Source: a virus
Length of the DNA stretch: 53,290 nucleotides
Direction: 5' to 3' (one strand)
UHGV virus genome: UHGV-0119950
Positions 1-53,290 of the stretch are shown piece after piece; position 1 is the first letter of the stretch, and each line of letters starts with the position of its first letter. The position numbers were made by a program, and so were the translations under genes. The notes beneath the pieces are model-generated. The model was not told the DNA's origin and did not search any database. It saw only the letters and a program-made list of their open reading frames with translations.

Positions 1-50
1 AAGCGCAGGCGCAGCGATAAAGGAAAAAGATGACGCAGTAATTTATTCAT
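1..50 (-). CDS. phoQ: Sensor histidine kinase PhoQ, first 16 codons only (gene continues beyond window start)
   Basis: Minus strand reads ATGAATAAATTACTGCGTCATCTTTTTCCTTTATCGCTGCGCCTGCGC = [16 protein letters not shown], like the PhoQ N-terminus recalled from E. coli (MKKLLRLFFPLSLRVR). Its ATG overlaps the phoP stop (TAATG). Confidence 0.7.
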   Translation of the reverse strand, partial: MNKLLRHLFPLSLRLR

Positions 51-724
51 TAGCGCAGTTCGAACAGGTATCCCTGACCACGGACGGTGGTAATCACATC
101 ATCAGGATATCGCGCCTGAATTTTTTTGCGTAAGCGCCCCATTAATACATCAATGGTATGGCTTTCACGCAGTTCCGCATCCGGGTAGAGCTGTAGCATC
201 AACGAATCTTTGCTGACGACTTTGCCATTATTGCGGATCAGCGTTTCCATAATGGTGTATTCAAACGCCGTCAGTTTTATCACTTCATCATTTACGGACA
301 ATTCACGGCGGGAGAGATCCACCTGAAAAGGCGGAATAGAGATAACCTGCGAGGCCAGGCCGCTGTTGCGGCGCATTAACGCCTGCATACGCGCGACCAC
401 TTCTTCAATATGAAACGGTTTTGTCACGTAGTCGTCGGCGCCTGCGCTCAGCACTTCCACTTTATCCTGCCAGCCTTCACGGGCGGTTAATACCAGAACA
501 GGAAGGGAAACGTCATTGCTGCGCCAGCGGCGGATCAGCGAAAGCCCGTCTTCATCCGGGAGGCCTAAATCGACGATGGCGATGTCCGGCAGATGCTCGT
601 TAAGATAATAATCGGCTTCCTTTGCATCTTCTGCGTCATCAACCTGGTGCCCCAAATCCTGTAATTGAACCTTCAGGTGGTGGCGTAATAAGGCATTATC
701 TTCGACAACCAGTACGCGCATCAT
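50..724 (-). CDS. phoP: Response regulator PhoP (OmpR family)
   Basis: The 224-aa [26 protein letters not shown]... is near-identical over its full length to E. coli/Salmonella PhoP as remembered. Receiver domain (DLGLPDEDG) plus winged-helix C-terminus ([12 protein letters not shown]). SD GGGAGAAAAG lies upstream. Confidence 0.97.
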
Positions 725-794
725 CTTTTCTCCCTAAATTAACGGTATTAGTAGTTTAACGCTGATTCTGTGGATTGAAACCAGCGCTATGAAA

Positions 795-2081
795 TTAAAT
801 AACTTTTTTCATACTCCCTCGCCCGTGGGGGCGTCCTGGGGGCAGTGCTGTCGGCATCTGATTGTTCAGCATGTTGACCTGATCCTGGTTCATGTCATCA
901 ATCCACTTGGAGTAAACCTCGTACACCATACGCGCATCTTCATGTCCCATCTGGCTGGCAATGAACGACGGGTTCGCTCCGGCCATCAGCGTCCAGCAGG
1001 CGTATGTGTGGCGCGACTGATATGGATTGCGCTTACGTATACCTGAAAGTTTAGTCCCACGTTTCCAGCCATACGAAATCGAGTCCTTGGAAAAGTAACC
1101 GCCTTTCGTTGATGAGTATGTTGTCGGTGAAAAAACGAAGCGAAGATATTGCTGCTCAGTTTTTCCGATCTCACGATGATGAAACTGAATTTCCTGTTTT
1201 GGACTGTTCCCGGTGATTTCGTATTGCTCCAGCAGAGCATCATGAGCAGGTTGCAGCAACGTTATCGTCCTTATCCCGGCATCTGTTTTAGGGGGTACAA
1301 ATACTCGCTTGTTCGTCAAATTTCTGGATACGTGGATTTCACCTTTTACCAAATCAATATCTTCCCATGCCAGTGCGCATATCTCGCCCGGCCTCATCCC
1401 TGTATGTACCGCAATAATGATGATTAATGCCTGGCTACGGGGAAGGGCGGCTATCAGTGCCTGGTACTCATGAAGTAAAAGTGGGTCGGGATCATTTTTA
1501 GATAACTTGAGTCGCGACACTCCTTCATAAGGAGCATGCAATATAAACTGGCTTCGGTTTGCAAGCTTCAGCATTTCTGATAAAACAGCCATCTGTTTAT
1601 TGACTGTTGAGGGCGCTCGCCCATTTTTGATGCGGTTTGGTATTGAAGGGTTGAAAACTTCCCCGGTCAGGAGTTCTTTGCGGTAATTCAGAATATCTGC
1701 GTGCTGAATATCAACCAGGCGTGTGTTCTCGCCCACTACTCGTTTCAGGGTTTTAACGACTGATGTGATGGATAGTAAAGTGGCTTCAGATACCTCCAGT
1801 GACTTTGTGTCTGTAAAAAAATCACTCAGTTCTTTGAATGTAGAGATCCGTTTTGTGGACGAAAATTTCTTAAGAGCTTTTGATTCCGGGAAACGATCTG
1901 CGTAGTCGAACTTACCGAGTTGTATCTCACTCACAATTGCCGCGCGCAGATTGCCCGCTTTTTTAATGTTGCTACTGTTGACAACCCAACCCTGGAGAAC
2001 TTCGCGGCAACGAATGCCGCGATAGATAAATGTGATCCTGATTTTTCCGTTATGCAGTTCAACACCAGTCGGATATTTCAT
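795..2081 (-). CDS. int: Tyrosine recombinase, phage integrase
   Basis: 428 aa. N-terminal arm-binding type sequence (KYPTGVELHNGKIRITFIYRGIRCRE). Catalytic-domain motifs TGMRPGEICAL (Arg), SRHTYACW (HxxR), GHEDARMVYEVY (His...Tyr). Sits at the prophage edge next to xis. Confidence 0.93.
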   Translation of the reverse strand: MKYPTGVELHNGKIRITFIYRGIRCREVLQGWVVNSSNIKKAGNLRAAIVSEIQLGKFDYADRFPESKALKKFSSTKRISTFKELSDFFTDTKSLEVSEATLLSITSVVKTLKRVVGENTRLVDIQHADILNYRKELLTGEVFNPSIPNRIKNGRAPSTVNKQMAVLSEMLKLANRSQFILHAPYEGVSRLKLSKNDPDPLLLHEYQALIAALPRSQALIIIIAVHTGMRPGEICALAWEDIDLVKGEIHVSRNLTNKRVFVPPKTDAGIRTITLLQPAHDALLEQYEITGNSPKQEIQFHHREIGKTEQQYLRFVFSPTTYSSTKGGYFSKDSISYGWKRGTKLSGIRKRNPYQSRHTYACWTLMAGANPSFIASQMGHEDARMVYEVYSKWIDDMNQDQVNMLNNQMPTALPPGRPHGRGSMKKVI

Positions 2082-2296
2082 TAAGCATCCTGAACTAACT
2101 GATTAATCTTCGGGTAGTTGTACCAAAGCAGACCTTTAGCGTTGTCAGTCTGTCCAAGCGCAGTAAGGTGCTTGAAGTGAACACCTTCAACCCATAGCTT
2201 CAGTCGATAATTTTTAATCTGTCCTTCAGTAAGTCCTGTTCTTTCGGTAAGTCTGGACTCAACAACCCACTCTTCGTTAAAAATTACCTGTGACAT
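2081..2296 (-). CDS. xis: Excisionase-like small DNA-binding protein
   Basis: 71 aa. Its stop overlaps the int start by 1 nt (TAATG). Position and size are typical of Xis. Sequence (GVHFKH...WYNYPKINQ) resembles the DUF1233 excisionase-like family as remembered. Confidence 0.7.
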   Translation of the reverse strand: MSQVIFNEEWVVESRLTERTGLTEGQIKNYRLKLWVEGVHFKHLTALGQTDNAKGLLWYNYPKINQLVQDA

Positions 2297-2360
2297 GGTT
2301 CACCTCAGGTAACCGGCGCCAGTATAGATGCGCCGGTGTTGTGACATTGATAATTCGTTA

Positions 2361-2600
2361 TCAGGCAATCTGCCCTGGCAGTGCGCGCAGTCGGCGCATA
2401 CCTGTCATTGCGGTGGCGACATAGCTCTTATGTCGGTTAACAACTTCTACCGTCACCTTCACGCCGTCGACCGCCACGGTATAAGTGGTCTTTGTTTTCT
2501 GTCTGCCAAACTCCCCGTAAAGCTCAACATGTTTTGCCAGAGCAGCATCGCACGCCCTGCGCGCCAGCGGAGATTGCTTACTACGATTGATAAGGCGCAT
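2361..2600 (-). CDS. Hypothetical phage protein
   Basis: 79-aa ORF with SD AGGGGG upstream, same strand as the early-left operon. Confidence 0.55.
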   Translation of the reverse strand: MRLINRSKQSPLARRACDAALAKHVELYGEFGRQKTKTTYTVAVDGVKVTVEVVNRHKSYVATAMTGMRRLRALPGQIA

Positions 2601-2640
2601 ATAACCCCCTGTGACGGGAGGGCTGACCCTCCCGCCTCCC

Positions 2641-3750
2641 TTAGTTCACGTATTCCGGTTTCATGTCGTCAAGGGTGATGCGGAACTGGTCATACAGTTC
2701 TTCACCCAGATGACGTTTGGCAGCGCTGAGCGTATTTTCAGCTTTAGCGAACATCGCTGCGGCTTCCGGTTCGCTGGGATTTGGAAGTGAGTTGATCACA
2801 GCCTCGACCTTGTTCTGCGCATCGACCTGGTAATAACGTTTCACCGCCTTATTTTTCAGTTCGGTGAACAGCGCTGTGCCCAGCAACGCTTTCTGCGATT
2901 CGATATCCGCGCGGATAGCTTTGGCCTGGTCAACAGAGCTTGCTGTATCAATCCGGTCACGTAGATCGTCTGCAACGGCATCAACATTAGTTGCCGATTC
3001 CTGCGCGCTGGTCGTGGTGCTAACCTCGCCAGTGATTTCCTGTACGCTCATGCGCTGGACTGGCGCAGGGTTAATCTCGCGTTCTTCTCGCTGCTCAACT
3101 TCATCAGGGCTGTACACGCCGAGGATCACTTCCGGGCAGTACAGGCGAGCCCAATATTTAACGCCCAAATAGGCAATTTGCTGTTTAGGATTGGAAACCC
3201 ACAGCGGGGAATTGCGGGTAACAACGCCGGAGAGGTAAAGAGGTTCCCCCCAGGTGATTTCGGATTCACCGCGCAGGATTGCGCCAACCTGGACGAACAG
3301 GCCGATCTCGTCCTCATCCGTCCAGCCACGAACGCGTTCAGTGACGGTGTATTTGCCGTTTTTCCCGTTTTTATCGCGCGTAATTTCCTGTGTTCTGGTG
3401 CAGCGCTCCCAGTCACCTCCATAACGGTAATGAAAACGGCCATGAATGGCACTGGAACTGGCGATTACCGCGTTGACAAGTTGCGCCTCGTATCCAAGAA
3501 CACCGTTAACCAGATGCGTTTTTTGCGCCACCGCGTATGGGTTCATGCCCCACTGCATCGCCTGCATAACGATTGCCATGCAGTCTGCCGGTTTACCTGC
3601 CAGATGCGCCGGGACCGTCACCTGGGAGTCGGCCATCAGATTTGCGAATGCGGTTAACTGGCTCAGCGCCTGTACGTTAAAAATCGCGTTACTGGCTGAA
3701 ATGGTGTTTGGTGCCTGCTGTTCAGTGGTGACAATGCTGGTGTTTTCCAT
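2641..3750 (-). CDS. recT: RecT-family single-strand annealing recombinase
   Basis: Start chosen at MENTSIVTT (ATG 3750, SD AAGGGGGA). Lies downstream of and adjacent to recE. The central region (MQWGMNPYAVAQKTHLVNGVLGYEAQL) looks RecT-like from memory. Confidence 0.75.
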   Translation of the reverse strand: MENTSIVTTEQQAPNTISASNAIFNVQALSQLTAFANLMADSQVTVPAHLAGKPADCMAIVMQAMQWGMNPYAVAQKTHLVNGVLGYEAQLVNAVIASSSAIHGRFHYRYGGDWERCTRTQEITRDKNGKNGKYTVTERVRGWTDEDEIGLFVQVGAILRGESEITWGEPLYLSGVVTRNSPLWVSNPKQQIAYLGVKYWARLYCPEVILGVYSPDEVEQREEREINPAPVQRMSVQEITGEVSTTTSAQESATNVDAVADDLRDRIDTASSVDQAKAIRADIESQKALLGTALFTELKNKAVKRYYQVDAQNKVEAVINSLPNPSEPEAAAMFAKAENTLSAAKRHLGEELYDQFRITLDDMKPEYVN

Positions 3751-3760
3751 GATTTCCCCC

Positions 3761-6700
3761 TTATGCCTGTACGCGCAGCGCTTCAAGACGGCGCACATCA
3801 AAATCGTTGAGTTCTTCGGCGTAATCTTCGGTAATCGGCGCTGGCCATTCGCCAGTGTCGAACCCGTTCGCTATGGCGCGCATCGCTTTGCGGTATTCCA
3901 GCATGCCGAGTTCAAGCAGTTCTTCGGATGCCTCGATGATGGCGATCCAGTGGTAGTTCTCGTCTTTGTTGACGAATATCCAGAAAAACTGGTCCAGCGC
4001 TGCGGTTTCGCAGTACATGGCAGCGCTCAGGTGATAATCGCGCTCGATGATTTCCCGGTGCAGTTTGGCGCGTAGGCCTTCCTGCTTGATATTCCACATG
4101 CTGATAGTCTTCAGGTCAGCGCCGATGCGCAGGCCGCCCATGTCGATTTCAAGGTCTGGCCGCACGCGGATTTCCAGCCCGGTTTCCTCATCAATACCGA
4201 AATAGCTCACTTCTACGGCGCGGTTCGGATGCGTCAGCAGCTTCCCGGCGGTCGGGTGATTCAGCAGCGCTTTCTGGATGGCCTGCGCGGTGCTCAACTG
4301 CTGGCGGGTAACCAGAATTTTATCGCCGGGATTTTCTCGCCAAGCGTCAAGCAGCTCGTCGGCAAACACTGTTTCAGGTTTGACGGTTTTCACTGTCTGA
4401 ATCAGATCCGCTTTGGTGCCGGATACTTTCAACGGCTGTGGCTTCTGTGCTTCCTGTGCAACGAGATCAGGATTGATGATCGCCAGTTGCTCAAGCAGCG
4501 CGTCACGGCTTCCGCTGGTTTTCACCTGCGGCGGAAGGGTGGCGTTGTACTCTTTGATGCAGGCCTTCATTGCTGTGGCGGTATGCTTGGTTCCGTTCTC
4601 AATACGCTGGAACTCTTCAGGCAATTGCTCATATGATGCATACGATTCGTCAACGGATGCCCCAAGCGGTAACGGTGCGGGCAGGGTGGTGTTGTACTCT
4701 TCCAGTAGCGCTTTTATATCGTCGGCACTAAGCAGCGGCGGCAGGCTGGCGTTGTGCTCGTCGATAACCGCGCGGATCGTCGCTGTCGTCGTAAGCGCGC
4801 CTTCCGGGATTTCCGGTTCGATGCTGAACTCTTTTTCCAGTTGTTCAGGCTGTAACGCCAGCGCATGCACCAGGTTCCCCATATCCAGGACTTTGGTGCG
4901 TTCTTTCTGGATGGTTTTGGATACGTGGCGCGCCTCGAAATACATCAGCGATACCCGCGCATCTTTTACCATCGTCGAACTGATGCCATTCGCCGCGTGA
5001 TATACCTCGTTCGGTACGCCTTCATAACGCCCCGGCTCGAAGTATTCCGGCCACACTGGCGTTGGTTCTTCCTGTTGCGCTTCTGGCTCAGAATGGCTTG
5101 CAGAATCGTTGTTCTGGCTCACTTCCGACTGATTGTGGTCTACATCGGCTTGCTCGCCGGTATCTGCTTCTTCACCATTCCCCAAATCGCTTTCGCTTGT
5201 ACGCAGCGCATCACCAGTCTGTTTTTCATCACTGACAGTTTCTTGAACCTGCACATCGCTGGTGGTCTCCGCTTCCTGTTTTGTGCCATGAGTTGAGGAG
5301 TTCTGCATTAAAGCGGACACGTCGAAAATGTCGTCTGCAACTTTTTTCACCAGTTCAGGTTGCTCGGTTTGCTGGCTTGTCTCTGTCTTCACCCATTTCG
5401 GATCATTTGGGTCGCTGATACCCGGAACGAATTCACCGCGACCGGCGGCAAGCTGGCGTTCAACCTCTTCGCGGAGTAACTCAAGCGCAGAAGTGACCTT
5501 CTCGGGTGCCGGAGCCATCGGCATTGGCATTGATGAGCGACCGCAGGCGATATCAACGATCATTTCATCCGGGTGAGCGTGATCGGTTTCAGTCATGACA
5601 CGATTGAGATACTCGCGATGACGGAAAGGAGATTTAAACAGTTCCTCTGGCGTTGTTTTTACCGTAGCGACATTGCAGGCGCGGGAGTAATCCATCCCAC
5701 CAGGCATTTCTTCAAACAATTTGCAGGTCGCAATAAATTCATCGAGTACGTTATCTTCCCCTGAGCGGGAGAGATTCATAATGGCGTTGGCTTCAACATC
5801 GATCTCGAAGGAAGGGCTGTAAATATCGAACTCTTTGTTACGGGCGATCAGGCCAAGTGCTATTTCATATTCGAGCCCGGTTTTTGTCAGTGGAGTAAGA
5901 CGGTCAGTCTTATTACCGCCACCGGCGTTCGCGCCAGATGGTGTGCGATTAATTTCAGATACACGATTACCTTTGCACCACTCTTTAACGAGCAGCCCGC
6001 GATCAATATGAGGGGTATCGAACCATGTTTTCAGAAACTGGATAACGCTTGCCAGCTCAGGGATTTTGCCATCGGCAGGAAACACGCTCTTAACAGCATT
6101 TACCGCTTTATGGATATCGTGTTCAATGGCCTTTTTGAATGGTTCAACATTCTCAGCCGCAAGTAAAAGGTTCTGGACATATGAATTATCTGTGTCCATT
6201 TCCAGAGCGAGAATTGCTTTTTTCTGCTCTGCGTCGACATGATAGAGATACTCGCCATCGCCAATATGTTGAGCCAGAACACGATGACGGAAGGGCATTG
6301 TTGCCACAACGGTTAACTGAGGGTGTTCAGGTAGATCGCCATTGTCTTCAGTTGACGCCTGATCGTGCTGGATAATTTCGCCAGTTTCGGTATCGACAAC
6401 TTCTTCATTGCCAAAATCTTCCGTGTGATCTTCCAGCACTTCACCTGTTTCGGTATCAACACCATCAACGATACGCTGACGGGCGACGGCAACGGCCTCA
6501 GAAGAGGGCAACGTAACACCGGGGATCTGTACCCAGGTCATGTTGTCTTTGCCGAGTTGGTAGAAATCGCAGAACGTTAAGCTGAGTTCGCCTTCTGGCG
6601 GAAGCTCGTTAACGACGGGGAAATTAGTGGCAACAGCTTTAAAATAATCTTTCAGCTTTGCGCCGGATTTAATCAGGAGATAATCCAGTGTGGCATTTGC

Positions 6701-6796
6701 CGCTTCAAAATCATCGCTGCACCAGAGAACTGCATCTTTATGGCCAGATGATTTCTTTGCTTTGCGGACTAAAAATACAGGATTAGTTCCACTCAT
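3761..6796 (-). CDS. recE: Exodeoxyribonuclease VIII (RecE-like), 1011 aa
   Basis: From the ATG at 6796 (SD GAGGA), the N-terminus MSGTNPVFLVRKAKKSSGHKDAVLWCSDDFEAANATLDYLLIKSG...YFKAVATNFPVVNELP parallels Rac RecE as remembered. Acidic central region, C-terminal nuclease domain. The 69 upstream codons of the track ORF were rejected. Confidence 0.88.
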   Translation of the reverse strand: MSGTNPVFLVRKAKKSSGHKDAVLWCSDDFEAANATLDYLLIKSGAKLKDYFKAVATNFPVVNELPPEGELSLTFCDFYQLGKDNMTWVQIPGVTLPSSEAVAVARQRIVDGVDTETGEVLEDHTEDFGNEEVVDTETGEIIQHDQASTEDNGDLPEHPQLTVVATMPFRHRVLAQHIGDGEYLYHVDAEQKKAILALEMDTDNSYVQNLLLAAENVEPFKKAIEHDIHKAVNAVKSVFPADGKIPELASVIQFLKTWFDTPHIDRGLLVKEWCKGNRVSEINRTPSGANAGGGNKTDRLTPLTKTGLEYEIALGLIARNKEFDIYSPSFEIDVEANAIMNLSRSGEDNVLDEFIATCKLFEEMPGGMDYSRACNVATVKTTPEELFKSPFRHREYLNRVMTETDHAHPDEMIVDIACGRSSMPMPMAPAPEKVTSALELLREEVERQLAAGRGEFVPGISDPNDPKWVKTETSQQTEQPELVKKVADDIFDVSALMQNSSTHGTKQEAETTSDVQVQETVSDEKQTGDALRTSESDLGNGEEADTGEQADVDHNQSEVSQNNDSASHSEPEAQQEEPTPVWPEYFEPGRYEGVPNEVYHAANGISSTMVKDARVSLMYFEARHVSKTIQKERTKVLDMGNLVHALALQPEQLEKEFSIEPEIPEGALTTTATIRAVIDEHNASLPPLLSADDIKALLEEYNTTLPAPLPLGASVDESYASYEQLPEEFQRIENGTKHTATAMKACIKEYNATLPPQVKTSGSRDALLEQLAIINPDLVAQEAQKPQPLKVSGTKADLIQTVKTVKPETVFADELLDAWRENPGDKILVTRQQLSTAQAIQKALLNHPTAGKLLTHPNRAVEVSYFGIDEETGLEIRVRPDLEIDMGGLRIGADLKTISMWNIKQEGLRAKLHREIIERDYHLSAAMYCETAALDQFFWIFVNKDENYHWIAIIEASEELLELGMLEYRKAMRAIANGFDTGEWPAPITEDYAEELNDFDVRRLEALRVQA

Positions 6797-6920
6797 TATT
6801 TGATCCTCAATTCGTGTAGAATGGAGGCGCCTTAATGGCACCTCGGTTTTACCAGGTGATGTCCGGTGTAACTTTGGTCGGTGCCACCGGACGGAAGGCC
6901 CACCCTGTGTGGGCTTTCGC

Positions 6921-7208
6921 TTAATGAACAGTTCTGAAAACTTTTTCTGAGTAATCGAGTTTGTAGCTGCGGTAGTTGCCAAAACCGGCGTTATCGCCAT
7001 CACTTACTTTCACGGACAACATTGAAATTGCCTCTACAGCACAAAGAGGACAGTCGAACTTGCCGAATACATAGCCACCGTCAAGAATGACCGTGACCGC
7101 GCCCGTTTCGGCTGAATGAATAACGCCTGATACTTTCTTCTCGCAGTTGAATACAGCCAATTCTTTATTCACTGCTTTCAGGTTCATTTCGATTTTTGCG
7201 ATTTCCAT
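6921..7208 (-). CDS. Hypothetical phage protein
   Basis: 95-aa ORF, SD GGAGA 8 nt upstream, in line with the early-left operon. Confidence 0.65.
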   Translation of the reverse strand: MEIAKIEMNLKAVNKELAVFNCEKKVSGVIHSAETGAVTVILDGGYVFGKFDCPLCAVEAISMLSVKVSDGDNAGFGNYRSYKLDYSEKVFRTVH

Positions 7209-7295
7209 AAAACTTCTCCGGTTGTTAAATTCAGGGTGTAAGAATCCGCGCCAAATTTATGGCGAATTTTTTATTTCATATTTCAGGACTGCTGG

Positions 7296-7454
7296 TTAAC
7301 TTTCGTGCGCCATCTGATCGTATTCAGCGCATTGCTTTGAGCAGTATTCTTTTTCTTTGTTGGCAAGCCGGTTGCCATTGCGATAGAAAAGGATGCTCTT
7401 TACTTCTTTGCCTTCTTCAACGGGTTTGCGGCAGTAACCGCATTCTTTCTGCAT
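7296..7454 (-). CDS. Small Cys-rich (zinc-ribbon-like) protein, 52 aa, below the ORF-track cutoff
   Basis: Hand translation: MQKECGYCRKPVEEGKEVKSILFYRNGNRLANKEKEYCSKQCAEYDQMAHES. CxxC...CxxxC pattern. Strong SD GAGGAGGGG upstream. Starts 10 nt after the stop of the upstream gene. Confidence 0.6.
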   Translation of the reverse strand: MQKECGYCRKPVEEGKEVKSILFYRNGNRLANKEKEYCSKQCAEYDQMAHES

Positions 7455-7463
7455 TACCCCTCC

Positions 7464-7649
7464 TCAGATGCTTGCTGGCAGCTCTCCGTTGTGAATGATT
7501 CCCTCAACAGGCCAGCACTCACCATTAACCTTTTGCTCGACAGCTGCGGCCTGGCATTCCTGCTGGTTGTCATATACACCGAGAATCACATCCTGAAAGT
7601 CACCGTTGGTCATTGCGACCGTTAATACCAGTGCGAATAGTTCCCCCAT
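7464..7649 (-). CDS. Hypothetical small phage protein
   Basis: 61-aa ORF. Its ATG overlaps the upstream stop (ATGA), indicating translational coupling. Confidence 0.6.
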   Translation of the reverse strand: MGELFALVLTVAMTNGDFQDVILGVYDNQQECQAAAVEQKVNGECWPVEGIIHNGELPASI

Positions 7650-7777
7650 CAGTGAAGAGTCCTCCCGATTGCAGCAGCATAAATACGTTTTGCTTCTTCC
7701 CAGTCTTTAATGCTGTGGTGAGCCACTGCGAAGGATGCCTTGCGCTGTGCCTCCCGGACTTGCTGCTTGTTAATCAT
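7649..7777 (-). CDS. Hypothetical 42-aa protein (MINKQQVREAQRK...)
   Basis: Internal ATG of the 101-aa track ORF. It overlaps the stop of the upstream 90-aa gene (ATGATTAA), and its own stop overlaps the next start. The longer version would clash with the better upstream gene. Confidence 0.45.
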   Translation of the reverse strand: MINKQQVREAQRKASFAVAHHSIKDWEEAKRIYAAAIGRTLH

Positions 7778-8042
7778 CGTTATCCTCCAGGTGCCCGTTA
7801 TCGCGAAGCCAGCTAATGACCTCGTCAGGAGAAAGACGATCCAGAATTTCCGGTAACTTGCTGTTATTGTCAGCCCAGTCGATGTAATCCGGCAGGTCGA
7901 TAGCGGCGAACAGCACATCGCTTTCGATTTCTTCCAGCACGTCATCCACTTCAACGCCGCGAATTTCAGTGTTCACAAAATCGCGATAACCGCTGGTTGA
8001 AACGTCAACTCCCTGCGCCTTGAGATCTAAATCAATTTTCAT
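7770..8042 (-). CDS. Hypothetical acidic phage protein, 90 aa
   Basis: Start taken at MKIDLDLKAQG (ATG 8042, SD AGAGGGTGAAA). First gene of the coupled leftward chain. Confidence 0.6.
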   Translation of the reverse strand: MKIDLDLKAQGVDVSTSGYRDFVNTEIRGVEVDDVLEEIESDVLFAAIDLPDYIDWADNNSKLPEILDRLSPDEVISWLRDNGHLEDNDD

Positions 8043-8280
8043 TTTCACCCTCTGCTTGCCGTTGTCGCCCGGCTGGCGGAACGTTTGATACCTGCTGCGC
8101 GTTAACTCATCCACCTCATCACCATCTTCATACGCCTGGTGCGGCTACTTCGTGGGCGTCCTGCCTGGGTGGTCGTGTTGCTGTGATATTGATTAAATCA
8201 CTGGTTTATAGTTGTGTCAACTTTGAATTGATGTTTGGTGTAAATTTTAGGTTTATATGTTGGGAGAGGGAGCGTGTGTT

Positions 8281-8526
8281 ATGCTCACAAAAACATCAAT
8301 TGGCGAGGGCTGGGTGATGGATTACGAAGAACTGGCGCAACTGCGCTATCAGGAAATGTGCCGGATTGTGGGGGATGTCGTTTTTGCGATGGTGGCTGAA
8401 GGGCATGAAACCAAAAGAGTGGCTATAGCTGACGTGATACGAACGGAGATATCGAAGGGGCTGGATAAGTGGGATGCTGACCAGATTCAGGTTATGGAAC
8501 TGGCAGTGAAGTTTCTGGAAGAGTAG
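8281..8526 (+). CDS. Hypothetical protein, 81 aa, lone plus-strand gene in the early-left/immunity gap
   Basis: ATG at 8281 preceded by GGGAGAGGGAG. Ends 5 nt before a bidirectional terminator. Confidence 0.55.
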   Translation: MLTKTSIGEGWVMDYEELAQLRYQEMCRIVGDVVFAMVAEGHETKRVAIADVIRTEISKGLDKWDADQIQVMELAVKFLEE

Positions 8527-8530
8527 GGCA

Positions 8531-8565
8531 ATAAAAAACCCGGCTCGGTGGCCGGGTGTTTTTAG
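8531..8565. terminator. Bidirectional intrinsic terminator
   Basis: Stem CCCGGC (8539-8544) / GCCGGG (8551-8556). A T-run follows on the plus strand (TGTTTTT) and TTTTTTATT on the minus strand. Sits between convergent genes. Confidence 0.8.
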
Positions 8566-8954
8566 TTACACGCGAATTTTATACCATCTAGTGTTGTGTT
8601 TTTAAGGATGTCTTCGGCATAAAATTTGAAGTAAACCCTCATCAAAGATGAAAAATACCAAGTATATTCCTTTAAAAAATCCTCATTGAGATTTTCGCTT
8701 TTTGGATAAGAGAAAATCATTCTAATGTCGATTTTTAGAGAAAAATCTGGTTTTTCACTGCCTTTCCTGAACCCTTGAGCGATGGGGCTTGCTGAAACTT
8801 TAATTGATGACATTGATGGATCGCCACCACCGACTTCAAAATCTAAGGCGCCATATACAACCTTGATCGTGCCCTCACCAGGTGTAAGCATGGTTTGATT
8901 GAACTCCACGTTTAGAATCGCAGATTCAACCATGTTGATATCGTTAGGCAACAT
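8562..8954 (-). CDS. Hypothetical 130-aa protein, possible SecB-like chaperone (remote, by-eye similarity)
   Basis: Third gene of the coupled cassette. FSLKIDIRMIFSY and LKEYTWYFSSLMRVYFKFYAEDILKNTTLDGIKF line up with SecB AFLCEVQQGGIFSI and [36 protein letters not shown] (E. coli SecB from memory). AT-rich. Confidence 0.6.
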   Translation of the reverse strand: MLPNDINMVESAILNVEFNQTMLTPGEGTIKVVYGALDFEVGGGDPSMSSIKVSASPIAQGFRKGSEKPDFSLKIDIRMIFSYPKSENLNEDFLKEYTWYFSSLMRVYFKFYAEDILKNTTLDGIKFACN

Positions 8955-9363
8955 TTATCTCATAATCCCTGTTTTGAGGCTTAATGGTAATCTTGATGAC
9001 TGGGCTTGGTTCGTCCATGAAACTATTTAAATTCATAACGTAGTGCTTATGAGCAGGTATAACAGGATGAGAAACATCACATCCATTCTTCAGGATTACT
9101 ACTTTTGCTTCGGCACCTAGAGCGTAGGAAATATCGGAGAGGGTTTTTAGTGTCATGTTCCTAGTTCCATCTAGCAACTGAGAAACATGCGAAGCCGACT
9201 TGCCAAGTTTTTTAGCAAGTTCACGCTTAGTTATACCTGTATCCTGCATAGCTAAAAGGATGTCTTCTGTAGTATTGAACACTAATCGTTCGGAAGCCAT
9301 CTCTCTATCACTAATGTATGGAAAACCAAAAATTTCTTCTGCGAAAGTCTTATCAGTAGTCAT
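8944..9363 (-). CDS. XRE-family HTH protein, 139 aa, candidate antitoxin with C-terminal extension
   Basis: Central HTH ITKRELAKKLGKSASHVSQLLDGTRNMTLKTLSDISYALG. About 45 aa follow the HTH domain. 11-nt overlaps with both neighbours. Confidence 0.8.
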   Translation of the reverse strand: MTTDKTFAEEIFGFPYISDREMASERLVFNTTEDILLAMQDTGITKRELAKKLGKSASHVSQLLDGTRNMTLKTLSDISYALGAEAKVVILKNGCDVSHPVIPAHKHYVMNLNSFMDEPSPVIKITIKPQNRDYEINVA

Positions 9364-9781
9364 CTAAACCTCTCTCGATTCTCTCCCAGTTGTTACAAAC
9401 TTTTTGGACATCAGAATCGCTTAAATCATCAAAATCTTTGTAGATGTAATGACTCATAAAATAAGTCATTGATACTCTCTCCGACTCCCAGTAGTACCCT
9501 CGAATAGGTATCTTCTTTATAGCCCAGAAATTTTTTTTAGGTTTGCCATTGTAAGAAGGCAGTATTCCTTCCTTTCTGACGCTGAGATCTGGAGTTCTTT
9601 TACCTGATGCCAGGCGCTCTATTTGTAGTCTAAGCTTGACCATCATGGCTTTTTGCTTCTTAGCAGGAGTAACACTCAGTATCGCATCAGCTAGAGTTTT
9701 TAGCGCTCCATTACAATGGGTTACAGTGAAGCAAGCGCCCTTAAAAGTATGTTGAACCATCCACTTATCCATAGTTAACAT
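9353..9781 (-). CDS. Hypothetical 142-aa protein, candidate RelE/HigB (Gp49/DUF891-like) toxin
   Basis: The pattern KLRLQIERLASG...FWAIKKIPIRGYYWES...YFMSHYIYKDFDDLSDSDVQKV resembles the HigB/Gp49 layout (…YRxxY…hHaFxKKxxxTPxxDI…). Lies upstream of the HTH gene, the HigBA order. Start codon uncertain (ATG 9781, 9772 or 9760). Confidence 0.6.
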   Translation of the reverse strand: MLTMDKWMVQHTFKGACFTVTHCNGALKTLADAILSVTPAKKQKAMMVKLRLQIERLASGKRTPDLSVRKEGILPSYNGKPKKNFWAIKKIPIRGYYWESERVSMTYFMSHYIYKDFDDLSDSDVQKVCNNWERIERGLDDY

Positions 9782-9875
9782 ATATATTAACTCACAATTT
9801 GCAAGTGAGCCACCTTCATCTTATAGAGATAATCCGAAAAGCATGATGGTTAGCAATTCATGTCCTTATCAACTC

Positions 9876-10031
9876 TCAAAGGGACATACCGATAACGGCA
9901 TTAACCACACTTGACGCCATAAACACGCCGCCAACGATGAAGCTGGCCTGGTTCTTCCTGGTAGCGCCAAGAGTCAACAGAACCACTGAAAGGGCAAAGA
10001 AAGGTATCGCGATTATGCTGAACGTGTTCAT
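9876..10031 (-). CDS. Small hydrophobic protein, 51 aa (two predicted TM segments), below the ORF-track cutoff
   Basis: Hand translation: MNTFSIIAIPFFALSVVLLTLGATRKNQASFIVGGVFMASSVVNAVIGMSL. SD GAGG 5 nt upstream. Starts 12 nt after the repressor stop. Confidence 0.55.
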   Translation of the reverse strand: MNTFSIIAIPFFALSVVLLTLGATRKNQASFIVGGVFMASSVVNAVIGMSL

Positions 10032-10043
10032 GTTGACCTCAAG

Positions 10044-10433
10044 TTATTGCGATTCTCCGTCACCCTTAATCCGTCGCCCCATGTACTTCGCGTACAGCTC
10101 GTCGAGCTCCTTCAGTCGCAGAGATACGATCCGCAACATGTTCTGCTGCTCTTCTTCCGGCAGCTGGCGATAGAGTTCCAGCAGGCGCTGCTCGTCAGGC
10201 TTCATACCATCTTTCTCGCCGACATCTTCCCCGAGCAGCCAGGCGACCGAAACACCAACAGCATCGGCTATAGCCAGTGCTGATTTTTTGCTAATAACGC
10301 CTTTTTTAAACCAGCTATTGACCGCCTGAGGCGAGACTCCGGCTATTCGCGCCATATCTGCTTTGGTAATGCCTCTGGCATAGACCTCGTTGAGTCGCGC
10401 TATCAATGCTTTGTTGGGTTCTTCTTTTCTCAT
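10044..10433 (-). CDS. Prophage repressor (CI-like, HTH_XRE) lacking an S24/LexA-type cleavage domain
   Basis: 129 aa from the ATG at 10433. HTH ITKADMARIAGVSPQAVNSWFKKGVISKKSALAIADAVGVSVAWLL. The short helical C-terminus has no Ala-Gly/Ser-Lys peptidase motifs. Divergent from the cro-like gene. Confidence 0.8.
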   Translation of the reverse strand: MRKEEPNKALIARLNEVYARGITKADMARIAGVSPQAVNSWFKKGVISKKSALAIADAVGVSVAWLLGEDVGEKDGMKPDEQRLLELYRQLPEEEQQNMLRIVSLRLKELDELYAKYMGRRIKGDGESQ

Positions 10434-10534
10434 TCTCTCATTGTAAATGGTTAGTTTACACACTCAATAAATTGAATATTGATTGAAATATAAATCTGTG
10501 GTTTACTTTCTTCGTTGATAGTTAGGAGAAGAAA
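10434..10534. promoter_or_regulatory. Divergent immunity promoter/operator region
   Basis: AT-rich 101-nt gap between the repressor and the cro-like gene. Inverted repeats TGTAAA-N7-TTTACA (10442-10460) and TCAATA-N7-TATTGA (10464-10482). Confidence 0.6.
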
Positions 10535-10768
10535 ATGACAGCACTTGATAAAGCAATTAAGGCCGCTGGTTCAGCGAGAAAGCTAAGCATGGCACTTGGT
10601 GTAACCAGTATGTCAATTAGCCATTGGAAACATCGCGACAGAGGCATTGTGCCGCCAGATTACATATTAAAAATTCACAGCATAACCGGTGTTACTCCCC
10701 ACGAATTGCGCCCTGATCTGTATCCGAACCCAACGGATGGATTACCGGCGCAGGAAGCGAGGGCGTAA
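10535..10768 (+). CDS. Cro-like / YdaS-family HTH regulator
   Basis: 77 aa. HTH SARKLSMALGVTSMSISHWKHRDRGIVPPDY. SD AGGAGAAG. First gene of the rightward early operon. Confidence 0.8.
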   Translation: MTALDKAIKAAGSARKLSMALGVTSMSISHWKHRDRGIVPPDYILKIHSITGVTPHELRPDLYPNPTDGLPAQEARA

Positions 10769-10770
10769 CC

Positions 10771-11313
10771 GTGCATTCAATTTCATTTCAACAAAATACC
10801 GGGTTTCCTCCAGCCACGATGATAAATCGCAATCAGCCTGATCCGGCGGATAAGCATGACCAGATTCGGGCTGCCGTTCGTGCGTGGTCGGCATCGCTGG
10901 ACAACCAGGACGTAGTCGCCGGGATCATCGTTGAAGAATGGGAACGGCAGGGCGGCGCCGGGCTGGATTTTCCTGACGACCTGAGCCGTAAGCGGCAGAA
11001 GCTTTTCCGCTGGCTGGACAGCGACACCGGATATGCGCGCGAAAACATCCGCCAGCTGACTCCGGCAATCCTGGCTGTTATGCCGCTGGAATTTCGTGGG
11101 CGCCTTATCGGACAGGATTGTTTCATGACGCGTTTTGCAGCGATGGAGAAGGAAATCAGCGAGGCGAAACAGGCCGTAATGTTGAATGCGCCAAAGCATC
11201 AACTGGTGAAAGAGGTCAGGGAAGGGATTGAGCATCTGCTGAATATGTTGCCGGATGATGCTGTTGTTCAGGTTCTGAGTGGTATCGCGGCCATAGCGCC
11301 GGGTGTCATGTGA
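10771..11313 (+). CDS. YdaT-like (CII-type) regulatory protein
   Basis: IIVEEWERQGGAGLDFP...RQKLFRWLDSDT...IRQLTPAILAVMPLEFRGRL parallels E. coli YdaT as remembered. Start uncertain (GTG 10771 or ATG 10819). Confidence 0.7.
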   Translation: MHSISFQQNTGFPPATMINRNQPDPADKHDQIRAAVRAWSASLDNQDVVAGIIVEEWERQGGAGLDFPDDLSRKRQKLFRWLDSDTGYARENIRQLTPAILAVMPLEFRGRLIGQDCFMTRFAAMEKEISEAKQAVMLNAPKHQLVKEVREGIEHLLNMLPDDAVVQVLSGIAAIAPGVM

Positions 11314-11322
11314 GGTTACCAG

Positions 11323-11576
11323 ATGAATCATTTGGAGTTCATAGAAAAGCATGTCCGGGAAGAGTTGATCCGACAGGGCTTCACCGTAGCGGTGGCTCAG
11401 GGGGGGCATTTCAGGCCGTCGATATGTACAAGCGAATGAGCCAGGCAAGCAGAAAGGGGAGGATTTTTGATGATGTTTTACGTCACGCGAAATTGTGGGC
11501 AGAAAAACAAACATTACCGGCTGATCGGTTTGATTCAAAACGGGCTAAACGGGGCAGGCAACAGGGCTTGTTCTGA
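11323..11576 (+). other. Small gene split over two frames at a G7 tract (38-codon frame plus downstream frame ending at 11576); frameshifted gene, or two or three small ORFs
   Basis: ATG 11323 gives the protein-like MNHLEFIEKHVREELIRQGFTVAVAQGG, then stops at 11437. The -1 frame continues from the G-run (11400-11406) as AFQAVDMYKRMSQASRKGRIFDDVLRHAKLWAEKQ... The track ORF from GTG 11310 has a junk-like N-terminus. Confidence 0.4.
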
Positions 11577-11695
11577 AAGGGTGAAGACCGCTGTGCTCGA
11601 ACACAGACGGCCTTCGGGTGCAATTAGTTGCGTACTCATTGCGAGGTCATTATGACAAAGAGTTTTTCAAAACACCAGGCAAGGGAGGCATAGCT

Positions 11696-12694
11696 ATGTC
11701 GAATGTCGCCTACGCCGATTTTGCGGCGCGTACCGCCGTCAGGAGCAACCGGATGGAAAACCAGAAGACCGGATTCATCCCGTTGTACCGGAGTGTACTC
11801 AAGCAGCCCTGGTCAGAAGATGTTTACCTGCGTACGTTGTGGGATAACCTGCTTTTGGGCGCTGCCAGCCAGCCATACACAGCGAGCTTTAAAGGTCGCC
11901 AATGGCCGCTACAAACCGGACAACTGGTGACCACGGCGGCCGATCTGGGCCTGAAACTACGTGACAGAAAAGGCAACCCAACAAGCCGTGATGCTGTTGA
12001 GAGAATGCTGACATTTTTTGTGCGCGAAGGGATGATTTCCATTGAGGGGGAACGGCAAAGAGGGCGTGTGATCACGATCTCAAATTATGCCGAATATGCT
12101 CAAAAAATGGACAATTTACCCGCACAAACTTCCGCACATACCAGCGCACATATGACCGCACATGGCGAAGCCAGTAACGGCGCGGGTTTGGCGGCAGGTA
12201 GCGCACATGAAAGCGCACATACATCCGCACAAACAAGCGCACATCATGAACAATATATATTAAATACTAACGTATTTAATGTACGTCAGAGAATTTCCAA
12301 AGTTGTTCCTGATGCAGCAGTCCAGACTCCGAAAGGTGACAAGTGGGGGACATCTGACGATCTCCGTTGCGCAGAGTGGATGCTGGCACTGCGTGACATC
12401 ACCAAACCATCCCTGAAAAAACCGAACATGGCTGGCTGGGCGAATGACATACGCCTGATGCGCCAACTGGACGGACGCACCCACAAAGAGATTTGTGAGT
12501 TGTTCAGATGGGCCTGCAAAGACTCGTTCTGGTACAAAAATATTCTCTCTCCCGCAAAGCTCCGCGCCAAGTGGGACACGTTAACCCTTCACCGTGAAGA
12601 CACTACCCGCAAGCCACGCGCAGATGTCAGCGCAAGCAAATCCGAAACTGGCCCGCACTGGAACAGTGCTGAAGCATGGGAGAAATTTTTATGA
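11696..12694 (+). CDS. Replication initiator (lambda O-like role) with internal origin
   Basis: 332 aa from the ATG at 11696 (SD GGGAGG). N-terminal winged-helix-like region. The central TSAH-repeat segment is encoded by the iterons. Followed by a P-like gene with ATGA coupling. Confidence 0.75.
   Translation: MSNVAYADFAARTAVRSNRMENQKTGFIPLYRSVLKQPWSEDVYLRTLWDNLLLGAASQPYTASFKGRQWPLQTGQLVTTAADLGLKLRDRKGNPTSRDAVERMLTFFVREGMISIEGERQRGRVITISNYAEYAQKMDNLPAQTSAHTSAHMTAHGEASNGAGLAAGSAHESAHTSAQTSAHHEQYILNTNVFNVRQRISKVVPDAAVQTPKGDKWGTSDDLRCAEWMLALRDITKPSLKKPNMAGWANDIRLMRQLDGRTHKEICELFRWACKDSFWYKNILSPAKLRAKWDTLTLHREDTTRKPRADVSASKSETGPHWNSAEAWEKFL
12121..12243. repeat. Iteron array: 8 copies of CGCACA in two blocks of four with exact 12-nt spacing, followed by an AT-rich stretch (12244-12285); candidate ori
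   Basis: CGCACA occurs at 12121, 12133, 12145, 12157 and at 12202, 12214, 12226, 12238. Then ATGAACAATATATATTAAATACTAACGTATTTAATGTA. Same logic as lambda ori inside gene O. Confidence 0.7.
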
Positions 12695-13386
12695 CCCCGG
12701 ATCTTTATCGTGCAATTCAGAATCGCGACAGCGAAATGCTATCGCGCATGGCTGGAGACTCTTACGACGGACGTAAGGTTGTTAACAGTGACGCTGAAAA
12801 GCTGGTGGATATGCTTTTTGAAAATCTCATGCAGGTATTTCCGGCATCCACTCAGACGAACCTACGTACTGGCGATGATATTCGCGTTGCAAAGCAGCAA
12901 TGGATCGCCGCTTTTGCTGAGTCAGGCATCACCTCCCGTGAGCAACTTTCCGCCGGAATGCAGAAAGCCCGATCCAGTCAGTCACCGTTCTGGCCGTCGC
13001 CGGGTCAGTTTATTTCGTGGTGCCGTGAGGGGAGTGGCGCGCTGGGAGTCAGTGTGGACGACATCATGAGCGAATACTGGCGCTGGCGGAAACTTGTTTT
13101 TCGCTATCCGACGAGTGAGCAGTTCCCCTGGAGGGATAAAAACCCGCTGTATTACCACGTCTGCCTGGAGCTGCGCCGTCGTGGAACGGAGGGGCAACTC
13201 AGCGAAAAGGAACTTATCCGGGCCGCTGGCGACATCCTGCATGACTGGGAAAAGCGTGCTCTTGCTGGCAAGCCCATACCACCTGTTCGTCGCGCTATAG
13301 CCGCGCCTTCGCAGGATCGTGGGCCAACACCAGCCGAGCTGTTAATGGCGAAGTACAAGCAGCGTAAAGACGCCGGGCTGATTTAA
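12691..13386 (+). CDS. Lambda P-like replication protein (helicase loader)
   Basis: FPAS...QQWIAAFAESGITSREQLSAGMQKARSSQSPFWPSPGQFISWCRE matches lambda P (RRQWVLAFRENGITTMEQVNAGMRVARRQNRPFLPSPGQFVAWCRE, from memory). ATGA overlap with the upstream gene. Confidence 0.9.
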   Translation: MTPDLYRAIQNRDSEMLSRMAGDSYDGRKVVNSDAEKLVDMLFENLMQVFPASTQTNLRTGDDIRVAKQQWIAAFAESGITSREQLSAGMQKARSSQSPFWPSPGQFISWCREGSGALGVSVDDIMSEYWRWRKLVFRYPTSEQFPWRDKNPLYYHVCLELRRRGTEGQLSEKELIRAAGDILHDWEKRALAGKPIPPVRRAIAAPSQDRGPTPAELLMAKYKQRKDAGLI

Positions 13387-13402
13387 CGGGAGGAGAATAA
13401 CG

Positions 13403-13714
13403 ATGGCAAGCAAATCACTGTGGGCAATTGTTGATTTCCTTCGGGAAAACCAGACCATCACGCCGCGACAGGTTCAGAACCTGCTGGGATGTGACTGCAA
13501 GAAATCTCACAACCTGTTGCTTCACCTGACGCGCAAAGCGGTAGTGATCCGTACAGGCGAGCCGCATCACCCGGTCTATTCGCTGTTGCCCGGCGGAGAA
13601 CTGAATATCAAGCGCTTCAAATCGACCGTGAGAAAAAACATGGTCTCATCCGTTTGCCGAAACAGTGCGGCGATGAAGCGAATTTTAATGGTTTGGGGGA
13701 GGGCATCAGCATGA
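13403..13714 (+). CDS. Hypothetical protein, possible winged-helix
   Basis: 103-aa ORF, SD GGAGGAG. Confidence 0.6.
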   Translation: MASKSLWAIVDFLRENQTITPRQVQNLLGCDCKKSHNLLLHLTRKAVVIRTGEPHHPVYSLLPGGELNIKRFKSTVRKNMVSSVCRNSAAMKRILMVWGRASA

Positions 13715-14280
13715 AATCAACGGTAGAAACAAAAATCATTGAGTTAGTGAAGTCAGGGCATGAGCTGGCGAAAGAACTGCATTGTGCTGAGTCTGCCGCG
13801 CTGGTGAACTATCTGGCAACGCAGCTTGAAGTGCATTTTGCCCGTAGCAATGCGCTGGCTGCAAAACTGAGCATGATTAACGACCTCATGGATGCCGCTG
13901 AACAGGCCAACAAACTGGCGCAGGAAGCAACGGAAAAACTGGTACAGGAGCGTGACGCTCTGGCTGCGGAACTAAGCGCAGTTGAGTCCATTCACAACGA
14001 TGCAGTATTCATCACTGACGAGCACTATGAGCAATGCCCGCGAGAAGTTCAGAAGATAGTTCGATCGCTGGCTGTGTTGCAGATACCTGCTTACGACTCT
14101 TTCCTGGATGAAGTGCGGGCGCATGACCTTAACGCCTTCATTCAGCATCACAGTGCAGAACTGGATGCGCATATTAAAAACGGTGGTGAGCAGTTCGACG
14201 AAAAATCAGTACGCATCAGAGACATCATCGTCTCAGTTCGCTTGTTCATGGATCAACTTCGCAAAGGCGGTGCAGCATGA
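13711..14280 (+). CDS. Hypothetical coiled-coil protein
   Basis: Start at MKSTVETK (ATGA overlap with the upstream stop). 189 aa, helical/heptad character. Confidence 0.6.
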   Translation: MKSTVETKIIELVKSGHELAKELHCAESAALVNYLATQLEVHFARSNALAAKLSMINDLMDAAEQANKLAQEATEKLVQERDALAAELSAVESIHNDAVFITDEHYEQCPREVQKIVRSLAVLQIPAYDSFLDEVRAHDLNAFIQHHSAELDAHIKNGGEQFDEKSVRIRDIIVSVRLFMDQLRKGGAA

Positions 14281-14825
14281 AACCAACATTAACGGCAGAA
14301 TTGCGAAGGGAACTGCATAAATTGGCAACTGACGCGCACGAGTTGGGCATCATCAAGCGGTATTCGAAGGGACTAGAGGCGCAGAGAAAATTTTACGCTG
14401 CTGCAACCCCTCTGGTTATTCGCGCGCTGCTGGATGAGCTGGAAGCGCTCCAGTCTTTCCGTACCGCATTCAATGAGTGGCACGATAAAACAGAATGGGT
14501 GCAGACGGATAAGCGGCTTGACGTCATTAAGCCGTGGGGTAAGCACCGCGCCGACGTTCTGAAGCTCTATATCGATCACCTGGAATCAAAGCCGGAAGCC
14601 AAAGAAGAACAGCGAGCTAACTGGTTTCATATGGCGCAGAAGTTAGGCGAGAATTTGGACGCCGCAGAGAAGCGCATAGCAGAACTGGAGGCGAAATTAG
14701 CTAACCCCGTGCTGCTCCCGAAAACAAACGGCTACTGGACTGAGCAAGAAAAGGCGTATGAAGAAGCCATTATGTTCGCTAAGCGGCAGGTTCGTCTGGC
14801 TGGATTCAGTGTGGAGGACATGTAA
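14277..14825 (+). CDS. Hypothetical protein (Ead/Ea22-like character)
   Basis: 182 aa, ATGA coupling. Coiled-coil segments similar to nin-region Ea22-like proteins as remembered. Confidence 0.6.
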   Translation: MKPTLTAELRRELHKLATDAHELGIIKRYSKGLEAQRKFYAAATPLVIRALLDELEALQSFRTAFNEWHDKTEWVQTDKRLDVIKPWGKHRADVLKLYIDHLESKPEAKEEQRANWFHMAQKLGENLDAAEKRIAELEAKLANPVLLPKTNGYWTEQEKAYEEAIMFAKRQVRLAGFSVEDM

Positions 14826-15067
14826 TGGCTATTTTTATGGAAGTACGTTGTGCAGGTCGCGGTGATGTTGATGGTTGCCATTCTGACCAGAACGCCGAAC
14901 CAATGACGACAGCACATGAAAGCGTTAAGGGTGTTTCTACGGCGCTGAAATTTCTTAAAGACGATTCACTCAATAACGGCTGGGTGTTGCACAAAGGTGA
15001 GCTTTATTGCCCGGCATGCGCCGAAGCAAAAGCATGGGACGCCGCTGGCATCGGTAAGGGGGAGTGA
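14825..15067 (+). CDS. Hypothetical protein
   Basis: 80-aa ORF, TAATG coupling. Confidence 0.5.
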   Translation: MAIFMEVRCAGRGDVDGCHSDQNAEPMTTAHESVKGVSTALKFLKDDSLNNGWVLHKGELYCPACAEAKAWDAAGIGKGE

Positions 15068-15068
15068 T

Positions 15069-15254
15069 ATGAAACGAGAAATTATTACCGTCACCCGTCC
15101 TGGAAACTGCTGCCCAGGGCATGACAAATACCCATGCGAAAAATACAGAAACAGACGCTCTGTTCGCCAGCGCGCTATCGGTATTAAAAAAGAACATCGC
15201 CATGTGCGCAGGAATATGCGTCAGGAGTTGCTTTCAGTTATAGGTGAGGACTAA
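15069..15254 (+). CDS. Hypothetical basic Cys-rich protein, 61 aa
   Basis: The internal ATG at 15069, directly after the upstream stop, was preferred over the longer overlapping track ORF. Confidence 0.45.
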   Translation: MKREIITVTRPGNCCPGHDKYPCEKYRNRRSVRQRAIGIKKEHRHVRRNMRQELLSVIGED

Positions 15255-15257
15255 CCC

Positions 15258-15536
15258 ATGACCACTATTACCAGAGAGCTTATCGCCGCATATCTTAACG
15301 GCGAAGTTAAAACGCTCACTAACAGCGAACAGAAAGAGCTGGCGCGTATCGCGCTGGCATCGCTGGACGATGAAATAAAACTACGCCCTGTAGGGGTTAT
15401 GAGCGAGTCAGCCTTTCATAGGCTTGAACGCAGCGAGTCACGTTTTATTGCGCTGTGGCCTCGTCCTGGTATCTTTTTGCCGCGCCCACGTCCAGACGAT
15501 GGCGTTATCGTTTATGCAAAGGTTGAGGGTGCGTGA
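15258..15536 (+). CDS. Hypothetical protein
   Basis: 92-aa ORF in the coupled nin-like chain. Confidence 0.55.
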   Translation: MTTITRELIAAYLNGEVKTLTNSEQKELARIALASLDDEIKLRPVGVMSESAFHRLERSESRFIALWPRPGIFLPRPRPDDGVIVYAKVEGA

Positions 15537-15772
15537 TGGCTATTGCATCAGGATATTCCATTGACGCCTATTGCGACTGCGAACAATGCGTAAATAACAT
15601 CGACCCAGTTGGTCGTTGGTGCCGTCAAGAAATGATCAGCGCAACCGGAGAGTCTTACGCAGAATGCGCTGCGCTAATCCGTAGCTATGGCTGGAAGTTA
15701 AGTCGCAACAAGATGCATGCGTTGCACCTGGGCATAAAAAACCGAAATCATGGAGTAAATTATGACAACTAA
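15536..15772 (+). CDS. Hypothetical Cys-rich protein
   Basis: ATG overlaps the upstream TGA (TGATG). 78 aa. Confidence 0.5.
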   Translation: MAIASGYSIDAYCDCEQCVNNIDPVGRWCRQEMISATGESYAECAALIRSYGWKLSRNKMHALHLGIKNRNHGVNYDN

Positions 15773-16337
15773 CAACCACCCGGCGCACGGCCCGCTCTCA
15801 GATTACCGATTGCACTGCATTCGTGAAATCTTGGGCAAAGCAGCAGCACAAAGAGACGGCGGTAATCTCGGTTACGCAATGTCTGATGCTGTGAAAGCGT
15901 TTGATGAACTGCTGGAAGTGCGCAAGGCGGAGCCGGTTGCTTTCATCAATGGAGCGTGGACGCTGGTTTATTATCGCCCGCCGAAAGAATCTGGTCTGAA
16001 GATTGGCGATAAGCTCTACACCGCCCCGCCAGCGCCTGTAGATAACACGTTCATCCCCAAAAATCTGGACAGAGCGCTCGGCGTGGTTGGCGTGGCGCTA
16101 CCTGAGTCGAAAGAGGAGTTTAATTTCCAGATTGAGCGCTGGATACAGCGACTGATTGACCGTGTTATTCGTTACTCCGATGAATTCAAAGAGCAACCAG
16201 CACCAGTAGTGCCACCAGAGCAAAACTGGGAAGAGTTATGCCGACAGCATCCAGACATGAGCATCGGTGATGCCATTATTCGCGCTGCATGGTGGAATCT
16301 TTGCCGCGCCGCCATGCTTCAGGGGGATAAATCGTGA
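15762..16337 (+). CDS. Hypothetical protein
   Basis: 191-aa ORF, SD GGAG. Confidence 0.6.
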   Translation: MTTNNHPAHGPLSDYRLHCIREILGKAAAQRDGGNLGYAMSDAVKAFDELLEVRKAEPVAFINGAWTLVYYRPPKESGLKIGDKLYTAPPAPVDNTFIPKNLDRALGVVGVALPESKEEFNFQIERWIQRLIDRVIRYSDEFKEQPAPVVPPEQNWEELCRQHPDMSIGDAIIRAAWWNLCRAAMLQGDKS

Positions 16338-16825
16338 AAACTATCCAGTTATCTGAGCGTGAGCTTTTCATGATTTTCAACATGCTGACGCCGCCCTACG
16401 CAGTCAGCGACACCCACACAGACGAGTTCAACGAATTGCGTAACAAAGTCTTTTACGCTCTGCGTGATGCTCAGAACGATGAACCTGTAAGTAATCGTGA
16501 TGAGTTGCCGCTGGACTATCTTCAAGGCCACAAAGACGGACTTGAGTGGGCTGCACAACTGGCTGAGGCTAATCACCCACAAACCGGCGATTGGCTTTAC
16601 GATGACCCGACAGAGCTTGCAAAGGCGATACGCAAGGGGCCGGATATGCCATTACCCAATGGCAACTCTCCGGTGATTCCGAATGGTTGGGTAATGGTGC
16701 CTGTTGAGCCAACAGAAGCGATGATTAACGCTTACAGAGGTGCACTTTATTCAGGGGAGTCGGCTGTCTCCTGTATTGATTTGTACAAGGCCATGATTGC
16801 AGCAGCGCCACAGCAGGAGGAATGA
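16334..16825 (+). CDS. Hypothetical protein
   Basis: 163-aa ORF. GTG start overlaps the upstream stop (GTGA). Confidence 0.6.
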   Translation: MKTIQLSERELFMIFNMLTPPYAVSDTHTDEFNELRNKVFYALRDAQNDEPVSNRDELPLDYLQGHKDGLEWAAQLAEANHPQTGDWLYDDPTELAKAIRKGPDMPLPNGNSPVIPNGWVMVPVEPTEAMINAYRGALYSGESAVSCIDLYKAMIAAAPQQEE

Positions 16826-17082
16826 TGGATCAACTTCTGCAATACGCCACCAATCGGATTATAGAACTGGAAAACCTTCTGCTGGTGAATGTTGAGGAAA
16901 CGGTCTGGCCAGCAGAGGTTCAGATGGTTTTTAGTCAAATCGAAAACGCCGGGAGTTTCCCGGCGCACCACCAGCGCCGATTGCAGCACCACATCAACAG
17001 AATGTGGCTGGAAAAAATACCGGTTACTTCGATTATTGCCGCAGCGCGCTCGCTGGCAGATGCAATGGAGAAATACGCGTGA
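16822..17082 (+). CDS. Hypothetical protein
   Basis: 86-aa ORF, ATGA coupling. Confidence 0.55.
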   Translation: MMDQLLQYATNRIIELENLLLVNVEETVWPAEVQMVFSQIENAGSFPAHHQRRLQHHINRMWLEKIPVTSIIAAARSLADAMEKYA

Positions 17083-19160
17083 GAAATAGCGAAATCATTG
17101 TTGATAATTTTGCTGGTGGCGGCGGTGCTTCCACTGGAATTGAGATGGCGACTGGCCGCAGCGTGGACATTGCGATTAACCACGATCCGAATGCCGTTGC
17201 GATGCACACGACAAACCACCCCAATACACTGCATTATTGCGAATCTGTCTACGATGTCAGGCCGAAGGTAGCGACCGCCGGGCGTCCGGTGGCGCTGGCG
17301 TGGTTCTCGCCGGATTGCCGTCACTTTTCAAAAGCCAAAGGTGCGAAGCCGGTAGAGAAAGCGATCCGGGGTCTGGCCTGGGTAGTTCTGCGCTGGGGGC
17401 TGGATGTAAAACCCCGGGTGATGAAACTGGAGAACGTCGAAGAATTTAAAACGTGGGGCCCTTTGCTCGCTGGTGAAATGAGGCCAGACCCGGCCCGTGC
17501 TGGAGAAAATTTTGAGGCGTTCATTGGTATGCTGACTACTGGCATCCGGGCTGACCACCCGGCACTGGCGGAGTGCTGTGAATTTCTGGGTATTTCTCTT
17601 GATAGTGAAGACGCCGCGAGGCTGATCAAAGGGCTGGGCTACATCGTCGAGTATCGCGAGTTGCGCGCCTGCGACTACGGTGCGCCGACGATCCGCAAGC
17701 GATTCTTTATGATTATGCGTTGTGACGGGAAACCGATTGTGTGGCCTGAGCCAACACATGGCGATCCGAAATCACCGGCTGTCCAGGCTGGTAAGCTGGC
17801 ACCGTGGCGCACAGCTGCGGAGTGCATAGACTGGACAATTCCGGCTCCATCGATATTCGATCGCAAAAAGCCGCTGGCAGAAAATACCCTTAAGCGCATC
17901 GCGCGCGGCATCCAGCGATTTGTTATCGACAGTGCGTCGCCGTTTATCGTGAAGTGCAACCACACCAGCAGCCGTTCAAGTTATGATTGTTTCCGTGGGC
18001 AGCCACTGGAAGAACCCCTGCAAACGATCACGAAAAAGCATGGTTACGCCGTCGCAGTACCACATCTGACGAAGTTCCGTACCGGCGCAACCGGGCAGGA
18101 AGTCACCGAACCTGTACCGACTGTAACAGCTGGCACGTCGGCGCGCCCGGGTGGGAATGGTCATGCGCTTGGTATCGTTGAAGCTGCGCTGACTCCGTTC
18201 CTGGCTGGTAATGGCGGCAGTGAGTACCAGGCTAAGCCGCGCCCGCTGGATAAACCAGCTCACACTATACTGAAACAATCCCGGGCATGTGTCGTTGCGC
18301 CGGTTATCGCCCGACAGTTTGGCGCCAGCACCGGCCACCGCGCAGATGAGCCGAACGCGACTATTACCGCTGGTGGCGGCGGTAAATCGCAACTTGTTAC
18401 ATCGACACTGATCCAGATGGGATACGGGGAAAGGCCAGGTCAGGAACCTCGCGTTCTCCAGATCGAAAAACCGTTAGGGACAGTAACCGCTGGTGGAAAC
18501 AAGTTCGCCGTGGCCAGCGCATTTCTGGCGAAGCACTACGGCGGCAACTATACGGGACCGGGCGTCGGGCTGGATGAGCCGACTCACTCAGTTACGACGG
18601 TTGATCATCATGCGGTTGTTGCGGCACATCTAATGGTGAACAACACCGGGCATCCTGGCGGCTCCGTGGACTCTCCAGCGCATACCGTTACAACAGGAAA
18701 TCACCATGCTGTAGTGACTTCTCATCTTGTGCATTTGCGAGGGTTCTGCAAAGACGGTCAAAAAATGGATCAGCCGGTGCCAACGATTACCGCCGGAGGC
18801 CAGCATGTTGGGGAGGTGAAAACCACTCTGGCAGTTGAGCACTACAACGAACAGCGCGCGCAACAGACGTTGGCGTTCCTGCGTGAATATTGCGGCGAAG
18901 ATTGTACCGGGCTGGTGGATATCGACGGGATCACATATCGTATTGTTGATATCGGAATGCGCATGCTGCAACCGCATGAGCTTTACCGCGCGCAGGGCTT
19001 CCCGGACTGGTACATCATCGATCGGGATTATCGCGGCGTGAAGTATGCAAAGGATAAGCAGGTTGCCCGCTGCGGTAATGCTGTGCCGCCACCGTTCGCC
19101 GAGGCTCTGGTAAGGGCCAATTTACCCGAACTTTGCCAGCCGAAAGAAATGGCAGCGTAA
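17079..19160 (+). CDS. DNA (cytosine-5) methyltransferase, 693 aa, with expanded repeat-containing variable region
   Basis: Motif I DNFAGGGG, motif IV FSPDCRHFS, motif VI KLENV, QGFPDWY and motif X GNAVPPPF. GTG start overlaps the upstream stop (GTGA). Confidence 0.92.
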   Translation: MRNSEIIVDNFAGGGGASTGIEMATGRSVDIAINHDPNAVAMHTTNHPNTLHYCESVYDVRPKVATAGRPVALAWFSPDCRHFSKAKGAKPVEKAIRGLAWVVLRWGLDVKPRVMKLENVEEFKTWGPLLAGEMRPDPARAGENFEAFIGMLTTGIRADHPALAECCEFLGISLDSEDAARLIKGLGYIVEYRELRACDYGAPTIRKRFFMIMRCDGKPIVWPEPTHGDPKSPAVQAGKLAPWRTAAECIDWTIPAPSIFDRKKPLAENTLKRIARGIQRFVIDSASPFIVKCNHTSSRSSYDCFRGQPLEEPLQTITKKHGYAVAVPHLTKFRTGATGQEVTEPVPTVTAGTSARPGGNGHALGIVEAALTPFLAGNGGSEYQAKPRPLDKPAHTILKQSRACVVAPVIARQFGASTGHRADEPNATITAGGGGKSQLVTSTLIQMGYGERPGQEPRVLQIEKPLGTVTAGGNKFAVASAFLAKHYGGNYTGPGVGLDEPTHSVTTVDHHAVVAAHLMVNNTGHPGGSVDSPAHTVTTGNHHAVVTSHLVHLRGFCKDGQKMDQPVPTITAGGQHVGEVKTTLAVEHYNEQRAQQTLAFLREYCGEDCTGLVDIDGITYRIVDIGMRMLQPHELYRAQGFPDWYIIDRDYRGVKYAKDKQVARCGNAVPPPFAEALVRANLPELCQPKEMAA

Positions 19161-19173
19161 TGTATAATCCCTC

Positions 19174-19377
19174 TCAAAGCATCGAGAGGGATTCGTTTTT
19201 CTTCGGTATCTCGCGCTGCGGACTGTAGAGTTTCCCGTTAATAACTATCCAGCTACCCTTAATCCACTTCGTGACCTGCTGTCGATTAACGCCCATATGT
19301 CTGGCGAACTCTGATTGATTTCCCTGGTGGTGAATAGCAATGTAATCGGTCAAGGTAAGAGCATTCATGTTATTCAC
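19174..19377 (-). CDS. Small HTH DNA-binding protein, 67 aa (Aca-like position)
   Basis: HTH NQSEFARHMGVNRQQVTKWIKG. Overlaps the stop of the upstream 156-aa gene by 8 nt. Confidence 0.75.
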   Translation of the reverse strand: MNNMNALTLTDYIAIHHQGNQSEFARHMGVNRQQVTKWIKGSWIVINGKLYSPQREIPKKNESLSML

Positions 19378-19840
19378 CTTTTACAGCAGGGTTGACGATC
19401 AGATAGCTGGTACCGTGCTCGTCTTCCATTTCTACAGCGTCGAAACCAAGATGGGCGGCAGCGCGACCTCTCAGGCGCTGCATTTCCCAACTAGCTGCTG
19501 CAAACTCATCCGCTGAATCAGTCCGAGGTGACAGAATATCAGCAAACGCGTCGTCACACTCATCGTCAGCCAGTGCGTATGCCAGCGCTTCCAGTTGTTC
19601 TTCGTCTGCTTCAACTTCACTACGCAGGAAACTTATGACATCAGCGATACGGTCGTGTAAGTCTCCATTATCTGCGATGATTTCAACGTTGTAGCTGTAA
19701 ACAAAATTACCGTGAGAGCCTGCAACATCGAAATCTGAGCAAGCAAAGATACCATCAAAAATATTGTCACCAGACATTGCGAAAGCGCCAACTTTGATTA
19801 CTGGAGCGGTGTTTTCGTATGAGCCGTGAAACAGTTTCAT
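19370..19840 (-). CDS. Hypothetical 156-aa protein with N-terminal FHGS motif and acidic centre; candidate anti-defence / ADP-ribosyltransferase-like
   Basis: MKLFHGSYEN..., acidic EVEADEEQLEALAYALADDECDD, C-terminal LGFDAVEMEDEHGTSYLIV. First gene of a two-gene operon with the HTH gene. Confidence 0.7.
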   Translation of the reverse strand: MKLFHGSYENTAPVIKVGAFAMSGDNIFDGIFACSDFDVAGSHGNFVYSYNVEIIADNGDLHDRIADVISFLRSEVEADEEQLEALAYALADDECDDAFADILSPRTDSADEFAAASWEMQRLRGRAAAHLGFDAVEMEDEHGTSYLIVNPAVKGE

Positions 19841-19872
19841 GATGATTGTCCATTTTGTTTGTGTAAGTGTAT

Positions 19873-19893
19873 TGTAATCAATAAATGATTACA
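19873..19893. promoter_or_regulatory. Perfect 8-bp inverted repeat TGTAATCA-N5-TGATTACA; candidate operator
   Basis: Lies 33 nt upstream of the 156-aa gene start, in a divergent intergenic region. Not a LexA box (no CTGT-N8-ACAG). Confidence 0.55.
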
Positions 19894-19971
19894 TTCAAGT
19901 GACTTTTATCACGGATCGGAAAGACATTGGTACGTGTATAATGATAAAAAATGAATACCGTAGGGGATTGC

Positions 19972-20229
19972 ATGTCAGACTGGAATATCGCAGCAAAATA
20001 GAAAGAAGAGCAGGACAAGGTTAATGTTGATCTGGCCGCCAGCGGCGTTGCGTATAAAGAGCGCCTGAACATGCCGGTTGTTGCTGAAGTGGTGATGCGT
20101 GAGCAGCCGGAGCACTTGCGCGACTATTTCATTGAGCGCGTCAGATACTATCGTGAGCAAAGCCTGAAGCTACCGAAATCATCCGATCCGCGCTACATCG
20201 AAATGGCTGAGCAGAACGCCAAAAAGTAA
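19972..20229 (+). pseudogene. 85-codon reading frame interrupted by an in-frame TAG at codon 10 (19999-20001)
   Basis: ATG TCA GAC TGG AAT ATC GCA GCA AAA TAG AAA GAA GAG... continues in the same frame to TAA at 20227, followed by a strong terminator. An internal ATG at 20071 could still give 52 aa. Confidence 0.5.
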
Positions 20230-20248
20230 CTGAACATGGAATGAACTC

Positions 20249-20271
20249 AACCCGCTTCGGCGGGTTTTTTT
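20249..20271 (+). terminator. Intrinsic terminator
   Basis: CCCGC-TTCG-GCGGG followed by T7. Confidence 0.85.
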
Positions 20272-20342
20272 ACGCCTGAAATTTGTGTCTACGGGTTAAC
20301 AATTCGTGCTCTTAAAACGTTGATCATTTCGTTTTATAGGTA

Positions 20343-20362
20343 TACTGTATAAAAATACAGTA
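20343..20362. promoter_or_regulatory. LexA (SOS) box
   Basis: TACTGTATAAAAATACAGTA fits TACTGT-N8-ACAGTA. Overlaps the -10 region of a promoter (TTGATC at 20320-20325). Confidence 0.85.
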
Positions 20363-20380
20363 TACGCAATGGAGGCCACT

Positions 20381-20614
20381 ATGAAAGTTGAGTTAACTAT
20401 TGATCGAACAAAGAAACTTCCTGATGGTGCAGTGCCAGCACTTGAAAAAGAATTGCTTAAACGACTGAATAATCAGTATGAGAATTGCAGCCTGACAATC
20501 CGTCGCGCCGGATCAGATGGACTGAGCGTTTTCGGTGGCGATAAGGACGATAAAAAGAAAATTGAAAAGATCCTCCAGGAGACCTGGGAAAGCGCTGACG
20601 ACTGGTTTTACTAA
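20381..20614 (+). CDS. dinI: DinI-family protein
   Basis: MKVELTIDRTKKLPDGAVPALEKELLKRL...KKIEKILQETWESADDWFY parallels E. coli DinI (…RISEILQETWESADDWFVSE, from memory). SD GGAGG. LexA box upstream. Confidence 0.9.
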   Translation: MKVELTIDRTKKLPDGAVPALEKELLKRLNNQYENCSLTIRRAGSDGLSVFGGDKDDKKKIEKILQETWESADDWFY

Positions 20615-20730
20615 CATTGCGCTTGGGGCTGGCGCGCATTTTTCAGAATACCGCAATTTGCGTATCCCTTTGATGCTGCTGCCGACAATTTTTAACCGCG
20701 TCTGTATGTCGCTCGAAGGGAGAACAGAAT

Positions 20731-20979
20731 GTGAGTAATTCAGCTTTGCAAACGTCAGAAGATAACTGGTATGACATTGTAAGACGGTCTGACGGCTGCG
20801 TGGTGTTTAGCTTTCCTTCGTCGGGCAGGCATCTTATCTATCGCGTCAATGGCATGGTTTCCATGCGGCCTTTGCTGGATGATGAAGAAGTCTTTACTCC
20901 CAATGGCTTTATGCAATTTATTCGCCGTCTCGGCTACCGGGTAACGCCGCCTTCTGATAATATGAAATCAACGGTCTGA
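20731..20979 (+). CDS. Hypothetical 82-aa protein downstream of dinI-like gene (antirepressor candidate, inference only)
   Basis: GTG start with SD GGGAG. Same orientation as dinI, with no strong terminator between. Confidence 0.55.
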   Translation: MSNSALQTSEDNWYDIVRRSDGCVVFSFPSSGRHLIYRVNGMVSMRPLLDDEEVFTPNGFMQFIRRLGYRVTPPSDNMKSTV

Positions 20980-21016
20980 ACAGCCGTTAACCTGCTGCGC
21001 CACGGAGTGAACAACC

Positions 21017-21616
21017 ATGGCGCAATTACAACTCATTAAGCAGTCAACAGGAATCCTGATCCCCGCGACGCCGGAGACCAGTGATTTTCTGCAATCAAAA
21101 TGCAAGCTCGGCTCCGTTCTGGTTGCCGACTTTAAGCTTGTCCGCAATCCGGCGTTTCATCGCCGTTTCTTTGCGCTCCTGAATCTTGGATTCGAATACT
21201 GGGAACCAACGGGCGGCGCCATATCAGCTAACGAGCGAAAACTGGTGAATGGTTACGCCAGATTCCTGGCATCGTATGGCGGGAATGAAGGGGCGTTGCT
21301 GGATGCTGCTGAGCAGTATCTGGAGCAGATCGCCAGTCGCCGTATCACGAACGGAATCAGCCTGTGTAAATCCTTTGATGCATACCGCGCCTGGGTAACT
21401 GTCGAGGCCGGTCACTTTGACGCCATCCAGTTACCAGATGGCACGCTCCGCAAACACCCTCGCAGCATCGCGTTCTCCAGTATGGACGAAACCGAATTCC
21501 AGCATCTCTATAAGGCCGCGCTCGATGTCCTGTGGCGCTGGATATTGTCCCGTACCTTCAACAGCAGGGAAGAGGCTGAGAACGCCGCCGCCCAGCTCAT
21601 GAGCTTTGCGGGGTAA
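21017..21616 (+). CDS. DUF1367-like phage protein
   Basis: 199 aa. Its position upstream of the YbcO-like/RusA/Q genes and its sequence character match the lambdoid DUF1367 family as remembered. Confidence 0.65.
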   Translation: MAQLQLIKQSTGILIPATPETSDFLQSKCKLGSVLVADFKLVRNPAFHRRFFALLNLGFEYWEPTGGAISANERKLVNGYARFLASYGGNEGALLDAAEQYLEQIASRRITNGISLCKSFDAYRAWVTVEAGHFDAIQLPDGTLRKHPRSIAFSSMDETEFQHLYKAALDVLWRWILSRTFNSREEAENAAAQLMSFAG

Positions 21617-21822
21617 TGGCGATGAAGTATTCATATTTTCATCACACGGAATGCACCACCGAGCAGGCAGAGCGCCTGATTGCCGATTATCAGTCTCGCG
21701 GCGTCAGAGCCCAAAAGAGCCTCAATCCTGATTTCCTGACCTGGACAGTCAGCGCGAAATTACAAGAGTGCGAACGTCCGGCGCGGACGCCGAGAACCTT
21801 CCGACAAAAAGGATGGGGGTGA
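21616..21822 (+). CDS. Hypothetical protein
   Basis: 68-aa ORF, TAATG coupling. Confidence 0.5.
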   Translation: MAMKYSYFHHTECTTEQAERLIADYQSRGVRAQKSLNPDFLTWTVSAKLQECERPARTPRTFRQKGWG

Positions 21823-21824
21823 GC

Positions 21825-22115
21825 ATGGCTAACCTTCGAAAAGCTGCGCGTGGACGGGAATGCCAGGTGCGTATTCCGGGAGTATGCAACGGCAACCCCG
21901 AGACATCTGTGCTGGCCCATATCCGCATCGCTGGGTTATGTGGCACCGGCATCAAACCGCCAGACCTTATCGCGACTATCGCATGCTCATCATGCCATGA
22001 CGAGATTGATCGCCGAACTCATCTGGTTGATGCGGAATATGCGAAGGAGTGCGCGCTGGAGGGGATGGCCCGAACTCAGGTTATCTGGTTGAAGGAGGGT
22101 CTCATAAAATCATGA
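21825..22115 (+). CDS. YbcO/DUF1364-like putative nuclease (Cys4)
   Basis: MANLRKAARGRECQVRIPGVCNGNPETSVLAHIR...CSSCHDEID. Start at ATG 21825 rather than the upstream track start. Confidence 0.7.
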   Translation: MANLRKAARGRECQVRIPGVCNGNPETSVLAHIRIAGLCGTGIKPPDLIATIACSSCHDEIDRRTHLVDAEYAKECALEGMARTQVIWLKEGLIKS

Positions 22116-22468
22116 CAGTCTACGACATCACGCCGATCGGCAAGCCCAGAATGACTCAGCGCGACAGATGGCACAAACGGCCAGCGACAGAGGCGTACTG
22201 GTCATACAAATCGCAGGTGCGTCTGCTGGGCATCGAGTTACCGGAAGCCGGTTATCACATCACATTTGTTATCCCTATGCCTCGAAGCTGGAGCAAGAAG
22301 AAGCGCGCACAACACGCCGGGCAGCCACATCAGCAGAAGCCAGACAAAGACAATCTGGAAAAGGCGCTGCTGGATGCAGTGTTTGATGAAGATAGTCACG
22401 TCTGGGATGGCCGGGTAACAAAAATCTGGGGCGAGAGAGGGCAGATCATCATCGAGGAGGCAAAGTGA
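22112..22468 (+). CDS. rusA: Holliday junction resolvase RusA
   Basis: 118 aa. GKPRMTQRDRW...PDKDNLEKALLDAV..D is typical of RusA. ATGA coupling. Confidence 0.88.
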   Translation: MTVYDITPIGKPRMTQRDRWHKRPATEAYWSYKSQVRLLGIELPEAGYHITFVIPMPRSWSKKKRAQHAGQPHQQKPDKDNLEKALLDAVFDEDSHVWDGRVTKIWGERGQIIIEEAK

Positions 22469-22611
22469 AGCCTGAGGTTATTGAGTCTCTTCGCTGGCGC
22501 TGGCTGCGTCTCCGCATTTATCGCTACCGGGGATCTTTTCCTGTGGCATACCGCATCCTTCGCAATTACATCCGCATTGAAGAAAAACGGGAGCATCAAA
22601 ATGAATCTTGA
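22465..22611 (+). CDS. Possible 48-aa basic protein (VKPEVIESLRWRWLRLRIYRYRGSFPVAYRILRNYIRIEEKREHQNES)
   Basis: GTG overlaps the rusA stop (GTGA) and fills the rusA-Q gap. Below the track cutoff; no other support. Confidence 0.3.
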   Translation: MKPEVIESLRWRWLRLRIYRYRGSFPVAYRILRNYIRIEEKREHQNES

Positions 22612-23407
22612 GTCCTTACCAAAATATTTTTCGCCTAAATCCATGATGCTCGGCGCTGTTCCATGCGGAATTTCAGCAGACACGCTGACTATTACTGACG
22701 TAATGGCATCCCTCGGGCTACTTACTGCAAAAGCAGCGGTGGGTATTGAATTGTATCTGGCAAAAGCCGGGGTTTTATCCTCAGACAATATCATTGCCTA
22801 CATTAAGAAGCTGGCAGAGCAACGAGCAGAACGCCACGGAAAACTCAAAAAAATGGAAGAGAATGAGCGCTCAAAATTTCTCGATACTATGGCGCGTTAT
22901 GTGTTTCGCGATTATTCCCTCAGTGCGGCCAGTCTGATCACTTGCCCGGATTGCCACGGACAGAAGTTTATTGATGCTGAGGTTTTCACGAACAAGGTTA
23001 CTTTCCCGGATGGTAAGCCACCAAAATGGGTAAAAGATACGAAAGGTATTTCTCCGTCAGACTGGGAGGTGTGGAAATCAGTACGTGAGCAAGTGCGCGT
23101 CGTGTGTAAGACGTGCGATGGTAAAGGCCATGTGAAAAACGAATGCCGTTGCCGGGGGCGCGGAGAAATTCTCGATAAGAAAAAATCAGAGTTGCAGGGC
23201 GTTCCGGTTTATAAAAAATGCCCGAGATGCAAGGGAAGAGGTCACCCACGCCTCAAAGATACCGAGATTTTTAAAGCGCTGGGAATAACGGAAATGGTAT
23301 GGCGGTACAACTATAAACAGTTTTTCGATCGGCTGGTGGAGCATTGCCATATTGAGGAATCGTATGCAGAAAAGGTTCTGGGAAACGTGACCCGATGGCC
23401 AGCATAA
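22601..23407 (+). CDS. Late-gene antiterminator Q-like protein with DnaJ-type Cys-rich repeats
   Basis: 268 aa from the ATG at 22601 (SD GGGAG). Last gene before the late promoter/terminator cluster and lysis genes. CPDCHGQK, CKTCDGKG, CRCRGRG, CPRCKGRG. Confidence 0.75.
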   Translation: MNLESLPKYFSPKSMMLGAVPCGISADTLTITDVMASLGLLTAKAAVGIELYLAKAGVLSSDNIIAYIKKLAEQRAERHGKLKKMEENERSKFLDTMARYVFRDYSLSAASLITCPDCHGQKFIDAEVFTNKVTFPDGKPPKWVKDTKGISPSDWEVWKSVREQVRVVCKTCDGKGHVKNECRCRGRGEILDKKKSELQGVPVYKKCPRCKGRGHPRLKDTEIFKALGITEMVWRYNYKQFFDRLVEHCHIEESYAEKVLGNVTRWPA

Positions 23408-23415
23408 TTTAGCTA

Positions 23416-23444
23416 TTGCAAAATTAACGGAAAATGGCTAACCT
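23416..23444 (+). promoter_or_regulatory. Candidate late promoter (PR'-like)
   Basis: TTGCAA (23416-23421), a 17-nt spacer, then TAACCT (23439-23444). A terminator about 50 nt downstream would give a short 6S-like transcript unless antiterminated. Confidence 0.4.
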
Positions 23445-23494
23445 GATTCCAACGATGGGTTGTTACGCCTGTGACGTTATAAGAATTAAAAAAA

Positions 23495-23520
23495 CCTCGC
23501 TTCGGCGGGGTTTTCTTTTA
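23495..23520 (+). terminator. Intrinsic terminator (tR'-like)
   Basis: CCTCGC-TTCG-GCGGGG followed by TTTTCTTTT. Confidence 0.8.
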
Positions 23521-23671
23521 TGGATTACCGACGCCAATAAGACAAAGTGCGGGGAGTGTTGCGGAGCCTACATGTTCCAGCCGACCGCAAAAGCTCACAT
23601 GGGCAGGACCACAATCTGATACCGCGATAGCTTTTGCTGATTGCGCCGGAGCGGTAACCGGCAACAATTTT

Positions 23672-23698
23672 AAGCCTCGGTGATTGCCGGGGCTTTTT
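23672..23698 (+). terminator. Intrinsic terminator
   Basis: AGCCTCGG-TGATTG-CCGGGGCT followed by TTTTT. Confidence 0.7.
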
Positions 23699-23918
23699 GC
23701 TTTTTAAACACAATGGAAAGCCTTCTTTCATGCCCTGCTTAGGCGCAACACTAAGTATTCGGGAGGGCTGGCTTCCCATTGTGGTGAATGCGCAGGCTGA
23801 TGCGCTAAGCGGCAAAATAATCGGGATGAGACAGGCCACCTATCCGCTGTTTTTCCAGCTTTGACTGGTAACACTCTAAACAAGCCGGAGATCAGCACCG
23901 GCCACCACAATCATTTTT

Positions 23919-23946
23919 AAGGCTGCCACTCGGCGGCCCTTTTTTA
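23919..23946 (+). terminator. Intrinsic terminator
   Basis: GGCTGCC-ACTC-GGCGGCC followed by CTTTTTTATT. The same stem sequence recurs at 32200-32217. Confidence 0.75.
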
Positions 23947-23992
23947 TTTCCCCTCGTACTGAGAGGACTCACAGCAATTAAGAGGGGGCTAA

Positions 23993-24385
23993 ATGTCCGA
24001 TCCTGTAACTGGCACCGGTGCTGTACTCAGCGGAGGTCTGTTGGGCTCCGTTGCATATGGCGTATTTACTCACACCGATTTTGGCGTCGTTTTTGGCGCG
24101 TTTGGCGGCGCCGTATTTTACGTCGCAACTGCGGCTAACCTGACCCGAATTCGCCTTACCGCATATTTTTTGACGTCCTTTATCGTTGGGGTGCTCGGCG
24201 CGGGGTTAGTGGGTTCGAAACTTTCAGCCTGGACGGGGTACAGTGACCGGCCACTTGATGCGCTTGGCGCCGTGATTATGTCTGCCATCACCATAAAAGT
24301 GCTGACGTTCATCAACGGCCAGGATCTGAACAGTTTGTTCGGTATGCTTTCGCGGCTTCGCGGAGGAGGGGGAAATGGTAAGTGA
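23993..24385 (+). CDS. Putative holin / holin-like membrane protein
   Basis: 130 aa with several Gly/Ala-rich hydrophobic segments. First gene of the lysis cassette. Strong SD AAGAGGGGG. Confidence 0.65.
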   Translation: MSDPVTGTGAVLSGGLLGSVAYGVFTHTDFGVVFGAFGGAVFYVATAANLTRIRLTAYFLTSFIVGVLGAGLVGSKLSAWTGYSDRPLDALGAVIMSAITIKVLTFINGQDLNSLFGMLSRLRGGGGNGK

Positions 24386-24653
24386 CCCGACAGCACTGCT
24401 TAACTCGATCACCTGCGCGGTGATAGTTCTTGTTCTGATGTTCTACCAGCGTCGGGGTGCACGTCACCGGCCTTTCATTTCGTTTCTGGCATATCTGACC
24501 GTGCTGGTTTACGCCGCCATTCCTTTGAAGTTCATTTTCGGCCTGTATCACGATTCAAACTGGTTTGTGGTACTGGTGAATATTCTGATTTGCGTTGCAG
24601 TTCTCTGGGTTCGTGGAAACGTGGCTCGACTTATTGACATGCTGCATAAATAA
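24375..24653 (+). CDS. Putative holin (three hydrophobic segments)
   Basis: 92 aa, TM-like stretches, charged C-terminus. Overlaps the upstream gene by 11 nt. Confidence 0.65.
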   Translation: MVSDPTALLNSITCAVIVLVLMFYQRRGARHRPFISFLAYLTVLVYAAIPLKFIFGLYHDSNWFVVLVNILICVAVLWVRGNVARLIDMLHK

Positions 24654-24789
24654 AAGACGAGTTGCAGCGACATCACTACAACCCGCCAAAGGTCACCAAA
24701 AGGTATTAGGATAAATCTTAATTCTAATTATGTTTTAAATCACTTCTTAAAGCATCCTTAAATCTGGTAGTTCCTGTACGGATAATTTT

Positions 24790-25419
24790 ATGAATCAACA
24801 ACAATTTCAGCACGCGGTTGGTGTAAGCGCCGGATTAGCTGTGCGCTGGTTTTCGCACATCGATGCAGCAATGAAAGAATTTGGCATCACTGCGCCGCTC
24901 GACCAGGCGATGTTCATCGCGCAGATGGGGCATGAGTCCGGCGGGTATGAAAAGCTGGTGGAAAGTCTGAACTACGCAGCCGATCGTCTTGTTCCCGTAT
25001 TCGGCAAGCACCGTATCACGGCACAGCAGGCTGCCGCACTCGGCAGAACGGCAACGCAACCAGCTAATCAGAAAGCGATAGGCAATCTGGTTTACGGTGG
25101 TGAATGGGGTAAAAAGAACCTGGGCAATCAGGTCGCTGGTGACGGCTGGAAATATCGTGGGCGCGGGCTGAAGCAAATCACAGGGTTAAGCAACTATCGC
25201 AAATGCGGCATGGCGCTAAAACTGGATCTGGTCACGCAGCCGGAATTGCTGGAACAGGACGAAAATGCAGCGCGTTCCGCAGCGTGGTTCTTTGCCACCA
25301 GCGGATGCCTTGTGTATTCCGGCGATGTGGAACGTATCACGATCATCATCAATGGCGGTAAAAACGGTCTTGATGACCGCCGTCACCGTTTCAATCTGGC
25401 AAAAGCCGTGCTGGTGTGA
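24790..25419 (+). CDS. Endolysin, glycoside hydrolase family 19 (chitinase-like)
   Basis: FIAQMGHESGG, KYRGRGLKQITGLSNY and INGGKNGLDDR are GH19 signatures. Confidence 0.9.
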   Translation: MNQQQFQHAVGVSAGLAVRWFSHIDAAMKEFGITAPLDQAMFIAQMGHESGGYEKLVESLNYAADRLVPVFGKHRITAQQAAALGRTATQPANQKAIGNLVYGGEWGKKNLGNQVAGDGWKYRGRGLKQITGLSNYRKCGMALKLDLVTQPELLEQDENAARSAAWFFATSGCLVYSGDVERITIIINGGKNGLDDRRHRFNLAKAVLV

Positions 25420-25426
25420 GGCAGCT

Positions 25427-25696
25427 ATGGGAATTGAAATGATTATCGGCCTGGCCGCAGCGGTGATTGCCGCTATCGCTGGTGCTTTCGGTTTCGGCCA
25501 TGCGCGCGGCACCAGCAAAGCGGAAGCCAAAGCAGACAAGCAGCGCACAGAAGAGAACGCCGCAGCAACGGTAGCGGCAGCAGAGCGCCGGGTGGAAGTA
25601 ACGAAAGAGGCCAGTAATGTACAGCAGACTGTTAACCATATGCGTGGCGACGATGTTGATCGCGAGCTGCGCGACAACTGGACCCGCAAGGATTGA
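25427..25696 (+). CDS. i-spanin (Rz-like)
   Basis: 89 aa from the ATG at 25427. N-terminal TM (IIGLAAAVIAAIAGAFGF), then a charged helical region. Follows the endolysin. Confidence 0.75.
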   Translation: MGIEMIIGLAAAVIAAIAGAFGFGHARGTSKAEAKADKQRTEENAAATVAAAERRVEVTKEASNVQQTVNHMRGDDVDRELRDNWTRKD

Positions 25697-25847
25697 GGTA
25701 GTGGACACGGCCTGCGATTGGGTTAAGCCCATCTACGGCACGGCTCACGACTGGGATGTGCTGGACAAGCAGACGAAGCGCGACATCCTGGCGCATAACA
25801 AAACGTGGCAGGCGAACTGCCATAAGAAGCAAGCAATGAGTTTATAA
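25617..25847 (+). CDS. o-spanin (Rz1-like lipoprotein), overlapping the i-spanin in another frame
   Basis: Signal peptide with lipobox MLIASC. Starts inside the i-spanin gene and extends beyond it. Confidence 0.75.
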   Translation: MYSRLLTICVATMLIASCATTGPARIEVVDTACDWVKPIYGTAHDWDVLDKQTKRDILAHNKTWQANCHKKQAMSL

Positions 25848-25905
25848 ATTAAAGATCTTCTACTTGTGTGCCGATTATGTTTCCATTCTTACTGTATGGA
25901 GATGG

Positions 25906-26271
25906 ATGCACATGAAAGTATTACAAACATTAGGCGGTTACCAAGGTGGTCAGGCCGGGATTTTTCAGTACAAAAGGAATAGCGATGGGGTAGTTATTGA
26001 TCCTACCGTCGGTATGAATGCTAATGCGGAAATCATTGAGATTTCTAACGATGATTGGAGTGGGATGATTAATCGGTTAGAAAACATTGGCAAGAAAGTC
26101 GTTGATTTGACGGAGATAAAACAAGAGATCGCAGATGAGCTCGGGATGAATAACACTGAGACTGCCGCCGTGGTTGCTATATTGGAACACGAAGGAACAT
26201 TCGACCATTATGGCGGATTTATCGGTGGCGGGGAGTCAGTTTCAATTCATCTACGTAGGGATGATGACTAA
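25906..26271 (+). CDS. Hypothetical 121-aa protein (AT-rich moron after lysis cassette)
   Basis: ATG at 25906 or 25912 after GGAG. Own terminator downstream. Composition differs from the flanks. Confidence 0.6.
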   Translation: MHMKVLQTLGGYQGGQAGIFQYKRNSDGVVIDPTVGMNANAEIIEISNDDWSGMINRLENIGKKVVDLTEIKQEIADELGMNNTETAAVVAILEHEGTFDHYGGFIGGGESVSIHLRRDDD

Positions 26272-26295
26272 TTCAAGCTGGTTTTAAGGGGACAG

Positions 26296-26318
26296 GCCTC
26301 GAATTCGCGAGGCTTTTT
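26296..26318 (+). terminator. Intrinsic terminator
   Basis: GCCTCG-AATTCG-CGAGGC followed by TTTTT. Confidence 0.8.
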
Positions 26319-26366
26319 ATTGCCATCACCATGGGCAGACCCATCGTAATGGCGAAATCACAGTAT

Positions 26367-26573
26367 TTATCGATATAACCGACCAAGTGCCTTAATGGCT
26401 GCGATTCTAATCTCTATATCATCACTTTGGCTTAATTTGTGTAGTTCCTGGGTAATGTTATCCGCTTGGCATCTACCTTCGCCTAACGCATAGATTGCAG
26501 CAAGTTTGATGTCTTTTGGCTGGGTCATCATCTGCAACAAAAGCATGTTAGCTATTGGTTGCGGCATGCTCAT
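26367..26573 (-). CDS. Small HEAT-repeat-like protein, 68 aa
   Basis: Start at MSMPQPI (SD AAGGGA). KLAAIYALGEG and IRIAAIKALGRL resemble PBS-lyase/HEAT repeat motifs. Confidence 0.5.
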   Translation of the reverse strand: MSMPQPIANMLLLQMMTQPKDIKLAAIYALGEGRCQADNITQELHKLSQSDDIEIRIAAIKALGRLYR

Positions 26574-26687
26574 ATTTATTCCCTTTAATGAGATAAACAC
26601 TGGTACTCACAGACAAGCTGGAAATGTGCTGTTGCGAGTACCTCATCGGTTTAAACGTGCATATACGTTTAACGCATATGCCAGTAT

Positions 26688-27125
26688 TTATGGATTTCCT
26701 AAGATTATCGCGTTATCTATACGATCCCAGCACTCAGTAAAATCAAACACCTTTTTTGCACTCGATACTGAGCCCCAGTGCTCCTTGAGATTCATAGCGT
26801 GGCGGTAAGTGGTTGCGATCGGATAGTCATGGTAGCCTTTTTCGTCAGCCACGATCGCGCGAGTTCTACCTTCGTCAAACCTTGTTATGCCATCGCGAGA
26901 AATGTGCATTATCGATGGGTTTAGCTCTCCGCCGTGCGTCATCCATTCTCTGATAGAAGTCAGTTTGGTGCTTATTGGGTCGTACCCATCCTCTTTGAAT
27001 TGAGCCAAGGCAACTTCTTTTGCCCAAGCACTGTTAACGATAAGAATCACTGCCTTATCGCTTTGATCTGAATTTTCGCAAATATTCCAGATTTTTTTAT
27101 AGGCGGGAGTTACACATCTAATCAT
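26688..27125 (-). CDS. Hypothetical 145-aa protein, possible ParB/Srx-fold (weak)
   Basis: Start at MIRCVTP (SD AGGAAG). PSIMHISRDGITRFDEGRTRAIVA resembles the ParB-like nuclease core (P-x-hydrophobic...DG-x-x-R-x-x-A). Start alternatives at 27158/27167. Confidence 0.55.
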   Translation of the reverse strand: MIRCVTPAYKKIWNICENSDQSDKAVILIVNSAWAKEVALAQFKEDGYDPISTKLTSIREWMTHGGELNPSIMHISRDGITRFDEGRTRAIVADEKGYHDYPIATTYRHAMNLKEHWGSVSSAKKVFDFTECWDRIDNAIILGNP

Positions 27126-27235
27126 TGTTCTTCCTTTTCTATCAGCCACTGGAATCATTATCGTCAATTCACTGAGAAAGCTTAAGCGTATTTCACTTTA
27201 TGGCGACCATCGAATCAAAATAACGGAGTAAAACA

Positions 27236-28222
27236 ATGGCAAAACCGGACTGGGGCGAGCTTCAGCAACGGTTCCTGTCCGACAATGCCGCTACCGGCGT
27301 ATCACCGAAGGATTGGTGTGAAGCGCAGGGACTGAATTACGCAACAGCCCGCCGATACATAAAAAGACCAACTGCGCAAAAACCTGCGCAGAAAAAATTG
27401 CGCACTGCGCAAAAGGAAAAATGCGCAAAAGAGTTGGTGGATGATGACGGTCTTACTGCTCAGCAGCGTTTATTTGTTGCGGAGTACCTGAAGGATAACA
27501 ATGCCACGCAGGCTGCCATTCGTGCCGGGTACAGCAAGAAGACTGCTGAACAAATTGGGTATCAACTTCTTCAGAAAACTTCAGTTGCGCAGGCAATTGC
27601 GCAGCAGCAGAAAGAATCGTTAATGCGCACACTCGGCAGCGCAGACGAGGTGCTTGCGCAGATGTGGCAACTCGCCACTTTCGACGCAAATCAGCTTTCG
27701 CAATATCGTCGTGGCTGCTGCCGCTACTGCTGGGGCTTTGGTCATCAGTATCAGTGGCGTGACGCAGTTGAGTATGAAGAGAAGCGACTCGAAGCGATTG
27801 AACGCAAACGTCGCGAGCCTGAGGACGTGGGCGGATATGGATATGACCATACGCAGGAACCAAATCCTGATTGCCCGCGCTGTAATGGTGATGGCATTGG
27901 TCAGCCGTTCTTTGCCGACACGCGCAAACTGGCACCTGATGCTGCGCTTGCCTATTCCGGCGTTAAGCTCGGCAAGTACGGCGTTGAAATTACCGCGATA
28001 AGCCGCGAACGGATGTTTGAAGCCGTAATGAAGCGCCTCGGCCTGGCAGACAGTGAATTTGCTCAGCGCCTGCAACAATTGGAAATTGAACGACGACAAT
28101 TGGAGGTTGACAAACTTCGATGGGAGATAGCCCTGGATAAAAACCCAGCGGGATTTGAAGAGGATTATCAACTTCAGCCAATAACTCCCGATGAGGAACC
28201 TCCAGATGATCCAATCCTCTAA
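27236..28222 (+). CDS. Terminase small subunit (Terminase_2/P27-type core with long extensions)
   Basis: LTAQQRLFVAEYLKDNNATQAAIRAGYSKKTAEQIGYQLLQKTSVAQAI is the classic TerS HTH core. Immediately upstream of TerL. Confidence 0.88.
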   Translation: MAKPDWGELQQRFLSDNAATGVSPKDWCEAQGLNYATARRYIKRPTAQKPAQKKLRTAQKEKCAKELVDDDGLTAQQRLFVAEYLKDNNATQAAIRAGYSKKTAEQIGYQLLQKTSVAQAIAQQQKESLMRTLGSADEVLAQMWQLATFDANQLSQYRRGCCRYCWGFGHQYQWRDAVEYEEKRLEAIERKRREPEDVGGYGYDHTQEPNPDCPRCNGDGIGQPFFADTRKLAPDAALAYSGVKLGKYGVEITAISRERMFEAVMKRLGLADSEFAQRLQQLEIERRQLEVDKLRWEIALDKNPAGFEEDYQLQPITPDEEPPDDPIL

Positions 28223-29519
28223 TAGCGATGCCGTCAGCCTGACACCGAAACAGGCAAATATTTACGTCTGGGGGTGGCAGCGTTCAGCGCGTTTCAGAGA
28301 TGCTGTATGTGGTCGCCGATTTGGTAAAACATTCCTGGGCAAAGCGGAGATGCGCAGAGCCGCCAGGCTGGCGCAGAAATGGAAAGTCAGTGTAGAGGAT
28401 GAAATCTGGTACTGCGCGCCAACCCAAAAACAGGCAAAGCGTGTTTTCTGGCGGAGGCTGAAACAATCAATACCTCCACACTGGCGGGCATCGAAGCCGA
28501 ACGAGACTGAATTATCGATCACACTCAAAAGCGGCCATATAATGCGATGCGTCGGGTTGAATAACTATGATGATTTGCGTGGTTCTGGCTTGTTTTTCGT
28601 GCTGGTGGATGAATGGGCGGATTGTCCCTATGCAGCGTGGGAGGAAGTATTGCGCCCGATGCTGTCGACATGTCGGTATATCGTAAACGGTGTGCAGTAT
28701 ATAGGCGGGCATGCTCTTCGAATTGGCACACCCAAGGGATTCAACCATTGCTATGATTCATGGCTTGCCGGGCAGGACAACCGAGAACCTGATCATAAAA
28801 GCTGGCTTTATACTTCTGTGGATGGCGGAAATGTCCCGCCTGAAGAGCTTGCAGCTGCTCGCCGGCGAATGGACCCTAGGACATTCAGGCAGGAATATGA
28901 AGCCTCTTTCGAAAACTATCAGGGCGTTGTCTATTACTGCTTTGATCGCCGTAAAAATCATACTGATGAGATCGTTAAACCTGGTGAAGCGCTTCATATT
29001 GGCATGGACTTTAACGTAGGGAAAATGGCGGCAGTGGTATACGTGCTGCGTGATGGACTTCCCCGCGCTGTAGATGAGTTTATGGATATTTTCGATACTC
29101 CCGCAATGATTGAAGCGATTAAGACGCGGTATGCAGAAGGGAAACACACAATCAGTATTTATCCTGATGCTTCGGGGAAAAACCGGAAGTCCAGCAACGC
29201 CAGTGAGTCCGATATTTCACTTCTCTATGATGCCGGATTCTCTGTGCTGGTTAACGACAGCAACCCGGCAGTAAGGGACAGGATAAATGCGGTTAACTCT
29301 ATGTTGTGCAATACCTACGGTGAGCGCAGGATGATGGTTAATACGGTAACCTGCCCGAAATTCACTCAATGCCTTGAGCGACAGGTTTATAACGATAAAG
29401 GTGAGCCTGATAAGAAAGGCGGCTTTGACCACGGCAATGATGGCGGTGGTTATCCAATCGTGTTCCTGTTCCCTGTTAACGCTACAGCGTTCGACATCAC
29501 CCTCGATACGACATTCTGA
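28206..29519 (+). CDS. Terminase large subunit
   Basis: Walker A CGRRFGKT, Walker B FFVLVDEW, C-terminal nuclease-like region. ATG at 28206 follows GAGGA. Confidence 0.9.
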   Translation: MIQSSNSDAVSLTPKQANIYVWGWQRSARFRDAVCGRRFGKTFLGKAEMRRAARLAQKWKVSVEDEIWYCAPTQKQAKRVFWRRLKQSIPPHWRASKPNETELSITLKSGHIMRCVGLNNYDDLRGSGLFFVLVDEWADCPYAAWEEVLRPMLSTCRYIVNGVQYIGGHALRIGTPKGFNHCYDSWLAGQDNREPDHKSWLYTSVDGGNVPPEELAAARRRMDPRTFRQEYEASFENYQGVVYYCFDRRKNHTDEIVKPGEALHIGMDFNVGKMAAVVYVLRDGLPRAVDEFMDIFDTPAMIEAIKTRYAEGKHTISIYPDASGKNRKSSNASESDISLLYDAGFSVLVNDSNPAVRDRINAVNSMLCNTYGERRMMVNTVTCPKFTQCLERQVYNDKGEPDKKGGFDHGNDGGGYPIVFLFPVNATAFDITLDTTF

Positions 29520-29520
29520 T

Positions 29521-30924
29521 ATGGCAAATAATGATATTACCTTTGTCCGTCCTGAGGTCAGGGCGGCAATGCCCGTGTGGAAAAAAATTCGCGATGTTTG
29601 TAAGGGGGCGGATGCCGTTAAGGCAGAAGGGAACGCGTATCTCCCGTATCTCGATCCCTCCGATAAATCAGCGCGAAACAAAAAACGCAATGAGGCGTAC
29701 ATTGAAAGAGCAGTTTTCTATGCGGTAACGGGAAATACGAAAATCGGCCTGATGGGCCTTGCCTTTCGTAAAGACCCGACTCTGACCGCGCCGGAAAAGC
29801 TCACTTACGTTCAGAACAATGCTGATGGTGCCGGGACAAGTATCTACCAGCAGGCGCAGCAGGTGCTTGAAAATGTTCTTGAGGTGGCCCGTGACGGGCT
29901 TTATGTTGATTATGCCAGCGCCAGCGATGAAGCCATCATTCTCCGCTATCTGGCAGAGAACATCATAAACTGGCGCACGGAAAGGATTAACGGACGCGAT
30001 CAGCTAGTGCTGGTGGTGCTGCGCGAGTGCATTGAAGAGCCTGACGGTTACGGATTTCAGGAACGCATCCAGTATCGTGAACTGGCGCTGGAGAAGGGAA
30101 AATTCGTTTGCCGGGTCTGGCGCAGGTCGGGTGATACGCAATCCGGGGCGTATGAAGTCAGCACCGAGTACTGGCCTAAGCCCAAAGGAGAAAACTACTG
30201 GGATGAAATCCCGTTCACCTTTGTTGGTGCGCAAAATAACGACCCGACAATTGATGAATCCCCACTTGCAGCGCTGACAGAAATTAATATGGGTCATTAC
30301 CGGAATTCCGCTGACTATGAGGACAGTGTGTTTTTCTGCGGTCAGGTGCAGCCGGTTATTACTGGTCTTGATACAAACTGGCGAGACTGGTTGCAAAAGG
30401 CTGGCATTAAAGTTGGTTCCAGAACGCCATTCTTACTTCCGAAAGACGGAAGTTTCACCTACGCACAGGCGCAACCTAATACCCTCGCTAAAGAGGCAAT
30501 GGACAGCAAGCGTGATTATATGGTGCAGCTCGGAGCCCGGTTAATTGAGCAGAATTCTGCTGTCAAAACAGCCACGCAGGCTACCGGAGAGCAGACGTCA
30601 TCGACTTCTGTTCTGGGTATCTGCGCAGCGAACGTCACTGAAGCCTATGGGCGAGTTCTCGCGTGGTGCGCGCGCTATCTTGGTGTGAAAAATGAAACAC
30701 CGACATTCGTTATCAGTCAGGAGTTTATCGCCAGAGTGGCTGAGTCAGGGATAGTCACAGCTATTGTTGCGGCATGGCAGTCCGGCGCGATTCGTGATTC
30801 CGATATGGTACGCGCGTTGCAGAAACTGGACATCATAGACCCCGCTGACAGCGTTGAAGATGTGATCGACACAATCCGCAATCAGGAGCCAACGTTGATC
30901 GGAGGCGGGAATGGCGACGGTTAA
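29521..30924 (+). CDS. Portal protein
   Basis: 467 aa from the ATG at 29521, directly after the TerL stop. Size and position are right for a portal. Resembles the DUF4055-type portal as remembered. Confidence 0.8.
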   Translation: MANNDITFVRPEVRAAMPVWKKIRDVCKGADAVKAEGNAYLPYLDPSDKSARNKKRNEAYIERAVFYAVTGNTKIGLMGLAFRKDPTLTAPEKLTYVQNNADGAGTSIYQQAQQVLENVLEVARDGLYVDYASASDEAIILRYLAENIINWRTERINGRDQLVLVVLRECIEEPDGYGFQERIQYRELALEKGKFVCRVWRRSGDTQSGAYEVSTEYWPKPKGENYWDEIPFTFVGAQNNDPTIDESPLAALTEINMGHYRNSADYEDSVFFCGQVQPVITGLDTNWRDWLQKAGIKVGSRTPFLLPKDGSFTYAQAQPNTLAKEAMDSKRDYMVQLGARLIEQNSAVKTATQATGEQTSSTSVLGICAANVTEAYGRVLAWCARYLGVKNETPTFVISQEFIARVAESGIVTAIVAAWQSGAIRDSDMVRALQKLDIIDPADSVEDVIDTIRNQEPTLIGGGNGDG

Positions 30925-32023
30925 CGAGCAACTGCGTGATGAATCAATCGCGCACGCTATCTGGATTAGTCGTTACAGTACCGGCGTTGCCAACAGGATG
31001 GTGAAGCTGCTCAACGAAAGTGATGCTGAGCTGACAGCGCGCCTGCTGGTGGCTATGGATGGGCTTGATGCAGACAGTTTCACTGTAACGCGCCTTCAGG
31101 CATTACTCGCCAGTGTCAGGGCAGTGAACCATCAGGCGATTCAGTCAGTGCTACAAGGGTTGTCCACTGAACTGAATGACCTGGCTCAGCATGAGGCTGG
31201 TTATCAGTTGAGCCTGTTTGATTCTCTTCTGCCTGATTTTGTGACCAACGTGCATCCTCTGGTGGGTATCTCTCCTGACGCGGTTTACGCGGCGGCGATG
31301 GCGAAACCCTTTCAGGGACGATTGCTCAGCGAATGGGCGTCAAACCTCGAAGCGGATCGCCTGAACCGTATCATCAATACAGTGCGACAGGGCTTTTTGC
31401 TGGGCGATACGACAGAGCAGATAGCGCGCAAGGTTCGCGGCCACGCTAATCGTGGATACCAGGATGGTGCGTTACAGATGAGTCGCGCCAATGCCGCCAG
31501 TATCGCGAAAACGGCGGTGGGGCATCTTGCGGCGACGGCGCGTAACAGTTTCGTCAGTGCCAATGACGACATCATTAAGGCGAGGCAGCAACTATCGACC
31601 CTGGACAACAGGACGTCATCTCAATGCAGAATAAGGGACCGTCTGCAATGGACGTTAGATAAGAAACCAATCGGGCATAAAATTCCATACCTCCAGGGCG
31701 CTGGGCGATTGCATTTCTGTTGCCGCTCAACCGAGACCTACGTTCTCAAATCAGCGAAAGAACTGGGTATCGATGTTCGCGATATCCCGCCAGCGGAACG
31801 CGCCAGCATGGATGGTGTTGTGCCCGGCGATACCAATTATCAGGAATGGTTCTCGCGCCAGTCGTTCGATCGCCAGAAGCAGATCGTCGGCGAGAAACGC
31901 GCGCGGCTGATGCGTGACGGCGGCATGTCACCGGATGAGTTTTACACCGACAAAGGCGAATGGCTGACGCTGGCGCAGTTGCGGGAACGTGATACACAGG
32001 CGTTTAAAGAGGCGAGGTTGTGA
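30911..32023 (+). CDS. Head morphogenesis protein (SPP1 gp7 / Mu F-like)
   Basis: 370 aa, follows the portal. Conserved-looking central region and CCRS motif typical of MuF-like minor head proteins. Confidence 0.7.
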   Translation: MATVNEQLRDESIAHAIWISRYSTGVANRMVKLLNESDAELTARLLVAMDGLDADSFTVTRLQALLASVRAVNHQAIQSVLQGLSTELNDLAQHEAGYQLSLFDSLLPDFVTNVHPLVGISPDAVYAAAMAKPFQGRLLSEWASNLEADRLNRIINTVRQGFLLGDTTEQIARKVRGHANRGYQDGALQMSRANAASIAKTAVGHLAATARNSFVSANDDIIKARQQLSTLDNRTSSQCRIRDRLQWTLDKKPIGHKIPYLQGAGRLHFCCRSTETYVLKSAKELGIDVRDIPPAERASMDGVVPGDTNYQEWFSRQSFDRQKQIVGEKRARLMRDGGMSPDEFYTDKGEWLTLAQLRERDTQAFKEARL

Positions 32024-32052
32024 TATCTTATTTAGACCAACAGGAGGTGATA

Positions 32053-32166
32053 ATGATTATCCAGTTAATCACAATAGCCTTAGGTCTGGCTGCAATAGTT
32101 ATATCCAGTCGTTCAATTTATGAAATGTGGAAATTCGAACGGGAATACAAAAAGAAAGGTCGCTAA
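32053..32166 (+). CDS. Small membrane protein, 37 aa, below the ORF-track cutoff
   Basis: MIIQLITIALGLAAIVISSRSIYEMWKFEREYKKKGR. SD GGAGGTGA. Terminator at its 3-prime end. Confidence 0.45.
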   Translation: MIIQLITIALGLAAIVISSRSIYEMWKFEREYKKKGR

Positions 32167-32179
32167 GGCGGCCTTTTTT
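32157..32179 (+). terminator. Intrinsic terminator
   Basis: GGTCGC-TAAG-GCGGCC followed by T6. Confidence 0.7.
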
Positions 32180-32198
32180 ATTATCTGAAATTCACAAC

Positions 32199-32223
32199 AG
32201 GCTGCCTCCGGGCGGCCTTTTTT
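32199..32223 (+). terminator. Intrinsic terminator (second of a tandem pair)
   Basis: GGCTGCC-TCCG-GGCGGCC followed by T6. Confidence 0.75.
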
Positions 32224-32262
32224 ATTGGGCCAGGCCCACACTGAATATCCCAAGGGGACAAC

Positions 32263-33042
32263 ATGCTTATTCGTAACATGCTCATCAAATATTACGCACC
32301 GGCTGGTGAAGAAGATAACTCTGGCGGTGGTGGCGATGGCGCACCAGACATTACGCCGGAAATTCAGAAGCTGATTGATGAGCAGGTATCGGCTCAGGTG
32401 TCAGGGCTGAAAAACAAAAATACAGAGCTGCTCGGAAAGCTCAAGGAGTCAACCGAGTCCCTCAAACGTTTTGACGGTATCGACCCTGACGCTGTTCGCA
32501 GCATTCTGCAACGTTTTTCCGACGACGAAGAAGCAAAGCTGATCGCCGATGGAAAAATTGATGAGGTGCTGAACAAACGTACTGAACGTTTACGCGCTGA
32601 CGTTGATAAGCAAATCAAGGCCGCTAACGAGCGTGCGGATAAAGCTGAAGCGTTCTCGAATAAATTCCGGGATCGGGTGCTGGCTGATGCAATTCGCGCG
32701 GCGGCTGCAACCGTCGGCGCGCTGCCTGAAGCGTCCGACGACCTGATCCTCCGTGCCAAAGGCACATTCCAGCTCAACGACGAAGGCGAGGCCGTAGCTG
32801 TTGATGCAAACGGTGATGTTCTGTTCGGCAAAGACGGCAAGACCCCGTTAAGCCCTGCTGAGTGGGCGGAATCCCTGAAAGAATCCGCGCCGCACCTGTT
32901 CCCCCGCGCTGAAGGCACAGATGCAGGTGGTCATAAGCAGCAGGGAAGCGGCGCTCTTAAACGCTCTGAAATGACATCGGCCGATAAAACAGCCTACATC
33001 CGTAAACACGGACAACAGGCCTTCCTCAGGTTACCAAAGTAA
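32263..33042 (+). CDS. Scaffolding protein
   Basis: 259 aa, highly charged and helical. Immediately upstream of the major capsid gene. Confidence 0.7.
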   Translation: MLIRNMLIKYYAPAGEEDNSGGGGDGAPDITPEIQKLIDEQVSAQVSGLKNKNTELLGKLKESTESLKRFDGIDPDAVRSILQRFSDDEEAKLIADGKIDEVLNKRTERLRADVDKQIKAANERADKAEAFSNKFRDRVLADAIRAAAATVGALPEASDDLILRAKGTFQLNDEGEAVAVDANGDVLFGKDGKTPLSPAEWAESLKESAPHLFPRAEGTDAGGHKQQGSGALKRSEMTSADKTAYIRKHGQQAFLRLPK

Positions 33043-33051
33043 GGAACAACA

Positions 33052-33999
33052 ATGGCTACGACCGTTAATACTGATCTGATTATTTATGACGATCTCGCGC
33101 AAACTGCGTTTCTGGAGCGCCGTCAGGATAATCTGGATGTTTTTAACCAGGCGTCTAATGGTGCAATCATTCTCGATAACGAACTGATCGAAGGTGATTT
33201 CCGTAAGCGCGCTTTCTATAAAGTCGGCGGTTCTATCGAAGCGCGTGACGTTAACTCTACTGACCCGGTAACGGGTAAAAAAATCGGTGCGGGCGAGTCC
33301 GTCAGCGTAAAAGCACCGTGGAAATATGGCCCGTACGAAACTACGGAAGAAGCGTTCAAGCGTCGTGGACGTGATGTGAGCGAGTTTTCTGAGGTGATCG
33401 GTGTCGATGTGGCTGATGCCACGCTGGAAGGCTATATCAAATACGCACTTCAGGGGCTGATTGCTGCTATTGGCGCTAACGCTGATATGGTCGTGACTGC
33501 GGATATTGCCACTGATGGCAAGAAAACGCTGACTCGCGGCCTGCGCACCTACGGCGATAAGTTCAACCGCGTTTCCCTGTTCGTCATGCACTCCACTACC
33601 TACTTCGATATTGTTGATCAGGCTATCGACAACAAAATCTACGAAGAAGCGGGCGTGGTCGTGTACGGCGGTCAGCCAGGTACGCTGGGTAAACCGGTTC
33701 TGGTAACCGATACGATGCCTGTTGATGCAATTCTGGGGCTGGTGGCCGGTGCTGTATCAGTAACTGAGTCTCAGGCGCCGGGGTTTCGCTCCTATGACAT
33801 CAACGACCAGGAAAACCTCGCGATCGGCTATCGTGCTGAAGGTACGGTGAACGTCGAACTGCTGGGGTACAGCTGGGACACCACCAAAGGCGAAAACCCG
33901 GACCTTACCGCCATTGGCACGCAGGGGAACTGGAAGAAACACTTCACCAGCAACAAATCCACTGCGGGGGTTTTGATTCAGCTCGGCGGCGGCAGCTAA
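33052..33999 (+). CDS. Major capsid protein
   Basis: 315 aa. Position after the scaffold, strong SD, strong terminator downstream (typical high-expression unit). Confidence 0.8.
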   Translation: MATTVNTDLIIYDDLAQTAFLERRQDNLDVFNQASNGAIILDNELIEGDFRKRAFYKVGGSIEARDVNSTDPVTGKKIGAGESVSVKAPWKYGPYETTEEAFKRRGRDVSEFSEVIGVDVADATLEGYIKYALQGLIAAIGANADMVVTADIATDGKKTLTRGLRTYGDKFNRVSLFVMHSTTYFDIVDQAIDNKIYEEAGVVVYGGQPGTLGKPVLVTDTMPVDAILGLVAGAVSVTESQAPGFRSYDINDQENLAIGYRAEGTVNVELLGYSWDTTKGENPDLTAIGTQGNWKKHFTSNKSTAGVLIQLGGGS

Positions 34000-34004
34000 T
34001 CACC

Positions 34005-34026
34005 AGGGGCTTCGGCCCCTTTTTTA
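34005..34026 (+). terminator. Intrinsic terminator
   Basis: AGGGGC-TTCG-GCCCCT followed by T-run. Confidence 0.85.
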
Positions 34027-34152
34027 TTGCGCGTCCACCGCGCCTGACAAACGAGAGTCTTTCAGAAAGTGAGCCTGAGAACGCCGTACAGGTGGCGACC
34101 TCTCTCGGGCTGCGTTCTGGTGGACAGGCTCACTTTTTAAAAGGAAACGCAG

Positions 34153-34356
34153 ATGAAATACCAGATAGCGAAGTTATACCGTGGAGACCATTTCCTTGGT
34201 TACGGTATTGCCGTGGATGGTCAGCTACTGGATGGACAGGCCTCGACCAGCATTAACACCGAAATAACTTCCTTGCCAACGGTCACAGTGGTTTTTAACC
34301 TCAATAAAGACCACGCCGAAAATCAAATCACCATTGACCTTGACGAGAAGGTATAA
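34153..34356 (+). CDS. Hypothetical 67-aa protein
   Basis: SD AAAGGA. Ends 3 nt before the glycosyltransferase start. Confidence 0.55.
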   Translation: MKYQIAKLYRGDHFLGYGIAVDGQLLDGQASTSINTEITSLPTVTVVFNLNKDHAENQITIDLDEKV

Positions 34357-34359
34357 GCA

Positions 34360-35820
34360 ATGGATGTCATTGTTGGTGGGGTTCCTTATGTCCGCGCCGA
34401 TAGCGTTTCCCATAATAAAATTGGAATCGCGATAACCACTCACAACAGGCCGGATGTCCTCGCAAAATCACTTGAGCAACATCGAAAATATTTACCTCCC
34501 GGTGCGGTCGTGTTCGTCATTGATGATGGTTCAAATCCGCCAGCAACAGCTCCGGGTTGGTGTAATTTAATCCGGCACGATAATTCAAAAGGCATTGTTG
34601 CTTCGAAGAACGCCAGTCTTACAGCGCTGATGGATGCCGGGTGCGAGCATCTTTTTTTATGGGACGATGACGCATGGCCGATTGCCGATGGCTGGCATCT
34701 TCCGTATATCGAATCGCCTGAGCCGCATCTTGCGTATCAGTTCCTCGACCTTGCCGGGCCGCGAAAACTTAACGATCTCGCTGTGCTTTATAGCGACGAT
34801 AAGCATGTGGCGTACACCGGACAGCGCGGCGTGATGCTGTATTACCACCGCAGCGCTATCGAGCGTGTCGGTGGTTTCGACTGGATTTACGGGCGCGGCA
34901 TGTACGAACACAGCGACCTTGCCCTGCGCATCCATAACGCCGGGCTGACGACGTGGGTTTATGCCGACGTCACCAGCTCAGATAAGTTGATTCATTCGCT
35001 CGATGAGCATGAAGCTGTAGACCGTTCGGTGCCAACGGCAGACAGGAAAGCGCTGGTGGAACGTAATGTAAAAATCCACAACGAGCGGCGCGATACGGGG
35101 TATACCGGCTATGTCGAATACCGGCGCCAGCGCGACGTTGTGATCACAACATTACTGACGAGCCAACCGGACCCGCAGCGCGGTACGAAAATGACGGCCT
35201 CGCCTGACATGCTGGCTAAATGGGCGGCTTCGCTCCGGCAGTGTGGACGTATCGCGCTGGTGGATGAATTACTAACGGCCCCGGCAGATGTTGAGCTATG
35301 TCGCGTTCCTGACGTGAAGATGAATGTCTACTTTCGTCGCTGGTTGCACATCTGGCAGCACCTGCGAGATCACCCTGAATACCGGTTCGTCTGGTGTACC
35401 GATGGTACCGATGTCGAAATGCTTCGCGCGCCATGGGAAGAAATGGAGGCCGGGAAGCTCTACGTTGGCTCGGAGCCGAAAACTTACGCTGACGCCTGGG
35501 CAAAACAGAATCATCCTGAACGCATCTATCAGGAATTCATCGAACAGCATCGCAACGATGTGATGCTTAACGCCGGGCTTCTGGGTGGCACGCGCGCTGA
35601 TGTGATGGCGTTCGCTCACGGCATCATCCGTCTTTACTACCGGATCGAGAGTTATCGGTTCTGGAAGACAGAGCAGGCTGATGCAGCGGTGGGCGATATG
35701 ATCGCATTTGGCATTGTCGCGCAGTCATTTGGCGATCGCATTGTCACCGGCCCGCGCATCCACACAGTGTTTAAGTCTGAAGGTATCGGTAAGGAGTACG
35801 CCTGGTTTAAACATAAATAA
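34360..35820 (+). CDS. Two-domain glycosyltransferase (N-terminal GT2-like; C-terminal second nucleotide-sugar-transferase-like region)
   Basis: IGIAITTHNRPDVLAKSLEQ...VFVIDDGSNPP...LWDDDAWP (GT-A fold, DxD). C-terminal half VVITTLLTSQPDP...WCTDGTDVEM suggests a second GT-A-like module. Confidence 0.8.
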   Translation: MDVIVGGVPYVRADSVSHNKIGIAITTHNRPDVLAKSLEQHRKYLPPGAVVFVIDDGSNPPATAPGWCNLIRHDNSKGIVASKNASLTALMDAGCEHLFLWDDDAWPIADGWHLPYIESPEPHLAYQFLDLAGPRKLNDLAVLYSDDKHVAYTGQRGVMLYYHRSAIERVGGFDWIYGRGMYEHSDLALRIHNAGLTTWVYADVTSSDKLIHSLDEHEAVDRSVPTADRKALVERNVKIHNERRDTGYTGYVEYRRQRDVVITTLLTSQPDPQRGTKMTASPDMLAKWAASLRQCGRIALVDELLTAPADVELCRVPDVKMNVYFRRWLHIWQHLRDHPEYRFVWCTDGTDVEMLRAPWEEMEAGKLYVGSEPKTYADAWAKQNHPERIYQEFIEQHRNDVMLNAGLLGGTRADVMAFAHGIIRLYYRIESYRFWKTEQADAAVGDMIAFGIVAQSFGDRIVTGPRIHTVFKSEGIGKEYAWFKHK

Positions 35821-35920
35821 GGAGAATTTTGCATGTCTAACGAAGAAAACGTGGAGAAGCTGGTAAAGAAAAGCGTCCCTGACAAAAATGAGACGCTTGT
35901 GTTAGACCGATTAAAAGAAT

Positions 35921-36178
35921 CTATTCTTGACTGGGCGGCTTGTCTAAAGAGCGCTTCACAGTTGCCAGAGCATCCCTGGCGGCATTGATAAATCTCTCAT
36001 CATGAGAGGCTGCGGAGTTAGGAAGCTCTTTTACGAGATTTTCCATTTCAGCGATCAGATAAGTGGAAACGCCATTATTCACACTCAATTTATCCATGGC
36101 GCTGATCATTTTAGGGAGGAGAAATCCAACCTGTAACTCGAGAGTAAAAATTCTGTCAAAAAGCTCTTTGCTATCCAT
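35921..36178 (-). CDS. Hypothetical helical 85-aa protein, antisense to the late operon
   Basis: AT-rich ORF on the opposite strand between the two glycosyltransferase genes. Confidence 0.45.
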   Translation of the reverse strand: MDSKELFDRIFTLELQVGFLLPKMISAMDKLSVNNGVSTYLIAEMENLVKELPNSAASHDERFINAARDALATVKRSLDKPPSQE

Positions 36179-36306
36179 TAATTTCCTTATTCAGAGGTAA
36201 TCAGCCATCCCTCCGTACCTGAGTGCGCCAGTGTCCCACCACTGACGGGCTGAATGTTTACCTTAACCAGGGTTAAAGAGAAGCAACACCCTGATATTCA
36301 GACAGT

Positions 36307-36329
36307 AGCCGCCATCGTGCGGCTTTTTT
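36307..36329 (+). terminator. Intrinsic terminator
   Basis: AGCCGC-CATCGT-GCGGCT followed by T6. Confidence 0.8.
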
Positions 36330-36344
36330 ATTGGAGATTCGCTG

Positions 36345-36941
36345 GTGGCTGAAAAAATAAAGTTTGTGGTTATCGGCCATCGCTCAAGAGAACCTCAGGC
36401 GCGAGCGCTGGCCTACCAAATCGGCCCCTCCGCCCACGTGATGATCGACCCTGACAGCCATGGAGCAGCATGGAATCACCGACGTGCGCTTGAGTGGGCT
36501 ACTGAACAGGACTGTCGGGTTGTAATCATTGAGGATGACGCGATACCTGTATCGTGCTTTGTGGCTCTGATTACTGGATGGTTAGAGCGCTTCCCCGACA
36601 CCCTGTTGAGCTTTTACCTGGGCACTGGCCGACCGCCGCAGTACCAGATGCAGATTGCTGAACGTTTGATCGTTGCCGATAAAACGCGCGCTGACTTCAT
36701 CACGTTGCCACGATTAATACATGGTGTGTGCTACAGCGTCCCGCCCCAGCATATTGAGCGCGTGTTATCTCGATGGGACAGCAGTAAGCCAGCCGATTAT
36801 GCCGTGGGTGATGCCTGGGGCGGTTCAGTGGTCTATCCGTGTTACTCACTGGTGGAGCATGCCGACGGTGAACCGGTAGAGCGTCATCCAGACAGAATAC
36901 CGCGCACAGAGCGCCGACGGGCGTGGAGATTATCTCAATGA
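36345..36941 (+). CDS. Glycosyltransferase (GT25-like, LPS-type)
   Basis: 198 aa, GTG start after GGAG. KFVVIGHRSREPQARAL...CRVVIIEDDAIP resembles family-25 LOS/LPS glycosyltransferases as remembered. Confidence 0.65.
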   Translation: MAEKIKFVVIGHRSREPQARALAYQIGPSAHVMIDPDSHGAAWNHRRALEWATEQDCRVVIIEDDAIPVSCFVALITGWLERFPDTLLSFYLGTGRPPQYQMQIAERLIVADKTRADFITLPRLIHGVCYSVPPQHIERVLSRWDSSKPADYAVGDAWGGSVVYPCYSLVEHADGEPVERHPDRIPRTERRRAWRLSQ

Positions 36942-37333
36942 CAACCTATATAACCGTTGCCGATGTTGACCAGTTGCTTGGCGAAAACTGGACTGAGCCA
37001 GATAAAAAGGCAAAAGCGGTTCTGATGGCCAATACCTGGATGACAGGCCTAAATCTTCAGGATATCGACCTCAATAATATCCCTGATGATGTAAAACAGG
37101 CCGGGGCATACGCTGCTTCCGTCGCGGCTGCTGGCAATCTATATCAACAAAAAACAGATTCTGGCGTGGTGACGAGTAAAAGCGTTGAAGCCGATGATGT
37201 GAAGGTTTCCAGAACGTTTGCCGAGCTTTCAACAAGCAGCACTGAATTACTTGATCCTGATTTGCAACTGGCGCTGGCCATGCTCAATCCATGGATGCTT
37301 AGCCCGTTCCAGACGTTCTTTGTGAGGTCTTGA
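36938..37333 (+). CDS. Head-tail connector / head completion protein
   Basis: 131 aa from MTTYITVADVDQLLG (typical N-terminus of gp6-like connector proteins). ATGA coupling. Confidence 0.6.
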   Translation: MTTYITVADVDQLLGENWTEPDKKAKAVLMANTWMTGLNLQDIDLNNIPDDVKQAGAYAASVAAAGNLYQQKTDSGVVTSKSVEADDVKVSRTFAELSTSSTELLDPDLQLALAMLNPWMLSPFQTFFVRS

Positions 37334-37334
37334 T

Positions 37335-37589
37335 ATGTCCGATTTTAAAGTTGTCCCATTTCAAAAGACCAATCAGCACAAAGTGGATAATGGTGAGGTT
37401 ATTCGCTTGCTGAAACAGGCCCTGGAACACGCAGAAAATGGGGGGTGCCACAGCGTTGCAGTGATACTGCTTGATGATGCCGGGAATGCAATCGATTGTT
37501 GGCATAACGGTGGTCGGCCGTATGTAATGGTGGGTGCTATGGAGTCGCTTAAAACGGATTTTATCCATACTCATATTGAGCGGCGGTGA
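37335..37589 (+). CDS. Hypothetical virion-module protein
   Basis: 84-aa ORF in the structural operon. Confidence 0.55.
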   Translation: MSDFKVVPFQKTNQHKVDNGEVIRLLKQALEHAENGGCHSVAVILLDDAGNAIDCWHNGGRPYVMVGAMESLKTDFIHTHIERR

Positions 37590-37593
37590 CGCT

Positions 37594-37977
37594 ATGGGCA
37601 TTCGTGACGAGCTTCAGACCGAAATCGCCGCAGCGTTCGATGACGATCTTGCCGACGCCGTTAACAACTTTACCGGCTCTTACGTCATCCAAACCGGATG
37701 GGACCCGGTAACGGAAACAGGCGGTGAAACCACAGTGACCTACACCGGGCGTGGCGTTCTGTCGAAATACAGCCTCAACCGCATCGATGGCGTCAATATC
37801 CTGCACGGTGACCTGAAATTAACCGCGCTGACGAATGAAGTTACCGACGAACCGAAAGTCGATCACTTCATCACTGCACCAGACCTGATTACCGGAGAAC
37901 AGCAGCACTACAAGGTCATTACGGCAGGAACCGATCCGGCGAAAGCAACATATTCCATTCAGTTACGGAGGGTGTGA
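37594..37977 (+). CDS. Head-tail adaptor / head closure protein
   Basis: 127 aa from the ATG at 37594. Position in the connector block. Confidence 0.55.
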   Translation: MGIRDELQTEIAAAFDDDLADAVNNFTGSYVIQTGWDPVTETGGETTVTYTGRGVLSKYSLNRIDGVNILHGDLKLTALTNEVTDEPKVDHFITAPDLITGEQQHYKVITAGTDPAKATYSIQLRRV

Positions 37978-37978
37978 T

Positions 37979-38359
37979 ATGGCGAACGGGTGGAGTATCG
38001 ACCCCTCTGTTTTTATGAATCAGGTTGAGGAGGACGTTGGTAAAAAATTGCGTTTTATCTCGCTTCAGTTGCTGAATGAAATTGTCTCTCGCTCTCCGGT
38101 CGATACCGGGCGTTTCCGTGCGAATAATCAGGTGAGTATCGGCTCTCCTGAATACGGCACCACCGATACAACAGATAAAAATGGATCGGCGACTTTGCAG
38201 CAAGGCAGCGCTGTTATAGCGCAGGGAAAACCTTATTCAGTCATCTACATTCAGAATAACCTCCCATACGCGGAACCTCTGGAAAATGGTCACTCGCAGC
38301 AGGCTCCGGCGGGTATCTACGCTGTCTCATTCCACGGTGTAACACAGGCCTACAAATGA
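37979..38359 (+). CDS. HK97 gp10-like tail component
   Basis: SPVDTGRFRANN...NNLPYAEPLENGHS is the HK97 gp10 family signature. Confidence 0.75.
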   Translation: MANGWSIDPSVFMNQVEEDVGKKLRFISLQLLNEIVSRSPVDTGRFRANNQVSIGSPEYGTTDTTDKNGSATLQQGSAVIAQGKPYSVIYIQNNLPYAEPLENGHSQQAPAGIYAVSFHGVTQAYK

Positions 38360-38748
38360 CCCTCACAGAAATTCGTAACGCTGTCATCACCCGAATGACG
38401 GCGCAGACGGCTATTGCCTCTGATGCTGTGGATTATCCCAACGGACCAGTATTTGACCCAAGCGGTCGCGATATCTGGGCTCGCTTTACCAATATTTCCG
38501 GACTGGCCGGCGCGAATGAAATCGGTGCAGGACCCGTCGTTCAACGCACCGGGGTATTGATTATTCAGATCTTCGTCCCTGTTGGTTCTGGCTCTCTGCT
38601 TATCACTCAAACAGCAGACAAACTCCGCGAGCTTTTCGAATTCCAGAATGATGGAAAACTCAGTTATTTCGCCGTTTCCGCTGTTCCTGCTGGTGAAACA
38701 GATGGCTGGTCTCAGCTCAATCTACAAATTCCTTACCGCGCTCTGTAG
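38356..38748 (+). CDS. Tail terminator / tail completion protein
   Basis: 130 aa, ATGA coupling. Precedes the tail tube gene. Confidence 0.6.
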   Translation: MTLTEIRNAVITRMTAQTAIASDAVDYPNGPVFDPSGRDIWARFTNISGLAGANEIGAGPVVQRTGVLIIQIFVPVGSGSLLITQTADKLRELFEFQNDGKLSYFAVSAVPAGETDGWSQLNLQIPYRAL

Positions 38749-38774
38749 CGCTTAACTTCGATGGAGGTGACCGC

Positions 38775-39695
38775 ATGTCGAGCGGCGCTAAGGTACTCTC
38801 GGCCTTTATACGGGAAACTACGGTAGGTGTAACTCCGGCAGGAGCGTGGAGTCTGATAAAGCGCTCCGCGTGGGGGGTGAAACCGACCCAAAACACAAAT
38901 GACAATGACGAAATCGGTGGCACCCGCATGGCGCAGGGTATGTCGATGGGCACCGTTGATGTCGGTGGCGATGTGGCGACGAAGTTTCGCTGGGGACAGC
39001 ATGATGCGTTTCTGGCGTCCTGCTTCGGTGCTGACTGGGTTGGCGATAGCCTGACTATGGGTAATGAACGTATCACGTTCTCACTCGCAACGTATGCTTC
39101 CGATGTTGGTATCGCCTCTATCGTTCGCGGCGCGCAGGTAAGCGTGTTCCAGTTGGAGGTTCCTAACGACGGTGATGTTACCGCGACGATCACTTTCGCC
39201 GGGCTGGGCTGGGATTCGAAAGCTGATGACACCAGTTATATCGAAGGAACACCTGCGGATAACTCTGGCGAGCTGCGTTACTCGTTCAAAGAGGTCACGG
39301 CAATCAACCTGAACGGCATCGACGGCGGTGATGGTTTCTGTATCGACACCTTCAACATCCAGTTCGACAACAACGTTCAGACCCAGCGTTGTATCGGCAC
39401 CGGCTCACCATATGCCGGGGCCAATATTCCGACTACGTTCACGCCGTCAGGTTCAATCACATTATCCTGGTCTAAAGCTGCGTGGGAGGTTTGGAGCAAA
39501 ACACTGACCGGGGCGACGGTGCCGTTTAGCTTCACCCTGGCGAACGACGAAGGGCAGTACACTTTCAACTTCCCGAAAGTACAGGTCGCAGGCGACTGGC
39601 CGGATGGGGGCAATACCGACATTATCCAGGTTCAACTCGATATCACTGCGGCAGACGAGTCACCGACCATTACCCGCACAGCTGCGGGCAGTTAA
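38775..39695 (+). CDS. Major tail (tube) protein
   Basis: 306 aa, strong SD GGAGGTGA. Immediately upstream of the chaperone pair and tape measure. Confidence 0.75.
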   Translation: MSSGAKVLSAFIRETTVGVTPAGAWSLIKRSAWGVKPTQNTNDNDEIGGTRMAQGMSMGTVDVGGDVATKFRWGQHDAFLASCFGADWVGDSLTMGNERITFSLATYASDVGIASIVRGAQVSVFQLEVPNDGDVTATITFAGLGWDSKADDTSYIEGTPADNSGELRYSFKEVTAINLNGIDGGDGFCIDTFNIQFDNNVQTQRCIGTGSPYAGANIPTTFTPSGSITLSWSKAAWEVWSKTLTGATVPFSFTLANDEGQYTFNFPKVQVAGDWPDGGNTDIIQVQLDITAADESPTITRTAAGS

Positions 39696-39755
39696 TTTCC
39701 CTTGCCCGTTCCGCTCTGCATGGCGGCGCGGGCTTTTTTCATGCAGGAGTTTCGA

Positions 39756-40223
39756 ATGATTATCCTCAACCCACGAATTGATGTTGGTGGCGAGCGCTGG
39801 TTTACGCCGCTGAAAGATCTCAAACCCATTGAAGGCCTAAAGCTGCTCGTCAGCAGCGTTGATAACGACCAGTATCGCTCGCGTAATGCGCTTATACGCC
39901 GCCACATTGAAAAAATGGATGCCAGTTACCAGGTGGGAACCAGCGAATTTAGCCTGTCTGCGGTCGGGGAAATTGACTCTGCCGATGATCTTCTGATCGA
40001 CAACTGCGCGCGTTACCTGCTGAAAGACTGGAAGGGCGTTGGTGAGCTTGTTGAAGGCGAAGAAGTTCCGATTGAGTACACACCTGAACGCGGCGCTGCA
40101 CTTCTGAAACAGGAACCAGCAATTTACTGGCAAATTCTGGCTGAAGCCGCCAGCATCGCTCAGGGCAAAGAGCAGCAAAAGCAGGAAACCGTAAAAAAGC
40201 CATCGAAGCGCAGAAATGGCTAA
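39756..40223 (+). CDS. Tail assembly chaperone (G-like)
   Basis: 155 aa from the ATG at 39756 (SD GCAGGAG). Between the tube and tape measure genes. Contains a slippery site near its 3-prime end. Confidence 0.8.
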   Translation: MIILNPRIDVGGERWFTPLKDLKPIEGLKLLVSSVDNDQYRSRNALIRRHIEKMDASYQVGTSEFSLSAVGEIDSADDLLIDNCARYLLKDWKGVGELVEGEEVPIEYTPERGAALLKQEPAIYWQILAEAASIAQGKEQQKQETVKKPSKRRNG

Positions 40224-40543
40224 GCGAGTTCGGCGGGGAGCAGGGCGAAAAGGCAAAGTGGCGAAGGGAGAAATTAAAACTTCCGCCAATCCCTGAGCCA
40301 GAAATCGACGGCGTGACAGGGGAAATCCTCAACGCTTACTCCGTTATTTCCCGCTCCCGGCTGTATGCCGGGATGGCTGGCGCGCCGCTGCCGATATCGC
40401 TTCATGATATTGAGCGCTTTCTTTCTGCACGTCCCGTCCTCATTGATCGTGATGAATTTGACGCGGCGATATTTGCCCTCGATGACGCATGGCGTGAGCA
40501 GTGGGCGCAGGAACAGAAAAAACACGGCAAACAGAAACAATAA
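39756..40543 (+). CDS. Tail assembly chaperone frameshift product (GT-like), -1 shift at 40193-40199
   Basis: The -1 frame is open from 40145 to 40543. Slipping on A AAA AAG joins ...QETVKK to KAIEAQKWLSEFGG...HGKQKQ. Confidence 0.75.
40193..40199 (+). promoter_or_regulatory. Programmed -1 ribosomal frameshift slippery heptamer A-AAA-AAG
   Basis: In the G frame the codons are GTA AAA AAG. Canonical X XXY YYZ site at the conserved G/GT location. Confidence 0.8.
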
Positions 40544-40582
40544 GCCCGGTATGTCCGGGTATTTTTATGCCCGGAGATCGCT

Positions 40583-43462
40583 ATGTCAGAACAGACATCC
40601 CGCCTCGCCGTCATTATTGACAGCACCGGCGCAGAAAAAAATGCTGAAAGCCTGACCAGCGCCCTTCACGGGCTTACCGAGTGGGGGCAGAAAGCAGCGG
40701 CCAGCGCCGGAAAAGTAACGAAGGCGACCGAAGAAGAATCCGCTGCTTTATCGGAACTACTGGACCGCATTGATCCGGTTAACGCTGCGCTGAACAAACT
40801 GGATAAACAACAGCAACAACTGGCGAAATTTAAGTCGAAAGGCATGCTGGACGATGAGACCTTTGATGTCTATTCGAAAAAAATCGAAGAGGCCCGCAAT
40901 CGTCTCTCTGGGTTTTCAGAGCAATTGAAAAATACTGGCATGTCAGCAAAGCAAACCGCTTTTGCGATGCGCATGCTGCCCGCTCAGATGACCGATATCG
41001 TCGTGGGTCTGTCTACCGGGCAAAGTCCGTTCATGGTGCTGATGCAGCAGGGCGGTCAGTTAAAAGATATGTTCGGCGGCATCGGCCCGGCGATTAAAGG
41101 CGTTAGCTCCTATGTGATGGGCCTGATCAATCCTTTCACGCTGGCGGCTGCTGCGGTCGGCGTGCTGGGTGTGGCGTACTACAAAGGCACGCAGGAACAG
41201 GACGCTTTCAATAAATCACTCATCCTGACGGGTAACCAGGTAGGGAAAACATCGGGTCAACTGGCGGACATTGCCGCGCGTGCTGGTGTAGCGGCGAACT
41301 CTACCACTGGCAAAGCAGCATCGACGTTAAATTTACTGGTGGAATCTGGAAAGGTTGCCGGTGACTCGCTTGAGCGCGTGACCACTGCCGTTGTTAAAAC
41401 GAGTGAGGCCACTGGTATTGCGACCGATAAACTGGTGGACGATTTCAACAAAATTGCCGCCGATCCGGTTGAGGCAATCACTAAACTGAACGATCAGTAT
41501 CACTTCCTTACGCTGGCAACTTACAACCAGATTAAGGCCCTCCAGGATGAAGGGAATCAGCAGGAAGCGGCGCGCGTTGCTACTGATGCTTACGCCACCA
41601 CCATGCAGCAGCGTGCCGCAGATATTCAGGATAACCTCGGTTATCTCGAAAAGGCATGGAACGGACTCACCGGCGCAGCAAAAGGCGCATGGGATGCAAT
41701 GCTGGGCGTTGGGCGCGAGCAGTCTCTTGAACAACGCTTGGCTGATGCGACTAAAAAGGCAAATGATGCGCGCGGCAAAGCCGTGGGTAATATTTTCGGT
41801 GTGCCAGGGTGGCAAACTGAAGCAGCAGCAGCGGCTAATTTTCTGCAAAGTGCTATCGACCTGCAAGGCGACCTTACAAAAGTTGTCGCGGCTGGCAGAG
41901 AAGAGCAGGATAAGGCAATTAAAATACAGCAGGAAGCTGATCGCGTTAACCAGCAGTTCCTGTCGAATGCTGATAAGCGAAACAAGGCGATTCAGCAGCA
42001 GAAGAAATTCCTTGATGCCGGGGCCATCAGTGCAGATCAGTACGCGAAAAATATCGCGCGCATCAATGAAATGTACAAAGACCCTAAATCGCCAACAGCA
42101 GCGAAGGGAAAAGCATATAGCGAAGATGCAGCGACACGACTGCTGGACCAGTTAAACCAGCAGACATCCGCAATGCAGTCCCAGCTTGACGCCAGCGATA
42201 AGCTCACCAGCGCCACTCAGGCGCGAGTGAAGTTTGAACAGCAGATAGCTGACCTCAAATCGAAAACGCAGCTCACCGCCGATCAGAAATCGCTTTTGTC
42301 CCGCTCTGAAGAAATTCTTCAGGCCTACAAACGACAGGAGGCGTTACAAAACTCCGTTAAAACGCTCGACGATTATCGGAAAATGCAGGAGCAGGTTAAA
42401 GCGAAGGATGAGCAGCAGAATGATTTGCTTCGCGAACGGCTTGCGCTGCTGGAAAAAGCAAAAGCCACAGGGAAGCTGGCGCCGGGGGAATACGAGCAAA
42501 CCCGATCTGATATTTACAAAAACACCCCAGCGGAGTTGCCTTCTTCAGTGAAGAGTGTGGTTGGCAACCTGTCACCGACTGGCGGCCAGTTATCCGGCAC
42601 GTTCGGCGGTATGCAACAGCAGTACATGCAACTCGATCAGGCGCAACAGCAGTTACAAACGTGGTTGCAGGCGCAGGAAGCAGCATATGCCCAGGCTGCG
42701 CAAATCACCACGGAAGGCGAAGCGCGCATGACAGCAATCCGCCAGCAGGCGGCGCAAGCCAACCAGGTTATTGAATCCCAGAAAAACGAAATCATCACCA
42801 GTGCGACGCAAACCATGATCGACAGTGGTTTGCAGATTCTGGCGACTGGTTTCGGGGAGCAATCCGGGATTTATAAAGCTGCGTTCGCTGCCAGCAAGGC
42901 ATTCGCTATTGCACAGTCTCTGGTTTCGATCCAGCAGGGGATAGCGATGGCGGCGGCTAACCCGTTCCCGTACAACATCGCTGCGATGGCATCCGTTGCA
43001 GCGGCGACGGCGAGCATCGTTTCTAACATTGCAGCCGTAGCTGATGTTGGTTTTGCTGTCGGTGGTTTTACGGGCCCGGGCGGAAAATACCAGCCCGCCG
43101 GGATAGTGCATAAAGGCGAGTATGTTTTTGACCAGGCTGCAACCAACCGGATCGGCGTCTCGAACCTTGAGGCGCTGCGCAATGGTGGTTCTCTGGATGC
43201 AACGCTGAGCAAGCCCGGTTTCGGTACGGGGGCGCAGAACGTCAATAACAACAGCAATGCTATGACCCTGAACGCCCCCATCAACCAGAACTTCAATATT
43301 CAGCAGGGAGTAAGCCCAGACCAGATGAATCTGTCGCTGGCGCAGACTCAGAAACAGGCTACCAGCGATGCATTAGATCAGGTCGCCAATCAGATCGTGA
43401 AAGGTAACGGGAAGGTGGGTAACGCAATGCGAGGAACGTACACCGGAAGGAGAATGACCTGA
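40583..43462 (+). CDS. Tape measure protein
   Basis: 959 aa, long helical/coiled regions with hydrophobic segments. Canonical position. Confidence 0.92.
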
Positions 43463-43926
43463 TGGCTGAAAAATACTATCCTCACGATTATCTCCCTATG
43501 CCGCTTCAGGACGGTTATGCATTTCAGCCAGTCAGTCCGTTAAAGCGCACCGAAATAACCACCGGCCGCGCCCGTCAGCGCCGCGCGTTTATTTCGACAC
43601 CGACACAGGCAAATGTGCAGTGGTTTTTCGAAAACGATGCTCAGGCTCAGCTTTTTGAGGGCTGGTATCACGAAACCATCACTGACGGCGCCGACTGGTT
43701 TTTTATGCGGTTGCAAACGCCGCTGGGCGTTGAACTCTACAAATGTCGGTTTACGGACATCTATCAGGGGCCGACGCTGGTCGCCCCGATTTACTGGCAG
43801 TTCTCCGCGACGCTTGAGCTGTGGACTCGACCCGTCCTCGGCGATGGCTGGGCTGAGTTCCCGGATTACATCATCAACAGCAGCATCATCGATATTGCAC
43901 TTAACAGGGAGTGGCCGGAAGCATGA
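43462..43926 (+). CDS. Minor tail protein (distal tail, M-like position)
   Basis: 154 aa, TGATG coupling to the tape measure gene. Confidence 0.65.
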   Translation: MAEKYYPHDYLPMPLQDGYAFQPVSPLKRTEITTGRARQRRAFISTPTQANVQWFFENDAQAQLFEGWYHETITDGADWFFMRLQTPLGVELYKCRFTDIYQGPTLVAPIYWQFSATLELWTRPVLGDGWAEFPDYIINSSIIDIALNREWPEA

Positions 43927-44411
43927 CCAGTCCGACTTTAAAACGACTGTACGCCTCTTCCGGTGAAGAGGTCATTATCAAAACTTTGCAGATCAACATC
44001 GGTGATGATGTCATGTATCTCTGCGATGGCTACGACAATATAACAGCGACGACGGAAACTGGTGAAGAGGTCACATTCATCGCCAGCGCCATCGATGTTG
44101 CGCTACCGGCGCGGAACAGTGACGGCACGCAGGACTTGCAGTTTGCTGTCTCAAACATCAAAGGAGAAGCATCCACATCCGTGCGTAGCGCGCTGGAAAA
44201 TCTACGTGGCGCCACGGTGACCTACCGACAATATACATCCGATGATTTAGCTGCCCCCGCAGAACGTCCATACACGCTAACTGTGAAAAATGGGTACTGG
44301 ACCGCGACGCAGGCGCAAATTATCGCTGGATATATGAACGTGCTGGATACTGGATGGCCCCGCTATAGCTACACACTCCCGTTCTATCCGGGCTTGCGTT
44401 ACATGAGTTAA
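43923..44411 (+). CDS. Minor tail protein (L-like position; DUF1833-like)
   Basis: 162 aa, ATGA coupling. Confidence 0.65.
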   Translation: MTSPTLKRLYASSGEEVIIKTLQINIGDDVMYLCDGYDNITATTETGEEVTFIASAIDVALPARNSDGTQDLQFAVSNIKGEASTSVRSALENLRGATVTYRQYTSDDLAAPAERPYTLTVKNGYWTATQAQIIAGYMNVLDTGWPRYSYTLPFYPGLRYMS

Positions 44412-44469
44412 TGTTCAGCCATAAATTACTTGATAAGATAAGGTTCTTCTTATTGACAGGGATAGAAAA

Positions 44470-44982
44470 GTGAAACGATTTTTGCTGGTTTCTGCCGTAA
44501 TTTTACTGGCCGGATGTTCGGCTAAATACAATACGAACAATATTCAGAGCAACACTGAGCAGTTAGTCAAAGATGCTCCAGTTGCTATTTCTATGCCATC
44601 TGATGGGGTATATGAAACCCGCACATATGCTGGCTCTGGAAATTCGACAGCGACTGCATTAAAAGCTGCTTTTTTGCGACATTCAGATAACGTAGCGATT
44701 TACGCTGATTGTGAAGATGTTACTTGTCTGAAAAATAATCATACAATCCATCATGGATACTACGTTGTTCCTCAGATATTGCATTGGGAGGACAGGGCTA
44801 CTGAGTGGTCAGGAATTCCAGATAAAATTGAAGTGAAAATTACAATTTATAATGCAGAATCCAACAATCGGATTGCCTCAACGATTATTAGCGGGAAAAG
44901 TAAGTGGGCAACATTTGGTGGTGATCATCCGCAAGACTTGTTGCCAGAGCCAGTAAACTCGTACATCTCCAGCCTGTATTAA
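44470..44982 (+). CDS. Lipoprotein moron inside the tail module
   Basis: GTG start. Signal peptide MKRFLLVSAVILLAGC (lipobox LAGC). AT-rich, own terminator. Confidence 0.8.
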   Translation: MKRFLLVSAVILLAGCSAKYNTNNIQSNTEQLVKDAPVAISMPSDGVYETRTYAGSGNSTATALKAAFLRHSDNVAIYADCEDVTCLKNNHTIHHGYYVVPQILHWEDRATEWSGIPDKIEVKITIYNAESNNRIASTIISGKSKWATFGGDHPQDLLPEPVNSYISSLY

Positions 44983-45005
44983 ACCGTCAGTAAACTACAT
45001 TTCAA

Positions 45006-45028
45006 ACCCCGTATAAACGGGGTTTTTT
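45006..45028 (+). terminator. Intrinsic terminator
   Basis: CCCCG-TATAAA-CGGGG followed by T6. Confidence 0.85.
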
Positions 45029-45051
45029 ATTGCCTGAAATTCGGAGGCTTA

Positions 45052-45432
45052 ATGTTCAATCAAGATAAATACCTTTCGGTCAGATGGCTGAAGGGCGGTC
45101 GCGCTTACCCTGAACTTGACTGTTTCGGCATTGTGAATGAGGTGCGTCGCGATCTGGGGCTTCATGAGTGGCCGGATTTCGCCGGAGTGACGAAAGATAG
45201 TGGAGGGCTTAATCGAGAAGCGAGGAAACTGATGCTTTCCCTACAACGCTGCGAGCCATGTGAAGGTGCGGGTGTTGCCTGCTATTCAGGCTCAACTGTT
45301 ACGCATGTCGGCGTTGTCGTGGTGCTTAATGGCCGTCTGCATGTGGCCGAATGCAACCCTAAATCCAACGTTTCTTTTACGCCGGTGGCGCAGTTTGTTC
45401 GCCGCTTCGTTAAAGTGGAGTTCTGGAAGTGA
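45052..45432 (+). CDS. Tail tip NlpC/P60-family protein (K-like)
   Basis: 126 aa. LDCFGIV (catalytic Cys context) and VTHVGVVV (His) are as in NlpC/P60 tail proteins. Confidence 0.7.
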   Translation: MFNQDKYLSVRWLKGGRAYPELDCFGIVNEVRRDLGLHEWPDFAGVTKDSGGLNREARKLMLSLQRCEPCEGAGVACYSGSTVTHVGVVVVLNGRLHVAECNPKSNVSFTPVAQFVRRFVKVEFWK

Positions 45433-48146
45433 CCATCAGAATTTATCCTTCCCGGTTACCCGGCGAGCCGCTGGAAACGCATGAACATGGTGCGGTGACT
45501 ATTCATCAGTGGATGGCGCGGAATGTTGAAAATTACCGCGCTGACATGAAGCATCCGATCGCCATTGAAGTGGACGGCGTGAATATCCCGGCTGCTGCAT
45601 GGTTTGATTATGCGATCAGCCCGAAAAGTGATGTGCGCATTTATCCGGTCCCTCATGGCGCCGTTGCGCTGGCGTGGATTGCCGTTGCTGTTTCGGTCGC
45701 ATCTGTTGCTTATGCGCTGTTCTTTGCGCCTGGCGCATCAGATCCCGGTGGTTTCTCTTCGTCGACAGGCGATTCACTGGACGTTAACCCGGCAAAAGCG
45801 AACCGTGCAAAGCTGGGTGATCCAATTCGCGAGTTGTTCGGACGCCGCCGAATTTACCCCGATTACGTAGTGCAACCGGTAACCCGCTTCAGCCCGGACG
45901 ATCCGACAGTGATGACCGTTGAAATGTTCGTTGCTCTGGGATTCGGACAATTTTCATTCGGCGAAGGGGATATGCGCGTCGGCGCCACGCCAGTTTCATC
46001 GCTTGGTGATGGTTTCGCATACACCGTTTTTCAGCCGGGCCAGAATGTGGCTGGTGATCGCCGTAGTGAAAACTGGTTTAACTCTACCGAGGTTGGCGGG
46101 ACGTCATCGGGTGCCGGGCTGGATATGGCCCAGACCGCACCGGATACGGATGATGTGTTAGCGCAGTCACTGACGGTGTCGGGAAGCACAATCACGTTTA
46201 ACGGATTAAGCGCTGATGATGATACTGCAACAAACGAGCTGCCTGATTCGTGGATTGCTGGCGCAACGGTTGAGCTAATCGTACCCGATCAGTTTGTTGT
46301 TACCAATGATGGCGCATACAGCCGCATTACCAGTGACAATCTGGCGGAAATAGCCCCTTACGTCGGAATGCCGGTAACGCTCTGGTACAACAGCGTCGAC
46401 TACAGTCTGTTTATCGCTTCGTATACGCCGCATGCAGACGCGACAGAGGAAGAAGAGGAAGTCACCGCGTCGATAACGCTGGCTTATGAGAGTGAAACCG
46501 GCGCGCCTTTTACGGGTATTCCTGAGGGGTATATCAGGCTTTCCGTTTCTCACGCTGGGTATCAGTACAAAATTTTCGATGTGGACGGCACCAGTGTAAC
46601 TCTTCAACGCTTGATTGATGGTGTTGTCGATAACACATGGCCGGGTTTCGTGGCGCGCACCGTGCTTGATTTTGAGGCATCTGGCGTTAACCAGAACGAC
46701 TCCTGGATGGGCCCGTTTCTGGCATGCCCGGATAATGAAACCATCGACATGTTTGAAGTGAATTTCTTCTTCCCGAATGGCATTTGCGGATACGACAAAA
46801 AAGGGAGAAAACAAAACAGAACGGTTCGCTGGGAAGTTCAGTACCGCGTTTATGGCTCTGGTTCGGGATGGATGAGCAAAACCGGTTCGTATAACACAAA
46901 AAATATTAATGGCCTTGGTTTCACTGAGCGCATCACGCTGAGTTCTCCCGGCCTTGTTGAAGTGCGGTGCCGACGCACTAACGAACAGGGGCAGGATAAC
47001 AGCCGCGATAATATGTACTGGCAATCATTGCGTGGCCGCCTGCTGACCAGACCGTCATCGTACGCTGGCGTAACGACTATGGGGGTCACGGTGGAAACCG
47101 GCGGCAAGCTGGCGGCGCAGTCCGATCGCCGGGTGAACGTGGTAGCCACAAGGATTTACGACACTGGCGCGGCGCGCAGCATATCCGGCGCGCTGTACCA
47201 CGTTGGTAACTCGTTGGGGCTGGATATGGACACCGACGCCATTAATGCGCTGGAAAGCGCGTACTGGACGCCTGACAATGAGTTTTTTGACTTCGAGACG
47301 ACCGATAGTACATCTGCGCTGGAGGTTTTACAGAAGATCGCCAACGCCGGGAAAAGCTATTTTCTGCTGGCAGACGGGCTTGCCTCGGTTGCGCGCGAAG
47401 GCGTTAAGCCCTGGTCGGGGGTTATCAGTCCGCATGAGATGACCGAGGATCTGCAAACCGCGTTTGTGGCTCCTTCTGACGACGACTATGACGGCGTGGA
47501 TGTTACGTATATCAACGGAACGACATGGGCGGAGGAAACGGTACAGTGCCGGACACCGGATAATCCAACGCCCGTAAAAATCGAAGACTATACGCTTGAT
47601 GGCGTGCTAGACCGGGACCGGGCATATCAGATCGGCATGCGGCGGCTGATTAAGTACCTACAGCAACGGCTGACGCATACGACATTAACCGAACTGGACG
47701 CCCTTTGCTATAACGTCGGCGACCGCATAGTGCTGACAGACGATATTCCTGGCAATAAAACCATTTCCTGTCTGGTTGATGAAATGACAACCGAAAATGC
47801 GCTGACAACATTCACGGTAACCGAGCCATTGGATTGGAGTTATGAAAACCCGCGAGTGATCATCCGATTTCAGGACGGGACCGCATCATCTCTTCTTACG
47901 GCAATCAGGGCTGGTGATTATCAGGTGACGGTGCGATACCTGAATGAATTTGCTGAAATCGTCCTCAATGATCCGGCTATTGAGCCACCACGCCTTATTT
48001 TTTGCGACTCTTCGCGCGTTGGCTATAACGCCATTATCTCTGAGATCGCGCCTCAATCTGATGGCACATGCCAGATAACGGCGAAACAGTATAAACCCAG
48101 CTTCTACGATTACGACAATGCCACTTATCCCGGCAACGTCGTATAA
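45429..48146 (+). CDS. Host-specificity / central tail tip protein (J-like)
   Basis: 905 aa. GTG start overlaps the upstream stop. Position after the K-like gene. Confidence 0.8.
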   Translation: MTIRIYPSRLPGEPLETHEHGAVTIHQWMARNVENYRADMKHPIAIEVDGVNIPAAAWFDYAISPKSDVRIYPVPHGAVALAWIAVAVSVASVAYALFFAPGASDPGGFSSSTGDSLDVNPAKANRAKLGDPIRELFGRRRIYPDYVVQPVTRFSPDDPTVMTVEMFVALGFGQFSFGEGDMRVGATPVSSLGDGFAYTVFQPGQNVAGDRRSENWFNSTEVGGTSSGAGLDMAQTAPDTDDVLAQSLTVSGSTITFNGLSADDDTATNELPDSWIAGATVELIVPDQFVVTNDGAYSRITSDNLAEIAPYVGMPVTLWYNSVDYSLFIASYTPHADATEEEEEVTASITLAYESETGAPFTGIPEGYIRLSVSHAGYQYKIFDVDGTSVTLQRLIDGVVDNTWPGFVARTVLDFEASGVNQNDSWMGPFLACPDNETIDMFEVNFFFPNGICGYDKKGRKQNRTVRWEVQYRVYGSGSGWMSKTGSYNTKNINGLGFTERITLSSPGLVEVRCRRTNEQGQDNSRDNMYWQSLRGRLLTRPSSYAGVTTMGVTVETGGKLAAQSDRRVNVVATRIYDTGAARSISGALYHVGNSLGLDMDTDAINALESAYWTPDNEFFDFETTDSTSALEVLQKIANAGKSYFLLADGLASVAREGVKPWSGVISPHEMTEDLQTAFVAPSDDDYDGVDVTYINGTTWAEETVQCRTPDNPTPVKIEDYTLDGVLDRDRAYQIGMRRLIKYLQQRLTHTTLTELDALCYNVGDRIVLTDDIPGNKTISCLVDEMTTENALTTFTVTEPLDWSYENPRVIIRFQDGTASSLLTAIRAGDYQVTVRYLNEFAEIVLNDPAIEPPRLIFCDSSRVGYNAIISEIAPQSDGTCQITAKQYKPSFYDYDNATYPGNVV

Positions 48147-48166
48147 CAACAATCTCTCCAATACAG

Positions 48167-48187
48167 ACCCGCTCCGGCGGGTTTTTT
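48167..48187 (+). terminator. Intrinsic terminator
   Basis: ACCCGC-TCCG-GCGGGT followed by T-run. Confidence 0.8.
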
Positions 48188-48203
48188 CGTTTATGAGGCC
48201 CAT

Positions 48204-50165
48204 ATGACGACTTACAACACCGGCAATCCGCTGGGGTCTGCTGCTGCAAAAGATTTGTACGATAACGCCCAGAACCTTGATCACCTTTCAAATGACCAGG
48301 AAAATGAGCTATGGCCTGATCGTTTTGGTAAAAATCGCCTTACATGGCACGGAATGGAAGAGCGTTATAAAACAGCGCTCGCAAACCTCGGTTTAAATCC
48401 TGTCGGGACATTTCAGGGCGGGGCGGTTATTAATTCCGCCGGTGACATCATCCAGGATGAAACAACAGGCGCATGGTATCGCTGGGATGATCTCACGACC
48501 CTGCCGAAAACCGTTCCATCTGGTTCTACTCCAGATTCATCCGGCGGCACAGGTGTCGGAAAATGGCTGGCCGTAGATGTCAGCGATGTGTTGAGAAAAC
48601 AACTTGCTGAAGAAGGAAGTCAGGTTCTCATTTCTGGTGAAACCGCTGACGATGTGGCTCTTGCTTCAAAAACGGCTAAACTTTTATCACAGTATTCACA
48701 TGTTCGTAGTTATTCTGATGATAGCGAAAAAATACTTAATATCTTTGATAATGAAAATTGCTCTCTCGAAGGTGGAGTGTACTACTTAAATGATTCCTTC
48801 GACTTCATAGGTAATAAAAATATTAGAGTTAATAAAGACACGACAATTAATGTAACCGGAGAAATAGATCAACTATTTAGATTCCTTGGTCATGTGGCAT
48901 GGGATGGGTTAGGTAAGCTTACTATTAATGCAAATCATTTTGACAAGCCTGACAGAACTGAGTCTATTCTTTGCTTTCCAAATTATATCCCAACCCTTAA
49001 TAATATTGATATCCATGGAGCTAACGGGCTTTCTGTTCTGGTCGGAATGCCTAGTTTTGGACCCGGAGCACCTGTTGCACAAGGTATCGGATATATAAAA
49101 AATGTACGTACATTTGATTGTGGAAAGGGGGTGCATGTATATGGTAATGTTAATAAAGATACCACAATTATTACAGAGAATCTTTATACCGATAATTTAA
49201 CTGGTTATCTGAATGGCAATGGAAACGGTGGCGGCGGAAATACTTTTTATCTTTCGTATCATCGCCAGGCTAAAAACATCGGTGGATACTTTGAGCATCA
49301 TCCTGACAGCTATGGATCAAATATCAACAGGAGTCTTTATGGAGCCTACGAGGGTGGATGGTTTCAAGGGGCTGATGGAACTCAGTCGCGGGGCCCAACT
49401 TTTGGTGAGGATCTCGAGTATGGTGCGATATATGGCGGAGGTGTTTCAAGAAATTGTGGCTTTGCTGCAATTTCCGCTGACATCAGAAAATCAGATGGCT
49501 CATATCCGATTTCTAGAGTTTTAATTGACGGGTGGACTGCTATAGAGTGTGGTAGAACTATATATTCTCAGGCGCAAGATCTCAGTTTCGGAAATATTCA
49601 CACAAAGGAATCTAAGTCTGGTGATTTTTTGATAAGGATTAATGGTGCAACTCCTAAATCAGTTAAGCAAACTGGTGTGGTAACAGCGTTTAATGGAACA
49701 TCGTCGACAAAACCTACTCTTATTTGGGCGGATAAGACCACATCTTTGTATCTGATTCCTGAACAGATAGTCTCTGATGATACCGTTAACATTAACGTGC
49801 CTGTAGTAGCTGATAACTCAACATCCACAGGATCGGAAATAAATATAGGAACCCAGTATCCCATTGTTACTCAAGATTATATAATCCCGAACATGCGTAG
49901 AGTAACGGAGGTTGATATGTCTTTAGTTTCATCAGTCATAACACTCAGACTTCCAGCAGCAAATCTAAGCAATATAAAAGGTATGCAGCATAAAATTTAT
50001 GTGAGAGGTGGCAATGGAACAAAAATATTACGAATTACGGTTAATAATGCGGATGGTACAATAAATGGAGCCACCGGATACATTGATTTTACACCACAAG
50101 CAGGATCTGTGCGTGTTATTGATTGCCTGAACAAAGGTTCAGGCAATTACCTTGTAACCACGTAA
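48204..50165 (+). CDS. Tailspike / tail fibre with conserved N-terminal adaptor and AT-rich C-terminal beta-helix-like receptor-binding (depolymerase-type) domain
   Basis: 653 aa. The N-terminus MTTYNTGNPLGSAAAKDLYDNAQNLDHLSN is typical of enterobacterial phage spike/fibre anchors. The C-terminal part is Asn/Gly/Thr-rich with short repetitive strands. Confidence 0.8.
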   Translation: MTTYNTGNPLGSAAAKDLYDNAQNLDHLSNDQENELWPDRFGKNRLTWHGMEERYKTALANLGLNPVGTFQGGAVINSAGDIIQDETTGAWYRWDDLTTLPKTVPSGSTPDSSGGTGVGKWLAVDVSDVLRKQLAEEGSQVLISGETADDVALASKTAKLLSQYSHVRSYSDDSEKILNIFDNENCSLEGGVYYLNDSFDFIGNKNIRVNKDTTINVTGEIDQLFRFLGHVAWDGLGKLTINANHFDKPDRTESILCFPNYIPTLNNIDIHGANGLSVLVGMPSFGPGAPVAQGIGYIKNVRTFDCGKGVHVYGNVNKDTTIITENLYTDNLTGYLNGNGNGGGGNTFYLSYHRQAKNIGGYFEHHPDSYGSNINRSLYGAYEGGWFQGADGTQSRGPTFGEDLEYGAIYGGGVSRNCGFAAISADIRKSDGSYPISRVLIDGWTAIECGRTIYSQAQDLSFGNIHTKESKSGDFLIRINGATPKSVKQTGVVTAFNGTSSTKPTLIWADKTTSLYLIPEQIVSDDTVNINVPVVADNSTSTGSEINIGTQYPIVTQDYIIPNMRRVTEVDMSLVSSVITLRLPAANLSNIKGMQHKIYVRGGNGTKILRITVNNADGTINGATGYIDFTPQAGSVRVIDCLNKGSGNYLVTT

Positions 50166-50176
50166 TGCCGATTATT

Positions 50177-51262
50177 TTACGTATTTACGATATTTTTCTT
50201 AACTTTTGCAGCGCGCGGCGCTAAATGCCGCGCCACTTTCCTTGAAGGTTCTTCTACAATGTGGAAAAGTATATGCGAAATGGCGAAACTTACGCCAACA
50301 ATCAACAAAACATTTGAGAATCCAAGTTTAGGATTATAAAATGGCACGGGAAGGTATTTTTTAAGAAGTACAGTTATTACTATTGTATGTACAAGATAAA
50401 GCGAATAAGAAACGTTGCCCATCCAGTCAAGGATTTTATTTAATTTTATCTCTCTTGTTGTTTCGAATATTGAAAGAGAAAGCAAAAGCATAAAAGCATA
50501 AACACCACAATTTAGCAATCCGTGACCGCCATTATATCCAGACATATAGAAGAATATAAATGCAAAAACAGAAATAAAGAGTAACGGCGCTGATATATTT
50601 TTGAAAGAGTGAATTTTTGCATAGTTATAGATCTGATAGATAACCATCCCAGCGACGAACTCAAGTAGCATTGGCGATGCGAACAGTTTTAGCACCCATG
50701 GGGCGCTAGGGTCGTTTAATGTTGAATATCCACTAAGATTAATCTCACCATTATATAGTATTCCCAAAATAGATACTGAAGCAATTATTATTGCAGTGCT
50801 AATATAAAATCTATTCTTCCAGGAAATCGACATCGCAAATGAAAATATGATGTAAAAAATTATCTCATACGTCAGAGTCCAGGCAGTTGATATCACCGAA
50901 TAACCGAACCAAGGGGCTGATTTCTCAAAGTTTAAGTTAATAAAGAAAAGGGCTTTTAGATAATTAATATCTATCGGCTTTGTGAATATTAATGCGCATG
51001 ACACCAGACATATAAAATAAACAGGGTATAATCTAAAAAAACGCTTCACAATAAATGAACGAACAGAGGAGTCCTTTTCTGTTGACAACATGATTACAAA
51101 TCCACTTATCATGAAAAAAAGATCCACTCCTATGTATCCATAGTTAAACAATATGTTACCCAAATTGCTCTGAGCATAAATATTGTTCAATTCTCCACGG
51201 GCATGATATAAGACGACAAGCAAAGCAGCTATTCCACGGAGGTATTGCAAAGAATAAAGCAT
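50177..51262 (-). CDS. Acyltransferase family 3 membrane protein (O-antigen acetyltransferase-like, Oac/OafA type)
   Basis: 361 aa, about 10 hydrophobic segments. N-terminal LQYLRGIAALLVVLYH motif typical of acyltransferase_3. Very AT-rich, convergent with the tailspike. Confidence 0.85.
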   Translation of the reverse strand: MLYSLQYLRGIAALLVVLYHARGELNNIYAQSNLGNILFNYGYIGVDLFFMISGFVIMLSTEKDSSVRSFIVKRFFRLYPVYFICLVSCALIFTKPIDINYLKALFFINLNFEKSAPWFGYSVISTAWTLTYEIIFYIIFSFAMSISWKNRFYISTAIIIASVSILGILYNGEINLSGYSTLNDPSAPWVLKLFASPMLLEFVAGMVIYQIYNYAKIHSFKNISAPLLFISVFAFIFFYMSGYNGGHGLLNCGVYAFMLLLSLSIFETTREIKLNKILDWMGNVSYSLYLVHTIVITVLLKKYLPVPFYNPKLGFSNVLLIVGVSFAISHILFHIVEEPSRKVARHLAPRAAKVKKNIVNT

Positions 51263-51515
51263 TTTATTAGCCTTGGTTGTTTATTTTTTAATAGTAAGAA
51301 ATTTATCAATTCTAGCATTCATCCCGCTTGTGAGCGACAATTTTGTTAACATTATGTCATTGTGATGGGTGCGCATTTAAAAAATCATTACTGGTGGTTG
51401 CCTGCTGCTGACTTCCCACCTGACCAATCACCCATAAAACTAAATTTCACCTCCCGCCAGTCACTTACTGTTTCATTCACTCTTAGGGGCTTGATTGCTG
51501 CCACCGATGCAATAA

Positions 51516-51535
51516 TACTGTATGTATAGACAGTG
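51516..51535. promoter_or_regulatory. LexA (SOS) box upstream of umuD
   Basis: TACTGTATGTATAGACAGTG contains CTGT-N8-ACAG. Lies 18 nt upstream of the umuD ATG. Confidence 0.85.
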
Positions 51536-51552
51536 TCATTGAGGTGATTATC

Positions 51553-51972
51553 ATGCAGTTTTTCACGCCTACAGAACCACGCCAGATAGTGTCGCTCCCA
51601 ATGTTTAGTGATCTTGTGCAATGCGGGTTTCCTTCGCCAGCCGCAGATTACGTTGAGTCGCGTATAGACCTTAACGAATTGCTGGTGCGGCACCCAAGCG
51701 CGACGTATTTCGTAAAGTCCACTGGAGATTCTATGCGTGATGCTGGAATCGGCGAGGGCGATTTGTTGGTAGTCGACAGTTCACGAAAAGCAGGGCATGG
51801 AGACATTGTCATTGCAGCGGTCGATGGTGAGTTCACAGTTAAGCGCCTGTTGCTGCATCCGGTTGTCATGCTAAAGCCTGAAAACTCTGTGTATAAACCA
51901 ATCATGATTGGGAGTGAAGACAATCTGGAGGTTTTTGGCGTCGTAACTTACATCGTGAAGTCTGCTGACTGA
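51553..51972 (+). CDS. umuD: Translesion polymerase V accessory subunit UmuD
   Basis: 139 aa from MQFFTP (SD GAGG). [38 protein letters not shown] and [15 protein letters not shown] match E. coli UmuD as remembered. Confidence 0.95.
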
Positions 51973-51974
51973 GT

Positions 51975-53240
51975 ATGTTTGCGCTCGTGGATGTGAACAG
52001 TTTTTATGCGAGCTGTGAAACGGTATTCAGGCCAGACCTCAAAGGAAGGCCGGTAGTCGTTCTCTCTAACAACGATGGCTGTGTCATTGCGCGTTCGGCA
52101 GCAGCGAAGCCCTTTGTGAAAATGGGGGAGCCCTATTTCAAACAAAAAGAGACTTTTCGCCGTCACGGCATCGTCGCGTTCTCCAGTAACTATGAGCTTT
52201 ACGCTGATATGTCGAACCGCGTAATGACAACGCTGGAAGAAATGAGTCCTCGCGTCGAAATTTACAGCATAGACGAGGCATTTTGCGATCTTACTGGTGT
52301 GAGAAACTGCCGTGACCTTACTGAGTTTGGCCGGGAGATCCGCACTACAGTATTACAGCGTACACATCTCACCGTCGGTGTCGGTATTGCGCAGACAAAA
52401 ACCCTCGCGAAACTGGCTAACTATGCGGCAAAGAAGTGGCAACGACAGACTGGCGGCGTTGTTGATTTATCGAACCTTGATCGTCAGCGTAAACTCATGG
52501 CAGTACTGCCTGTTGATGATGTATGGGGTATCGGGCGACGCATTGGCAAGAAACTTCAGGCGATGGGCATCAAAACTGCTCTTGACCTGGCTGATACAGA
52601 TGGCCGGTTTATCAGGAAGCATTTCAATATTGTGCTCGAAAGAACGGTACGCGAGCTGCGTGGTGAGCCGTGTCTGGAACTGGAAGAGTTTGCACCAGTA
52701 AAGCAGGAGATCGTCTGCTCACGCTCTTTCAGTGGTCGTATCACTGCTTACGAAGAGATACGCCAGGCGATATGCAGCTACGCATCACGCGCAGCGGAAA
52801 AGTTACGGGGCGAGCATCAGTATTGCCGGTTTATCTCCGCGTTCGTGAAGACAAGCCCGTTTGCACTGAACGAACCGTATTACGGCAACAGTGCCTCTGT
52901 GAAGCTTCTGACCCCGACGCAGGACAGCCGGGACATTATCGACGCGGCCACGCGATGCCTGGATGCTGTCTGGAAAGACGGACACAGGTATCAGAAGGCT
53001 GGTGTGATGCTTGGTGACTTCTTCAGCCAGGGCGTGGCGCAACTAAATCTGTTTGATGACAACGCACCGCGCGCTGGTAGCGAAAAACTGATGGAAGTGC
53101 TGGATCATCTCAATGCCAAAGACGGCAGAGGAACACTGTATTTCGCAGGGCAGGGCATACAACAGCAATGGCAGATGAAACGGGAGATGCTCTCACCGCG
53201 ATATACCACTCGATATGAAGACCTTTTATGTGTTAAGTGA
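51975..53240 (+). CDS. umuC: Translesion DNA polymerase V catalytic subunit UmuC
   Basis: 421 aa. MFALVDVNSFYASCETVFRPDL...VVVLSNNDGCVIAR...YSIDEAFCDLTGV is closely parallel to E. coli UmuC as remembered. Confidence 0.96.
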   Translation: MFALVDVNSFYASCETVFRPDLKGRPVVVLSNNDGCVIARSAAAKPFVKMGEPYFKQKETFRRHGIVAFSSNYELYADMSNRVMTTLEEMSPRVEIYSIDEAFCDLTGVRNCRDLTEFGREIRTTVLQRTHLTVGVGIAQTKTLAKLANYAAKKWQRQTGGVVDLSNLDRQRKLMAVLPVDDVWGIGRRIGKKLQAMGIKTALDLADTDGRFIRKHFNIVLERTVRELRGEPCLELEEFAPVKQEIVCSRSFSGRITAYEEIRQAICSYASRAAEKLRGEHQYCRFISAFVKTSPFALNEPYYGNSASVKLLTPTQDSRDIIDAATRCLDAVWKDGHRYQKAGVMLGDFFSQGVAQLNLFDDNAPRAGSEKLMEVLDHLNAKDGRGTLYFAGQGIQQQWQMKREMLSPRYTTRYEDLLCVK

Positions 53241-53290
53241 AAAAAGTGTCTGTCGTAAATAGTATCTGCCCGGCATGGCCCATCAATGTG

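Follow-up and report, generated by a model that had tools for sequence, protein, structure and literature searches.

Osa, a factor of IncW plasmids directed against the transfer of rival DNA, belongs to a type of ParB/Srx proteins which, to our knowledge, are known only as weapons between conjugative plasmids or ICEs. A single ParB/Srx active site of Osa harbours both ATPase and DNase activity, the latter being inhibited by high ATP (PMC4619093; PMC5512222). Osa and FiwA inhibit the docking of substrates on the coupling proteins of T4SS, and these two proteins, as well as ICE1056Fin, stop the transfer of rival plasmids or T-DNA at the coupling-protein step (PMC5696584). Stand-alone ParB/Srx domains of the DdrB-like type have been predicted to be NTP-regulated non-specific nucleases taking part in genome conflicts (Iyer et al. 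2017, PMC5512222).

The window analysed here, i.e. the whole 53,290-nt stretch of the virus genome UHGV-0119950, is a complete lambdoid prophage, in which three small genes (ORFs A, B and C, together spanning 25912-27125) are located between the lysis genes and the terminase genes (Table 1). The explanation proposed below, namely that these genes form a cargo module of three cassettes, and that ORF C encodes an NTP-regulated DNase/NTPase, produced in the lysogen and directed against rival DNA, is given as a whole a probability of roughly 0.45.

Table 1. Features of the segment between the lysis and terminase genes and of its flanks.
Feature	Position	Strand	Description
Lysis genes upstream of the island	end at 25847		Q-type antiterminator, holins, GH19 endolysin, spanins
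ORF A	25912-26271	+	119 aa; same strand as the late operon
Intrinsic terminator after ORF A	26294-26322	+	8-bp GC-rich stem, 6-nt loop, TTTTTATT tail
Conserved 32-nt hairpin	26322-26353		just past the stop codon of B
ORF B	26367-26573	-	68 aa; two HEAT (PBS-lyase-type) repeats
10-bp hairpin 3' of C	26659-26681	-	7 nt past the stop codon of C
ORF C	26688-27125	-	145 aa; predicted single-domain ParB/Srx fold, Osa-like
Divergent spacer between C and terS	27126-27235		110 bp; mosaic joint at its right edge
terS (small terminase)	27236-28222		328 aa
terL (large terminase)	28191-29519

A cargo segment at the lysis-terminase junction

All three island products are 100% identical to proteins of Citrobacter koseri and C. 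sedlakii prophages (that of ORF B to a protein of C. koseri prophages, that of ORF C to the protein of C. sedlakii NBRC 105722, among others), hence the host of the prophage is almost certainly Citrobacter. A preliminary description of the sequence had proposed an accessory island at the lysis-terminase junction, and the profile of nucleotide identity between the window and eight Citrobacter prophage loci agrees with this proposal, the identity being 99-100% inside the island and 80-88% from the terS ATG onwards in seven of the eight loci. The segment 25848-27235 as a whole is 96.9-100% identical, the genes A, B and C with their intervening spacers 98.9-100%, and the divergent spacer in front of terS 99-100%. 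The drop occurs exactly at the terS ATG, with 84-88% identity over the first 465 nt of terS and 80-88% beyond them in the same seven loci; the exception is locus L033, where the first 465 nt of terS are still 96.6% identical. Leftwards the identity declines, the spanins being at 96-98%, the endolysin at 91-92% and the holins at 69%. The TerL protein is only 36-38% identical in Citrobacter prophages with a near-identical island.

The right edge of the island is a sharp mosaic joint at the start codon of terS. In the case of Klebsiella phage ST16-OXA48phi5.1, which has a homologous packaging module, the homology starts at 27236, the first base of that same codon, and the small genes upstream of its terS are different ones. 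Since a homologous packaging module carries other genes at this place, the island can be regarded, as far as sequence comparison goes, as cargo dispensable to related phages.

The AT-rich composition that had been remarked upon earlier was confirmed, the GC content of 25860-27235 being 0.430 compared to 0.502 for the whole window, which places the island in the lowest 7% of stretches of equal size; the shift is modest, and more extreme stretches are found elsewhere in the window (minimum 0.351). The flanks have a GC content of 0.526 (lysis genes) and 0.507 (terminase genes). The island thereby shares with morons both a composition unlike that of its flanks and an absence from homologous phages combined with sharp homology edges. 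As regards expression signals of its own, there is a terminator after A and a hairpin after each of B and C, and in the spacer upstream of C only a -10-like hexamer is present; the scan for consensus sigma-70 promoters yielded none upstream of A, B or C. The orientation is as first described, with B and C opposite to the late operon and A on its strand.

Searches of the island by megablast against 50,697 deposited phage records and 5,426 E. coli genomes returned only a junction element of 37-47 nt. At the protein level, tblastn of A, B, C and a remote homologue of C (P0145) against the same 50,697 phage records gave no significant match, neither B nor the C family being found there, and an Rfam scan of 25500-27500 produced a chance-level match only (RsaH, 23.5 bits versus 50).

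ORFs A and B and the independence of the three cassettes

ORF A had originally been delineated as a 121-aa frame beginning with the ATG at 25906. The gene itself stands; its start, however, has to be moved, because all 79 aligned homologues begin with M-K-V-L-Q and a GGAG precedes 25912 by 9 nt, which points to the latter position as the true start and to a product of 119 aa. The structure model of this protein consists of an N-terminal beta region and a C-terminal winged-helix domain, with a three-helix bundle and a beta wing similar to those of solved winged-helix domains; an invariant LEHEG is found at the end of the third helix. HMM scans of A against Pfam, PHROGs, PADLOC and NCBIfam gave nothing at useful E-values. 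A 71%-identical homologue is located in Klebsiella/Raoultella prophages, where it is flanked by the spanin genes and by a lambda-type Nu1/gpA terminase, with neither B nor C present, and homologues of approximately 35-37% identity occur as isolated chromosomal genes of environmental bacteria and of a planctomycete.

The terminator that had been predicted downstream of A was recovered by a terminator scan as a stem-loop at 26294-26315 followed by a T-run (-14.5 kcal/mol, z -2.3). The sequence 26296-26329 recurs in two E. coli lambdoid phages, mEp460 and Ayreon, close to the right end in both, and is annotated as 'terminator' in the record of the latter; five further phage records match it at other places in their sequence. 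The adjoining 32-nt hairpin (-23.1 kcal/mol, z -3.2 when folded on the minus strand; no U-run) is part of a short junction sequence common to unrelated phages, 26311-26362 having matches in Salmonella phage Oslo and Enterobacter phage CobraSix, where they fall in unannotated DNA close to the right ends, as well as in one E. coli chromosome and at locus L016.

The HEAT repeats attributed to ORF B, which contains KLAAIYALGEG and IRIAAIKALGRL, were substantiated by Pfam, where the protein reaches 31.0 bits on HEAT_2 (PF13646) with a cut-off of 27.7 bits and scores just under the cut-offs of HEAT and HEAT_EZ. Copies 74-79% identical to B are present in 1,215 plasmid records, 1,201 of which are conjugative. 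On the plasmid inspected, typed IncI1/B/O, the copy stands alone between finQ/hok/dqlB and excA, and the DNA it has in common with the prophage locus is limited to the gene and 50 nt upstream. A literature search for the IncI1 HEAT gene found nothing relevant. Judging from these matches, B is a HEAT mini-protein shared with IncI1 conjugative plasmids.

The ratio of dN to dS amounts to 0.22 between C and its 92%-identical orthologue at locus L005, and to 0.10 between B and its IncI1 copy; in the remaining, more distant pairs dS is saturated and dN equals 0.21-0.28. All homologues of C are 140-154 aa long, and the close ones start with MI. Given the low dN/dS, the conserved lengths and starts and the confident structure models, the three ORFs are evidently real genes under purifying selection and not chance reading frames.

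A, B and C lie next to each other in every Citrobacter prophage examined, with products 100% identical, as would be expected if they formed one functional system in which, for instance, the HEAT protein B serves C as an adaptor or inhibitor and A regulates C. Outside Citrobacter, however, each of them occurs alone: B on about 1,200 plasmids, including the IncI1 plasmid that lacks C; A in Klebsiella prophages and other places where both B and C are lacking; and C with four unrelated kinds of downstream genes, which encode the HEAT protein here and proteins of 77, 96 or 143 aa in other loci. In addition, a stable hairpin of its own follows each of the three genes. A common system of A, B and C is therefore very improbable, and an obligate one was rejected in view of the independent occurrence of the genes. 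Because the three are distributed independently of each other, they are best regarded as separate units, and the segment, its architecture and the predicted folds taken together, is with high probability a mosaic cargo module, in which three independent cassettes of one gene each are combined.

ORF C, its family and its genomic slot

The AlphaFold model of C is a single domain with a pLDDT of 93.9. Its alpha/beta core follows the order strand, strand, arginine loop, helix, strand, helix, which is that of the ParB/Srx fold, and a Gly-x-x-Arg phosphate-binding loop is found at the N-terminus of the core helix. The loop (E85-G86-R87-T88-R89, at the start of helix 87-95) belongs to the segment PSIMHISRDGITRFDEGRTRAIVA, in which a ParB/Srx core had already been suspected; the modelled fold, the GxxR loop and the alignments with SbnI and Osa described below all speak for that assignment. 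Five residues, G86, R87, R89, P102 and A123, do not vary across 17 sequences of the family, D23 and D128 hardly vary, and the motif is (D/E/Q/N)-G-R-(H/T)-R ... G ... P-(V/I)-x-T.

When PDB sequences were searched with the profile, the ParB/Srx domain of SbnI ranked first, its alignment spanning DG-x-HR (DGVHR). Nine of the 17 members match Pfam family PF22162 (PFIN, 'Plasmid Fertility inhibition factor'), all of them under its threshold, the best score being 23.4 bits with a cut-off of 27 bits and covering only positions 72-118 of the 118 in the profile. The protein of the window itself gave no PFIN match at E<=1, and Osa of plasmid R388 reaches 69.5 bits on the same profile. By hhalign, ITRFDEGRTRAIVADEKGYHDYPIATT of C was aligned with AVCFTDGMTRSMWLLAHEVAVFPVLSR (DGMTR) of Osa, with a probability of only 6.8% over 39 columns. 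The TM-score between C and Osa is 0.48; C is devoid of the 67 N-terminal residues of Osa, and the Thr that distinguishes the close clade (GRTR) from the remote relatives (GRHR) is the residue present in Osa. In structure as well as in sequence family, Osa is the nearest to C. C scores under the PFIN gathering threshold, and nearly all of the loci examined are lambdoid prophages, with one remote homologue on a plasmid, as opposed to the conjugative plasmids and ICEs typical of PFIN; C represents a separate family within the ParB/Srx superfamily, which by the curated threshold lies outside PFIN.

The possibility that C is a canonical partition ParB was also considered and was rejected: none of the 17 members matches ParBc or any other ParB family, HTH and parA are lacking, and the neighbours are terS and the HEAT gene.

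HMM scans of C against Pfam, PHROGs, PADLOC and NCBIfam gave no match at useful E-values. The earlier statement that none of the three products is recognisable as a defence factor holds as far as PADLOC is concerned, which has nothing for A and C and only weak generic HEAT-ARM matches for B (E 0.003-0.01); what it missed is that the nearest relative of C, Osa, is a characterised conflict factor. Six close clusters of C were found among 5.8 billion proteins, eleven representatives by profile search among 1.84 billion proteins, and the gene occurs in one of 185,579 species-representative genomes and in 13 IMG/VR contigs. Taken together, the comparisons portray the family as very rare, unannotated, prophage-restricted apart from one remote plasmid homologue, and nearest to Osa.

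The genes of the close relatives are always divergent from terS, with a spacer of 77 or 110 bp, and the adjacent TerS belongs to three families (a 328-aa Terminase_2 type, a 200-aa type and a 148-aa Sf6 type). Both C and its remote relatives are nearly always found antisense to the late operon and between lysis and terminase genes. This applies to the window, to L003 and L005 and to the remote loci L016, L017 and L024; the remote member P0141 is situated downstream of genes for holin, lysozyme and KilA-N, on the strand opposite to the late genes, and P0144 and P0145 are placed, likewise antisense, between holin/spanin genes and a PhageMetallopep + DUF2280 (terS-like) pair. There are two exceptions, a homologue whose neighbour is a truncated terS, in an element that also carries AlpA, PerC and a D5-type primase, and a 27%-identical homologue on a Cupriavidus plasmid, beside a PRTRC/ParB module. 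A theme of conflict between mobile elements is noticeable on plasmids, where B homologues are situated near excA and finQ on IncI1 and this remote C homologue near the PRTRC/ParB module.

The DNA common to the window and L005 is restricted to 26601-27254, comprising C, the spacer and six terS codons. Within the spacer are the ribosome-binding site of C, AAGGAAG, and, 31 nt ahead of the ATG of C, the -10-like hexamer GATAAT; in three spacers that otherwise differ, such a hexamer (GATAAT, GATAAT, TAGTAA) occurs at a distance of 30-31 nt from the ATG. At the other end, the hairpin 3' of C has a folding energy of -14.8 kcal/mol (z -3.3), with none of 200 shuffles equally stable, and a perfect version of it (CATATGCG-TTAAA-CGCATATG) follows the orthologue at L005, where the next gene is unrelated. 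The transcription unit of C may end at this hairpin.

HNH proteins adjoin the terminases of HK97-like phages, and C could by analogy be an accessory of the phage's own packaging, a nuclease or NTP switch aiding the terminase at pac/cos. The constant adjacency to terS in the close relatives, across a spacer of fixed length, 77 or 110 bp, in three TerS families, may be an indication of such a packaging-related role, and nuclease domains of the ParB-like type often occur close to the late genes of phages (PMC5512222). Nevertheless, C is transcribed in the direction opposite to the late operon, a sharp mosaic joint separates it from terS at the ATG, and Klebsiella phages whose terS is 86% identical in DNA do without it; moreover, a metallopeptidase gene intervenes between remote C homologues and terS, one homologue is plasmid-borne, and the family is absent from all 50,697 phage records. 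As homologous terS genes exist in phages without C, the packaging role was rejected as improbable, and C seems to be cargo rather than a part of the packaging machinery.

Proposed role of C and comparison with known systems

ParB/Srx domains fulfil many roles, including those of a kinase, a CTP switch and a sulfinic-acid reductase; owing to this diversity the fold alone leaves the chemistry of C unfixed. Read-through of terminators by Q-modified polymerase is established for lambdoid phages. We infer the timing of expression, the enzymatic activity and the target of C as follows. The gene would be transcribed from a weak promoter of its own, antisense to the late operon, and its product would thus be made in the lysogen. 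After induction, Q-antiterminated late transcription would read through the terminator after A and collide with the convergent transcription of C, which would thereby be silenced. The arginine loop (GRTR), together with the conserved acidic residues D23 and D128, would bind nucleotide and metal, and the protein would act as an NTP-regulated, sequence-non-specific DNase/NTPase on foreign DNA at its hand-over to or by a translocation machine. The target, excluded in this way by the resident prophage, would be either a conjugative plasmid or a phage that superinfects or competes. This enzymatic and exclusion role of C is put forward tentatively, at odds that stay on the lower side of even.

It is conceivable, albeit rather unlikely, that C is a non-catalytic or merely nucleotide-binding inhibitor, which blocks docking on a translocase or adaptor (a T4SS coupling protein, or the TerS of a rival phage or satellite) and cuts no DNA. 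Such a reading is in line with the first description of Osa as keeping T-DNA and VirE2 off VirD4 (Cascales 2005, as cited in PMC5696584), with the invariable position of C beside terS in the close relatives and with the homologue that adjoins a truncated terS in the AlpA/PerC/primase element. The invariance or near-invariance of the GR(H/T)R loop, D23 and D128, on the other hand, is the pattern expected of an active site rather than of a binding surface.

An antisense place in the late region is the classical position of lysogenic-conversion genes. C occupies such a place, away from early or anti-defence clusters, and has no link to a virion protein, all of which makes it improbable that it is directed at the host, serving counter-defence or host takeover, for example by degrading host DNA or by hydrolysing the nucleotide pool or a nucleotide signal. 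What would speak for a host-directed role is the proposal that ParB-like domains of phage polyvalent proteins are early NTP-sensing DNases (PMC5512222).

A literature search for prophage-encoded Osa-like or fertility-inhibition proteins found nothing relevant. As a speculation to which little probability is attached, C might be the founder of a prophage-specific branch of Osa, a phage 'fertility inhibitor' aimed at the T4SS coupling protein of a rival or at the terminase of a phage or satellite; along with the HEAT protein derived from IncI1 it would then constitute a phage-versus-plasmid module, a class of cargo not yet described.

If temperate phages indeed deploy a shortened relative of Osa from a fixed cargo slot, the chemistry of Osa would extend to phage-plasmid or phage-phage conflict, and a compact protein of 145 aa could be studied as a candidate inhibitor of plasmid transfer. 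The present model is the first structural hypothesis for the C family, which is otherwise without annotation anywhere, and the tiny HEAT protein conserved on about 1,200 IncI1 resistance plasmids is exchanged with prophages. Should C have no phenotype in conflict, the region would still be a well-documented example of a moron hotspot.

Among the systems described so far, the bor-type morons at the Rz/nu1 junction of lambda resemble the island in hotspot, opposite orientation, lower GC content, own terminator and variable presence; the products, however, are unrelated, since bor encodes a lipoprotein, whereas the island is predicted to encode a cytoplasmic ParB/Srx domain, a HEAT mini-protein and a winged-helix protein. 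The IncI1 gene beside excA, annotated as 'HEAT repeat domain-containing protein', corresponds to B over the full 68 aa and differs in its carrier, a conjugative plasmid instead of a prophage. With DdrB-like and other stand-alone ParB/Srx domains of phages (PMC5512222), GmrS, sulfiredoxin and SerK/SbnI, C has the superfamily and the active-site arginine in common. Its closest counterparts are Osa, FiwA and ICE1056Fin (PF22162; PDB 4ovb, 4o7k), from which it is set apart by size, Osa being 189 aa long and C 145 aa, and by carrier, these three residing on conjugative plasmids or ICEs and C in prophages at the junction of the lysis genes and terS.

Terminase genes and the joint between lysis and packaging modules

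The small terminase subunit (TerS) of this Citrobacter prophage is 87–96% identical to its counterparts in other Citrobacter prophages, whereas the large subunit (TerL) shares merely 36–38% identity with theirs. Together with the end of DNA homology roughly 100 nt short of the terS end, this suggests a mosaic joint within the C-terminal, TerL-binding part of TerS.

Within the cargo island, the terminator following ORF A, the gene of a winged-helix protein, has copies in E. coli lambdoid phages, among them mEp460 and Ayreon, where it lies close to the right genome end; the Ayreon copy is annotated as "terminator". The strong hairpin adjoining it is also present in Salmonella phage Oslo and Enterobacter phage CobraSix, in both cases close to the right end, as well as in one E. 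coli chromosome and in L016, a locus carrying a remote homologue of the ParB/Srx-fold protein C. The combined segment looks like a junction or boundary sequence of the lysis/packaging joint that phages have in common.

Coordinates of the features discussed
Feature	Sequence	Position
Terminator after ORF A	window	26296-26329
Hairpin	window	26311-26362
Combined junction segment	window	26296-26362
terS	window	27236-28222
End of DNA homology	window	~28119
terL	window	28191-29519
HSP20-family gene	L006-L010	~8920-9390
PhageMetallopep gene	L017	4777-5400
PhageMetallopep gene	L024	1329-1952
Satellite-like element	L001	7000-16438
Satellite-like element	L002	
HEAT gene region	L026	2297-4944
C homologue	L047	6998-7411

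Other cargo and packaging genes

In related Citrobacter koseri prophages, the interval separating the Q antiterminator from the holins is another cargo slot, occupied by a small heat-shock gene of the HSP20 family. In two loci with remote C homologues (L017, L024), a 207-aa PhageMetallopep-domain gene, divergent from the C homologue, is followed by a DUF2280 (terS-like) gene; the two form a recurrent, uncharacterised pair opening the packaging module.

Relatives in satellite-like elements and plasmids

A homologue of C with 61% identity, found in L001 and L002, adjoins a 76-aa truncated Sf6-type TerS. The surrounding element encodes AlpA, PerC and a D5-type primase, a satellite/PICI-like gene set, along with a tape-measure gene; it must be a prophage in decay or else a chimera of phage and satellite.

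The HEAT gene homologous to ORF B is kept as a stand-alone gene (68–69 aa) on ∼1,200 plasmids, nearly all of them conjugative (L026, L011-L015); no function for it was found in the literature searched. On E. coli plasmid pEC545_1 (IncI1; typed IncI1/B/O), it is flanked by finQ, hok and dqlB on one side and by excA on the other.

The mobilizable 188 kb Cupriavidus pauculus plasmid CP082864 encodes a C homologue, annotated as a hypothetical protein (27% identity across 143 residues, E 3e-4), whose gene directly precedes a ParB-family gene of a PRTRC system. This protein may represent an evolutionary bridge between the prophage C family and plasmid ParB/Srx proteins.
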